From: Vicugna vicugna | Lineage: Eukaryota | Reading direction: 5' to 3' | Length of the DNA stretch: 64,000 nt | Assembly: GCA_013265495.1 (NCBI GenBank) | Contig: MU059902.1 | Coordinates: 4,361,862-4,425,861 of the forward strand | Part shown: positions 1 to 64,000 of the stretch, piece by piece | Layout of the letters: each line of letters starts with the position of its first letter | Position numbering within the stretch: the first letter of the stretch is position 1 | Made by a program: the position numbers and the translations under genes | Notes under the pieces: generated by a model | Databases searched by the model: none | What the model saw: only the letters and a program-made list of their open reading frames with translations | Told to the model about the DNA's origin: nothing

Positions 1-1884
1 CAATGGCCCTCTTTGGGGTCCTGGTGCCTGCTTTCTCCCAGACCGCCCCATAAGACTGTCCACTTCTGCCCACCCTACCACCTTTGGGACTTGTGCTTGA
101 GCAGCCCTGAGCGTGAAAATAGTCCAGCATGGACAACTGGCTTTCTGGCAGGCACCACAGATGGTCATGGAGACAGCTCTGTGTTCTGTTCCCCCCGGAC
201 CCACCCCTGGGCCGTGGGTCAGCCGTGGTGGCCTCGTCTTCTGGCTGATTGCTCTCACGTCTCCTTTCTGAGCGTTGATTCTGGTCTCATTTCCATCCAA
301 CCCACTGCCCCTGCCCTTTCTTCTCAAAACTGCTCCATTCATGTTACCCCTCTGCTCAAAGTCACCAATGACTGCTCACCACCTGAGACAGTGACTCCGC
401 TCCAGTGGGGCGCATCTGGTTCGCCCGGCACACCAGCAAAGCCAGACGCACTTAGTCTGAACATGAGCCTCTTGTCCCGGTGACCCGGAGTGTGACAACA
501 GACTGTGCTCCCCACGGGTCCACAGAATGGGGTCTGAATGTCTGAACCCATCCTTCAAGGCTTTGAACTGGCTCTTCAGCCTCATTCAAATTGTACCCTG
601 GACAACCCCTCTGAAGCAGACTGCTTTCCTTCAGGCTCCCAGATGTCGCCGCCAGTCAGCGACACCCCTGGCTACCTTCCCACCCCTCCTCCAGAAACGG
701 GAGTCGTGCTTTCCTTCTGGGACCCAGCTCTGTTTGCCTTGTTTCCCCAGAAACCTGAGCTTGAGGGGACGCTTCTGCGCCAAGTCTCCAGTGAAGGGAG
801 TGAAAGTTTAGGAACACAACAGTGGAGGAAGAGGTGAGTTCAGAATGGGAAAGACAAATGCAATGTGTCCGTGTGTGGGGGGGGGTGTCTGTGCTGGCTG
901 AGGCCTCGCCAGAGTGCAAGGCAGGTTCGCTCGGTCAGTCGGGACCCCTCCAGGAGGCTCTGTGGACACACTGTTTGGAGGGTCCACCACGGGGTGAAGG
1001 AGAAGAGCTCATCCCCGGCTCCTTCTTTCTTCCTTCTCTCAAAGTTTGCCCCAGGAGTTGTTAACTCCTGCCCACGTCCAGGCTCAAGGACCTGGCCTGG
1101 CATGGCAGCCTCTGAGGAAGCAGTGTCCTGGGTTGTCACAGGGGCACCTGGACATGGTGTGCTGTTCGAACAGGCGAGCAGACACAGGCGTGTGCTCTCT
1201 GTGTGCAGCCTGAGCCACGTCCTGCATCCTTGCACCCCTCCGCCTGCAGTGGCCATGTGCGTGAGTGCTGAGCAGGGCATGCAGCGCCTTAAGGGCGGAG
1301 GGGGAGGAGGGAAGTGTGGAATGAAGCCTTGTCTGGAAAGGGGGGTAGGCACAGCTGCTGTCCTGGTTCGGCTGCTCAAGTAGGCAGCTCGTTGAGTGTG
1401 CAGCCCCACTGTGGCAGCTCTGATGGTGCTCATGGAGAATTTCTCCACCACGGAGCCCACCTCTTCCCTGAGCAAGGATGTGTCTGGTGCCCACTGCTCT
1501 TCCAGGAGGGGTATCAACTGCATTGCCAGCAAACCTGGGTCCCGCGGCCTACAAGGGCAAGTAGATGGGGTGTGGCATCCTCACTCCTCAGAGCCCCCCT
1601 TGGGTCCCCCAGGCCCTGTTATCTGTACTTTCTTGTGTGTGAGGTACACACTGCCTCGGACCTTCCACTTCGTGTATCTGACTCAGCTTCCCTTCATCAC
1701 GTGATGGTGGATCTCCTTCCCAGGAGTGTTGGCTGAAGAAGATCCTCCCGCCAGAGTGCTTGGCCCTCAGCAGCACGTAGGCTTCTTGGCAGGCAGGTGG
1801 CTCGGCTGAGAGGCCAGTGTGCAGGCACTGGAGTAGGACCACCTGGTCCAAGTCAGGCTGCAACACCTCGGGAAAAGGAGTCTG

Positions 1885-1970
1885 CCTTCCTCTGCCTCAG
1901 TCTCCTCATCTGTAACACTGGGATGGCCTTGAGGAGTAAGTAATGCAATGCAAGCAGTGTGCATGGCACA
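1885..1970 (+). mobile_element. MIR core fragment
   Basis: ctctgcctcagtctcctcatctgtaacactgggatg...gaggagtaagtaatgca. Confidence 0.6.
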
Positions 1971-4078
1971 GGTCTGTGGCTGGTGTGGTGGGAGGGAGCC
2001 CACACCCTCCTGTGACGGTGCCCTGAAGGACGAGCAAGCCCGCGGCTCCCAGGCAGGCTGCCCACCCTCTGGCTCCAAGGCCTTTTCCCTCCTTACTTTC
2101 AGCAAGTTGCCCCACCAGGTACACTGCAGCTTCTCAGTAAAACTCAGCAGGGAAGGAGGAAGGCTGAACTCAAGGCAGGATTACAGCTCCTCCTTAAATT
2201 CACAAAGGCAGCCCCTTACAAAGGACGGAAGGTGATGCTCTGCTGTGTGGGGTGGCGAGGGGGGACGAGAGAGAGAGCAGAGGAAGCTTGGGCAGGAAGT
2301 GGGGCTCAAGGACCTCCAGCCTTCCGGGTACTGGATGCAAATGGCCCACATGTAGGAAGGACCCCCACCTTCCTCGTGTTCACGTGCTGAGCGGCAGTGA
2401 ATGCGCCCCCGCCCCTCCACTCTGCCATTTCTGCCAATTAGTCTCCCCCAAGTGTGCGTTCACCCCAGCTATGTTGCTAGTCTACACTTATGTCCAGGAA
2501 AGTTAAAAATAATCATGGGAACTGGGTTAGAGTGACCCTTTCCAGAGTTCTGTACTAAAGCCACCAAGACAGGCTTAGAGACTCTGCGAGGCTGGGACCC
2601 ATGGTTGGGCCCATCAGCCCATGAGCTTGTACGAGTTCACGTTCTGCAGAAGATGAAGTTAGCCACGGAAAGAGGCTGCTCGCTTGGGGAGGCACACCTT
2701 TTAGGGGGTTGGCAGAGCTTGGCTGAATCAGCCGAAAGAGTCAGCCTCAGACAATAGGACAGAAACAGCAGCGTCTCTGACGCCCTTGGCAGGAGAACAA
2801 GTTCTGATTTGCAAGGGAAGACTCCACCACCTGGGGTGGACAGGCAGGAAGAGGAGGGTGGGATGCGTCCAGCACTGAGATGGTCTGGGACCCACGGGAC
2901 CTGATCCGGTCTGACATTGGCTGTTCTCTCTCATATTTCCATGGCTGGTCCATCTTTGTCCCTGGCCACACGCACCCCCACACTGACCATGGGAGACAAG
3001 ACTATTGTCCGTTGACCTTCAGAGGAAAAGCCCCAGGCCTCTCACTTGCCACCCGACCAAGACCCCCAATCCACCCGCCCTGCAGCCTGCCTTGAACTGG
3101 GGTTGAAACGTGGAGTTCAGCAGAGCACTGTGTGGTCCCCTGTCCTCTCCACCAGCCACCTCCTTCCAGGCCTGTTTCCCATGTGTCACTGATTCTAGAA
3201 TGAGATGTTCATTTGGTCGTTGAAAATAACATTCAGAACCATTCAAACAAGCCCCTTCAGCTTAGATAAATCACAGAGGACGGAACGGGAGCTGAAGGCT
3301 GTATTTCACTTACAGGAGTCCTACTCTCCTGGAAAGCACCCAGGGCTTCCCAATTGAATTACAGCTTCCTTCCTAATTTCATTCCACAAGCCCCCTGCCC
3401 ACTGCCAGCTTGATTTAAGCGGTAATTCAATCCCAAAGTGAGCAGCATCTTTCAATGGTTCTCATTACTTTTCTGCATAATGTTATCATATATAAGGACT
3501 GGGGCTGAGGGCTGCTCACACCCAGCCATCACTCACCGCCCTGCACAGTCTCAAAGCCCAGCAAGGGTCTGGTCTAGGGAATCAGGTGTCTGCTGAGTGT
3601 CATTCCTGGAGTGACTGTGATGTGATTCTTTTTTCCTCACAGGAGGTACAAAGCTTAGCCAGATGCTCGTGGTAACACTTCCATGTTATTTTTCCTCCGC
3701 GACCCAAAATGATCTAGCATAAGGGGGGGGGTCCCTTGCTGACTTGGGGAAGATACGCTTGAGTGCTCTCGTGACTCAGCTGCTTTCATGGTGACAGCCC
3801 TATGCAGCCTGCTGGTATTAATGAGCCATGTCGGAGGTGGCCTGGGGTCCTAGGAAGGGCTAGCCCCTGTCTACAGTACATTCAGTGTCATTATCCAAAA
3901 AAAGGAAAAAAAAGAAAAAGTGTCCTCATCATGTAGTTTTCAAGAAGTTCTTGTTTGTGCAGAAGTGTCCTCAGCGACCCCACTCTGGGTGATTGTCTAA
4001 AACTATCAGCAGGACGTCTACACGCTGGTGCTTCCCAAGACGCGTTGTCAAGCGGAGAGAGCAAGCGCGCGCAGCGTC

Positions 4079-4099
4079 TTCAGCACCACGGAGAGCTCC
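4079..4099 (+). promoter_or_regulatory. RE1/NRSE (REST-binding) element
   Basis: TTCAGCACCACGGAGAGCTCC, 19/21 to consensus TTCAGCACCACGGACAGCGCC, inside a CpG-rich patch. Confidence 0.8.
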
Positions 4100-7000
4100 G
4101 GGACCTCCCGGGACGGGTCTGAGCGGGGCGGGAGCTCCAGCGCAGGGCTGCTGCCGGCCTGTCCCGCCCCGCGGCTTCTCCCGCACCTTCTCACCTCCGC
4201 CTCCTGCTTTGGCGTCCATGACCTCGCTTCCAGAAACTCTGCAAGCCTGGAGAACCACAGCCTCGAAGGCTGGAGATTTTGCTGCCCCATTTCTGCCAAA
4301 TTCAAAGCTGAATATTTAGGAAATGCAGAGAGAGTTGTGGAGAAAAGCCAGCGTAAAGTGCTGGGTGTGGACTGACCAGAGGGGAGAGGGGCCCTTTCCA
4401 GTTCAGACCCTCTGGCCAAAGGTGAGTTCCGGGGAGAAATGCTGGGAAGGTCGCAAGGCAAAGTGGCCAGCAGCCTCTCCCACCAGCCACTGCAGCCCCT
4501 TCCCTGTACTGACGCGGTGGGTCCTATCGGGACACTGGGGCTGCTGCAACCAGACAGGAGGCACAGTGCTTCGGGGAAGACGTGAAACAGAAATAAGGAA
4601 TCACAGATGCACAAAAAGGAAAAAAAAAAAAGAGGCAAATCTCTGCCTTCGCAGCTGCTCTCTGCTCAGAGAGTTATGCATTCAGAGTGCCCCTTTTTTT
4701 CTAAGTCTTATTACCGCCTGTAACCGTGGCATCTGCCTCACCTTTACCTGGCAATCTGAAACCAAACACAAACATTATTCTGGGAACAGTCATTTTAAAA
4801 GGAAACCCCTTCACCTTTAAAAGCCCAGCTGGGCCTCCAGCTAGATGCTCAGCTGTCTCAGAACTGAAAGGTGATGCCCCCACACACCACTTCTGTCCCC
4901 TCCCAACCAGACCCCGGGCTTCTGTGGAGGAGGAAAAACCTGAACCTTCCTTCTGGATTCACTCCTGTCCGCCCTTGGCCCCTCATTTTTTTTTTTTTTT
5001 CAGGGCAGAAACAGAGCAGGGAAAAGTGGGGCTGGTTTTCCCTGAAAACACATCTCTCTGCCTCTCTGCCCTCCCTACAGCTGGTGGGGACACTTGCTGA
5101 TGACATCCTGTGTAACATGCCGCGTCCCTCCGATGCTCACGGAGCGGGGAGCGTCTCCAGCCACCGTCCAGGCCAGAAAGTTTCTGCCTGGCTTGCATAT
5201 TTGGACTGCCGTCCAGCTCAGCTCTGTCAAATATATTCAGCCATATTGGGACCGCGTCTTGATTTTCTTGGCTTCAATTCAAAGGCAAGTGCTCTACACA
5301 CTAGCAAATGGACACCAGAAGCCCAATTTCCCCCTCTCACTGGCGAGCAAATTGAGTTTATTTTAATGGCATCCAGGCTGTTGATTTGTTTAAATCAGTT
5401 AAACGACCGAAGTGGTATTGTTTTTTCTGCTTGTTAAAGACAGTTATGTCTCCCATTTGTCAGTGTGTCTCGGGGCATTCAGCCCCTCAATGACTGAGGA
5501 GGGACTTCCCCTGGGGCGCCCGTGGCCACTGCAGCTGTCCACTGGCTCACGGCCTCAGGAGCAAATGGATGCTCTCCGGGCGTATGAGGAGCAGAGACTA
5601 AGGCCGTGCTCACAGCTAGGATGAAACGGAAGCACATCCATCCCCGCAGGTCCTGTGCTGGACGAGGCAACTGGTAAATGGATCACGCAGCAGACATGGG
5701 GCGAGGGCAGAAGCAGAGTGCCACCTGCTCTCCTGAGCGAATTAGAGGGAAATGATGCTCACTGAGATTTGAAAGACACCCTCCACCCACTGCTTCCAGT
5801 CACTGGCACATCTGCATCCTTGAACGTGTTTTCCTTTTAATAAAGGATGGCTGAGCTCTCACTTCCCCAAGTCTGCAGACCTTTGATGGGGATCCTGGGA
5901 TGCAGGTCAGCTCATTTGCATTGCCTGATCCCTGGAGCCCCGGCTCCCTGCCTCCCTCCCTCCCGTCTTCCTGATGCTGGTCGGAGGTCCCAGCAATGGA
6001 CGCACTTAAAGAGCAGCCAGGAAACTTAGCAGCAGGTGAATGACTCCACAGAGACATTTCTGGAGGCTGGAGGCAAGTGACCTGGGTGAGGTGCTGGGTC
6101 CAGCCTGGGCCCCATCCCCCCTGGGCTAGAGCCCTTCCCAAGCCAGGTGCCCTCCCTCCTGTGTCTTGGGACCTCTGTGATGTGTGTGACTTCCGTAGAG
6201 TGTTCAAGGGATCCCGGACACAGGAGACCCCAGCAGGCATGCAGACAGGCGCCAGCAGGAGCAGAATGCGCTGCGCTGAGAGGCAGGACGTCCCTGAAAA
6301 GGGGACTGCCTCAGGGTCCCTGCTTCCTCAGGTTTGGTCTGACAGCCTGAGAGCCTGGGGGCTGGGAGACCTTCAAATCCACATCAGGGGAGTAGAACCC
6401 CTGCCCGCCACCAGAGCAGAGCTCAGCCCGTGTCCTCTGAAGGTGAGGGCAGGGTTTCCCCCGGGCACTGCCCACATTTGGGACTGACAGTTGTTTTGGG
6501 GGCCACCCTGTGCACCGTGAGATAATGTTCAGCATCATCACGCCCACCAGAGGACAGTGGCACCCCCTCCCCAGGGTGACAACTAAAGATGCCGCCAGAC
6601 ACGGCTGAGTGGGTAAAACTGCCCTGGCTCAGAGCTGCTGGGCTGGGAGCAGGGCCCCACGCACACATAGTCAGCCTGGCCGGAGCCCGTCTTCTGCCTC
6701 CGTAAATTCCGTGAGTTCCGTGCGTCCCCGCTCCAGTGACGGGGCCCTTTGGAGCGTCTTGCCTTGCTGCAGGCACGCGAGCACACGCTTTGGGACTGTC
6801 TTCTCCCCCCGCGGGTGGCTTCTTCTGCAGGAAGTCCCTGCAGAGGTCGGCTGGACTCGGTCTGTCCACAAAGGCACAACCGGCAGCCCCAGCCTGCTCT
6901 TGCGGGCGCTTGTGGTCCCGGGTACAGTGTTGTGGGACAGTCCCCGTGAGCACCGGCTCAGCCACAAACCCAGGGCCTGGGCCTGGAAGCCTTTCCTTCA

Positions 7001-7228
7001 GCTTGAAATGGGGAAGAACTGGTTTGCAAACAGTGAAGATCCAGAGAGGGAATCTCGGGGTCTGTGAACCACGACACGGACACGAACGTGCACACGCGTA
7101 GAGCAGGCTGGGGTGATGTCATCACAAAACAAACAAGCAGCATTTCAGAAAATGTCACTTCGAGGTCACGGCCTGAACTAATGGTGATTCTTGTCTCTCT
7201 TCTTCTTTTTTTTCATATTACGTTTTTT

Positions 7229-7234
7229 TTTAAT
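7229..7234 (-). terminator. Distal polyadenylation signal ATTAAA of AJAP1
   Basis: plus-strand tttaat; four UGUA motifs upstream (plus taca at 7255, 7286, 7303, 7318); U/GU-rich ugcuuguuuguuuugugaug downstream near 7120-7140. Confidence 0.65.
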
Positions 7235-8560
7235 AGCAACATCAGAGTACTAAATACACACAGCAAAGTTGATGTAGGTGCCATTTACAGTGCTTTCCAA
7301 ATTACACAGCTTTGAAATACAGAAACAGCTTAAAAAATCCGGAATAAAAGTTCACCTGCATGGGGATCACACCCAGCGCCCCTCCCCACCCCCTCCCCCT
7401 CCCCAATTATTATTAACATGATTATGATGTGCCTTTAAAGGAAAAAACACAACAGAGAACTACAGTCATTCACCTCCTTCAGGAAGATGAGATATAAATG
7501 TGTCTACAAGGGACGGCGCTGGCACAGACGTGCGGATCACACGTGAACAGAGAGGCATCTGCTTTTCCGTGGAAAAATAACGAGTGACCCATGTCAAAGT
7601 GTAAATAAACAGCTAACAGTTTATGGTATCAGGAAATAATTTAGGGAAAGCAAACTAAGCACAGTGTAAGTGTACGTGAGTGGGGGAGGGGGAAAGAAAG
7701 TCCTCAGATGCTCCACTTAATGCCTGCGAGATCGGGCCGCTGTGGCCCTCACCGTGTGGCTCCTGGTCCTGTGGCTCAGGTTCAGTTTGTGAGCTGTCTA
7801 GTCCCAGGGCTGAGCGGGGGAGGAGGAGGGGGAAGTGGACCCTTGTTCACACGTGTGTAATCAGACCGGTGAAGCCAAGTGTCGTTCAAACACACCAGGG
7901 ATGTCGGAATGCAAGTAGATCCTGACCCTCAGCTAGATGCCCCACATGAAAAATCCAGCTAAGAGTTTGCATGTTTCTCTGAGTCTTCTGTTCATCCCAA
8001 CCCAACACCCAGATGTGCCCCGGGACCCACAACTGATGATGTGAAGACAGACCTTCCAAAGGGTCGGCTGCCTTTTCCACTCAATCCTAGCGACACTCTA
8101 GTGGCCAGACAAGACGTTCACTGTGACAAGTGAAAGGGGCAAAGATGCGTTCACACGCTAGTTGGGCCTCCTGTTTCTAAAATGCACGTTGGAGCCAGAC
8201 GTGCCAAGTGTGTTTACCACGGCGAGACCTCCGTAAGCCGCCCCACTAGCTCAGCCTGTAATGAGCAGTTTCCACTGCAGTAGATAATAATTGAAGGGCT
8301 TCAGCTGTTCCCCTTCCGTTCGGTGATTGATATTCTCGAAATGTTTTGCAGTCTACATTTACTCCTTTTGAAAAAAATGTGAAAGATTTTGAAAATATAA
8401 TCAACGCATGGTCTGAAGCTTCCTCCCAGGTCCTCTCTGGGTTTAACTCACGTTCGAGGTTTTAACGCACATTCAGTAACATATGTAGAGGGAGACGGAA
8501 AATCAATGAATCTCTTGTCGATCCATTTATCAGTCATGAGTTAAGGAAGCTTGATCAACA

Positions 8561-8576
8561 AGGTCATTAAAGGTCA
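8561..8576 (+). promoter_or_regulatory. Perfect DR4 nuclear-receptor element (TR/RXR or LXR/RXR type) with embedded NBRE
   Basis: AGGTCA-ttaa-AGGTCA; AAAGGTCA at 8569-8576. Confidence 0.5.
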
Positions 8577-9287
8577 GGTGAGGCTTGGCTGTTGTTAAGT
8601 TTTTCCTTTAAGTAATTTTAACTGAAGTTAACTGTGTTCTGGGCTCCAGCCCCCACCATCTGGCTTCTCCGAGCAAAGAAAGAGGACGAAATTATTCAAG
8701 TGGGGGCTGCTAGGGAAAAAAAGGGAAATTTAAAGAACCCCACGAAACTCTCTCGCTTTTCAGAGAACAGTTATCTGGAACCCAAAACTGATTACAGCAT
8801 TTCCCCCGAATCTCATTATTTTGTTCCAAACTGTTGCAAGTTCCTGCACCTCCTCCCCCTTCCACTGGCGAATGTCTCAAGGGGCAGCAGCACTGTGGAT
8901 GGGCTGGTCTTCCCGCCAAGCGGCTCCGGGGAGCGTCTCTGCAACGTCTGCTGACCCTCAAGCCCTTCCTTGCCATCTTGGGCTGGGAATTCATCTTTAA
9001 GGATCGACTCTATGGTCAGCTGACTGACAGCCAACTTGACTAAAGCACCTTCACCCCTCTAGCTTCAGAGGAAGCCACCCAAATGCATGTGCAAAGCAAA
9101 CGAACAAAAATAATAGAAAAAAAATGTGTGTGTAGTCACAGCAGTTTGGTTCCAGGAGAGCATGGCCACAGGTGGGCTCTGCCATGGAAGCTGACTTTCC
9201 AAAGCCAGCCACCCACCCCCATCCCTGTCCTCGAGGCCCCTGACTGGGAGTGTGGCTGTGCACGCTTGACGAAGTGGCACAATGCTT

Positions 9288-9308
9288 AACAGCACCGTGG
9301 ACAGCTCT
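9288..9308 (+). promoter_or_regulatory. Second RE1/NRSE-like element within the 3' UTR exon
   Basis: AACAGCACCGTGGACAGCTCT: both half-sites (CAGCACC, GGACAGC) intact with the canonical 2-nt spacer. Confidence 0.6.
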
Positions 9309-9806
9309 CCTTCCCGGAACGTTCATGTTCACCTGCCGCAAGTTCATCAAGGGGAAAACGCTCACGTTGCTTTGTAGACCTCCAGTTGTCAGCAGTCACG
9401 ACACTCATGTTAGAAACTGCATGAGCGTGAGGGAGGGGTGATACAGAGTGGAGCGCCAGCCCAAACTCGGCCTTGGAGGCAGAGGGGGAGAGGTTTTGTC
9501 CAGTGGCGGCCGTGGTTACACAAAACCTCGTGGAGGACAATGCTACAGGTTCACTGCTCTACTGTTATGTGGGTTTCAGCAAACTGAGACTTCAGCCAAA
9601 CCCTCTCTTCTATTCCAACTAGTCTCCCAAAGGTTGGAAATTGGAGGCTAGTGCGGGGGGGGTGGTCACAATGGCTTTGGACGTGTCCTTTTTGGCCTGG
9701 TATCATGGAAGAGTGGAGAAGGATGGTGTGGCTCTCTTGGGAGAGGGGGGCATCAGTCCAGGAGGCTGGCACAATGGTGTTTGCCCTTGCAGTTTCCTAC
9801 ACAGTG

Positions 9807-9954
9807 ATTTTTTTTTTAGTTAGTTTGGTTTTTTTGTGGGGGAGGGGAGATGATTAGGTTTATATATTTGTTTATTTAATGGCGGTGATAGGGATTGAAC
9901 CCAGGACCTCGTGCTTGCTAAGCACACACTCTACCACTGAGCTGTACCCTCCCC
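9807..9954 (-). mobile_element. tRNA-Ala-derived SINE (camelid Vic-1-like) inserted in the 3' UTR
   Basis: reverse complement GGGGAGGGTACAGCTCAGTGGTAGAG...GAGGTCCTGGGTTCAATCCC (A and B boxes), then AT-rich tail, CCTAAT...CTCCCC and A tail; diverged 18-bp TSD candidate. Confidence 0.88.
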
Positions 9955-12900
9955 TTTCCTGTGTAATGATTTGAAACAACTGTCTTGAGGGTCCTCAAAG
10001 GGTCCCCCATCTTGCACTTTTAGTGGCAACCAGTCTTCAGGGTAAATGATGATTCCAAAAAAATAAGCTACTTCGGACGGCACAGTGCTCCGCTTTCTCC
10101 CATGGCCAAAGTTCTCCCCACTGTTCTGGAGGCAGTAACTTAACACAATTCAGGAAGACTGGCAGTAACTGACCGTTCACCAGTCCAAAAGCTGTGAGCA
10201 TCAGCACTGAAGAGCGGGCTGCAGACTCAGAATTCAGACAAAACCTGGCCAGTGGGGACAGCGGAGTTTGTGTCCACGTAAGAATGAAGCCTCTGGGGAG
10301 TTATTTGATGTTGCAAATATTTGGGTGTTGATTTTAAAAAAAAAAACCAGGTCTCCAGAGGATTCTATTTTAAGAGAGAGACCACCTAGGACGGAACTCA
10401 CTAACTTTATAAAGGAGGATTTCCTACAGCCTCATTCTCTCTGTGTCCGTTCCTGCGACGCATCACACAGCAGCTGTTTTACTGTGAGAATCAAGGTGTG
10501 GGCAAGAGCTAATTCAGCCCCAGGGCCTGTCTGAGCAGCATTCTTGGCTTATTATGTTAACGTATGTAATTCATACCATCCGTGGTCCACATGTGTTCTG
10601 ATTCCAGCCTACACGGAGGAGAGCGTAGCCATGTACCACTCACTGACCCCTCCCCCATTACCCTCCACCCCCCACCCCGAAGTGCTTATAAACCTTTGTG
10701 TCCCAGATGGCAGGGCCGGCCCAGTTTATACCAGCCTCTTAAGCTGAGGCTGTCCTATATCTGACTAAGATTTATGGATTCATTCAGAACGACTCTCCAG
10801 ATTCTACGCACAGTAACTCTTCGGGAATTTCGCAGGGAATCCATCAAGTGGGAAAAGCAGTGGTGTCCCTGGAAGGATTTATTTTGGCATTCCAGCTCCA
10901 GTGTGGACACATGTTATAACCCAGGGGGCCATTCTCTTTGGTCGCCTTTACAGTGGGCATGGGGTGCACGTTTACAGTGGGTGTGGGGACCTGTTGCTGT
11001 CGTGGTGTCGGGAAATCTGTGGAGAGAAGTCCCTTGCCCCCACTCCCCACTATCCAGACACTACTGCCTTCAAGAGCCCACACGAGCATCTCGCCTCCTG
11101 CTCCTTGTCCTTGTACACTCTTGGCCCCACTGTGCACATAGCTTGCTCGTCGGTGCAGCCTAGGTGTCCAACCTCCCCAACCAAAGTGAAGCAGGATGGA
11201 GAGGGCACGTGAGAGCCCCCGGAGGCTGGCTGCCCTGGCAGCGCTGATGAAGGGCGGGTGCCACCCCCGGCCCTTTGGCGTAAAGAGAGGTTGTGCCTGG
11301 AGATGCCTCCTCCCAGGTTTACAGGCTCACGTGGTGACCGATGTGAACTCTGGAGTCTGGCCAGAGTGGGCGTGCCAGCTGAGACCTTTCTAGCCTCCTT
11401 CGCCATCCAAAGAAGCTCAATCTTTCTGCTCGTTTAATGGTTGGGATGATCTATAAATACTGATGATTCTGTGCCTACGTCTCAGTGTACCTCATGCCTT
11501 ACCTTCCAATGCAAACTTGAAACCCCAAAACGCAAAACTGCACCCAACCACGCCCCACACTTTTGAGAATGAAGGGCTGGGAGCGTATTTCAAAATGCCA
11601 ATCGATCACTGACGGCCTCGATGGAAATCCCGAGAATCATGCCGAGTGTAACGCACGCACAAATCTTGGCTCAGAATGGGCAAGGAAGAGCAAGTCGGGA
11701 AGAACCATCAAAGATTCTCAGATGGTGAGAGCTTGGCTCAGTGATGTGGGCTGTGTGCTATTTACACTGGAAAACAAATAAAATGCTCAAAAAAAACAGT
11801 ATGGCACAGCAAATTGACAAACTGTACCAAAGCAACCGCTCCAGAATTGCATGAATCACAGCATGTTTGGGAATCACTGTTTCCTTCAAAGCAGATGCTG
11901 TTTAAGACGTACGCTGCTGAGTATGATCAGTGTTGAGGCTGAACTTTGGAAAACGCAGCTGCCTTCTCTTACGAGGAGGGACGACTCTCCCCGGGGCCCC
12001 CAGTGTCCTGCGAGCTCCCTCTGTCCTTGAAGCCCCCTGTCCTCCCTGAGAGCTGGTTGACCTGATGGTGACTTGACAACACAGGGATGAGCATGGGGAG
12101 GGGACCTGGGGAGTGACAGCGGTCCGGGAAGACAGCAAGTTCACCGTCAGGGTGACACACCTCAGTGTGCCCCCCCCGCCTCCACTGCAGTACCACTCTT
12201 GGCTAGAACGGCTGAGGGGTTTGGTGGGAGACCAGCTGGAAGAGGCTGTGATGACTGGGACGACTTTTTCCTTGGCACTGCGTCTTTATCCGGGAAACGA
12301 GGGTGAGGCTTTCTGGCTCCCTTCACCCCCAGACCCACCTTCAGGAAGCAAGTGGCGATTCCCTAGCCAGAGACGGTGGGGAGAGGAAGACACACGACCA
12401 CTCCCACCTCTCGCTGTGCCTCTCCCATCGCCCTGCGCTCCTGCCTTCCCGTCACTTACCCCGCTGCCTGCTGCTATTCTGTTCACTTCTGTGCCAACGG
12501 TCTGCCTCCTCCTGGAGTAGAGAGGCAGGGCCCACACGGCGGGACTGTGTCCATCTTCCTCCTCGCCGTTTCACCAACACAGCAGAAGCGCAACAAGGCT
12601 TTGCTGAGTCACAGATGGGGAGCCGGGAAGAGACACCGCTCTTCTCCTTGCGAATGGGAGTGGATGGCCCTGGGCTCACGACAGGACTCACAGCTCTTAG
12701 TAACTTCTCCCACCGTGGCTTGCGCAATGGCTCCATGGAAGAGGCAGGGAAAGACAGCCCAGTGGGGTGTGGAGACTCACTTGGGCTGGGATCTCCCCAT
12801 ACGGCCCAAGAAAAGGTGTGTACTGGCGCCATATTGAAGTGAAGACCCTGAGGAGACCCAGCCTGACCATGAAAGGGCTGCAGGTGCCAGCCCTGAACCT

Positions 12901-14909
12901 CAGCCCTGGGGCTGCTTTCTTCCAAGAGAAGCCTCATGAGCGACTGATGATACTGGACCACAGGGGAGGAGAAGCAAAAGAGATGGGATAGCTCCACGGG
13001 CAACGGAGTCAAAGGGAGACCATGCAAGGCGAAGGGTCAACTTCCCATTATGTTTGTTTCATAGCCTAACACAGGGGGGCGGACATCCACACGAAAGTTC
13101 CTGAATCCAGTGCCTGCAAGGAAGGTTCTGACTGATGCTGAAACGTGGCTAAGAAGAAGAAACATTTCTGAGATGAAAGAGTGCTTGACGGCTGCAAGAT
13201 CACAGCAGTGGCTGCTGACTTCCTGGGGGGCAACTCCAGAGAGCTGGTGGGGTTTGCCGAGGAGTCTAGGTTTCTAGGTTTAAAATGCTCACGAAGGACT
13301 GAGATGAATGTCTGGGAGCTGAAGCCAACACAAGGGGCCACCCAACCTCAGACCAGAAACACTTTGGAGGAAACGTGGCTTCCCAAGTGGCCCCTCTTCG
13401 GACCCTGCTGGACTCTGATTTTGGCAGAAAACGCTCAGGGAGCCTTCGTGGCCCTGCCTCAAGCATCCTCCCCTCGGCACTCAGAACCTGTAAACAAAGT
13501 AATGACACCCTTCACTTCAACCAGACGACAGTGGCACCATGTGGGTGAAGACTGGATGCAACCGAGCCTAGAGGTGGACTCCACCACGCGGTGGGTTCCC
13601 GAAAGCCAAGCCCAGTCGTTGCGAAAGTTTTCAGGGTCTGCAGGGAAGAGCCGGCGGCCCAGGACGGCGGGGCTTCAGGGCCACTGAGGGCATGAGATGG
13701 AGGCAGACGGGAATCTGGGACCTCACCGGATGACGTGGCCCTTTGGGCACCATTCCTGAGGGAGAAAAGGGCAGAAGCAAGGTAAGGACCGAGCCCTGGA
13801 GGCTAAGAAGGCTCAAACCTTTGACGGAACAGGGCAGGGCTGCCGATGGACTCTGAAATCCAAAGAGCCAAGGAAAGGGAACACTGAGCAACGCAGGACG
13901 TCGCCCACGGCTGCGGAAGGGCGCCCGCGTTTGGACACGTGCGCGGGGGCCCGATTCAGGAAGAAAGCCTGTGCTGCTGCCGCTGTGGGGTTGGAGAGGA
14001 AGTCCGTGGCCCGTTCACTTGCACTTTTTATCTCCTTGCACAGAGATGACGTTTCCAGGTAACCGTTAAAAAAATAAAATAAAACACCTCTACGCTCCCT
14101 CCCTCAATCGTCACGATATGGGAGGCTTCCCCTAAACGGATGTTTTGTTCTGACAGGTGTGAGCACAGTGCTGGACTACTGGGGGGGACAGGCCGGCGAC
14201 GGCTGGTGGCTGCACACGTGCCTCCAAGCTCTGCCCTGAGCGCCTGTCGAAGGGGCTGTTGGGGTGCAAAGAGGGGGTTGTTACTTCAAACTTCCTTTGA
14301 AAGCTTGGCGTCACCTGCAGCTCTGGAGAGTTCAGGCATCCCAGGGCCGCCTGAGCTCTGGGGCGGGTGCTGAGCTGCGTCCCCACCAGGAATCCTGGGT
14401 GCTGCCGTGGGTGGACGGGCAGACCCCCTGCCATCACCTCCTCTCAGCGCGTCAGACACAGAGCGGCCGCTCCCGGCGCCCCGTCGGCTGCTGCCGGCCC
14501 TGCCTCGGTGCTCACGTCGAGCTGCACCCGCCTGAGTAAGGAGAGCCCCCCTCCAGCGGGAGAGCGACCGGTGGAAGATGAGAGGGATGAGCTGCGTAAC
14601 CGGCAGAGAGACGGCCACCACGGAGCGCTGCACAGGTGAGTCGGGAATCTGGGGACCAAATGGCTACGTTTGCGGCATCTTGTTTGATGTGTCAGAGTTT
14701 GGGTGGCGGGAGGGAGCACAAAGGAAACCAAGAAACCACCTTTCCCACAGGAGCAGCCTCACCAATTCAGGTCTTCACAGGGCGGTGGGACCCCGGCGGG
14801 CATCGCTTTGCCCTTCCCTATTTCAGAAAGTACAAAAGCCAACTTTTCAAACACATTTCAGGTCAGCAGCCTGGCCAGTAAGCAGATGAGAGGTCAGCTC
14901 CCTGCCTGA

Positions 14910-14929
14910 TGACCTTTAACCTTTAACCT
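14910..14929 (-). promoter_or_regulatory. Triple DR1-type nuclear-receptor half-site array
   Basis: minus strand AGGTTA-A-AGGTTA-A-AGGTCA. Confidence 0.35.
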
Positions 14930-15499
14930 GGCCTACAGCATCTCACCCAATTGGTTCTCGCACCTACTGGTGAAACCGCTCATAGGAGGCCAGGCACGTG
15001 GCATCTGGGGTCCCCAGGCGGACATGCCCTCTGTCTGAAGGGGCAGCGTGGGGTCTAGATGGGCCCCCCATCCCTTAAAGCACCCCCACCGACCACATGA
15101 TGGGGGCTGGGACACCTGGGTGAGGTGGGGGCCCTGAGGGAGTGTCTGTGATGAAGTGTGTGTGTGGTTGGGATTCTCTGTAACAAGACGCCGGTCTGTG
15201 CCCCGATGTCCCCCAGGTGGCTCCACCGTGGGATTCTTGACGGCAAAGCACAAACGCTGGCCAACGGGAGCCGACAAGAGACAGCGTCGTTGCTACCCCT
15301 CCACCGTGGGTCAAAGTCGCTCTTGGGCTCAAGAAGGAGCAGGCAACCTCGGAGCGCCCGGTGCGGAGAAGAGCCCAGAACACGCCCGCCCAGCCCCGTC
15401 CCCGCCCGGGGCCCGGCGTCCGGCCGCAGACCCACGGCGCCCTCGTCCGCGGCTCAGCGCTGCCCTGACGAGCACACACACGGCACCAGGCTGCAGGCC

Positions 15500-15532
15500 T
15501 TTAATTTTTGGAACTGGAACATTTTCTTTAAT
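15500..15532 (-). terminator. Candidate proximal poly(A) signals (two ATTAAA) about 1.1 kb into the last exon
   Basis: plus-strand tttaat at 15500-15505 and 15527-15532; downstream sequence is GC-rich, so usage is uncertain. Confidence 0.35.
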
Positions 15533-15934
15533 CCGGTCTAGGCTCGTATAACACAAGGATGGCCAGGAGCCCACCACCCACCCTCCCAATGTGGCGCTCA
15601 GGCCAGCTGGTGAGCGGCCGGCCACACAAGGGCGCACATGGCTGTCAGGTAGCTTCTTCAAACAGGTAAATGGAAAAAGGTCATATTTATGTGTCTATCT
15701 ATTATATGTATATATATGTATGTATATAAAACCATGGCGTTCTTCGTTCTGGCCCAAGATGACACTTCAGCACACCTCTGGCGCCACCCAGCAGGCACCC
15801 AGCACGTGCGGACCTTGCCAGGTCAGGGTCGCCGCGTGCGGGTCGGGGCCGCCCGGGACGGGTGGCGGCGGGGCGCCAGGTCACCAGAAGGAGTATGCTC
15901 ACGGGTGGAGCTCCGTGTCCAATGTCTGCGGATG

Positions 15935-15970
15935 TGTGTGCGTACGTGTGTGTGTGTGTGCACGTGTGCG
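15935..15970. repeat. Interrupted (GT)n tract in the proximal 3' UTR, (CA)n in the mRNA
   Basis: gtgtgtgcgtacgtgtgtgtgtgtgtgcacgtgtgcg. Confidence 0.85.
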
Positions 15971-16114
15971 AGTCTGCAGAGTAGAAAACACCAGTTCATT
16001 CTATGCGTACTAAGCATGTTCAATAAATCTGATTTCGTAACTGAGAACACATTTTCTTTTTTTTTAAAAAGGAACATTGAAGATCTTCAAAAATTGCTAC
16101 AGTACAAAAAAGGG

Positions 16115-16136
16115 GTGTGTGTGTGTGTGTGTGTGT
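16115..16136. repeat. (GT)n microsatellite in the proximal 3' UTR, followed by a TA-rich tract
   Basis: gtgtgtgtgtgtgtgtgtgtgtatttatatatttatatatgtat. Confidence 0.9.
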
Positions 16137-16595
16137 ATTTATATATTTATATATGTATAGTAACCAGAAACAGCGACTCTGGCGGAAGAGATTCTCGCTC
16201 CTGCTTTCTGTACGACGTCTCCTCGCGGCTCGCGTGGCTGCAGCTCTGTCCCCAAGTCCTTCGGGTCAGTACATGGCACATAATGGTATTATTGGCACGG
16301 GTTCAGAATCAAAGTACAAATCCCAGCGTCCAGCGCGACCTCCTTCCTGTCCCTTCCCTCCGCCTCCAGGTCCTTCCTTCCCTCGCGGGTCTGCTTCCTG
16401 CTCCCCGAAGCAGCTCTGGGAGAAGGCCGTTCCCATAGGCAACAGCATCTTTATAAAAATATATTTGGCCTACAGCGTCCTGCTCTGCGAGTTCCCCACC
16501 GGCAAACAGAGGTGGTGGGCGCAGGGACCCTCCCCTTACATAGTTTAGTTTTAGGTTTTGTGGGGGGGGGTTTGTAATTTTTGATTTATTTTTTT

Positions 16596-16617
16596 TTACA
16601 GGTTCACCAACGGAATC
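16596..16617 (-). CDS. AJAP1: Alternative AJAP1 C-terminal coding segment (R)IPLVNL* at the start of the last exon, in frame with exon 4 when exon 5 is skipped
   Basis: strong acceptor ttttaatctcttcttgttttctctccacacag|G at 16617; CG|G ATT CCG TTG GTG AAC CTG TAA; matches recalled PIANP C-terminus NRIPLVNL. Confidence 0.75.
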
Positions 16618-17380
16618 CTGTGTGGAGAGAAAACAAGAAGAGATTAAAAGGCAGCAGGCCAGGGGCAGGGCATCTCGGCAGCCTCCCGAGCCTCCAGGGC
16701 GGGGCCCCTGCCCCTGGCTACGGACACCCGAGAGTCCCGGGGACACCCAAGGCTGCCTCGCGGGGCCTGGGCACCGGGAGTCGGTGCGCACGCCAGGAAT
16801 CCCGGGGGGAGTTGAGAGTTAATTACGGGGAAATTGGTGGAGGGGGGTCCCCCGCCTGTCCGAGATCGGGTGTGGGCTTCCCCAGAGGGGGCCAGACCAC
16901 CCTACATTAACTGTTGAGGGGCAGGGACACTGCACCCCAGACCTGCAGGTGACTGAGCGCACCCAGCACCCTGCTTGCTCTGGCCGCCAAGGCACAGAGG
17001 GGGGCCGCCAGCTCCATCCCTGGGCTGCGGGAAGCAGTGGAGTCCACTTCAGTCCACTACACAGCTAGGAGCTCGCTGAGGCTGGAACTCAGGGGAGGTC
17101 AACGGACTTCATCAGAAAAGCCACCTCCTGGGTCTGCCCAGGGGCTGATCTTGCTGGAGAGAGAAAGAGACGGTGAACCACCGTGCACACAGCTCAGGTC
17201 AGCCGGCTGCAAAGAAGCTGGCGGCTCTCGCCCCACCTGGGGGGTGCCACTTCGGAAAATGGAGACCCCAAGTCTTCCTGCTGCAAGGAGAGACCCCAAG
17301 GACAGCGTCCCCCTGGGAGTCAGAGAGCTTCAGCCGTCCTGGGCAGGGCCAGGGGAGTCGGGACGCCTCCCAGCTCAGCC

Positions 17381-17414
17381 CCGAGGGGCGCTGGCTCCGA
17401 GGGGCGCTGGCTCC
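17381..17414. repeat. Perfect 16-bp tandem duplication
   Basis: (ccgaggggcgctggct)x2+cc. Confidence 0.85.
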
Positions 17415-18123
17415 AAGACGCAGCTCTGTGATGAGGGTGGGGCAGGGTGTCTCTCTGCTGTCACTCAGAGTGCCCACCCGCGCCCCTACAACTCCCGGAA
17501 ATCAGGACCCTCAAAGGTGTGAGGAGGAATGATGGTGCATCCTCCTTCCACACAGACTAGGGGGTAGGTGCCTTCTCCTGAAGCAGAGAAGCCCCCTGGG
17601 TGCTCCTTGGTAGGACTTCAGGCTGAAGGGCACCCGGGTGTGGGGCACACCTGCAGGGGTGGTGGGAGCAGCGTCCCGGTCAGCACCGTCTCTGGCATCT
17701 TCTCCAAGAGCCTTGGTGGCCGAAGACCAGGGTAGGGGTGACGGCACCCATTCCCTCTCTAGGACCCCTCCCCGTCTGGATGACGAAGGCAGAGTCACCT
17801 TGACTTCCTCCTACATCCAAACGATGCCCGTTTGGGCAACTCTGGGAGGCCTCAAATAGAGCTTCTAATCACCTCCTGTGGGGCGGCCCGCCCTGCTGTG
17901 GGCAGGGGTGTCACCGGGTGGAATGGGACCGACATCCTGTCAGCTGTGTGCCGGACCGCCCTGGGCAGCTGCTCTCCAACCGTGCCCCGCCCCCGCCCCT
18001 CCTCCGCTCTCTGGGATTTGGGGTGGGGGGGGTTAGAAAGTGCAGTTGTTGAAATGAGAGAGGAACGTCCCTCTTGCATGTCTCTCTGCATTATAACCTT
18101 TTGAAAGTTAAAAAAAAAAAGTG

Positions 18124-18397
18124 GAGACAAATCCTCTGCGATCTCCCTGATACGAGGTCCCTGGAACTGTCAGATGCAGAGAGACGGAGGGCAGAGGGCT
18201 GGGTGAGGCGGATGCGGACACAATATGTCAGTCTGGGAAAGTGAGAAAAGTTCCGAGATGAACGATGGTGATGGTTTTCATAACAACTGTGACTGTATTT
18301 AATGCCACATAACTGCCCTGTTTAATGGTTCAAATGGTCAGTTTTTTGTTATGGACGTTCTACGACAATTTAAAAATTTAAAAAAATATTAAAAAAT
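18124..18397 (+). mobile_element. L1M (L1MB-like) 3' end fragment
   Basis: gaaaagttccgagatgaacgatggtgatgg...aatgccac...aatggttcaaatggtca...acaatttaaaaa resembles the recalled L1MB 3' terminus. Confidence 0.75.
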
Positions 18398-20201
18398 ACA
18401 GGGACCCTAAAAGCTGGGTCTGGTGACCCTCCCCCCGTCCTGGTGGCCTAGGACCGTCTTGGGTTTAAGCGGCTGCCCGTTGCCCCAGGGTGACGGCTGC
18501 TCTCAGATGGGCCGGGGTTGGACCGCGAGTCACAGGGCCTCCTTCCCTAAGAAGGGGGCTTTCCTCGGAGAGCCGCCGCCGGTGGCTTCCTTCCCACCCT
18601 TTATTCCGACCTTACACAGACAGACCAAGGGAGGCGCTGCTTCTGTTCTGTCTCCTGGGCTCTTTTCTTACAGACGTTATCTGCCACTTTGTTACTTAAA
18701 AGTCTTGGCTGCCTCTGCCGCGGGCTCCCTGGATCCTCCAGGACGAGGTCCCACCACCTCCACCCCATCCCCCCCAGTTACACTTCCAACTCCCAGTTTC
18801 CTCCAGTGGACTCTTCGGTCAACAGTCAAGTACAAACCACAGCAGCAGAGTCTTCAACAGGAAAGTTATCAACCACAGGCCCCTAAAGGACAAGACTCAC
18901 ACTGCGTCTCCGACAGAAAGCTGTTACCCTGGCCGCGCGGCCAGCGAGAAGCCGCTCACACCCTGAGCTCCCAGTTTCCCAGCAGGCTTTCACTAAAAAC
19001 AAAACCCCAAACCCTCTCACCTGCCTCTTTTTCTCTATAAAATAACCTCTCCTCTGTGCGTTGGACTTACCCGTGGCTTTTGTAGAGCCTGCTTGTTCCA
19101 AATTGCAATTCCTTTGCTGTTCTTGAATAAACCCACTTTTGCTGGTTTAACAAAACTAAACAAAACAAAAAAGCAGCCCCTGTACCCTGGCCTCAAAGCA
19201 TAAATCTCTGGCCTCAAATTCCCCACATCCCTGCTGACCTCCCCTCCCAGGGAGGCCTTCGTGAATACTGCCTCCTCTCCTAAACGTGTTCTGTTTCATT
19301 TCTGTCCATCAGGGCATCCGGCTCTGTGACTCCTCGGGCACAGGGCGACTGGCACTGGTGCCATCTGCACGTGTGTACGTCACATGTCACCCCAGGTGTC
19401 GCGGGTGCCCGCCGGGTCCCCGTGGGTTTGCCCAGGTTGCAGCTGAGCCTGGCCCGGGAGGGAAATCCACGTGGAGTGAAGCTCAGAGAAGAGGCATCTG
19501 TACGAGAGGAGCTTTGTCCTCGGCATCCTTATCTGCCAGAAGTGCCTACAGGTGAAGTCACGTGGGAGGATGGAGGGCAGGGCTCTGGGCCACTCGGGGG
19601 CCAGCCTCTTCCAAACCTACCAGCATCTGCTTCTCCCCAGCGTCTCAGGATGGTGCCAGCTCTGCACCTTGAATTGCCATTTGAACAGCGGTGCTGGCTT
19701 CTTGTAGAGGGGCTGGTAGGTCACCTGCAAGGAGGAGGAGGCGACCCCGGCCACGCTCCAGGCCGCCAGTTCCTGCTGCCTGCACTCAGCTCATGGAGGC
19801 GGCTCGGGTTGTCCTGCTCCGGAGGCTCAGCGCGAGAGCCTCTCAGCCGGGCACTGACCCCAGGAGGGCTGGAGAGAGCGCGTCCTGCCTGGAGGAGGGC
19901 ACCGGCGGCGGTGTGGACGCAAGATTCTGGGCCAGAACGGGAGGCTTCCGCTTCAGAGATCCGAGAGATGAGGACGTGGGATAAATTCTGACTTGGGAGA
20001 AACGAGTGCCCTCTGCTGCCTGGCGGGGGAGCCTCGGCTCCCTGGGCCCGCCGGGCTGCAAACCGCACGGGGTCCTGGGCTTGAAGGTCAGCGCCTGCTT
20101 GCGCAGAGCGAAGAGAACAGCAGGCAGACTGCGGTAGGGCCCAGAGTGCGGGAGCTGCGGCGAGTGCCCCGCACCCCGGGAAGGCTCCTTCCCCAGTGCT
20201 C

Positions 20202-20234
20202 TGCTCGGCGGCGCCGGTGCTCGGCGGCGCCGGT
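20202..20234. repeat. Perfect 16-bp tandem duplication
   Basis: (tgctcggcggcgccgg)x2+t. Confidence 0.85.
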
Positions 20235-21453
20235 CCTCAGCCTGGGGAGAGAGGAGTTTCCAGAAGGGGCTGGATGTTGCTTTGAAGACAGCGTTCCTTT
20301 GAATTACAGAAGCTGGATATTCTGTTAATGTATTTTTTAGAACAACGCGGGAAGGCTCAGGTGCGTTTCTTGTGTTTTATTAGTTATGTCTCTGGTGTGT
20401 TTTTGAAGATAGTCACCACACGTGGTTCATTTCGCACTGGCTTCGGTGCAAGGGCTTTATGGCTTGCGAGGCTCGGCTCGGAATGATGTGGCCTTGGCCG
20501 GAGGCAAGATCTGAGCACTAATGAGGTTTTCTGAAGTTTACTTGCTAACATGAAAAATGACAGGAAATTAGCCCACGAGCCGATGGGAGGCATGGGTCCA
20601 AGGGCCCTTTCCTGGGAGCACCTTTTCTCATCCAGAGCATCCAATCGGGCCCCACCACGCAGGGGGTCTGGGGCTAGAGTCTGATGGAATCTATCGTAAG
20701 GGCTGAACCCAGGGAGACAGGCTTAACTGCTGCCCAGGCTGGGCTGTCTGCGTCCACGAGCCCTGGTCCTGCCGTCAACCTGCCGGCAGGGAAGCGGGCT
20801 CACTGGGGCGGGGCTCGGGTCCCCAGTGTGCCGGGGTCAGTATGAGCACGCAAGACGGGCGGTGGGTAACAAACAGCTATATCATCATTAAAAATGCATT
20901 TGGAGAGGCTTACCAGCCATGCAAGAGATAAATCTCTCCGCTGGCTCTTAAACCTTAATTAAAAGTTTTAGTATTAATTGCTATTTATTTAAGGGACAAT
21001 AAGTGCATCAGAAAATCTGAGCCGTTCTCTGCTCCATCCTCACGTCCAGGCGTTGACTGCAGGAATCAGGGCTGCTTCAAGTCTGAACGCGTTCCCCCGG
21101 TGAGTGATAAGCAGTCCGCCCGACGCTCAGGGACGGGATATGGAAACACTTATCGAGGACGGTCAGGGCTGCTGGCATGGCCCTCCTGGTCCGTGTCTGC
21201 GGGGGGGGGGGAGGCGGAGAGAGCAGATGCTCTGAGTCCGTGGGCGCCGTGGCTGAGCGTGGTTGCGCTCGGAGCAAGTCCCATGTGTTCTGCTCGCCTC
21301 CCCACACCAGCCACCTGAGATCACGGCGACTCGGTCAAGCGCTGGGGACACAGGTATCCTCTCCTGAAGACGGGCCTGGTCCTGAAACAGCTCCTTGAGA
21401 GACTTGGGAAGTGTGGCCCAGACACCTCAAGGAGAAGTGGCCCCCGGGGCCCA

Positions 21454-21543
21454 TCTGGGGTCACACACGAGGAGAGCCCACCCCAGTGTCCGTGGGTCTC
21501 TGGGGTCACACACACGGAGGGCCTGCCCCAGTGTTTGGGGGGT
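21454..21543. repeat. Degenerate ~45-bp tandem duplication
   Basis: tctggggtcacacac...ccccagtgt...ggtc occurs twice. Confidence 0.7.
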
Positions 21544-22938
21544 CCCTCTGTGCCCTGTGCTGCTAGAAAGGGAACTGGGCTTGAGACACGAAGGTCTTTG
21601 GAAGATGAGGAGGGAATAAAAGCATTTTCTCCCAATTTGATTTGCATTTAAAGTCAGAGCTGTGGCTCCCTGTCCGCTGGGGCTGAGGAGGTCCCCAGCC
21701 CAGGCTTTCGGACACGCAGGACCTGCCTCCCACCTGCGTGGCTCCCTGCCCTGTAGAGTCAGGCTGAAGGGCCCCCACGGGGATGCCAAAGTGGCTGGAA
21801 ACCCGCCCTCATCTCCTACCACCCAACTCTCATCCCATCTGGGGCCAGGCCGGAGCTGGAACGGGGACAGAGGCATGGCCACAGGGGACTGCGATCAAGG
21901 CTCTTTGGACGGTGGGCAGAGCGGGGCCCAGAGCCAGGTGACCGGGGGACGTGTGGCCCCACCACTTACAACCTGACTGTAAACTCAGGCAGTCACTTCA
22001 CCCCCCACGTCTCAGGCTCCTGTCTGTCAGATAGGATTGCCGAGAAGACTGAGTTTTGAGACGTCGAGAGTGCTCCAATGAGCTGCGGCTGGAACGTCCA
22101 CAGGAGGGGACCGTGTGCCCCCGGCCCCCAGCCCGGCGGAGGCCTCCCCGGAGTGGAAGCACGTCCACCTCCAGGCCTGGGGGCCCGTGGGTCTCAGAGG
22201 AAGAGAGCGAGGTCTTTGATGGGCACGGCCAGCATCTCCCAGCTCCACGTCTGGTGTGTTTGTGCATTTTTGAAATCCTGACAGAGACGCTGGCGCCCCC
22301 GTGACCGCCCTGCCGAGGCCCCTCAGGACAGCAGGAGTTCTGCCACTAATAAGCAGGCCCCCCGCCGCCAGCCCAGCTGGGACTCCAGCGGGAGCCCTGT
22401 CCCCGGCCTTAACGAGGCCAGTCGCATCCAGGCAGACAAAGGTACGAGCTGCTGGCGGACGGGCCGCACCAGGGCATCTGGCCCTCGACTGCGGGGACAG
22501 ACCTCCTCTTACAGCCTCAGCAAAGGCCTTTGGGCGGGAGGGGGACTCACTTTCCATCTGAATCTCATTAGGTTCCTTCACCCAGCGGCTACTCTGATCA
22601 CTCAGTGGGCTCTACTGGCTTCGGGGCAGGAGGTGAGGGTGGGAGATGTGACTTGGAGCAAACAGGCCGCTCGTTAGGGCTGGGATTAGGACCTGATCAT
22701 TCATTCCTACTTCTCAAAGCAGCTGGCTCCCCCGGCCCTGGCTAAGCGCTGTAAGCAGAGTCCCCTGGGGGTCACGAGTGCACCCCAAGAAGACGCCTCC
22801 CCCGCCCCGAGCCTTCCCCCGACTCTGACAATGACGTTCCCCCTGCAGCCCCCACATCAGAAGGTCAACAAAAGTAAGAAAGAACATTTTCAAATATCTG
22901 TAGCCCTAGAAATTGGTTTCCTGCTGGTAGAAGGGACC

Positions 22939-22946
22939 TGACGTCA
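22939..22946. promoter_or_regulatory. Full palindromic CRE in intron 5
   Basis: TGACGTCA. Confidence 0.3.
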
Positions 22947-23755
22947 CGTTCAGGAGGAAGCTCTGGGGAGGGAAGATGCTGTCTGTGGATGAGCGAGACG
23001 AGCGTCCTCTGGAAACACAGCGTCAGAAAGGAAAACACAGAGCCCTGGCCGCAGCCACTGCCTGTGCGTGCGGGACGCGCAGCCCCGGGGCCGGGACGCT
23101 CTCCCCCCAGCAGCCCGACGTTCGGGAGGCTCAGCTCAGAAGAAAGCAATTTACCGTTAGCATTAAAGTCAATATCACTGAAAGCAAACCGAATGTTCCC
23201 ACCCAGCAGAGCATGGAAAATTCAGAGCGTTCTGGTGCCGGTCTCCGGCTGCAAATTAGTAGATGCCTCAGCTCTTCACTTCCCTCCTTTATCATCTTCT
23301 TTCTTATCTCTTATTTTTATATTTCAAAATTGTATTTTAATTCTGCTCTGTGCCCTCCCCGCCCCCCGCCCCGTAAAGACACGTGATGGAGGCCCGGCCT
23401 GGCGTCCGCCCGCGGCGCCGCGGCCCTGTCTCCTCTTGTCGTGGAAACAGGAGCTGCGCTTGGAGCTCGCTTGGAGAACTGGGGTCCCCGGCGCTGCAGG
23501 GGAGCGGCACCCGCAGAACGACCGGGTGCCGAGTGGGGGCTCGAGGGTGTCCATCGGTCCCTTCCAGGGGGACCCGGGGGCATTTCTCATGAGTGCAGCA
23601 GAGAGACCACAAGCCCAGCCCTCTGGCTGGCAACCAGGGCGGTGATGCCCTCAGAATTCTACCTGCCACATCCGGAAGGGAGGCGGGGTGAGGGGGTGGA
23701 GGGAAGGTCAGGCAAAGGGACAATTAATCAAGGTCCCAGAAAAAGAGGTACTTAC

Positions 23756-23814
23756 CATGAAACAGACACATGGCGTCTGCCCTGCCCCCAGGAGGTAAAA
23801 AAGACTTCGGCCAG
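23756..23814 (-). other. AJAP1: AJAP1 exon 5 post-stop segment (59 nt) ending at a consensus donor
   Basis: TCATG|gtaagta donor, GT at 23755-23754; total exon 5 length 132 nt. Confidence 0.88.
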
Positions 23815-23887
23815 TCAGCAGGAGATTTCAAACCACTTCTCAGACACAAAGGCCACAGGAATAAGATGCCGGTCAGAAGAGGAGGGT
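23815..23887 (-). CDS. AJAP1: AJAP1 exon 5 coding part, (R)PSSSDRHLIPVAFVSEKWFEISC* (canonical C-terminus)
   Basis: acceptor ctttctgcctgctgcag|A; 73 nt = 1+24 codons ending in TGA at 23817-23815; CG (exon 4)+A gives Arg; matches recalled canonical C-terminus. Confidence 0.96.
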
Positions 23888-23980
23888 CTGCAGCAGGCAG
23901 AAAGGCGGGCTGGCACGTGCTGGCACCCGGCACCCCACCAGCCGGCCGGCTTGGGCCCGCCCCCGAAGACTGGCTTCTTA

Positions 23981-24090
23981 GGAGGAGGGTGTCGCTCTGG
24001 GCAGGGCGTGCGCTGCGCACGCGCGAGGTCCTGGGTTCAGTCCCCAGGACCTCCGTTAAACAAACAGACAAGCCTAGTTACCCCCTCCCC
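23981..24090 (+). mobile_element. tRNA-Ala-derived SINE (Vic-1-like), strongly GC-shifted copy in intron 4
   Basis: GAGGGTGTCGCTC...CGAGGTCCTGGGTTCAGTCCCC...GTTAAACAAACAGACAAGCCTAGTTACCCCC aligns end to end with the 9807-9954 copy. Confidence 0.85.
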
Positions 24091-25692
24091 TACCGATAAG
24101 GAAAAGGACCCTGGCTTCTCGGGTAGAGGGGAGCCCCAGGGAGGTGATGCTCGGCCCGGCCCCGCTGGCCTCCCCGCCCGGAGCCGGCCGGTGTTCCCTC
24201 CCGCCCTGTCCCCGGAGGTCACACAGCCTGAGGCGTCCGTGCAAGGCGGAATCTGGTGCTGAGGCCCATGGTGGTGCCATCTCCAGGTTTTAGTTTTTGA
24301 CTTGCAGGATGAGAGCCAGGCTCAGCGTCTCTGCCTCCACCCGCTTCACTGCATGTTATAGGGAGGGCGGGGCCTGGCGCCTAAAATGCCGCCCCCGCCC
24401 CGGTGTTTCAACCCTTTGAGACTGAGCTGCCACTTCCCAAGGCCGGCGAGAGCCAACAGAGCATCACCTTCAAACAGAAAGCAAGAACCTGTTCCGCCCG
24501 GGGTTCCCACGCCAGCCAGCTGTGCGCGCCCTGCCCGCGGCCAGGGGCGGAGGGTGAGGGCTGTGACACCCCGAGACCCACCCGCCCCTCTTCCCCCAAA
24601 GGCGGAAGCGCTGGCCGGCCGGGGCTGGCACCCAAACGGGCACACACACGTCAAGGTGACGGTCTGAGAATCCGTGCACACACGGCCCTTGGCGAGGCTG
24701 GGATGCAGCCCACGAGCTCCCCAAACGTCGCTGAGTGGAAGCCATGGTATTTAGAAGGACCATCCTGAGGTTTCTGCTGCCCCCTTCTCCTCTGGGGAGG
24801 GGGCATCTCAGACAGAGAACACGGCGGAGTCCGGCTGTAAGTAAGTATTAAAGGAGCTCCCACTCGCTCTCGGGGACAGGACAAGGCGACATCAACTCCG
24901 GGAACAGCCCCTGCATCTCCTGGACGTGGGTGCAGGGCGGAGCCCCTCAGGGCACTGGGGCAGCGTCCCGGCTTCCCCACTGCTGACCGTGGGCCCTCAA
25001 GTCCACCCGGGGTCCTGCTCATTTCTTCCTAAGATTTTTAAGTTGTGGGATAAATTTTTTTTTATTATTATTTACAAAATGCTGCATGAGTGAGGGCTCA
25101 CTCAAAAAAAAAAAAACTAGTTTATTGCTGTTTAATCTAATTCTGGATGAACCTTCAGAAGTGACTCAAGGGTTTCTTGCACACCCCCGGGGCAGTGAGA
25201 GGCGTGTCTTCTTTGAGGGATTGTGTATGATTAATAAAAAAGGGCACTTAACAACCAGGAGTCGGGCTGGTGTTTGATATTTTCGCTAGATTTGCTGCCG
25301 ACATTTTATTGATGGGGGTTCAGAGATGCTGGTGGGGGTGGGGCGATCAACACTCGTGGGTATCTGGGGAGCTCGAGACTGCGAGGCTGGCTTTGGACTC
25401 TGGGCAGTGAGACTTGCTCAGCCTCCGAGACGTGGGACCCAGGAGCGCGCAGGACAGTCGGCGCGTAGCCAGGTGCCGGGGTCTGGACTGGACCCCGACC
25501 GCGGCCGCGGCCCCTCCCTGGAGGGCAACAACAACACCTGCTTGCGTCTGCCCCGCCCCTCTCGCCTCCCCCCTCCCGGCCGCCTGCACGTGCGAGGGCC
25601 GCCGGCAGGACGGGAAGGCCGCCTCACCCCGAGCACAGCCCGGCACCCCCAGGAGCGGGCGGCGACCGCGCCCGGCTGGCGCCTGTGCTTAC

Positions 25693-25935
25693 CGGTTCCC
25701 GTTGAACGTGGATTTGTACTCCCCGGTCGGGCGCAGCGTCTCGTCGGTGTACACGGGCACGGACGCCCGGACACACTCGTGCGAGCACTGGAGGGTCTCG
25801 TTGTAGGCCGTGAAGATGTCCAGGCTGCTGGGCACGCGGGCGGGCGTGAAGTCCGTCAGGTTCTGGCAGCTCTCCTCCTGCTGGGCGGCCTTCCGCTGGT
25901 GGCCGTTCCTGCGCGCGTTCCCGCTCTGGGCACAG
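25693..25935 (-). CDS. AJAP1: AJAP1 exon 4, cytoplasmic domain CAQSGNARRNGHQRK...SSLDIFTAYNETLQCSHECVRASVPVYTDETLRPTGEYKSTFNGNR
   Basis: 243-nt exon (1+80x3+2); acceptor gtctctccggcccag|, donor CCG|gtaagc; translation matches recalled AJAP1 cytoplasmic tail. Confidence 0.97.
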
Positions 25936-28147
25936 CTGGGCCGGAGAGACGTCGCGGTGGGCGGCGGGCGGGCGCCGGCACCCACAGCCAACGCCAGCGC
26001 TTAAAGCGGTGGGACCGTCCCCTCCAGGCATTAATTATCCATCATTTAGTATTAAACGGTAATTCCCAGCCTCTTCAGAAAGATGGACCACAATCAAGCA
26101 ATCAGCGCTCTCTTTTTATTTTTTTAAGAAAATTCGAATTTTAAATGTGGTCATTATTGCAGGCAGGATTCTGAGGTAAGTGGCTGAGCTGTGTTATGGG
26201 GGAGCTGAGGCCTCCTCCGGCCACAGGATGTCAGCCGGACAGGGGAACTGATTACGCTTCCCCAGGAGCGTCTGAATGGGATGGACACCAAGGCAGGGGC
26301 CCGTGGGGAAGCCTTTGTGCCCCGGTTTGAGTGGTCATCGCTCGCTGGGACTGGACCATGGAATTATCCTTGGGGAGAATTAGGGGGTGGGAACCCCGAT
26401 CCTCAGCCCCTCCCCTGACCCTGCTCACAAGCTGGAAATGAGACCGGATCACTGGGTCTTGGAGAGAACTGTGCTGTGTGCCCCGTGGGCACCTGCCTCC
26501 ATTCCCCGTTCTTCTGGGCCACAGAGGCTTCCAGACACTGCGCAGACCACACACGGGACCCCGCCCTTGTGGGCCAGGAGATCTGATGGAGAAGACACGT
26601 AGTGACCTCGCCAGCCCCCGGAGGTCACTTCTATGGCAAGTCCACAAGGATGGAGGGAGGTGTCCCCACGGAGGAGGGCAGGGAAGGGGAGATCCCAGGA
26701 GCCTCACTGGGGCACCAGCTCCCTCCCTCTCCCCCCTTCACGCTCAGAGCCTGTGCAGAGGGGGCTGTAAGGGGCGGGGGTCCACGAGCCCATCTCCCCG
26801 TAAGCCATTTCCATTCCCTGCCACGTCTTCCCAATGAGAGGAATCCTGGTTGCTGGCGGGACGCCTCGCCCACAAATGAAGGTGGGAAGACGGGTATGAA
26901 AGCCGGGGGCCCCTCAGCAAGAGCGTGGAACCCCCCCTACACCCTGGGGCGTCCTCCCTGAAGGAGTCTTGGCGGGCTTCCTGCAAACCCCAAATGCAGG
27001 ACAACCAGGAGGAAGGCTGCCTGCCTGACACATAGCGAGACAGCCGCAAAGTGGGCCGCCTCCTTGGAGGGAGGGGCTTCCCCTCATGGAGCCGGCCGGG
27101 GGCACTGGGGCCACCGCGCACGCACGCGGCCCAGGGCCCCGGAGCCCCTTCCCCAGCCAGGCGGCCCTGCCCAAGACGCCCCGCCGGGGGCTGAGTGCCA
27201 TCCACGCCGCCTGCCCCAGAAAACGCCCTGGGTCCCGAATTTGCTGGCCGCCATCAGGAGGCCACTTCCAGGCCTTTCCGGCTCGGCGTGAGGTCTGTTC
27301 CGGGGTGGTGCCCCCAGCCCCATCCTCTCTAATCCTGGAGACCAGCTTTCGCTCCCGTTTCCATGCTTCTCCGCTCCCCGGAGGCCCAGGGCGGCCCCTC
27401 CCCTCAGCCCGCCTGACCTCCTGTCTGGTCAGCGGGGGGTGGGGGGTGCTGGGTGTGTTACTCCACAAGGGCGGGTGGCTTCGATGCTAAAAGGAGCCGC
27501 GTTGCTGGAGGAGTGGCAGCAGGGAGGCGTGCGAGCAGCAGGGTCGCCCAGCAGAGCCCGGATTTTCCCAGGGGTGGCGCAGGTGTGTACACCCAGCAAG
27601 GCCAACCTCAAAGTAGGCCAATTTCCAGGAGGAAATGGGCAAAGACAGGCTGCCTGGAGCAAAGCAGTAACCTAGTTCGGCAGACCCAGAGCGGCCTCAA
27701 GAGGAAGGCAGGAGACAGAGAGGCTGGCGGGGACAGCCGGGGACAGCGAGGGGCAGGCACAGACCCCCCCCCCCGCCGCACCCCCGCACCCAGGCAGCTG
27801 GTGGGAAATAATGAAAAACGAGCTGGGAGGGTGACATTCAAAGGGCACTGGGATCTGAGAGACGGGCTCTGGGAACAGGACACCTGCTGCCGCCTGTGGG
27901 ACTAAGTCAAGGGGCCCGGGCTCGCCACCGGAAGGAAGGGCCATGCCAGGCAGCGAGCCGCCCACCCGCCGGCCGAGCTGCCCAGGGCAAAGGTGAGGGG
28001 TCGAGCGTGGAATTCACCAGCAAACAGAAGCAACTCCCTGGGCTGTGCGCCGGAGCAGATTTGAAAAGCAGAGGCTCTTCTGTGTGCACTTCCCCAGGGA
28101 CCCCCGTGGACCCCTGTTTCCAGGCCAGCAGGGCCGAGAAGCCTTAC

Positions 28148-28235
28148 CAGTTTTTTAAGACAAGAGTTGTAATCAGAGCAGCTATGACCATGATGAGGGA
28201 GACGGTGATGGTGATGATCTGATGGACCGCCAAAC
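28148..28235 (-). CDS. AJAP1: AJAP1 internal coding exon (exon 3 in human numbering), transmembrane segment GLAVHQIITITVSLIMVIAALITTLVLKNC
   Basis: 88-nt exon; acceptor tctctgtctccag| (AG at 28237-28236), donor CTG|gtaagg (GT at 28147-28146); phases fit exon 4; peptide matches recalled AJAP1 TM domain. Confidence 0.96.
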
Positions 28236-29594
28236 CTGGAGACAGAGAAGCAGAGAGGGGAGCCATGAAACCAGGGGCACGAGATTCAGGGGCCCAGTTG
28301 GGAATGCTCTGAACACCAGTCCCCTCATGTGCCTGGTGTCCCAGCAGGGGACCCCAGTTGACAGGGCCACGTGTCCTTTCTTGCACCTGCCAAGCCCTTC
28401 ACCTGGGACAGGTGGGCTCTGGTGGAGGCACTCCCCAAAGACCCATCACCCCGCCTTTCTCTCCTGCCCTGGGTAGGTCCTGTCCTGGAGTCTGAGCCCT
28501 GGGGCAGCTGGCCTGCAAGCAGGAGCAGGGTTTGGCCTGATCCAGGAGGAGCCAGGACAGCCCAGGATTTATTGGGAAGATGGGGAACACGTGGGTTGAC
28601 ACTCTCGGAGACTCAGGCACTTGGATCCCTGGGGAGTATCTTCCCCTTTTCAGAATTCTCTCCAAGAACCACACTGCCGGTTGAGGCTCTGGGGAATAAA
28701 AGATCCAGGCCCACAGCTGATGCTTCCCCAAGTCCCAGGGGAGCATCTGCAGCCTGGCCTTTGTCTCTGCTTTGTGTGTGTGTGTACATGGTGGGGAGGA
28801 GGCAGCAGGATGGGGACAGAAGGACCAGCCACTCCAGCAGCAGGACAGCCAGAGCCTGAGGGAGAGCAGCCTGTGAGCCCCACTGGAGGACCAGGATGGC
28901 AAGGACAGGAATTCTCTCCACACTGTCCCTTTGCCCCTTGCCCCTGCAGCATCATTGTCCACCAACCACAGATGTAGGGGGAGGGGGAGAAGACAGGCTG
29001 GTAACATTCCCCACCTCTGGTTCCCTCCCCAGCTAGGTCTCTCCGGACAACTCATCCATTACATCCTTCCTGGGACATGGACATTAAGGCTGAATCCGCT
29101 GGTCAGTGTGGGCCACCTGGAAGGTCCAGGGCCCTGAAGTTCTCTGCAGAGAACCCTGCAGGTGGCAGCAGCCCGCCCCACGCAAGTGTCAACTCCCCAC
29201 GTCCTCCCACCTGGGTCACTTGAGCATCTGTCTCTCTCCACTCCCGGCATCCAAGTACAGAGGCCCACCCTTCGCACCCGAGGCCCCGGCGGGTCCTGGG
29301 GTGAGAACATCGCGTGTGCGTGGTCCAGCATGGAGGTTTTCAGGGTGTAAGAGTTTTCTGGTGCCTCCCATGAACACAGTGTCACAAACAGATGTTACCT
29401 CTCTACTGAAGAGGATCCTCGTGGGGGAATTGCTAATAAATGATTCAAAGTTGGCGTGACCAGAAAATGAGCTTTCTCTTCCTGGTGGCCTCACTTTTGG
29501 GCTATTTCTGCTTGTCCTGAGGCATTCCCTTCCTGAGCCAACAGGATAAGCTCCCCTGAAAAACTGGAGAAGATACATGAACGTCACGGGACTC

Positions 29595-29670
29595 CCTCCA
29601 TTCATTCTTTAAGCCATTGATTCTATAATCATTTATTGAGCACCTGCTGCACGCAAGGCAGAGGCAGTTT
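29595..29670 (-). mobile_element. L2 3'-end fragment
   Basis: ccattcattc...catttattgagcacctgctgcacgcaaggca. Confidence 0.6.
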
Positions 29671-30151
29671 TGACCAGCTTAGCCCTGGTGCCCGCTTTTA
29701 GGAGCAGCTGTGCTGGTGCCCATTGTTTAAAGTGGCAGCGTTCACTGTGGGTTCCGGCTTCCCATCCACCTGTGCCCAATCTGTGGCATGTGCTACAAAT
29801 CTCTGAGCCAGCTTGCCTTCCCCCTAGGACTGCCAAATCAGCTTGCCAATGGGGCTGAAAGCGACTTATGCCGTAGGGACCACCCTCAATCTTACCAAGA
29901 AGGATGTGCCCACCAGCCTCAGGGATTGCTAGTTATTCACAAGCTTCTCTGAGACCCGACTCAGACTTTGTTGGGAGAGGGAGGTTGAAATGGATGCCCA
30001 GTCTAATGGACACCTGGGAAAGATGGCTGCTCAGTCTTTCCTCACCCTCCCTCCATCTACACAATCCCAGCCCAGTCAAGAGATGAACATGCTGTCATGA
30101 AGTCATGAAGAGTAGGTGCTCATCCTTTGTGCTTCCTGTGATGAGAAGGAG

Positions 30152-30297
30152 GCTGATGTTGGTGATGGTGGTGGTGATGATGGCGGTGGTGCTCATGATG
30201 GTGGCAGTAATGATGATGATGATACCGAAGATGGTGATGATGATGGTGACTGTGATTATGATGATGCTGGTGGTGATAATGATGATGACGGGCATGC
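30152..30297. repeat. Degenerate (GAT/GGT)n trinucleotide repeat
   Basis: gatggtggtggtgatgatggcggtggtg...gatgatgatgatacc...gataatgatgatgac. Confidence 0.9.
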
Positions 30298-32094
30298 TCA
30301 ACAAGCATTAGCAATCGTCAGGTGTGGGCTATCCGAATTATTCCCAGCAACGACCCTCAAAGGTAGATACTGTTGTCATAAATTACGGAAGTGAGAACCA
30401 TCTGGGCAAGTTTGTGGAAATTCCTTGGATCACATAGAATCTTCTGGCTCAAAAAGCAGTTGTGTTATATGATTTTGAGCTCAGACTTTGTTCAACTCAG
30501 TTTTAACTTTGATCTGAGGTCCTCACTTTTTCCAAGGCAGAGGCTGGCAGGTCTACCCTCTACCTGCCTGGGGAGAACAAGCTTCTAAATTACAGAGGCT
30601 GGTACTTGAACCTCATTACTTCCTCCAGAGACAGACCCCTAAAAGAGAGCTCTGGGCCCATGAGCAAAGCCTCTCAGCCATCTTGGCAGGCCACATGCCA
30701 AACTTGATAGCAAGTACTGAATTTTTGTTTCTTGGGCTAAACCTGCCATCTTCTGGGCCAGGAGAATTCTCTGTGGAGGAGGGTGATGTAAGAAAGCACG
30801 CTGAGTGGCGCCAGCGACCAGGAGCAGGAGGGAGGGTTCAGCTGCAAGGCCAGGCCCAGCGGGAGGCACCGAGGGTCTTCGTACAGGAGCAGAGCACTCT
30901 GTCGTCCATCCCCCAGTGTCTGCAGGGCCAGAGGAGGCCGGGCCACCAGCGGGTTCTGACCTGCCATCTCGTTACCAAGGGAATCCTTCTGTTGGGGTGA
31001 GTGTCTGGTTACCAGGCTCTTCGGAAGGTCACCTTAAGGTGACCGGTCGTGTCTTGGACACCCGATTCCCTCCCACCCCCTCTGGGAGAGATGGGGAAGC
31101 ACTGAGTCTCTTCTTCTGGTGGATGGAAGGATCTGAGGCCCAGAGGAGAAAATGTTTGGCTCACGGGAGCCCCCTCACCGAAAACCAGAACAGAAGCCCT
31201 TTGCCAGAGGCTCTCATGCATCTTCGAGCCCCTTGTGAAAGAGCCAGACCTTCATCACCTTTACGTCCGCCCCAACCCCCAGCGCACGCTGCCGGACACA
31301 GCATCTTACAACAGTAGCTACGTCACACGTTGTTAGCTCGGGAACTGAGAAGTAGAGAATAAAAAGCTAGGGGAACAGGAAGAAAGGTAACGGCATAATT
31401 CCAATGCCTGCCTTGTTCTGGAGACCCCCTCCTGCCTCCGTGTGAAATTTCTCCCTAGGACTTGCCAAATTCAAATTTGGAGGAAATGATACATGGGTTA
31501 ATAACCAGCTAGGATCATCAGGGCGGAAATACAACAGTAACACCACGGTGATGCTCTCTGGAAAGATGTCGCTACGCCTGTCTTCACACACGTGATCAAT
31601 TTAACCCGCTGCCCAGCCTGCAGAGCAAGGCGATGCTCTGCTCTGGAGTCCCGGGGACAATCAAGCATCCAACGCCAAATGAGCAAACCTGGTAATAAAG
31701 CCGGTTAGAGGCCACCTCCTTCCTGCTCCTCGCACACGTTGTTTGCAAAACAGTCCTGTGCTTCACCATCTGGCCCGTGGGCTTTGATGGGTCACTGGGC
31801 TCAGGCATGCGGAGTCAATGGTTACAGGAAGACCCCGCGGGCCCCACAGTCATGAGGGCTGAACGAAGACTGAGCCTTTTGACGTGTGGTAAAGTGGCAT
31901 TTGTAGGAAGCAGGTTGGAGGATGGAAGCCCCACAGGGACGCCCCACCTTCCCCTCTCTTTGGGAGATCGCTCCTAAGAGGAGAGCAGAACCACTTATGA
32001 GAAGCTGTGTAGTTTCAAGTACGTCGTATCAATGAGGCTCCTCCGAGCGCCAGGAGTCAAGTCCTCAACTGGGTCCCTGGGGTTTGAGGGCACC

Positions 32095-32302
32095 CCGGGT
32101 AGGCGAACCTTCCCCGTAAAGGGCCAGTCAGTAAACATGTTAGGCTTTGCAGGTGGCGGGTCACTCTGTGACCTCTCACCCCTTCCATTACGGCCCAAGA
32201 GCAGCCGCGGATGCTGTGCAAACCAATGGGTGTGGCTAGGTCCCAATAAATCTTTATTTATAAAAACAGCTTTGGCTTATGGGCAATGGTTTGCAGACCC
32301 TG
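32095..32302 (+). mobile_element. hAT-Charlie MITE, MER58A-like
   Basis: gtaaagggccagtcagtaaacatgttaggctttgc...cccaataaatctttatttataaaaacag; degenerate TIRs cgggtaggcgaac / gtttgcagaccctg. Confidence 0.82.
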
Positions 32303-35300
32303 ACTTAGGTGAACAGCTGAAGGTGGAGTGACTTACCAAGTAAATAAAAATGTAGAATCTACTTTGAATAGCTGGTGAAATCTGGGGCTCAAACAGCAAG
32401 CTTTTGGTTCTGTAGAACCTTCCTGCTCTACCAGCAAAGGTTTACAGTCTTTTGAGATTTTCACTGGCCACTGTCAAGGTGATTTCAAAGGCAGCCACGC
32501 CCCTGTCTTATCAAGTTGGACCATAACGACCAGCAGCGGGCAGCTTCCCCCCGCAGGGTGCGTCCACGCCAAGCCAGCTTCAGAGCAGATCCCTCTGCGT
32601 GACATGCATTCATCAGGAGTCTGGATTTTCGGAGACTGGAACTCAGGGAGGATCTTACCGATGGCATCCCACCAGTGGCCCTCGAAAATATTTAGGCTCT
32701 GTGTCTGTCAATGTTTTTCCATTAACGTTGAAAAGAAACCGCATTTTGTGAAAGACACGAATATTCAGATCACGGAACCTTTGTGCTGAAAGGACGTTGC
32801 CCAGTGGTCTGTGGACAGGGCTCCCCCCACAAAAGGCACCGTTCTCAGGGGGACCACCTCCCACCCCCTCCCTCCTCGCTCGTTTCCCTCAACACTCGCT
32901 CCTGGGCCGACGTCCCCCCCAGCCAGATCTCCGGTGCTTATTAAACACTGCAGGCGGGGGTATCTGCGCCCGAGCCCTCGCTGACCCTGGAGGGGGGCCA
33001 CCCTTGAACAGCGTCTACACCAGCTGTGGGGCGGCGGGGCTGTCACTGGGGTGATAGTGATGTCACTTTAAGGGGACGTGCACTCTACGCTCCCAAGGAA
33101 GGGGGAAAAATCAACAAACTTTCTCCTCTCCACTTCCAAGGTCAAGATTCTCCTCTCTGTCTTCAACCCTTGCAGCTCAGACCTGGCCCCAGAGCACGGA
33201 GCGAGCTGGGCGTGGAAGCTGGAGTCCCTTTCCTGACAGGTGTTATTGTTCCTGCTAATTTAGGGGCTCTTTCGGCTCCCAGTAATTGCCACTGTATACT
33301 AACGCGCTAGGAATCAGCTGCCGCCCGGATAATGAAAAATTATACCCGGAATAATGGATGGCGACAGATGGATTACCAAGCTCGGCATCCATCAATAGGG
33401 CTTTTATGGCCATATCTGTGGTGGTTTGTAATAAGATCAGACCCTGAAGATTGATGTGGAAGTTGGTAATCTATCTCTGGGTCTAGATGAGTTTCTTATT
33501 AAATGGAGCTGAATCAACTGTCCAGGGCAGAAACCTGCCCACCCAGGACCCTTCTTGCAGCACGGCAGGGGTGGTGTGGCACACCTGGCTGGTGCCCTCG
33601 GATGGAGGCAGACACCACGGCCCTGGGATTTGTCGAGGCAAAGAGATGACATTTCTGTGTCTACCGTAGCTCATTTACAGAGCAGGGCTCTCGTGTGCCT
33701 GTGTTATGGAAACAAGGACCCGGTGATGGATGGATCCAAGGATGTCTGTCTCCTGGGGTTGGAGAGGTGACAGCAGGCACCCGTAGTGCAAATTCCACTG
33801 CAGAGGGACCACTCCTTCCCCACAAACACTGCAAAACGTTGACTGCACAGCACGTCTTTGACAAATGGTCCCTGGAAAGTGGAAGCTTGCGGCATCCACT
33901 GGGAGACAGGCGAGAGGCCAGCCCCACTTCCTTGAGGAAGAGGTACCCCAAAGTTGAGGCCCATGCTGAGGCAGCTGGCTGCCTATGGGGGGGTGGGGGT
34001 AGGCTGCTGAGGGAAAATGCACCTTCTAAAACTGGGGTGTTTACAGAAAATCAAGGCCACCTGCTTTGTGGCAGGGACACAAAGGCACACAGGTTTCTGA
34101 GTGACCCTGAGACGCCTTCCACGGGGTGAGTGATGGAGGTGCTTGGAGCCAAGATGCTGAGACGAAGCGTCCGCTCATCGGAAGTCCCTCCAGCCGAAGG
34201 CGGGACCGACCATCGGGAGAACAGAGCCTCCCCCAGGAAGGGGCTGTGCGGGTGTCTCACAGGACTCGGCTCTGTCCTGACAGCACGGGGAAAGTGAGCC
34301 GTCAAGGAAGCAGCCCAGAGGGGCCTCGGAGGCAGGCAGCAGCTGTGGCCCGTGGCCGGGGAGCCGGGCCATGTGAGGCACTTCTGATTGTCAGCGGGGA
34401 TGAGGGAGCCTCCTCCCCTGGCGTCTAGCGAGCAGAGGTCCTGATGCTGGCAGACATCCTGCCCGCACAGGGCGGCCCCACGAGAAGGAATGATCTGGAC
34501 CCAAACGTTAAGGGTGCTGAGGTTCTCCGCTAACAGGAGAAATGTGTGACCACAAGAAACGGGTGTTCACATCTCCAGCCCACGTCACGCCATCTGAATC
34601 GATTCACAGGGACACCATCACGGAGGCAGCATGCGGTTAGCGGGTCAGAAACGTCCCGAGATTACACCCCGTGTGGCTGTAATGTGAAAAATGTGGTCCT
34701 TTCCCTGTCACCGCCCTCCTCCTCCCTCCAGCCCCGTCCACGTTAAGAGCACAGACAAGACGGGGGCGGGGGTGCAGGATGGACTCAGCGGCGGCAGATC
34801 GATCCACGTGGTGAAGTGAGCCCCGCTGGCAGTGATGCCCATGTCGTCCTCGGTGAATTAGCACAACCCCACGAAGCGGGTGCAGAGATGCACCCCGTTT
34901 CTGCAGGGAGGCTGCACAGGGCAATCGGGGAGGCCCCCAAGATCACGCTCAGGCGCAGCAGTTCCCAGGAAAGATCCACGGCACTGAATAAAGCCGTTAC
35001 CCTCCACTTACGGCCCAGGACAGTCAAAGCCTACAGACGAAGATCAGCACTGGGGAGAGGTGCTTGGTGCGGAGTGCAGGAGAGGCCAGGAGCTTCCCCC
35101 ATCCTCGCCGACGGGGCCACGGGTGGCGCCAACTCCCGCCAGCGACGCCGGTGATGACGTGCGTGGGGTATCGCCAGCCAGGGAAGCGCCCCCGAGCCTG
35201 GGTGTCCAGATCTTGTTGGGGCCTGGTGGCGCGCCCATGGCTGACCTCCCACACGGCTGGTCTCGGTCTCCCGCCGGTCCAGAGGTCAAGGAGACACAGC

Positions 35301-36053
35301 ACCCCAAGGCCCCGCCAGAAGTCACCTTGTTGGCGTAGCCGGCCTGCCCAGCCCAAGGCCCCAGGTAAACAAAGACACTCTTACCAGGAAGGACACGCCA
35401 TGGCTCAGAGGTGATCTCCCAGGATGGGGACACAAGACCTTTCCTCGAGCCAGTTTAACTCTTTACTGCACACACAACGAAGACCCAGAAAATACGGGAC
35501 TCGAACCCAAGCAGTCTTGCTCCGGGGCCCGGGCCTTTAGCAGAACAGCGGTCCTCCCTCCGCATGGGCTGGCCAGTGGCCACGGGGCCCTGGTCAGAGA
35601 CTCTGCAGGTGAAGACGTGCGCCGCGTGCAGGGCCCGCGCCAGAAGGGGAAGCCTGCAGCACCCACGGGGGCCCGCGCTGGCTCGGGGCTCCACACGGGA
35701 CTTGGAGCTGGATGGCATCCGCCGACATCAGGCTCAGCTGAAAGCTGTCCCACCCCCGGGCTGGCCACACCTGGGGGCGAGGTCCCCAGCTGAGAACCTC
35801 CTTTGCGTTGGGAGACGCTGCTGAACTTGAGAATTAAGTTGTGCAGACGAGGAGACAGAGGGAGCCCGGGCCTAACAGACAGACGGCGCCAGAGCCCAGC
35901 AAATGCGGGTGTCTGCCGGTCCCTTCTTAGCACCATCTTCTGGGCCAGGGAGGAGGCAAGCGCTGCCCCTTCAGACCGTGGACCCTCAGGGGGGTGGGGT
36001 GTGATACACGGAGAGCCGGGGAAGCCCCCTAGCTGGCAGTGGGATTTGCTTCC

Positions 36054-36135
36054 TGTCGTGGGGTCGAATTGTGTCCCCCTGTCCCCTGCCCCAAATGCAG
36101 ATGCTGGCGTCCTGCCCCCACGGCCCCAGGAGCTC
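36054..36135 (+). mobile_element. MLT1 LTR 5' fragment
   Basis: tgtcgtggggtcgaattgtgtcccc...ccaaatgcagatgctggcgtcctgccccca. Confidence 0.5.
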
Positions 36136-36424
36136 CTATGCCTTCTGCGGTTTGTGATGCTCAGGCCCCGGGGGGGCACTGAGGCAGTGAGGGTCCCCGA
36201 GGCCCGGAGCCCTCACCCGAAGTCTGTAAGACCACTACCCACCTCCCAGCTGACTCAGAACCACGGCCGGGCTCTCCTTCTGGCCCCCGCACCCCACGCC
36301 CTTCAGCTAGCCCCTCACCAGGACATCACAGAGCGGGGCGGGGCCCGCACCCTGAGCCCCGGTCTTCACCACACACTCCCCCGGCCCCAAGGCCGCTGAC
36401 GCCGGGAGAGGTGACGGGGTCTCT

Positions 36425-36805
36425 CTGTCGTGGGTTGAACAGGGTTCCCCCAGAATTCACATCCCCCCAGACCCTGGGAATATGACCTGATCTGGAAATC
36501 TGGCCTTTACAGGTGTACTTAGTCACTTAAGCATCTGGAGGCGGCGTCATTCTCATCCCAGCGTCTGGTGCCCTTATAAGACACATGAGAGGAGAAGACA
36601 CAGAGACGCAGGGAAGAAATCCGCATGGGGACAGGGGCAGCGATGCAGCCACCGCGGCCACCAGGAGCTGGAGGCAGACGTGGGAGCGGCCCCCCAGAGC
36701 CCCAGGAGGGAGCCTGGCCCTGCAGGCACCTGATGCTGGCTCCTGGCCTCCAGACCCGTGAGAACACATTTCTCTTATTTTATGCACTCAGCTTGCATGG
36801 CCGAG
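36425..36805 (+). mobile_element. MaLR solo LTR (MLT1-type)
   Basis: gtgggttgaac...gaatatgacctgatctggaaat...cccttataagac...ggcctccagacccgtgagaacacatttct. Confidence 0.75.
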
Positions 36806-37720
36806 AGGCTGTGTCTCAGGGGTTAGCTTCTCCCTCCCCGGCAGGCGCAGACCCTCCAAATCCCCGAGGGGCCGGTGAATGCAGACCCCTGACTCAGCCG
36901 GCCTCCTGAGGGGCGACATCCTGTGTCTCACCTGCTCCTGGGGTCACCGACCCCACACCCAGTGCAGCGAGGCCTTGATCAGAAAACCGCGGCATCCTGC
37001 CCACCACCTGCCACTGGGAACAAAGTCTTACTGGCACATGGACACAGCCATTTGTTTCCGTGTTGTCTTGGGCTGCCCCTGTGCTGCAATGGCACTGAGC
37101 CGTGTGGCCTGGAGGCCTGACATAGTTCCTAGATGGCCCTTTATGGAAAATTTGGGGCCCCTGCCCTAGGGGACGGCTGAGAATCCCGGAGCGGGTACCG
37201 CGTGTGTGTGGCATGACCAGGGCGGGGACGGAGGGGCAGCTGGGCAGGGCGAGGGGCGACCCTCCCAGCCCTGTCCACCCTTTTCCACCTGCCTCTCGCG
37301 CTGCCTGACCGCACGGATCGGGGGTCGAGCTGCCCCTTTCAGAAAGCGGCAAGAGCTCGAAAGGGTTTCTGAACTGAATTTCATGGCTCTGAAAACGGGC
37401 CACCCACGGAGGCCAGGCTCCATCCACGTGGCTCAGACTTGCACTCAGTAACAAGTAACAACCAAGACACCGAAGGGGAACCAGGACACGTGGCCGCAGC
37501 CTGGCGCCCCAGCCTCCGCAGGCCCGGGGTCAGAGACGCCCGTTCCCGGCCCGCGTCCTTTCCAGCGGAAAGGCCGGTCCCGAGGGGAACGCGGGAGCCC
37601 CCGGGGGCGGGCCCGGGCTTCAGGGCAGCATGTGCGCCGGGCCTTCCGAAGCGTGTCACCGGCCCCACCTCTCCTGTGCTGCTCGCGATCCCCGCCTGGA
37701 ACGCGCAGGCTCGCTCACGT

Positions 37721-37773
37721 CACACATGCACGTGCACGCACGGGCACACGCACACACCCGGGCACACACGCAC
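37721..37773. repeat. Degenerate (CA)n/(CACG)n tract
   Basis: cacacatgcacgtgcacgcacgggcacacgcacacacccgggcacacacgcac. Confidence 0.7.
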
Positions 37774-38399
37774 ATTGAGGTTATTGCTCATCTCACTGAA
37801 GAACCGAAGCAGCTGATCCTGGGCTTTGAGCTCAGAAGCCAGTAAGGAAATGACCCATTTTCCCCTTAACTCCCAACAGCACCTGACGACTTCAACGAAG
37901 GACGGCAGCCTGGGAAGGGGCGCCGGGGCGGCCGGAACCGCCCGATGCCAAGGAGGGGGTGGGGAGGGACACGCAGTGCCCATCAGCCAGGGCTGCAGAG
38001 AGCCGAGGCCTTCTGCCATCAGAGCGGCACGTCCCTGGCCTGGGCCTGGCAGCTGGGGCTCTTGGTCCCACGTGTCAGCTGCCAATTCTGTGACTGGATT
38101 ACTCGCCAGTGGGCCCAGCACCCGCCATCAGGACAGGGTCTAAATTTAGCCCATAAAACAGTGAATGGATCAAACCTCTGGCAGACAGTGAGGCTCTCCC
38201 CACAGAGCCTGGCTGCCCTTACTCCACACCACCCTCACGGCACCACCTGCACATTCCGTGCCTGCAGGTCCTGTGCCAGGTGCTGCCATGGGGCTCCAGA
38301 CCAGGAGGGGCAGGCACACAGTAGGTGTGCAGAGGACGGTGGCTCCCACCCAGTCTTCACAATGGCAGAACCCAGGCAGAGGCATCTCGCATGCTGCCG

Positions 38400-38594
38400 T
38401 TGCCATGAGAATATGCCCAGCCTTTGGGGGGAGGGATGGGAGGTGGAGCAGAGCTGACAGCCTCGAACTCAGGGACAGAAGCCAGTCCCCATGAGTGACA
38501 GAGCGAACCCCAGTAATTCACTCATACAGTTGTATATCCTAAGGTTTGGTGCTGTTTGTTATGTGGCATTTCCATGGCGTGGCTAGCTGATACA
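38400..38594 (+). mobile_element. Older MLT1 (F/G/H-like) LTR 3' fragment
   Basis: catgagaatatgccc...gtggagcagagctg...gtttgttatgtggcatt...ggctagctgataca. Confidence 0.5.
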
Positions 38595-41436
38595 CTAAGT
38601 GAAGAGGGAAAGGAATGGGTCTTCCAGGGAAAGAGGATGCGCTGTGTGGAGGATGAAGGTCAGAGATGGCTTCCTGAGAGTGTGAGGACTCAGGGCAAGA
38701 AGGCTCCACTGACAGGACAGTGCAGGAGGATCCCGGCTCCCAGGGTGGGGGGGTTCAGTTCAGAGCTCAGAGGCCCAGTCACCTTGGGGGCCACATCTTG
38801 TGCTTGCAGCCTTGCTCACTGTTCTCACATCCTGACAACCACACACAGGTGAGCCCCAGGCTTTCCCTTCAGGAACGCCGGGCTGACACTGGAATGAAGG
38901 GTGGGGACGGGGGACGGACAGAAGGGATTTGCCCTGCATTATAGAGACAGAAGGCTTAGGGAGGTGGCTGTGGGCAGCCTGAAGGGAGGGGTCATGGTGG
39001 GAGCAGGCCCTCTGCCTCCCCAAAGACCCTTCTCGGGGTTCCCCCAAAACCAGAGTTCTGGGCCCAAATCGCAACGTGCATCCTGCACTGAGGCCCCTCC
39101 AGGGGCTCATGACGCACAAGTGTGAGAATCTCCTGGGAAAGAAGCTGCCTTCAGAGCTGGTTTCACCCCGCGTTCCGCAGACACGTTGGCGTCTGCGCTC
39201 TCCTCCCCCAGAACACACGTCTGAACTGCCGAGAAGCCGCGTGTCCGTGGAGCCCGGCAGGACGTGGGCTAGGAGAGGAGCCCGCCCCCGCCCCCGCCGT
39301 GGGGTGCCGCTGCTTCCCCAATGCCAGCCCACTCCCTGTCGCCCCCTCCGTCCTCAGCAAACGTCTGTGGATGGAGAGAAGAAACTCAGCTCTGGAATCT
39401 GAGTCCAGGAGGGGCGACCCCGGTTGCCTAGTCTTGGCTGGCAAGCTCCAGCTCCAGAGAGCCAGGGAAGCGAGGTCAGGACTCCTGTCCACAAACCCTG
39501 CCCAGAGCATCCAGAGCAAGGGTGCCCGGCGCCAGTCCAGGGGCCCCCGCTGAGCTGGGACAGCCACACCTTCAGCCCTCTCTGAGCTGCTTTCTGCAGT
39601 GTGGAGCCTCTTACCTGGCTGGCTTCTCCCGGTTTGGGGCCCGGCTCTATTTTTCTGTTGAGAGTCTATTTTTCTGCATCGCTGTGGCTCCCGCCCTCCA
39701 TCAGGGACATGCCTTCCTGTGAGTTCTGAGCCAAACCTTCAGGGTTAAACTGAGCCCCAGGGGCGGGGTGCGGTGTCCGGCCCAGGCTCCTCGGAGCGCA
39801 CAGCGCTAAGCTTGCAAACAGAGCGCGGAGGCCCAGCTGGCTGTCAGCTCTGCCTTCAGAATCCACTGGCAGTGTCAACGGAGCCAGCAGGAGGGAGATG
39901 GCTATCCCCACGTCCCATTAAAACCTCTGTGTAGCCAGAAAGTTTGGGGAAATTGCAATGCAGTTTTGACCGGGGTGGGGAGGCGGACAAGAGAGCAGAG
40001 GCAAGGCGAGCGAGCCCAGCGTCAGCGGCACGCGGGGTTCCTGGATCACGTTTCAAGGCTTCCTGGTGGGAAATCCTTACATCCAGTCACCTCTGCTGTC
40101 TTTATGCTGCTAACTACCTTTTTATTAAAACAATAAACAGACAAACAGCCACACTTAAAAGACCCCAATACCACCACCCCCGCACCCCCCAGAAGCCCCG
40201 GTGGCCCTCCCGAGGATCCTTCTCCAGCTCCTAGAAGGCACAGTGTCAAGGCTCAGAAGAAATCGTGCCGACCACCATGGAAGCCTATGTCCTCACTACG
40301 TGGTGGTGGTCTGATCCCCCCTCCCCCACCAGGATGGGAGCAGGGCTGGGCAGTGTCCCGCAGGGAGGGGCACAAGATGAGAATCACCGCTGCCACCCCC
40401 CCACACCGGGGGCAGATCCCCTGCCGGGCCAGCTGAGATGCGCTGGTGCCCGGGCAGGGCTGGACCTGTCTCTGCATCTTGCCTCCTGCGGTTGCTGCAA
40501 GGTCAGAGCATAAAAGATCCAGGCAGTGATGGCTTTGGGATCCATCCCCATGATGCCAGGGGAGCAGGGAGGAGGGCCTGAGGGTGGGGGGCCCAGGGGA
40601 GGGCTGCGAAAAGCAAGCTGATCGGCAAACAGTGGCTCTTTGCTTTGCGGTGGGGTCCCGGCAATATTCTAACCCGTGTCTGCAAGACAGGCTTTTTCAA
40701 AGCACAGGACTGAGACCCCATCCAAGAGAACAAGCAGAAGCAGACGGAAGAGTGCTCACGTCCAGCCTGGGCACCAGGAGCCGGGAGTCCCCTGCGGGTT
40801 CAGGGAAAAAACAGCACTGTCCTCCCACCCACCAGAGGACGGCTGCTTGGAATCAAGGAGGTGTCCAGGGGCTAGACGGCCTTCCAGAAAGACGGAAACC
40901 CAGCTTCCGGCCCGCAGGAGCCCGCCCTCACTGCCTGCCCCCAGGGCGGGAGTCTGCAGACCCTTCCTGCAAAGGGCCAGCCAGTTAAGCTGAGGCTCCA
41001 CGGCTCACAGCGCCTCCCGCACAGCCCTTCATCCTGCCTGCAGCCCAGAAGCCGCCACAGACACAGCCGAGCAAACTGGGGGGGCTGCCGCGTCCAAAGA
41101 AACTCTGCCCGTGGACACCGCCATTTGGAGCTCACGTAATTTTCACAGGTTATGAAACATCATCCTCTGGATTTTGTTCAGCCATTTACATGTGTAAATT
41201 CTCAGCTCCCACAAGGCACACAAACAGGAAACAGGCAGGGCTTGGTCCCGCTCTGATCCAGAGCCTCAGACGATCTCTGCAGCTTTTCACGCACGATGTC
41301 CAGCATCTAACGCCAGATTACCAGACACACCCAGGGACAGGACCAGATGGACCAAACACAAGGGAAGGAAAAAGGGAAAAACAGAACAATCTCCTAGAAC
41401 ATCTAGGTTCTGGAGTTTTCAGGCACCGACATTCAC

Positions 41437-41534
41437 TATTTTATTTTTTTTCCTTAACAGTGGTCCCGGAGATTGAACCCAGGGCCTTGTGTGTGCTGAG
41501 CACGTGCTCTACCACCGAGCGATACCCTTGCTCC
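41437..41534 (-). mobile_element. tRNA-Ala-derived SINE (Vic-1-like)
   Basis: plus gattgaacccagggccttgtgtgtgctgagcacgtgctctaccaccgagcgataccc with T-rich tail on the left. Confidence 0.85.
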
Positions 41535-43964
41535 GGCACAAACTTTAAAATAACAGTGACTAATCTCTCAGGGACAACAGATGACAAGACAGAGCATTTC
41601 AAGAGAGAGCTGGGATAAATACTAGTATCTTAGGTATAAATAATGCATATGAGTTATTTATGTATTTATATATGAATAATGCATCTGGCTATTTTTGAAG
41701 GAAACAGAATCTGCTCCTGCTAATCCATGTGTGATTGGCCCGGGTGGGTTTTGCTTCCTCCTGGGGCCCTGGTTCCCCATCCACGTCCTGAGGAACTGGG
41801 CTTCCACGGTGGTTCCTCCACCTGTTCTGAGCCTTGACACCGTGCCTTTGAGGGGCTGGAGAAGGACTGAGGAGGTGGCTCTGGGTCCCCACTCCCGTTC
41901 ACGCCTTGCTGTCCCCCTTTAACTCATTCTCCATCCTGGGGGTGTGAGGTTTCACTAGAAAAAACTTTGGAAACTTTGGAGGGTTTCGTGCACAAGGGCC
42001 CTTCCAGCAGCAAAGATGTACAATTCTGTGAAGGGAGGAGATTCGTTTTCTCAGAGGCAAGGAAGGGATGAGCAGGAAAGGCCACGGAAGGGGACTGTTG
42101 TGTGGCCAGAATGAAGGCCACACGGCCACGGAACCCCCAGGCCCTGACTGGCAGGACAGCTGCACAGCGCCTCGGGCAGAGCAGGGGGCCGCTGCCACGC
42201 CTGCAGCAGGACGTGTCTCCCCAGCTTCCAAGGCCTCCCTCTCCCCGGAGGACCCAGCCTTGGTCTCACGCCTTGAATTCTGCCATCAAGCTCCTGGTTT
42301 GATTGTTGTCTTTGAGACGCGAACTCTCCTTGGAAGACGAAACCATTCAGGTGGCTGTCACTGGGTGGGGGGTGGTGGGGGTGAGGTCACTTTTCAGTGA
42401 CAGAAGGGATTGAGAGGAGCGAGGAGACCCTGGGTCCTGATGCACAAGGTGGTGCGGAAAAGCCAGGGAAGGTGGCGGCTGACCCTCAAAAAGAGCTCCA
42501 CGGCAGGAACCGGACCAGGCTCCTTCCTCCTTGGCTGCATCGACTCCACAAAGAGGCGGCCCGGCTTGTTCCGCCCCTGCTAGGTGCCCGGTGGACCACT
42601 CAGCCCTCCCAGCTCTGCAGGACGGTGAATACGGGCTCAGAGAGATTGTGCGCACGCCCCCCCGGGCCATCCTGGGAGCTCTCAGCGCTGCAGTGACCGT
42701 CTCCACGCTGAGGAGGCACCACCCGAGGCATCACCTCCCGCCGACACCTCACCTCCCACCCTCTGCTGGGATCTCCCCGGGGAAATTCTGCACCCTTCAG
42801 GCACCAAACAAACCTGTCCCTTCCTTGCCCCTCCATCTCGGTGGCCACTGCCAGTGTCTTTGGCGCCTCTCCCCAGCCCTTTGATGACTGCCACTCTGTG
42901 GCTTTCCCTCCCGTGTGGCTGGTGGACTTTCCTGCACCCACAAGCCCCGCTCTTCGCCCGGTGGCTCCAGGGCTAGCTCGCCCAGCCTCACGGTGGGCAC
43001 TGACCACCATCTAGTGAGACAGCAGCACCAGGGGTGGGAGGAGGGCTGGTCGCATTAGGACGTGGGGCCAGCAAGAGGCCGAGTCCAGGAGCCAGGCCCC
43101 CACCCAGCCTCCCGGCTGCGGTGTCCAGAGTCACTGTGCACCCAGCTTCTGCTCAGGCCTGGCCAGCGTGTCAGGGTCCAGGGACGCATGTTTTTGGAGA
43201 ACAGGGAAGCTTTTTCCCTTGACTCCTGTTGCAACTGACTTCTGTTCTCCTGGGTGAATACCATCAGCTGGGCTGCCCAGCAGGCCTCGCTGCTCCTCGG
43301 AGGGAAAGGCCAGCTCCTAAATAAAGCTGGAGAACAGACACGCAGCCAGAACGTGCTGGGCCGCGGGCCTGAGGGCGCCCAGACGGGCGTGGGCCGGTCC
43401 CCTCCCCTGGGCTCCTGCCCCCGCCCCGCCCAGAGAGCCCGGCACCCAGACCCGTCGCTTCACCCACGGTCTGGAACTGAACGGGATCAGAACGCTCGTT
43501 CACGGCAGCCCCGTGTGCCCGAGGCTGTGCTGGACTGAGTGGTCAGAATGCTTCCCAGGCCATGGAAGCCTCTGCTGGATCCGGGAACAGGGATGTGGTC
43601 TCCGGATGAGGGTGCAGAAGAAAGGCTGGGATGGGGAAGAGGGGGAGTGCCTGCCTGCAGGCGCCGCAGGCGTGGGAAGCAAGGTGGGAGGAGGGGACGG
43701 GGCACTGGCCTCCACGAGTGGCTCGGTCACTCCTAACCACGTGGCCGTGGGCAGGGAGGTGGCTACCCGCTCAGAGTCTTGGATTCCACAAAGGAGACCG
43801 GCGAGAGCTGACTGCTCCCCACTCGCCCTCCAGCCCAGCTTTGGGCAGTGGGCGGGGTCTCTTCCGCCTCCAGGCAGTGCCATCCAAAACGTCACCAGCT
43901 CTGGGGACAATGGCGGTGTGGCTGGAGTAGAGGGTGACCCTTCGCTCCTCCTCCCTCTTCCTTG

Positions 43965-44132
43965 GTCTCTCTGTGTCTCTCTGTCTCTGTCTCCATCTCT
44001 CTGTCTCTGCGTCTCTCTGTCTCTCTTTGTCTGTCTCTGTGTCTCTCCTTGTCTCTCTGTGTCTATCTCTGTCTCTCCGTCTCTCTCTCTGCCTCCCTTT
44101 GTCTCTCTGCCTCTCTGTGTCTCTCTGACTCT
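43965..44132. repeat. Degenerate (CT)n/(CTCTGT)n microsatellite
   Basis: ctctgtgtctctctgtctctgtctccatctctctgtctctgc... Confidence 0.9.
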
Positions 44133-45234
44133 CAGAAGGTCACATCCCCTCCTCACTCATCCAATCAGGCCAAATCGGAGCATGTCGCCCTCCCACCCTG
44201 GCCGCAGGGCCCCTCCTGGGCATGGAGGGCGGGGGTTTTGCAGGCGATGTGAGGCTCTCGCCGTGCCCCACCTCAGCCCCACTCCGGGGGCACCCACTGC
44301 AAATGATCAAGAGGATGTTTCTGTCCGTCAAGGAGCAGCTGCCACGGGCACCGTTCACTCCAGGTTTCCCCGAACACCATCTCTAGAGAACTTAGATGAG
44401 CTCGGCTGTCGGGGCCCTTCGGTCACCTGCCATCTCCGTCCTCAGCAAGGAAGTGTGCAGGGCAGTGAGGCAGCCGGGCAGCCCTGCCTCGGTGGCCTGA
44501 AGTGCGTCCACGCCTCCACTGGTTCCTGATACGCGCGTGTACACGCATGTGCACACACCTGGGCAGGCCCAAACAGGCGCACAGACACACGTGCACACGC
44601 CTTCCCGAGACACCCCTTACCCGCGGGGTCTCTGCACCCCTCCGGCATCGGGGTCCTGGTGCCCCTCGGTGCGCTCGCTCCCGGTGGTGAAACAGACACA
44701 CGCAAACCTTGGCTTGTCCTGGTCCCCCTCTTGTCAGATCCCGCCCCCCCAGCGTGTGTGCCACCCTTCCACGTGAGTGGAAGGCCGGGTGGACCTGTCC
44801 TCCGATGAGAAGGGCGGACGCAGGTGCATGGAGGACCGGCAGTGCCGCCCAGCCTACAACCTGGGGTCACAGCGTCCCCTGCTTCGGCTTCCTGCAGAGG
44901 CGCACAGGGTGGGGCTGTTATCTCGCGCTGGTGGGTCAGACGACCTAGGGTCCAGGGGCAGGGTGGCCTCTCTTAGCAGCACAAAGCACAGCCTGAAGGC
45001 AGTGCCCACTCCACGCCCCACGCGAGACCCTGCAGAGGTGCGCATGCTCAGAGGCCGCTCTGGCCCCATAGGTCCTGACGGGGGTGGGGGGTCCCATCAG
45101 CTGTTTAAACGCCCAGCAGGTACTTACTGATCGTGCAGGGAACATGAAGTTAACAGGACTGAAACACCGGCATCCGTGAGCCTGACCCGCTGGGGACAGG
45201 GGCACCTGGAGTGTGACCGAGTTTGAGAAACAGT

Positions 45235-45650
45235 CCCACAGACGGAACTGTACCCCCTTAAAAGGTAGGGTGTGATCCTTGCCCCCGCCCCGTGCGTCCG
45301 AATGTGCCCTCATCTGGAGACGTGGTCGTGGCAGATGTGATTAGCTGCAAGGTCGCACCGGAGGTGGGAGGCCCTGATCGGATGTGACTGGTGTCCTCAT
45401 AAGGAAGGAGGGGACACACAGACATGCGGAGAGGAAAGGCCACGTGACCACGGAGGCAGCGATCAGAGTGATGTGGCCTCGAGCCGAGGGTCACCTGGGA
45501 ACGGAAGCGGCGGGACCCTCCCCCCGCCGAGCGCTTGTCGGGCGCACGCCCTGCCGCCACGTCGACCTTGCTCTTGGCTGGGGCTGTGAGGCAGTCCTTT
45601 CCGCTGTTCTAAGCCCCGGGCTGCGGTGCTCTGACACAGGGAACTAACAC
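45235..45650 (+). mobile_element. MaLR solo LTR (MLT1B/C-like)
   Basis: gcagatgtgattag...gactggtgtcctcataagg...ggccacgtgaccacggaggcag...ctgttctaagcccc...ggaactaacac. Confidence 0.8.
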
Positions 45651-46119
45651 GGCGTGCGGTGACCCGGGGTGCCACCGCTCCTGTCTCATCTGGGACACCC
45701 AAGGTCACCAGCTGCCACGTCAGCCAAACCCCCGACTTGCGGGGGCACTTTCTCAGGCTGGAGAGCATTTCCAGAGGCTGAGCTGCCAACAACCAAACGA
45801 ACAGGCAAAACCTAGAGCCTGCTGTTCGTTCCACCCAAACACCCAAGCTGGCGCCCGCTGAGCTGCAAGACGGCGGGGTTCAGCGCAAAGAGTTTGCAGC
45901 AAATGTGAAGATTTTCGCCCTGAGCCCTAAAGCCTGTTTGCAGTCGTGGTGTGAAGTCAGCCGCGAGGAGACTTGGAGCGGCCGGGGCTGCACGGTTCGG
46001 GTCCTTCCTTCCTAGGGTGACGATGGCAGACCACCGTTTGTCAGGTCATCGCTGCACACCAGGGGCTGGCGGGCCACAGCGCACGGCGTCACTTCTTCCT
46101 ACGGTGGCGCTCTTATCCG

Positions 46120-46503
46120 GCAGGTGCAGGGGGCTGAACGGCGCCGCCCAGAGATGTATCTAGTTCCCCGCGCCTCTGCATGGGGCCTTACCTGGTAGCA
46201 GTCTTTGCAGACAGAGTTAGTTAAGGGTCTCCATTCTGCTGGACTTAGGGTGGGCCCTAAATCCAGTGGCAGGAGTCCTTGGGAGAGAAGAGAGACAGAG
46301 AGACGCCGGGGCACGGGGGGGAGGCCGTGTGGAGACAGGGGCGGACTGGAGGGGTGTGGCCACAAGCCAAGGGAACCGAGGCAGGAAGGACCCTCCTCCA
46401 GAGCCTTCGGAGCGGGCAGGGACCGCCGACACTCTGATTTGGGACTTTGGGGGATGATGTATTTCTGTCAGTTAAGACGCCCCGTTTGTGGTGACCTGTC
46501 ACC
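46120..46503 (+). mobile_element. MaLR solo LTR (MLT1-type)
   Basis: gtctttgcagacagagttagttaagg...tagggtgggccctaaatccagtggcaggagtcctt...ccacaagccaaggg...atttctgtcagttaag. Confidence 0.78.
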
Positions 46504-49267
46504 CCGATTTTGCTGCCTTCACTCTGCGGGGGGGAAGGCAAGGCTGGTCCCGGTGGCCGGCAGCCCGCTGAGCGCGAGAGCCTGTGTTCAGACCCAGCTC
46601 AGCCTGGTTCCAGAACCCACACTCTCTCCGCGCGTCTCCAGTCCCAGCCGAACCCCGAGCAGGCCGCTCGCCCAGCACCAGAGGGACGTGGCTCGAGGGC
46701 TTTCTCTCAGAGTGAGAGTCTCAGGACCCAGTAGCCCCGCGGGACCGGCCTCCCGGGCTCAGCCGGACGCAGGCGGGATGCCTCACGCCTCCCGGGTGGC
46801 CCTTCCTCCCCCATCCTCTGCGCTCCACGCCGCGCGCTGGGAGCTCGGGACCACGGCCGATTCAGCCCTGGGCACCAGGCGATCGGAGGCGCGCGGCGGG
46901 CTGGCCGTGGGGGGTCCTGGCCCCCAGAGGAGCCCCTCTCTCGGGCTTGTACTGTGTTATTTCCTAATCAAAGCACCCAGATCTGGACCTGCCGTCCAGG
47001 TTGGAAGGCGGGGGCGGCGAGGGCCCCGAAGGCAGGGAGAGAAGCCAAAGGCGGCAGAGAGGAAACAGAAGCGGGACGCCCGCTCCCGCTGGGGGGGGGG
47101 CGGAACCACACCTGGGCCGCGGGGCGGGCGCCGGGGCAGTTAAGGCAGGAGACTGTCATCCTCGGCTCCCCGACAGAGGCCGGGCCTTGGAGGGCCTCCG
47201 ACGACCGTTTGTTATCACCACACATTGTTACTGAGGCTGATTGCCTGTGATTATTCTGATCATTTCAGTTCCAGCCGCGGAGGGGAAGCGCAGCTGCAGG
47301 TTCCCGTGGGATCGCCTCCTTCACTCCTTCCAAGGAGACTCTGAAGGGCTCTTTCCCTGGTGCGGTGGCGTCAGTCTGAGCGGGGAGGACGGGGTCTGGG
47401 CCCCCGGGCCCCTCAAGAGCTGCTGAGCTCAGCGTTCGGGCCCCACTCGGGTCGCCTCACCTGAAGTCCCCCGAACTCACGTGGCACCCCCACCCTTGGG
47501 CAAACCACTGGGCAAACCTGAGGCTGGCATCTGCCTGGTGTGCCCCCGTGCACACGTGCCTGCGGGCGCTACGCGCCTCTGGCTGGACGTGCCAGTGCGC
47601 ACACACCTGCCGCCGGCGTCCGCACCCAGACCCCCGCCTGGGGCGCAGCTCAGACAGGCCCGCGACCCTCTCCTCCGGGCCCCTCCGGCGGGGCCCTCGG
47701 CACCACGCTCTCTGACAGCTCGGTAATTGCTCGGTTGATTGGTTCTCTGACCTTGGACAAACCGCTTCAGTTCTCAGCCTGCTCATCCGCAGGAGGAGAA
47801 ATTGTGTGCGAGCCCTTTAAACATCGCGGAGCCTCATACAGATGCAAGGATTACGTCTGAGGCTGGGACAGGAAGGGCGGTCACGGCCAGCCCTCGGAGC
47901 CAGAGCTGGACCCGCCCGCACGTGCCTGCCCTGGGCAGGCAGGCGACTCAGGCAGGCCTCGAAGGGCCCACTGGGTCCACACGCTCAGCTGTCCCGTGGG
48001 CTCACGATGGCACTGAGGGGACGCCGTGCACCCCGCGTCCTCTCGCGCACACTCCTCCACACCCCTTGTCGGTCCCTGCAGCCTGTCCCTACTGATCCCA
48101 AACAGAGACACCAGCCTGCTCCACCTCCCATCCTGAGCTGCGTTCCAGCCCCTGGGGCTCTCGGGCGACCATTCGGCATCCGGCATGCCGTGCCCCCCCT
48201 TCCCCCACAATTATATCATGGAGACTGAATCAGCACCCGAGTGTTATCAAAGTCAGGAGGCCCATTACCCCCAGTAAGTTCTGAGTGGGTAAGTGAGGAG
48301 ATGTTCGTGGCGAGGCCTCCTGTAGATGGGGTTCAGCCAACCTGAGCTTCGTTTGGCAAATCCACCCGCGCCACCCAGAGGACTTCAGGGTCCAGGTCAC
48401 AGCCTAAAACACAGACGCGCTGTGGGCAGGCGGGGCTGGGCAGGGAGGAACCAGAGGGGCCCAGTCGGGCTGGCCTGTCAGGAGCTCCCAGCAAAGCTTC
48501 CGCCTCCGCCCACAGCCTCCTGCTAACGGCTGAGCGAACGAACGGATACACAGACACCCGGGAGGGAGGGCGCGGATCCTGCAGTTCCCGGGTTTTCTGC
48601 GTTTCTGCGCCCACGCTGAGCCCTCTCCCCTGTATTCGCAACAACCCCAGGCTCCAGCTCGTGGCCCCATCATGTCCCCCCACCCCATCCCTGCCTCTGC
48701 CCCACCACACACGCGTCCTGTCGTCCTGGGGACTCTGATGACATTGAGGTAACCTGACAATAAGGAGCCCAAATGACCCCCTGGGACCCGCAGCAGTGAA
48801 CGCATTTCCTGTTTATCAACAGCCTCCCACACTTGGCCCAGGGCGGCCGTCAGTGGGGCCGGGGACGGCACTGCAGCCACCATGGGGCGTGTCTGGGCAC
48901 AGGCCACATTTCAGGACCCCCGAGTCCCATCTAGAGACAAACACGGAGCCATTACAGGGTGCGCGGGCACACGGGGTCTGAGGGCATCTCCCAGAAGAGG
49001 CCAGCACATCTGACCTGCCTTTCCAGGTACCTGGGAACTGGCATTCGGTCTGGCGGGTCTTTGCCATCATCGCCTCACCTTTGTTTTTGTTTTTTCTCCT
49101 ACAAGGATGCAATTACCAAGGGAAACAGCTCACGTGGGAATGGCCTCTGAAGACCAGGGCTTTTATAGAAAAGTAAATGTGCTGTCTCTGAGCTGTGTTT
49201 TACCTGAGGGTGGGGTCACAATGTCCCCGGACTTACATGGATTCCGGCGGCAGGAACATTTTTTCTT

Positions 49268-49428
49268 GTGTGAGCGCATGTGTTGGTGTGTGTGCCTGTG
49301 TGTGCGTGTGTTGGGATGTGTGCCTGTGTGTGCGCATGTGTCGGGGGTGTGCCGTGTGTGTGCCTGTGTGTCGGTGTGTGTGCCTGTGTGTGCGCATGTG
49401 TCGGGGGGTGTGCCGTGTGTGTGTGTGC
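49268..49428. repeat. (GT)-rich repeat with a higher-order 60-bp period
   Basis: tgcctgtgtgtgcgcatgtgtcggggg(g)tgtgccgtgtgtg recurs at 49321 and 49381. Confidence 0.85.
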
Positions 49429-49485
49429 AGGGAGAGGCTCAGGGAGGCACTGAAAAGGGTGGTCGGCTCTTAGGTTTGCTTGTCT

Positions 49486-50460
49486 AATTTATTTTACTTT
49501 GTCTTTGGAAACAATTCCAAACGTAGAGAAAAGGGGCGAGGACAGGACACACACCAGCGTGCCTGTCCCCAGAGCCCCACCGGACCCACCAGTGATCCTG
49601 GCACCTCCCGGCCTGGACCACACATCCTAGTGCGTTTCGGTTTGTCCCGTCCCCTTCAGTCTGGGACAGCTTCCCAGGCGTCCCTAGACTTTCACGACCT
49701 TGGTCTTTCTGGACATAACAGAATAATCAGGCATCCTGCGCACGTAGCTCTGCTTTCTCTGACGTCTCCTCCTGAGTTACAGATGTGGGGGGGAGTCACG
49801 GAACAAGGCTGGGTCCTCAGTGACTCCTACCAGCCGGAGAAAAGGCTGACGCGTCCCCTCCGCGGTGGGGGAAACTTGGACCACTGGGCCCACATGGTGC
49901 CCACCGGCGTCTGCACTGCAGGGCTGCTCCCCTCCCCCGCTTTGGGAAAATAAGTATTTTCTGGGAGACAATTTGAGATGTAAAGTCCATTCCTCACCCA
50001 ACTTTCCCCCACTCTTTTACGGCCCATTGGTGCTTCCTGCCTGGACAATCACTGTGATGGCGGCACCTCTTCAGTCCTGTTGTTCCTTCTGTGTTTATTA
50101 ACCGCATCCACCGTCAAGAGGAAGGGCTCCATCTTCATCTCTGTCCACTCAGGCACCCCTTACTTTATTCAACCGGTGATGGCATTGCTTCTGATGTTGT
50201 ACCTGAATTGTCGCAGGGTTGGTCAGCGGGAACCCCTCCACGCCGGCTTCTCCGCCTTGTGGACACGTCCCTCGGTCCTTCGAGTGCGTCCTTACCCGCC
50301 GGTACCAGGTGTTCCGGGCGTGACCTGTGCTTTCCCCGCCCCAGCCCCGGGGTCGGCCGTTCCTTCCAGGAGCCCTGGTCTTCCGTGGACAGTGCTGGCT
50401 GGGGTCTTGCTGCTCCTGAGTCCTCTGAGCTGGGAGGCCAGGAAACATCATTCTGAATGC
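49486..50460 (-). mobile_element. Diverged L1MC/L1MD-like fragments
   Basis: ttttactttgtctttggaaacaattccaaacgtagagaaa and tgtgctttccccgccccagccccggggtcggccgttccttccaggagccctgg resemble antisense L1MC4. Confidence 0.55.
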
Positions 50461-50494
50461 GCACCTGGGAAAGCATGAGGGCACCAACCCCTCC

Positions 50495-50929
50495 ACAGCT
50501 GGTGGAATAGTGACCACCCCACCCGTCACGGCCACTCAGGGCCTCAGAACGCGGCCTTGCTTGGAACAGGGTCTTTGAAAATGTGATTAAGACGAAGTCA
50601 TTCTGGATCAGGGTGGGTCCGAAGTCCAGTGGCCGGAGTCCTTCTAAGAAGACGAGAGGACACGCAGACACACGGGAGGAGACCGCGCCCGGTGAGGACG
50701 GAGCAGAGACTGGAGGGATGCGGCCACCAGCCAAGGAACGCCCGGAGCCCCAGAGCCTGGACGAAGCAAAGAAGGACAGTCCCCTGGAGCCCCCGGAGGG
50801 AACGCGGTCCTGCCCGCACCTCATTTCATTTCAGACTTCCGGCCTCCGGAACTGTGAGAGAATGAATGTCTTGTTTTAAGCCCCCGGGTTGGTGGCGCTT
50901 TGTTACAGAAGCCGCGAGGAACCATTACA
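50495..50929 (+). mobile_element. Near-complete MaLR solo LTR (MLT1B/C-like)
   Basis: ttggaacagggtctttgaaaatgtgattaag...cagacttccggcctccggaactgtgagagaatgaatgtcttgttttaagcc...ttgttacagaagcc...accattaca. Confidence 0.85.
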
Positions 50930-51290
50930 GCCTCCAAATGCAACCCACACCTTCAGAGCACGCTCACTTCCCCCCTTTCCGGATTGGTGCCTCCCCCTCT
51001 CTGGGGGGAACCTGGCTCCAGCACATGCTTGCTGGTCTGCTCAGCTCCACCTCTGCAGGCAGCCAGCCCATCTCAGCCCCGCCGACCACCACCCTGCTCT
51101 GACGCCCCCACCACCCCCTGTGAAGAGTCCCAGCGCGGGCGTCAGCAGGGCCCTTTCTTGGTTGCAGGACCTGATGGCGCCTCTGCCATTAGAGCCTCCA
51201 GGCGGTCCCTCCAGTTCCAGTGCATCCGATGGGGGCCAGTGTCAGAAACAACACACCTCGGTCCTCACGCTGCATGGAACTGTTAGGTCC

Positions 51291-51827
51291 TTATTTTTGT
51301 TTTTAATTTTTAAAAAACTGTGCTAAAAAATACACATAATGTGAAACTTATCTTCACCATCTTTAAGTGTCAGTTTAGTCGTGTTAAGTATATTCACACG
51401 GTTGTGCAACTCACCTCAGGAACTTTTTCATCTTCTCAAACTGAAACACTGTCCCCACTGAGCAGTAACTCCCCATATTCCCTCCCGCAGCCGCTGGCAC
51501 CCACTGCTTCTACTTTCTGTCTCCATGAATTTGACGGCTCCAGGGACTTCATCTAAGTGGAGTCACACAGTATCTTTTGTGACTGGCTTATGTCCCTTAG
51601 GATAACATCCTCAAGGTTCATCTCTATGGTAGCAGGTGTCAGAATTTCCCTCGTTTTCAAGGCTGTATAATATTCCACTGTACGGATGGCCCACGGTGCA
51701 CTTATCCATTCATCCATGCATGGCTCTTGAGTGACTTCCACCTTTTGGCGATTGTGAATAATGTTGCTGTGAACGTGGGTGTACAAACATCTCTTGGAGT
51801 CCTTGCTTCCAATTCTGTTGGGTGTCT
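51291..51827 (-). mobile_element. L1MB-like 3' end
   Basis: ttaagtatattcacacggttgtgcaac...gaactttttcatcttc...tactttctgtctccatgaatttgac...attgtgaataatgttgctgtgaacgtgggtgtacaaa: typical antisense L1MB 3' UTR. Confidence 0.85.
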
Positions 51828-52656
51828 GCTCTGTCAGAGGCTGTCCGCCTTCCCAGGGGAGGGGATCTGTGTTCTGCATGGGGACACCTACACTGGGGGA
51901 GGGCCTGGGGCATGGGGTCTGCATAGGGGGAGCCCTACTGCCTGGTTGATACCCAGATGCCAAGGGCACATGAAGAGATGCTGGACTCTGACAGGGAGGC
52001 AGGAGGAAACGTGCGTTTGGCCAAATGCACAACTCAGAGTCAGAGGTGAGGGCCACTGTGACCCTCGGGGCTGCGAGGAACAGAAGCCACAAGCACGAAA
52101 GAAGCTGCTGTCTCCTCCCGTCTTCAGATGGTTTCTTCCTTTAAAAACATGCTCTGAGGGTCACTTCTGTGCAGTGAGAGAACACGGGAAATACCAGCCA
52201 AGATGACTCAGTGGGAAGACATGAAATGCAAATTGATCTCTGCCTCTTGGGAGCCGATTTGAGAATCTGTTCAAAATCAAATTAACTTTTTGACTTCTCT
52301 CCCCTAGAAAGCTCGGAAGACAGCCATGAGACCACAGGTGAACACGCTCGCCAGGGAAGCACGGCAGCGCCGGGGGAGGAGTCATCTGGCTTCCAGGACC
52401 TGTCACCTGGCTGTGGCGTTGCCGGAGGAGAGCTGCTGTGCTGGGACCCACGGGCCCTCCAAAGCCAGCAGGACCCAAGGTCCGTGCAGGCAACAACGTT
52501 TGCTTGTCAGGCACCTTGGCTGGTTCCCTGTGTCATTCAGCTCCTAGTTGGTACCAGGAGTCTCAGGCTAGTGATGATGGAAAATCCGTCTCCCGTGCGA
52601 TTCAGGGACAGACAGCTCTGTCCTCCCCACCTCTCTCTTCTCCACTGGAACCTGGC

Positions 52657-52777
52657 CACCCTAAAAGTCGTGTTTCTTCTCTTGTAATCTATCAGAAACG
52701 CAGTGAGACCCCACGCCAAGGTCCTTGAGACCCTGCAGCAGACGATCAGGGTGACCAGGATCCTGGACATGTGCCCC
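52657..52777 (+). repeat. Left arm of 121-bp inverted repeat (82-bp core 52657-52738)
   Basis: reverse complement matches 53531-53612 at 77/82 positions; a further ~40 bp aligns at lower identity. Confidence 0.92.
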
Positions 52778-53491
52778 TGCCCTCTTCTGCCCCGCTCTGC
52801 CCACCTCCCTCCAGCTCGGCAGGTGACACACTGGCCAGCTCTCAACATCATCCTCCACCCCTGACATCCTCCAGCTGGGACTTCTGTCCTCATGGACCCG
52901 AGTCCAGTCACAGGGCTTCCGTGCAGGTCCTGCTCCACTTGGCTTCTCCTGCACCCCTGAGCTGGGACCCCTACCTGGCCTCCTGCCCCCATGTCCCCTC
53001 TCAACACAGCAGCCAGAGGGAACCCTGAGAACCGAGGTGAGAGCTCACTGCTCTGACCTTCCAGGGGAGTCTCCTGTCTCCGGATCCCCGGGAGCTGCTG
53101 TCCGTGGTCTGAATGCCCTGCTCCTCCGTCAGCTGCTGCACCTTCTGCCCCCGCACCGGTCCTCCCCCTGCTCTACGGACCCCGAGCTGTTTCATGTCAC
53201 CCGCAGGGCTCACCCCTTCCACTGCTGCCCGGCGACCCCTCTCCAGCCACACTAACTCCCCTTGGAAGGACATTCCTCTTCTGTAAACTCTGCCGTGGCC
53301 GCGGTTTGCAATCACGCACTTGAGTGAATTCCCAGATAAGCCGCCTTCCTGGACCCCCACCTCAGGAGAGGAGGGCCCGCCTTCCCAAGGTGTCTGGTTT
53401 GCTCACAGTAGGTCTTGGGCACAGGTCGACAAAGATGAGAGATGGTGAAAGGCGTCTACGCAGCCAGATGGCCTCGACCCTCCTCTGCTCT

Positions 53492-53612
53492 GGGGCAGGC
53501 GTCCAGGCTCCGGGTCCCCCAGTCGTGCCACTGCAGGGGCTCAAGGACCTTGGCGTGGGGTCTCACTGCGTTTCTGACAGATTACGAGGGAAGAAACACG
53601 ACTTTCAGGGTG
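53492..53612 (-). repeat. Right arm of 121-bp inverted repeat (82-bp core 53531-53612)
   Basis: CTGCAGGGGCTCAAGGACCTTGGCGTGGGGTCTCACTGCGTTTCTGACAGATTACGAGGGAAGAAACACGACTTTCAGGGTG. Confidence 0.92.
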
Positions 53613-56277
53613 AGGGAGGAAAATCAGTCCTTGGTACGGGCTGGCACCTCCGGAACGTAGGAGAGCCCTAACCAGCTCTTGTGACGAGGGCTTCGGGTCA
53701 CCGCCTAGACCCAGCCTGCCTTGGGCTCGTGGCTTCCTCTTCTGGCCCCTGGGCGCGACTGGGATGAGCCGGTGGGTATTCCTCTAGCTCTGCCCCAGCC
53801 CAAGGAAACGGGCCTCAGAGAGCTGGGCCAGCAGCCAGGATCCGACCCCGTGTGACGGGACCAACCCAAACCACCCCGGGGCGACGCGAGCACAGCGCAC
53901 CCCCCCCCGCCCCCCGCATCAGCGCTTGTAACGAACAGGCTCGGCTGGGGCGCTGGGCAGAGGCCAGCAGCAGCTGCAGCTCCCCTGGCCCGCTCTTTGG
54001 CTCTGCCTTCGAGCCCCTCCCCATCGGCGCCGTGGCTCCAGCCGAAGCCCCCGGGGGGGCCCACAAGGCTCTGTCCGCCTCCTGGCAGTAACTACAGGCA
54101 GGGGCAGGGCAGGCTCCTCTCAAGAAACAACTCAGACCATCCCCACCCTGCAACGAGCCAAAACGGGTAATGATCCACCTCCCCAGCCTCTGCCCCGACC
54201 CTCCCAAGGCACTGGATGCAGCAGGGTCCCTGCCTGACCAGGGCCCGCAAACTAGCCCTCGCAGGGTGACCCGCCCAGGCCTCGCTCTACACCCAGGAGC
54301 CCAGGACAGCCGGGTCCCCAAAGAGACCCAGGCGGAGCCCAGTTTAGCTGCACACCCCATTCAGAGGGGCTCCCAGACCTGCGACCCCAGTGCACACAGT
54401 CGACAGGGGACCTGAACAGGGGCACGCTCTTCATTTAAAAAATTTTCTGTCCGTTAACTTATTCGATAGATACACTGGGCCCGCGTGGCCACAATCACTC
54501 CGCAGCACGCCACGTGGAGGGGAGAAAGAAAGAGCCTCCCAGGGCTCCGCTCAGAGCGGCGGCAGGCTGACGGGGGTCGGGGGGAGGCCGTCCTATTCTG
54601 CAGCTCTTTCTGTAGATAAGCACAACAGGAAAGGCATCCTGCGCACTGCAGGGAGCGGTCGCTTCCGGCCACCGGGGATCAAAGGCAGATTTGTGTGAGG
54701 GGCGTGTCTGTGGCCGGGGGCTCCGGAGCAGTAGGGGGGGCGGGAGGGCGCTGCAGAGGAGGCAAGGCCCTGGGGAGGAGGAAGGCCCCTGGAGGCCACG
54801 TGTGAAGGTGACTGCTACCTTGAACCCAGTTAGGGAGCGTGGACTTTTCTCCTGGGCAGCGGAAGCCACGGGCGATTGTTGAGCAGGGGAGTGGCAAGGT
54901 CAGGTCTGGCCGTCCTGTGCCGACCGTTTCACAGAATGTACCGAGTGAGCTCCCTCGTAGCCCTTCCTGGGCGCCAGGCGTGCTCTGAGCACTTTGCAAG
55001 GACTGGCTCCTTCTGTCCTCACAACCTGACGAAGGAGGCATTTTTCGGATCCTCGTTTCCCCAAAGAGAAAGGAGAGGCTCGGAGCGGCCAGGCAGCTGC
55101 AGCAACTGGGCGGCGGAGCAGCTCCTGGACGGAGAGCCCGGACTTGGTTCTCTTCTCCTAAGCTCCGGTCCCCTGGATTGGCCGGCGGTGGTCAGGGCAG
55201 AAGACAGAATTAGAGCCTTTAGGAGGCAAACGGGGCTGAGCTGGACGCTGCGGGCAGGCTGCGAGGGGTGACAGGCTCCACTGAGGCAGGGCCCAACCCT
55301 GGGTCCCCAACTGGGACCCTTGTGCCGAACGTCACCCCTCCCGGGAATCACTCGTCTCCCAGCTCCCGGAAATGAGAGTCAGGAGGGGAGACAGGCCGCC
55401 GTCCCACTGGAAATGCCTTGAGCCCAAAATGCTTTTCTTGTCTTCTCCATTTAGCAGTGAGGACCCTCTGGATCCCGCTGGGGGCCGAGGGGGCCCCAGA
55501 CCCACTGGGCAGTGCCCACCAAGGGGTCAGCTGAGCCCCCTCCACACACCGGGGCCAAGACCGGCAGCAGCTCGGACAGCAGGCGCAGACGTGCTGACCT
55601 GCGATGGGGACACGGGGGCAGCGGGCAGCCCTGGACCTGGAACCTGCACAGCAGGAGGTGAGAAACGCGCCCCGCCACCACCCATGCTCCTCTCGGGGCT
55701 GCCTCTCTCCTCCCTTCCCAGAACAAGGACAGCTTGTGCACCGCACGCAGCGCCACCCTGCGGTCACTCTGCCCAGTCGGACGTGGACTGAGATGTCCTG
55801 GCGGCCGGGCTGTCGTGTGTTTATTGCCTGGTTGCAGCTGGGGAAAGGGCCGGCCTTTCCCGCAGCTGATGCAGGGGTATGTGACGTCCCTCTCGCCTTC
55901 TGCCCCCTCCCTTTCCGCAGATGCTGGAGCTGCCTTTGCTGGGACCTCTTGGGACTTGCACCTCCTGGAGAGATAGCAGAAGCTGCCTCTGCGCTGCATT
56001 GTGAGCTGCTGAGAACTGGTCTGAATGGGTCTGAACAGAGAGGGCCGGCCAGGACCACACGGGGCGGGGGGCACTCCAGGCTTAGCCACGAGGTGGGCTG
56101 GTCCCACACGTGTGTGGGCTCAGAGGCCCGGGGTGCTGGGAACAGGCCTCTCGGCCCAGGCAGCACTGGGGTCAACCTCTGCAACTCCCCTAAACTCCTT
56201 AATCTCTTGTAGTCTCCCTTTCCTAATCTGGACTATATACTCCAAAGAGTTGTTGAAAGGAAAGAACATCCCTGACG

Positions 56278-56495
56278 CCGAGTTCGAATCTTGACTCCAG
56301 CTCTTATAGGCTGTGTGTCCTCGGACAAGTCACTTAGCCTCTCTGTGCTGTTTTGGCCTCCGCTGAATAAGGAACAGAGGTGTGTTCATCTCCCAGAGCT
56401 GCTGTGCATCTTACAAGGGCCCTGACTGACTGAATTCAAGCCAGGCACTTAGAACCCGGCTTGTAGTGAGCACGGAATGTATCTAATCGTTAACA
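56278..56495 (+). mobile_element. MIR SINE
   Basis: gagttcgaatcttgactcc...ctgtgtgtcctcggacaagtcacttagcctctctgtg...gcacttagaac. Confidence 0.75.
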
Positions 56496-57284
56496 TTAAG
56501 GCGGGAGTTGCAGATCCAACCCCCCGCTCATTTCCTGGGGCTCAGCTGACATGCTGCTATCTTCCAAGTGCAGCTCCCTGGCTGGCACCTCTCTTCCTCC
56601 ACCCAGAACAGGTGCCTGGGGTTCGGGAGATCTGCAGGTCTGTATGTGGATTTTCATTGTCATGACTGGAAGAGCCTTTTGCAAATCGCTCCCATTTTCC
56701 CCTGGGCTGAGCCGAGTCAATACTTGGACGTGATGGGTTATAAACACAGCTAATTGGAGGTTCGGTGAGGCCGGGCTGGGGCTGCACAGCCCTCGCGTGA
56801 ACTGCTCCATTCGCACCCCACCCCCAATCTCCTTTGATCCACATTTCGTAAGGGCGTCTTGCCCTAGAATTATGAGAGCAGAAATCGGAGCAAGAATCTT
56901 CCGCGTTCTATTTCTGGCTCTGACACAGACGACTGCGTGTGGGCAGATCATAACACCAGAATCTTCTCCGGTATCTGGGAAAGAGCGCACGTCACGGTGG
57001 GCGTGCCCTGCCCCTGCCCTGCCCCCGAGGGGGGCAGGGGCTCAGCCCGGACCACCGGGGTGGGTCAGGACACGCGGGAACTTCCCCACGGGTCATGCCC
57101 GGTGGGTCCCCCGTGCTCGGGAGCAGGGTGAGCTCTTGCCCTGATCGCCTAGAACCGCGAGGCCCGGCCTCTCGGAACAGGGACGCCAGCTGACCCAGAG
57201 TCTCGGGTTCCCACCGGACTAGTCACGGGCTACCCAAGGACAGGAGACTGCTCTGTACTTGCGAAGGCCCCAGCTCCGATTGCA

Positions 57285-57345
57285 GGGCCAGGCCCTCGAT
57301 ACACTCTGGTTGGTTGAACAAATGAATAATCGAATGAATGGATGA
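57285..57345 (+). mobile_element. L2 3'-tail fragment
   Basis: tggttgaacaaatgaataatcgaatgaatggatga. Confidence 0.5.
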
Positions 57346-59186
57346 ACAGACGGGGTCCCCTGGGGCCACGTCTCCCTGCTGTGCGACCTGTTTCGACCCC
57401 TGGAGTTTGCAGATGGCGACTTCCAGGGCAGCCAGGGCCCTGAGTGAGCACAGGACGCCTCTCCCTCGTGCGGGCAGCCGGGAGGGGACAGCCTATTTCT
57501 GTAAAAAAGAAATCAAGTGAAAACCTGAGCTGAGCCCCATGGGACTCCGCTGCCTCCCGTGAGCCCAACTCCGCCAGAGCAGCAGGGAGAAGACGGGGCA
57601 GGGGGCGGCCCACAGCCCAGGGGCCAGGAAACCCCACGACGATTCCTGAGTTGAAAATAAGGGTTTGAACAGCTTTCTAATTACTCTCCACACTCACATG
57701 CGCTGAAATACCCAGTGGGCCGAGCCTAGAACCTTGCTAACTTCATCTGTGAGGAAACTGGACCAGAAGAGGCCACGGGCAGGAACCCAGGCTGGGATGG
57801 CGATCTGGGGAGGAAGTTCTCCGAGGATCTCTCGAGGACGCAGCAGAACGGTGAGTGCATACTCTGACTCCCCTGGAGCTCTAGCATGCGTCACCTGGGA
57901 GCCCGCGGAAGCCTGGCAGAGGCCGCCCCGCTTCACAGATGTGTACACTGAGGCCCAGGGCTCTCGGCCCTCGCCAGGTCCCGCGGGGGCTGGAGTGCAG
58001 GCTCACCCCTGCGCTGCTGCAGCTGAGCCGCTCCGCACCAGCCAGCGTCGGGCACCGCGGGGCGCCCAGCTAGGGGTGCCGCTATTGTTCGTGGAAAGTT
58101 CCAGCACTGTGGGCAGAGTGCAGTTCTGAGGGACCTCCCTCCCTTCAGAACCCTGGCCACGCACAGCAGGTTCCCAGGCCCAAGGACACGCGTGAAAGCT
58201 GGTGGACCACGTCGGGGATAGGCCGGCACAGCAGAACTGCGGGGCAGGGAAGCCCCTCTCCAGCATCTCTGTGCGCTTTCTCCCTGCATCCCCTTCGGGG
58301 AGGCTGGACCTTGCCCAGGTCAGCCACGTGACGCCCCAGCCAGGCCCTTAGACGAGATGGTATTAGAGCCCCCGGACCTGTATGCCCCTCTCAGTACACG
58401 GTGACCCCGACGGTCCCACCCCACCACACAGCTGCCTTCTCAGGGGAAGAGAGAGACACTGCTGTCCTTAACCCCGTGTGCCAGGGGCCCTCTGAGCAGG
58501 GTTCTGGCTTGCCCTCGCACCCCGAGAGGCCTGTGGAAATGGCCTCGTCGGTCCCTACAAGGGGGAAGGCACGCTCACATCCGCTCTCTCCCAGCAGAGC
58601 CCTCCCCCCTCGGGGGCACGCCCTATGGCCTTGCAGAGGCACTGAGGGCTCGCCGATGCCCCTCCCTGCTCTGTTATCACAGCTGAGAGGAGGAGGGGGC
58701 GTTCTGGCCTCCAGGGAGGGGTCTTGGGGGATGGGCAACGTGAAGAGGATTGGCTGCTGGTGCCAGCCCCCAGCCCCCGAGGCCCCTTCCTGGTGGGTGT
58801 CGAGGAGAACCCCAGCCCCCCAGGACAGATCGGATCAGAGGCAATGGGAGCAAAGGGCGCCAGCCCAGAGCCTCGTGGCTTCAGCTTTTCTCTAGAAGCT
58901 ACCAGGCTAAGAGGCCACGGTGGGAGTGCCTCTGCCTTTGCCCCAGGCAGGCGGGGAGCCGCAGGAGCTAGTCCTTCTGGAATGCCAGGTGACCAGTACC
59001 CTGAGCTTGCTCCATGGGCCTCCATATGCCACCATAAGCTTTGAGGCCACAGTCCCTGAAACCACCTGCTTCCCCTTCCTTCTCAAGCGGTCCCTGCAAC
59101 TCTGACCTGATATGATGACAGGCCGACCACGCCCACGGCCCCTTGGCTGGCCTGCCTCGTCCTGCACCCTTTCCTTCCACTGCCAC

Positions 59187-59255
59187 TGAGGTATAATTGA
59201 CAAATAAAGCTAAATACATTTAAAGTGTACAGCAGGATGCTTTGATATGCTGTAC
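59187..59255 (-). mobile_element. Short L1M 3'-end fragment
   Basis: gaggtataattgacaaataaagctaaatacatttaaagtgtacagc. Confidence 0.55.
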
Positions 59256-60417
59256 TTTGCTTAGCTCTTTGGGGGCACTTAAAATGCCAAGAGGAAGCTG
59301 CAGCTCTTCCCCGCAGATGACATCTTGAAGGAGCCTGAGCAAATGTCAGCTCTTCACTTACTTCCCAAAACAACAACAAGAAAATGTTCTCATGGTAAAA
59401 GCATCTGCGCTCTCTCCTTTTAATTTCGGAAGCTGAATCTATGAGCGAGACTCAGAAGAGATACCCAGAGAAGAAAGACACAGTCTCTGCCTAGAGGAAA
59501 AGGGGGAGTACAGGCACAGTTCGATCCAGCCGTGCAGGGGGACAAGAACTGCTCCAGCCCTGAGTGTGGCGGCGGGGCCGGTGGGTGGCGAGTGTCCCCT
59601 GGAGTGTCTGTTTTTCCCTCTGCACTTCTGGATGCCCGGCTCCAAGACGCACCTGACGGGCACTCCAGGAATGCCGTTTCTACGGGGGAGGGGGGCCCCT
59701 GTCCAGCAGATGTGGGCTTAGCCCTGAAGGGCAGGAGGGGCGGGTGCTCTCCTGCTGGGGGAGATGCATCTTCTCTTCCAGCTCTGGCCTGAAAGGAGGG
59801 CCGTGGGTTCTGCGGCGCCGTCTCCAGCTGCGGAGCAGCAGGCCCTGCGTCCGGCCTGCGGCCTGGGCTGGCAGGAAGCACAGCACCCGTCCCAGAAATC
59901 AACCCACAGGGACGACAAATCCAGCAGGAGAAGCAGTGGCTCGTGTTTTCGCTTTTCTTTAAGATTTGCAAAGATGAGACGAGAGCAGGAAGAAGGGAAG
60001 TGCCTCCCCATCGCCCGTGTCTTCTCCAGACGCCGGGCCAGGTGGGCTGAGACGGAACCCGGTCTCAGGGACAGTGGTGCTGGGCCCGCTGCTTCGACTT
60101 CTCTTCTGGTGTCTTGTAGACTCATTTTCTCCCCAAAGCCAAAGTCAACAACAGTAAACTTCACAAGAACCTCTGCCCTAAATGTGCAGCAGACTCGCCT
60201 CCCCTCCCCGCCACCTCATCTAATAGGATGTAACATAATCCACGTGTGGCCAAGGAAAATGTCCAGAAACTTCTGTTCTCAGGGTAAAGAGCCCCTTCCC
60301 TCTGCAGCCGTCTCACCAAACAGCCCCCACCCAAAGGGTTCGCTCTCGGGGGGCCACACGGACAGGAGGGAGGAGCTGTATTTGGTTGGCTATGGGGGGT
60401 GGGAAGAAGGGGGCACT

Positions 60418-60594
60418 TCTGTGGTTGAACTTTGTCCCCCAAAAAAGATGCTGAAGTGCTAGCCCCCAGGACCTGCGAAGGTGACCTTGTTTTTGAAAAA
60501 GAGTCTGCAGATGCAATCAGGTTAAAGATGGCAAGATGAGATCATCTTGGATTATCTGGGGGGCGGGAGGCCCTAAATCCAATGACCAGTTGAC
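60418..60594 (+). mobile_element. MLT1 LTR 5' fragment
   Basis: tgtggttgaactttgtcccccaaaaaagatgctgaagtgctagcccc...gatgagatcatcttggattatc...ccctaaatccaatgacc. Confidence 0.75.
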
Positions 60595-61249
60595 TTGCAT
60601 CTCCCTCCAAAGCTATGCTGGAGCCCTGCCAGCCAGGACCTAAGTTTCCTTATTTGGAAATGAGGCCTTTGCAGAGGTAAGCCAGCTACCGCAAGGCCCA
60701 GCCCACATGCTCCTGCTGGCCCACCAGGGAGTCCTGGTTAGCGCGGTGACACCCACGGGACACCGACCTGGCCGAGGGCTCCTCCCCCCCGACCAGCTCC
60801 CCTGACGCAAGAAAAGGAAGAGCTGTCGGTATCGAGGTCCGGAGCCTGGCCATCTATTCACTCGCTGGAGGTGCTACTTATGGGTGGGCAGCCAGGACGG
60901 CCGCGCTTCTTAATTAATGACCCACCTCTTGGTGTTGATGCATAATTTATTCCAATGATTTTTCTCCTCCCAGGACACAACAGAATGACGAGCTCCCAGC
61001 TGGCCCAGAAGAGAAGGAGCAGGAGAGTAGGGGCAGCACCCTCGGGGTCTGCAGGCCCCATGAACATCAGGGGCTAACTCAGCGGGTGCCCAAGATGGAA
61101 GATTCCAGAAGCTTGATGCTCCTCTCCAAACTGGCCAGGGTGGAGGTGCAGGGCGTCTGACGGCCCACCTGGACCCATCACCTTAATGGCCATTATCCCT
61201 GCACTCACTTGTTCAAACCCACTTACTGGCATCCCCAGCTTCCAGGATG

Positions 61250-61560
61250 TAGTGGTCACCAAAGCTGCAATAACAAAGCACCAGGAGCACAGGGGCTTAA
61301 CCCCACCCACTCATTATGTCAGCTTCTGTGGATCAAGAGCCCCTTGTGGCTTCCCTGTGTCCTCCACTGGGGTCTTACAGGCCCTGAGCTCCAGACGGCA
61401 TCACTGCTCTGAGGCTCCTGGTACCCCTGACACCTGGGCTGTGTTCTCATCCGGAAGCCCGACTAGGGAGGGGCCTGCCTGTAAGTTCATTTCCAGGCAT
61501 CAGCAGAATTCACATCCTCATGGCCATGAGACTGAGACCCAGCCCCAGTGAACTTACTCA
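61250..61560 (-). mobile_element. MLT1 (E/F/G-like) LTR fragment, antisense
   Basis: gctgcaataacaaagcacc...ggcttaa...cttctgtggatcaagagc...ctgggctgtgttctcatccggaagcccgactaggg...cagaattcac. Confidence 0.6.
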
Positions 61561-64000
61561 ATCCCTCTGAAACGTGGATTTCAGCAGCATCCTGAGCACA
61601 GAAGCAACTTTCATGGAATCTTCCATCTTGGGCTGCATTTGGCTGGCCTTGTCTCCTCACTGAGTTCTCCTCTCCACCTTGGTCCAGGAGCACCTCCTCC
61701 CCCAGCCCACCCTCCCGTGGGGTCTCTGTCGTCAGCTCCCATTGGAACCAGCCTCACTGGGCCTGTCACCTCAGCCCTGGCTGCAGACCTGGCCAGTCTC
61801 CTCTTCCCTGCCTGCTGGACAGGAGACGGCCTTGCTACCCTGGGCTCCCTGGACCCTTCTGAAAGAAGACTTTTCCACACTTGAACAAGACTTCCCTCCA
61901 GCAGGCCGCTGCCTGCACTCCGGCTGCAGGCGACCAGATAACCTTGGCCGAGCTGGGAGTCCCCACTAGCCTCTGCAACCTGGAGCCTGCGGGCTACAGG
62001 TGGCTGCATCCTCTCCTCCTAGACACGGCCAGTCTGCTGCTCTGGACATGAGCTGGAGTCGCTCCCCACACGGGGGAGACTGTGCACCCCCAGTAAAGCC
62101 TGGGCCCCAGAGGGAAGCGTGAGGGACTCATTTCTAAGTGTGGGTCCGAGTCTCCAGCAGGAGCAGAGCCAGTCCCGGTGGGGGTTTGAGCAGACAGTTG
62201 AAGGGTGTGCTCCAGATGGCTGTTTAGTGGCCCCAAATCCCTCCAGCCTCCGGCAAAGGCTCCCACAGAGCAGAAGCTGACTCCCGCACCTGGAAGGGGC
62301 TGGAGCTTGCATCCCCTTGGGGATGGAACGAGCACTGAGCACTTGGTGATGTTTTCCCAAGAACTTGTTTGACTGGGGCGGGCGGGAATTGCAAGGCCTG
62401 GAAGATGGGGCGCAGGGGTTGGTGCAGGGCAGCGTCTGGGAGGCATTCTTCCAATTCTGCTGACCCACTACATCACCAGGTGAGGACCCCAAGCTCACGT
62501 CACCACGGTGGGGGATCCCAGTCATGGCCAAGGCCAGTGGGGACAGAAGCCGGCTTGCACACTGGGGACAGCCCTCCCATGGCTCCTGTCTACACTTAAG
62601 AGAAACATCCAATTCCTCTTCTGCCCAGGACCCCCCTCTGCTCCCCCCAGGAAAGCTCCAGCTCCCGCCCTGCCCCCGCCTGCTCTTCCCACAACCAGTC
62701 TCCTGCCTGGAGGCCTCTGCATTTGGCCCTGGAAGGCTCCCCACCCACACCCCCCGAGACACCTCCCCGCCAGTCGGGCCTCGCTCACCTGCCCCCACCT
62801 CCACCAGAAGCGACCTCTGTTCGCCTGCTCACAGTCCCCACCTGCAGGCGCAGGGCCTCCTCTGTGCCCCCCAGCCCTGGTGGACACGTCCCCCTCGAGC
62901 TGGTGCAGGTCTTCCAGTGAAAAGGGGACGGTCCCTCACTGGGTAAAGCTGGGTTTCCCAGGCCCTGACTAAGGCCCCACTCTCTCCACCACCAGCCCAA
63001 CTCCTCTGCCCCAGCAACCAAGGCCAGCCCTTCCCCAGCTCAAGGGCCCTGCCTCCCCGTATCTCTGTCCTCTCCCCACCGTGAACTTTCATCCTCTTCT
63101 GCACCACTCACACCGGCAGGCAGTGGGCCTTCACGCTCCCTCCCTAAAACAGCGAAAGTCCTCTGACACCTCTGTAGTCCTCTCCCCTCCCCGTTCCGGC
63201 TCCCCTGCAGACCAGACTCCTAAACCCTTTGTCTCCGCCCACTGCCTCCACTCGCCTCCCTCCCCTCTCCCCATAATCCTCCCCAGTGGGGCTCCTCACC
63301 AGGCCTCCCATCGCCCACACCTGACGCAGGACAAGGGGACAGTCACCTGCCCTCTCACCTCCCTTGCCTCCCGGGAGCCCTGCCCCTTCCTTGTCCATGT
63401 CCTCCCCCTCCCCTTCCTCCTTCCCCCCTCCCATCCCCCCACCATTCCTCATGCTTCACTGCCTCCCCGGGCCCCGTGTCCAAGCCCATCGCACACTGTC
63501 CACACTCTCCCCAGGTGATCTCAGGCGTCCACATCCAAACACGGGAGGGCTCCTGAGTGTCCACCCCAAGGCTCAGCCTTCCTTCCCCAAACTCGCAAAC
63601 CCAGGAGCCCACAGACGTCCCACCTGGACAGCGACTGCGGCAGCTCAAGGCGACTCTGCTGAGCAGGGCCGAGGCTCCTCCTAACCCGTGCCACCCGCGA
63701 CGCCTATATCAGCCAGACCCAAACCCAGAGGCCTTCTAGATTGCTCTTTCCCTCACCTGCCTACCAGATTTCTCAGCAAGTCCCGTCCGCCCCCGTCCTC
63801 CCGTCTCCGCTGGACTCCCGCCATCACCTCCGCTGTGGCCCCCCACCCACGGTCTGTCCTCCAGGAGCCTCTATGGGACCACGTCCCTCTGCTCATCCCA
63901 GGACACTCGGGGTAAAACCCAGAGCCTCAGACTGCCTCCAAGCACCTCAGGACCTCGCCCGGCCCAGAACCCTGACCTCCCCTCCCAGACCCCCTCTCAC

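What the first reader, a model, noticed from the sequence alone, without database searches (positions are those of the whole stretch)
16596..25693. Hidden PIANP-like C-terminus (RIPLVNL*) at the start of the nominally non-coding last exon of AJAP1
Seen: exon 4 ends ...AAC CG| and the last exon starts |G ATT CCG TTG GTG AAC CTG TAA behind a strong acceptor, so skipping exon 5 gives ...STFNGNRIPLVNL*. Recalled knowledge: the paralog PIANP (shared AJAP1/PANP C-terminal family; both bind the GABA-B1a sushi domain) ends ...QLNRIPLVNL, while the canonical AJAP1 protein ends ...EKWFEISC. Inference: IPLVNL is the ancestral terminus of the family, with a class II PDZ-ligand-like V-x-L end, and exon 5 is a cassette that replaces it. 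An eight-residue match beginning exactly at the splice junction is unlikely to be chance. The isoform may already exist as a predicted model, which I cannot check.
Basis: partly seen in the sequence, partly recalled or inferred. Interest (0 to 1): 0.88.

Follow-up and report, generated by a model that had tools for sequence, protein, structure and literature searches.

The report
Conserved alternative C-terminus of AJAP1
Skipping the stop-containing exon 5 of the synaptic adhesion gene AJAP1 gives a protein ending in IPLVNL, a tail kept from sharks to mammals and already present as predicted isoforms in public databases, though I found no paper on it.

Summary
On the minus strand, exon 4 ends AAC CG|gtaagc at 25693. 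The last exon starts cacag|G ATT CCG TTG GTG AAC CTG TAA at 16617-16596. Exon 5 (23887-23756, 132 nt) carries the canonical stop (...EKWFEISC*). Skipping it gives ...STFNGNRIPLVNL*.

This is not chance. Shark, finch and squirrel loci have the same three-exon layout. Every sense-codon difference in those loci and in hamster is synonymous.

At least 18 AJAP1 protein sequences ending NGNRIPLVNL, from 14 species, are already in NCBI, UniProt or nr. They cover shark, frogs, lizards, alligator, birds and hedgehog; most are 'isoform X2'. So the isoform is known as a computational model. None of the roughly 8.4 million papers searched contains the peptide.

Exceptions:
- Chinese hamster has lost the stop (TAA to TAC).
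- Danionella reads ISLENL.
- Two other teleosts and a snake show nothing recognisable within 10 kb.

Exon 5 encodes L397/I398, part of the published dendritic/basolateral sorting signal, so skipping removes it.

Not tested:
- The PIANP C-terminus: PIANP was never retrieved.
- PDZ binding.

The scan holds only a same-window note on readthrough; I found that idea is not conserved.

The parts
25693..25935 (-). AJAP1 exon 4 (243 nt, phases 1 and 2). It encodes most of the cytoplasmic domain, including three Tyr sorting residues. The donor is AACCG|gtaagc.
   Evidence: PF15298, E 2.3e-52; 69-87% identity to the 29 AJAP1 representatives with E <= 1e-30; Y352, Y370 and Y381 lie in this exon's product in 412-aa orthologs.
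23756..23887 (-). AJAP1 exon 5, a 132-nt cassette. It encodes R-PSSSDRHLIPVAFVSEKWFEISC, then TGA at 23817-23815, then 59 nt of conserved post-stop sequence up to the donor TCATG|gtaagt.
   Evidence: The LI of DRHLIPV corresponds to L397/I398 of the published sorting-signal mutant (PMC11235169).
23888..23930 (-). Intron sequence just upstream of exon 5. It is conserved between the window, finch and shark, but not squirrel or salmonid.
   Evidence: by inspection of the aligned flanks.
16618..16655 (-). Acceptor of the last exon: a pyrimidine-rich tract followed by cacAG.
   Evidence: The AG is invariant in all five species aligned.
16596..16617 (-). First 22 nt of the last exon: G ATT CCG TTG GTG AAC CTG TAA. 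With exon 5 skipped it encodes (R)IPLVNL-stop. With exon 5 included it is 3' UTR.
   Evidence: Proteins ending NGNRIPLVNL are listed.
16274..16306 (-). 3' UTR element CTGAAC..TGTGCCAATAATRCCAYTATGTGCCA, nearly invariant from teleosts to mammals. It marks the orthologous last exon in fish.

Best explanation
The AJAP1 3' end has two alternative, anciently conserved protein C-termini, chosen by inclusion or skipping of exon 5.

With exon 5 included, translation ends in that exon at ...DRHLIPVAFVSEKWFEISC, and the last exon is untranslated.

With exon 5 skipped, the phase-2 donor of exon 4 joins the last exon. Its first 22 nt complete the Arg codon and add IPLVNL-stop.

Shown here:
- the frame and the splice signals in the window;
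- the same exon order in shark, bird and rodent DNA;
- purely synonymous variation in the six sense codons outside teleosts;
- deposited gene models with this tail in 14 species.

Inferred:
- the junction is used in this mammal;
- the short isoform loses the L397/I398 dileucine-type part of the basolateral/dendritic sorting signal while keeping the three Tyr motifs, and so differs in sorting or partner binding;
- its free -V-N-L end may engage class II PDZ domains.
For: Window anatomy.

Same exon 4 / exon 5 (EKWFEISC*) / IPLVNL* order in other genomes:
- Scyliorhinus, with exon 6 about 77 kb downstream of exon 4;
- Ictidomys and Chloebia.

Codon pattern:
- window and squirrel: ATT CCG TTG GTG AAC CTG TAA;
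- finch: CCA;
- shark: ATC CCA CTG GTG AAT CTG TAA;
- hamster: TTG for the last Leu.
That is five distinct changes, all synonymous. Only 15 of 54 possible single-base changes are synonymous, so all five being synonymous has a chance of about 0.0017 under neutrality.

Identity falls right after the stop. Against shark it drops from 18/22 to 10/30. Against finch it drops from 21/22 to 16/30.

Deposited proteins ending NGNRIPLVNL include:
- XP_060057299.1, Erinaceus X2;
- XP_064381464.1, Dromaius X2;
- XP_031761037.1 and KAE8593199-202, Xenopus tropicalis;
- XP_062821792.1 and the older XP_016853126.1, Anolis X3;
- KYO31388.1, Alligator isoform A;
- models from Paroedura, Hemicordylus, Discoglossus, Anomaloglossus, Hirundo, Turdus, Chloebia, Bambusicola and Scyliorhinus.

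Sorting signal: the AJAP1-BLSM mutant that loses dendritic restriction changes Y352, Y370, Y381, L397 and I398 (PMC11235169). In 412-aa orthologs, L397/I398 are the LI encoded by exon 5.
Against: - No transcript evidence for this species.
- The support behind the deposited models could not be inspected. That NCBI 'X2' variants require RNA-seq support for their introns is my knowledge of the Gnomon pipeline, not something seen here.
- In the Chinese hamster (CHO-K1 assembly) the stop is TAC, so the frame runs on for 12 more residues. That would bury the IPLVNL end.
- Danionella reads ISLENL*.
- Nothing recognisable was found within 10 kb downstream in Salvelinus, Tetraodon or a snake.
- Sceloporus (IPVVNL) and Mycteria (IPLANL) carry conservative replacements.
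- No paper mentions the peptide.
- The one published AJAP1 splice-variant study found here (PMC5155531) used a reverse primer in exon 5, so it could not have seen this isoform.
Confidence: 0.78

Rival explanations
1. The 22 nt are conserved as RNA, for example as an acceptor-proximal splicing enhancer or a 3' UTR element. Exon-5 skipping would be splicing noise that annotation pipelines occasionally pick up, and no IPLVNL protein would matter.
For: The same last exon holds a clearly non-coding element conserved down to teleosts, so deep UTR conservation does occur in this gene. The post-stop part of exon 5 is also conserved without coding. Hamster lost the stop. Teleosts do not keep the peptide.
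Against: Outside teleosts, all five distinct substitutions fall on synonymous positions, and the stop stays at the same codon in shark, finch, squirrel and the window. Conservation ends at the stop. Independent annotation projects in shark, frogs, reptiles, birds and a mammal all produced the same junction. The shark model spans a 77-kb intron to reach a 7-codon exon, which an ab initio predictor would rarely choose without a transcript hint; that last point is inference.
Confidence: 0.1
2. The switch matters mainly for mRNA fate rather than for the peptide. With exon 5 included, the stop lies upstream of the last exon junction at about the distance that triggers nonsense-mediated decay. Skipping moves the stop into the last exon.
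For: The stop is followed by 54-61 nt before the exon 5 donor in the window, squirrel, finch, shark and salmonid. That is at the commonly quoted 50-55 nt boundary, which is established knowledge and was not tested here.
Against: The exon-5-included form is the canonical, abundantly detected protein (PMC5155531, PMC11235169), so it is not efficiently destroyed. An mRNA-fate role would not explain amino-acid-level conservation of IPLVNL. The two roles could coexist.
Confidence: 0.07
3. IPLVNL is reached by translational readthrough of the exon 5 UGA (note s1-213996), not by exon skipping.
For: In the window, exon 5 is 132 nt. The frame after TGA-C is open and runs into IPLVNL*.
Against: Exon 5 is 131 nt in squirrel and finch, 127 nt in shark and 134 nt in salmonid. 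In squirrel, finch and shark, readthrough enters the last exon in another frame. The frame match is therefore particular to this lineage.
Confidence: 0.02

Closest known systems
Predicted AJAP1 'isoform X2/X3/isoform A' models in RefSeq and GenBank (e.g. XP_060057299.1 Erinaceus, XP_064381464.1 Dromaius, XP_031761037.1 Xenopus tropicalis, XP_016853126.1 Anolis, KYO31388.1 Alligator)
   Same: Identical architecture and tail...FNGNR joined to IPLVNL-stop, with exon 5 skipped.
   Different: They are computational models in other species. I could not check whether this species or human carries such a model. None has been studied experimentally in the papers I could search.
Canonical AJAP1/shrew-1 isoform 1 (411-412 aa) and the published variants of Klemmt et al. 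2016 (PMC5155531)
   Same: Same gene and the same exons up to exon 4. The last exon is used as 3' UTR.
   Different: The canonical protein ends ...DRHLIPVAFVSEKWFEISC, encoded by exon 5. The published variants are N-terminal (E1a use, E2 skipping). The PCR design anchored in E5 excluded E5-skipped transcripts.
PIANP (PANP, Leda-1), the paralog sharing Pfam PF15298
   Same: Same family domain. The Pfam profile ends at the Arg that spans the exon 4 junction. PIANP is reported to lack AJAP1's dendritic sorting motifs (PMC12314290).
GRIN1 (NMDA receptor GluN1) C2/C2' switch
   Same: A mechanistic analogue, from my own knowledge. Removing a stop-containing C-terminal cassette lets translation continue into sequence that is otherwise 3' UTR, giving a short alternative tail with a PDZ-type end and different trafficking.
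   Different: Unrelated protein. GRIN1 uses an alternative acceptor rather than whole-exon skipping. Its function has been demonstrated, whereas for AJAP1 it is inferred.

Membership tests
AJAP1 (Pfam PF15298, AJAP1_PANP_C) | Significant match of the cytoplasmic domain to PF15298 | tested here: met
   E 2.3e-52, 178.7 bits against a cut-off of 27, profile positions 119-203 of 204.
AJAP1 (Pfam PF15298, AJAP1_PANP_C) | Orthology to proteins named AJAP1, including the canonical tail EKWFEISC | tested here: met
   the 29 strong representatives are 69-87% identical, with P0001-P0004 at 84-87%. Hits are named adherens junction-associated protein 1. Exon 5 encodes the canonical tail.
Exon-5-skipped AJAP1 isoform (database 'isoform X2' type) | Phase-2 donor after AAC CG, and an acceptor followed by G + IPLVNL codons + stop | tested here: met
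   The same arrangement is present in shark, finch and squirrel DNA.
Exon-5-skipped AJAP1 isoform (database 'isoform X2' type) | Transcripts carrying the exon4-exon6 junction in this species | not testable with these tools
Runs that hold parts of exon 4 and of the last exon exist.
Exon-5-skipped AJAP1 isoform (database 'isoform X2' type) | Protein-level constraint on the six codons | tested here: met
   five distinct synonymous and no non-synonymous differences among window, squirrel, hamster, finch and shark. Exceptions are hamster stop loss, Danionella ISLENL, and IPVVNL / IPLANL in two sauropsids.
PIANP-type C-terminus | PIANP proteins end in ...NRIPLVNL | not testable with these tools
   PIANP never appeared. 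The Atlas gave cluster names only or nothing. No paper prints the string.
Class II PDZ-binding C-terminus (hydrophobic-x-hydrophobic-COOH) | The last three residues fit the pattern | tested here: met
   By inspection, V-N-L-COOH fits. So does the canonical I-S-C-COOH under the ELM class-2 pattern as I recall it, so the fit does not distinguish the two tails.
Class II PDZ-binding C-terminus (hydrophobic-x-hydrophobic-COOH) | Binding to a PDZ domain | not testable with these tools
   Requires pull-down or peptide-array experiments.
Programmed stop-codon readthrough | A post-stop frame that is open and in frame across species | tested here: not met
   exon 5 is 132 nt only in the window. It is 131, 131, 127 and 134 nt elsewhere. 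Where the last exon could be joined (squirrel, finch, shark), the frame into it is lost.

The most novel reading that the evidence does not exclude
Exon 5 of AJAP1 is a regulated switch between two forms. One is a dendrite- or basolateral-restricted form carrying the LI sorting motif and the EKWFEISC end. The other is a PIANP-like form (IPLVNL end, no LI motif) that is sorted differently, for example also to axons, and engages different scaffolds. That would change whether AJAP1 meets GABA-B1a receptors in trans or in cis. The existing C-terminal HA knock-in and antibody studies would have tracked only the first form.
Probability: 0.2. Interest if true: 0.7.

Novelty: already known. Interest (0 to 1): 0.42.

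Why it matters
AJAP1 recruits presynaptic GABA-B receptors across the synapse, and loss-of-function variants cause epilepsy and developmental delay (PMC11235169). Current models treat it as one protein whose cytoplasmic signals confine it to dendrites.

A second C-terminus lacks part of that signal and has been kept for roughly 450 million years. The date is my own knowledge of the shark-tetrapod split. This tail means that expression constructs, the C-terminal HA knock-in and variant interpretation in exon 5 cover only one isoform.

The isoform is already in the databases, so this is not a discovery of a new object. It is an unstudied, cheaply testable feature of a disease gene.

Tried and rejected
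1. RNA junction evidence. Two run searches found RNA runs holding parts of exon 4 and of the last exon.

2. PIANP C-terminus. None of these returned a PIANP sequence:
- phmmer of exon 4 against 1.84 billion representatives;
- three word-indexed searches with an IPLVNL-ending AJAP1, with region and length windows chosen to admit a roughly 280-aa protein;
- two Atlas searches;
- paper searches for the peptide and its sub-strings;
- PIANP papers.

3. Readthrough to IPLVNL: rejected because the frame is not conserved.

4. Isoform look-ups by exact protein for hedgehog, Xenopus, emu and alligator found nothing on record. The tool notes that only the longest product of a gene is kept.

5. Teleost tail. 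Only Danionella has a recognisable homologue (ISLENL*). Salmonid and pufferfish loci have none, although the downstream UTR element is present in them.

6. Jakob et al. 2006, the paper on the sorting motifs, is not held.
Full report
**What is in the window**

The gene lies on the minus strand. The 22-mer GATTCCGTTGGTGAACCTGTAA occurs once, at 16596-16617, and in none of 100 shuffles. It follows a long pyrimidine tract and cacAG.

Exon 4 runs from 25935 to 25693 and ends ...TTC AAC GGG AAC CG|gtaagc. Its translation...EYKSTFNGN, matches Pfam PF15298 (AJAP1/PANP C-terminus) at E 2.3e-52. The match covers profile positions 119-203 of 204.

A six-frame scan finds KWFEIS once. The surrounding exon is 23887-23756, 132 nt. 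It has the acceptor ctgctgcag|A, encodes (R)PSSSDRHLIPVAFVSEKWFEISC followed by TGA at 23817-23815, then 59 further nt and the donor TCATG|gtaagt.

Joining exon 4 directly to the last exon gives CG|G ATT CCG TTG GTG AAC CTG TAA, that is ...STFNGNRIPLVNL-stop.

**Is it more than chance?**

I fetched the orthologous DNA from other species through proteins found in the searches.

In the cat shark Scyliorhinus torazame (L001), exon 4 ends AAC CG|gtaagg. An exon encoding ...ERQLIPVPFVSEKWFEISC* lies 56 kb downstream. A further 21 kb on, ttctttccag|G ATC CCA CTG GTG AAT CTG TAA encodes IPLVNL*.

The thirteen-lined ground squirrel (L002) and the Gouldian finch (L003) have the same three-exon order.

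The six sense codons differ between window, squirrel, hamster, finch and shark at five distinct positions. All five changes are synonymous. Only 15 of the 54 possible single-base changes are synonymous, so five out of five has a neutral expectation of about 0.0017.

Identity to the window collapses right after the stop. For shark it is 18/22 in the ORF and 10/30 in the next 30 nt. For finch it is 21/22 and then 16/30. This is the signature of selection on a peptide and its stop, not merely on an acceptor or a UTR element.

**Is the isoform already known?**

Yes, as computational models.

- A full HMMER scan with the exon 4 product returned two representatives ending NGNRIPLVNL.
- Word-indexed searches and a cluster look-up then gave at least 18 such sequences from 14 species. 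Sceloporus and Mycteria add variant tails.
- Mammal: Erinaceus europaeus isoform X2 (XP_060057299.1).
- Birds: Dromaius X2 (XP_064381464.1), Hirundo, Turdus, Chloebia, Bambusicola, and Mycteria (IPLANL).
- Reptiles: Alligator isoform A (KYO31388.1), Anolis X3 (XP_062821792.1 and the older XP_016853126.1), Paroedura X2, Hemicordylus X2, and Sceloporus X2 (IPVVNL).
- Frogs: Xenopus tropicalis X2 (XP_031761037.1 and KAE8593199-202), Discoglossus, Anomaloglossus.
- Shark: Scyliorhinus.

From my knowledge of NCBI's pipeline, alternative 'X' variants are issued only when transcript or RNA-seq alignments support their introns. I could not inspect those records, so this is inference.

In the literature I found nothing. 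No paper among about 8.4 million holds IPLVNL or its sub-strings in this context. The one study of AJAP1/shrew-1 splice variants (PMC5155531) states that the ORF runs from E1 to E5 and that E6/E6a only alter the UTR. It amplified with a reverse primer in E5, so an E5-skipped transcript was invisible to it.

**Limits of the conservation**

- In the Chinese hamster (CHO-K1 assembly, L008) the acceptor and IPLVNL are intact, but the stop reads TAC. The frame continues for 12 residues. That would bury the carboxy-terminal leucine. It is one assembly of a cell line, so I do not generalise to mouse or rat.
- In teleosts the orthologous last exon can be located by a 33-nt UTR element that is nearly invariant from fish to mammals. 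Danionella reads ISLENL* at the exon start. I found nothing recognisable in Salvelinus or Tetraodon, nor within 10 kb in a snake.
- The tail is therefore conserved in cartilaginous fish and most tetrapods sampled, but not universally.

**What I could not test**

Junction reads in this species. RNA runs that hold parts of exon 4 and of the last exon exist. I did not try again.

The PIANP terminus. PIANP never came back from any protein search. The Atlas only named a 'PILR alpha-associated neural protein' cluster as a top look-alike of the IPLVNL isoform, without sequence. A tail-only query gave nothing.

What the data establish without PIANP is that both AJAP1 tails already existed in the common ancestor of sharks and tetrapods.

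**How it most likely works**

Exon 5 is a stop-carrying cassette.

- Inclusion gives the canonical tail. That tail contains the LI of DRHLIPV.
- In 412-aa orthologs these residues are L397 and I398. They are two of the five residues mutated in the AJAP1-BLSM construct (Y352, Y370, Y381, L397, I398). That construct loses dendritic restriction in hippocampal neurons (PMC11235169).
- The three tyrosines are in exon 4 and are kept in both isoforms.
- Skipping therefore yields a protein about 17 residues shorter. It lacks the dileucine-type element and the EKWFEISC end, and it terminates in -L-V-N-L.

A review from the same field states that PIANP, unlike AJAP1, lacks dendritic sorting motifs and is found in both axons and dendrites (PMC12314290). 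A plausible but untested consequence is relaxed or altered polarised sorting of the short isoform.

The PDZ idea is weaker. V-N-L fits the class II pattern, but so does I-S-C under the ELM class-2 expression as I recall it.

The intron just upstream of exon 5 is conserved between shark, finch and the window. The 59-nt post-stop part of exon 5 is conserved from shark to mammals. Both fit a regulated alternative exon. This is inference.

**Rivals**

(a) Non-coding conservation plus splicing noise. The synonymous-only pattern, the fixed stop and the independent gene models argue against it. The hamster and teleost exceptions keep it alive at about 0.1.

(b) A switch that matters for mRNA decay. 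The canonical stop sits 54-61 nt before the last junction in all five species measured, which is at the usual NMD boundary. This could coexist with the coding role but does not explain peptide conservation.

(c) Readthrough of the UGA (note s1-213996). It is true for the window, where exon 5 is 132 nt and the frame is open. But exon 5 is 131, 131, 127 and 134 nt in squirrel, finch, shark and salmonid, so the frame match is lineage-specific.

**Verdict**

The feature is real and anciently conserved. It is almost certainly a coding alternative C-terminus of AJAP1.

It is already present in public databases as predicted isoforms in many species, including one mammal, so I class it as already known as an object. 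No paper I could find has studied it.

Interest is moderate. It bears directly on how the sorting signals, tagged alleles and exon 5 variants of a neurodevelopmental disease gene are interpreted, and the tests are simple.

Noticed in passing
window 16274-16306 (minus strand); L003 ~24200, L004 23025-23058, L005 12422-12467, L006 15446-15470: A 33-nt 3' UTR element, CTGAAC..TGTGCCAATAATRCCAYTATGTGCCA, is nearly invariant from teleosts to mammals. It lies about 310 nt into the last exon. It contains GTGCCAA, which I recall as a miR-96/1271-type seed match (own knowledge, not tested).
   Followed up: partly
window 23756-23814 and 23888-23930 (minus strand); L001 68240-68410; L003 19330-19470: The 59 nt after the canonical stop inside exon 5 are conserved from shark to mammals. 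About 40 nt of the upstream intron, including a GCACGTGC palindrome, are conserved in window, finch and shark, but not in squirrel or salmonid. This may be splicing control of the cassette.
   Followed up: partly
window 23815-23817 relative to the junction at 23756; the same in L001-L004: The canonical AJAP1 stop lies in the penultimate exon, 54-61 nt upstream of the last exon junction, in every species measured. That is right at the usual NMD distance rule.
   Followed up: partly
L008 23751-23810 (Chinese hamster, CHO-K1 assembly): The IPLVNL codons are intact but the stop is TAC, extending the frame to IPLVNLYKQNNKTKNYKT*. It is unknown whether mouse and rat share this or whether it is peculiar to this assembly.
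   Followed up: no
In squirrel, finch, shark and salmonid it is 131, 131, 127 and 134 nt, so this is not a conserved property.
   Followed up: yes
L001 90100-92312 (Scyliorhinus, downstream of the AJAP1 last-exon start): A long tandem array with a period of about 29 nt showed up as a ladder of self-matches in blastn.
   Followed up: no
L006 15073-15094 (Danionella): The teleost homologue of the last-exon start reads G ATC TCA CTG GAA AAC CTG TGA, giving (R)ISLENL*. The ORF length and the stop position are kept, with two amino-acid replacements.
   Followed up: partly
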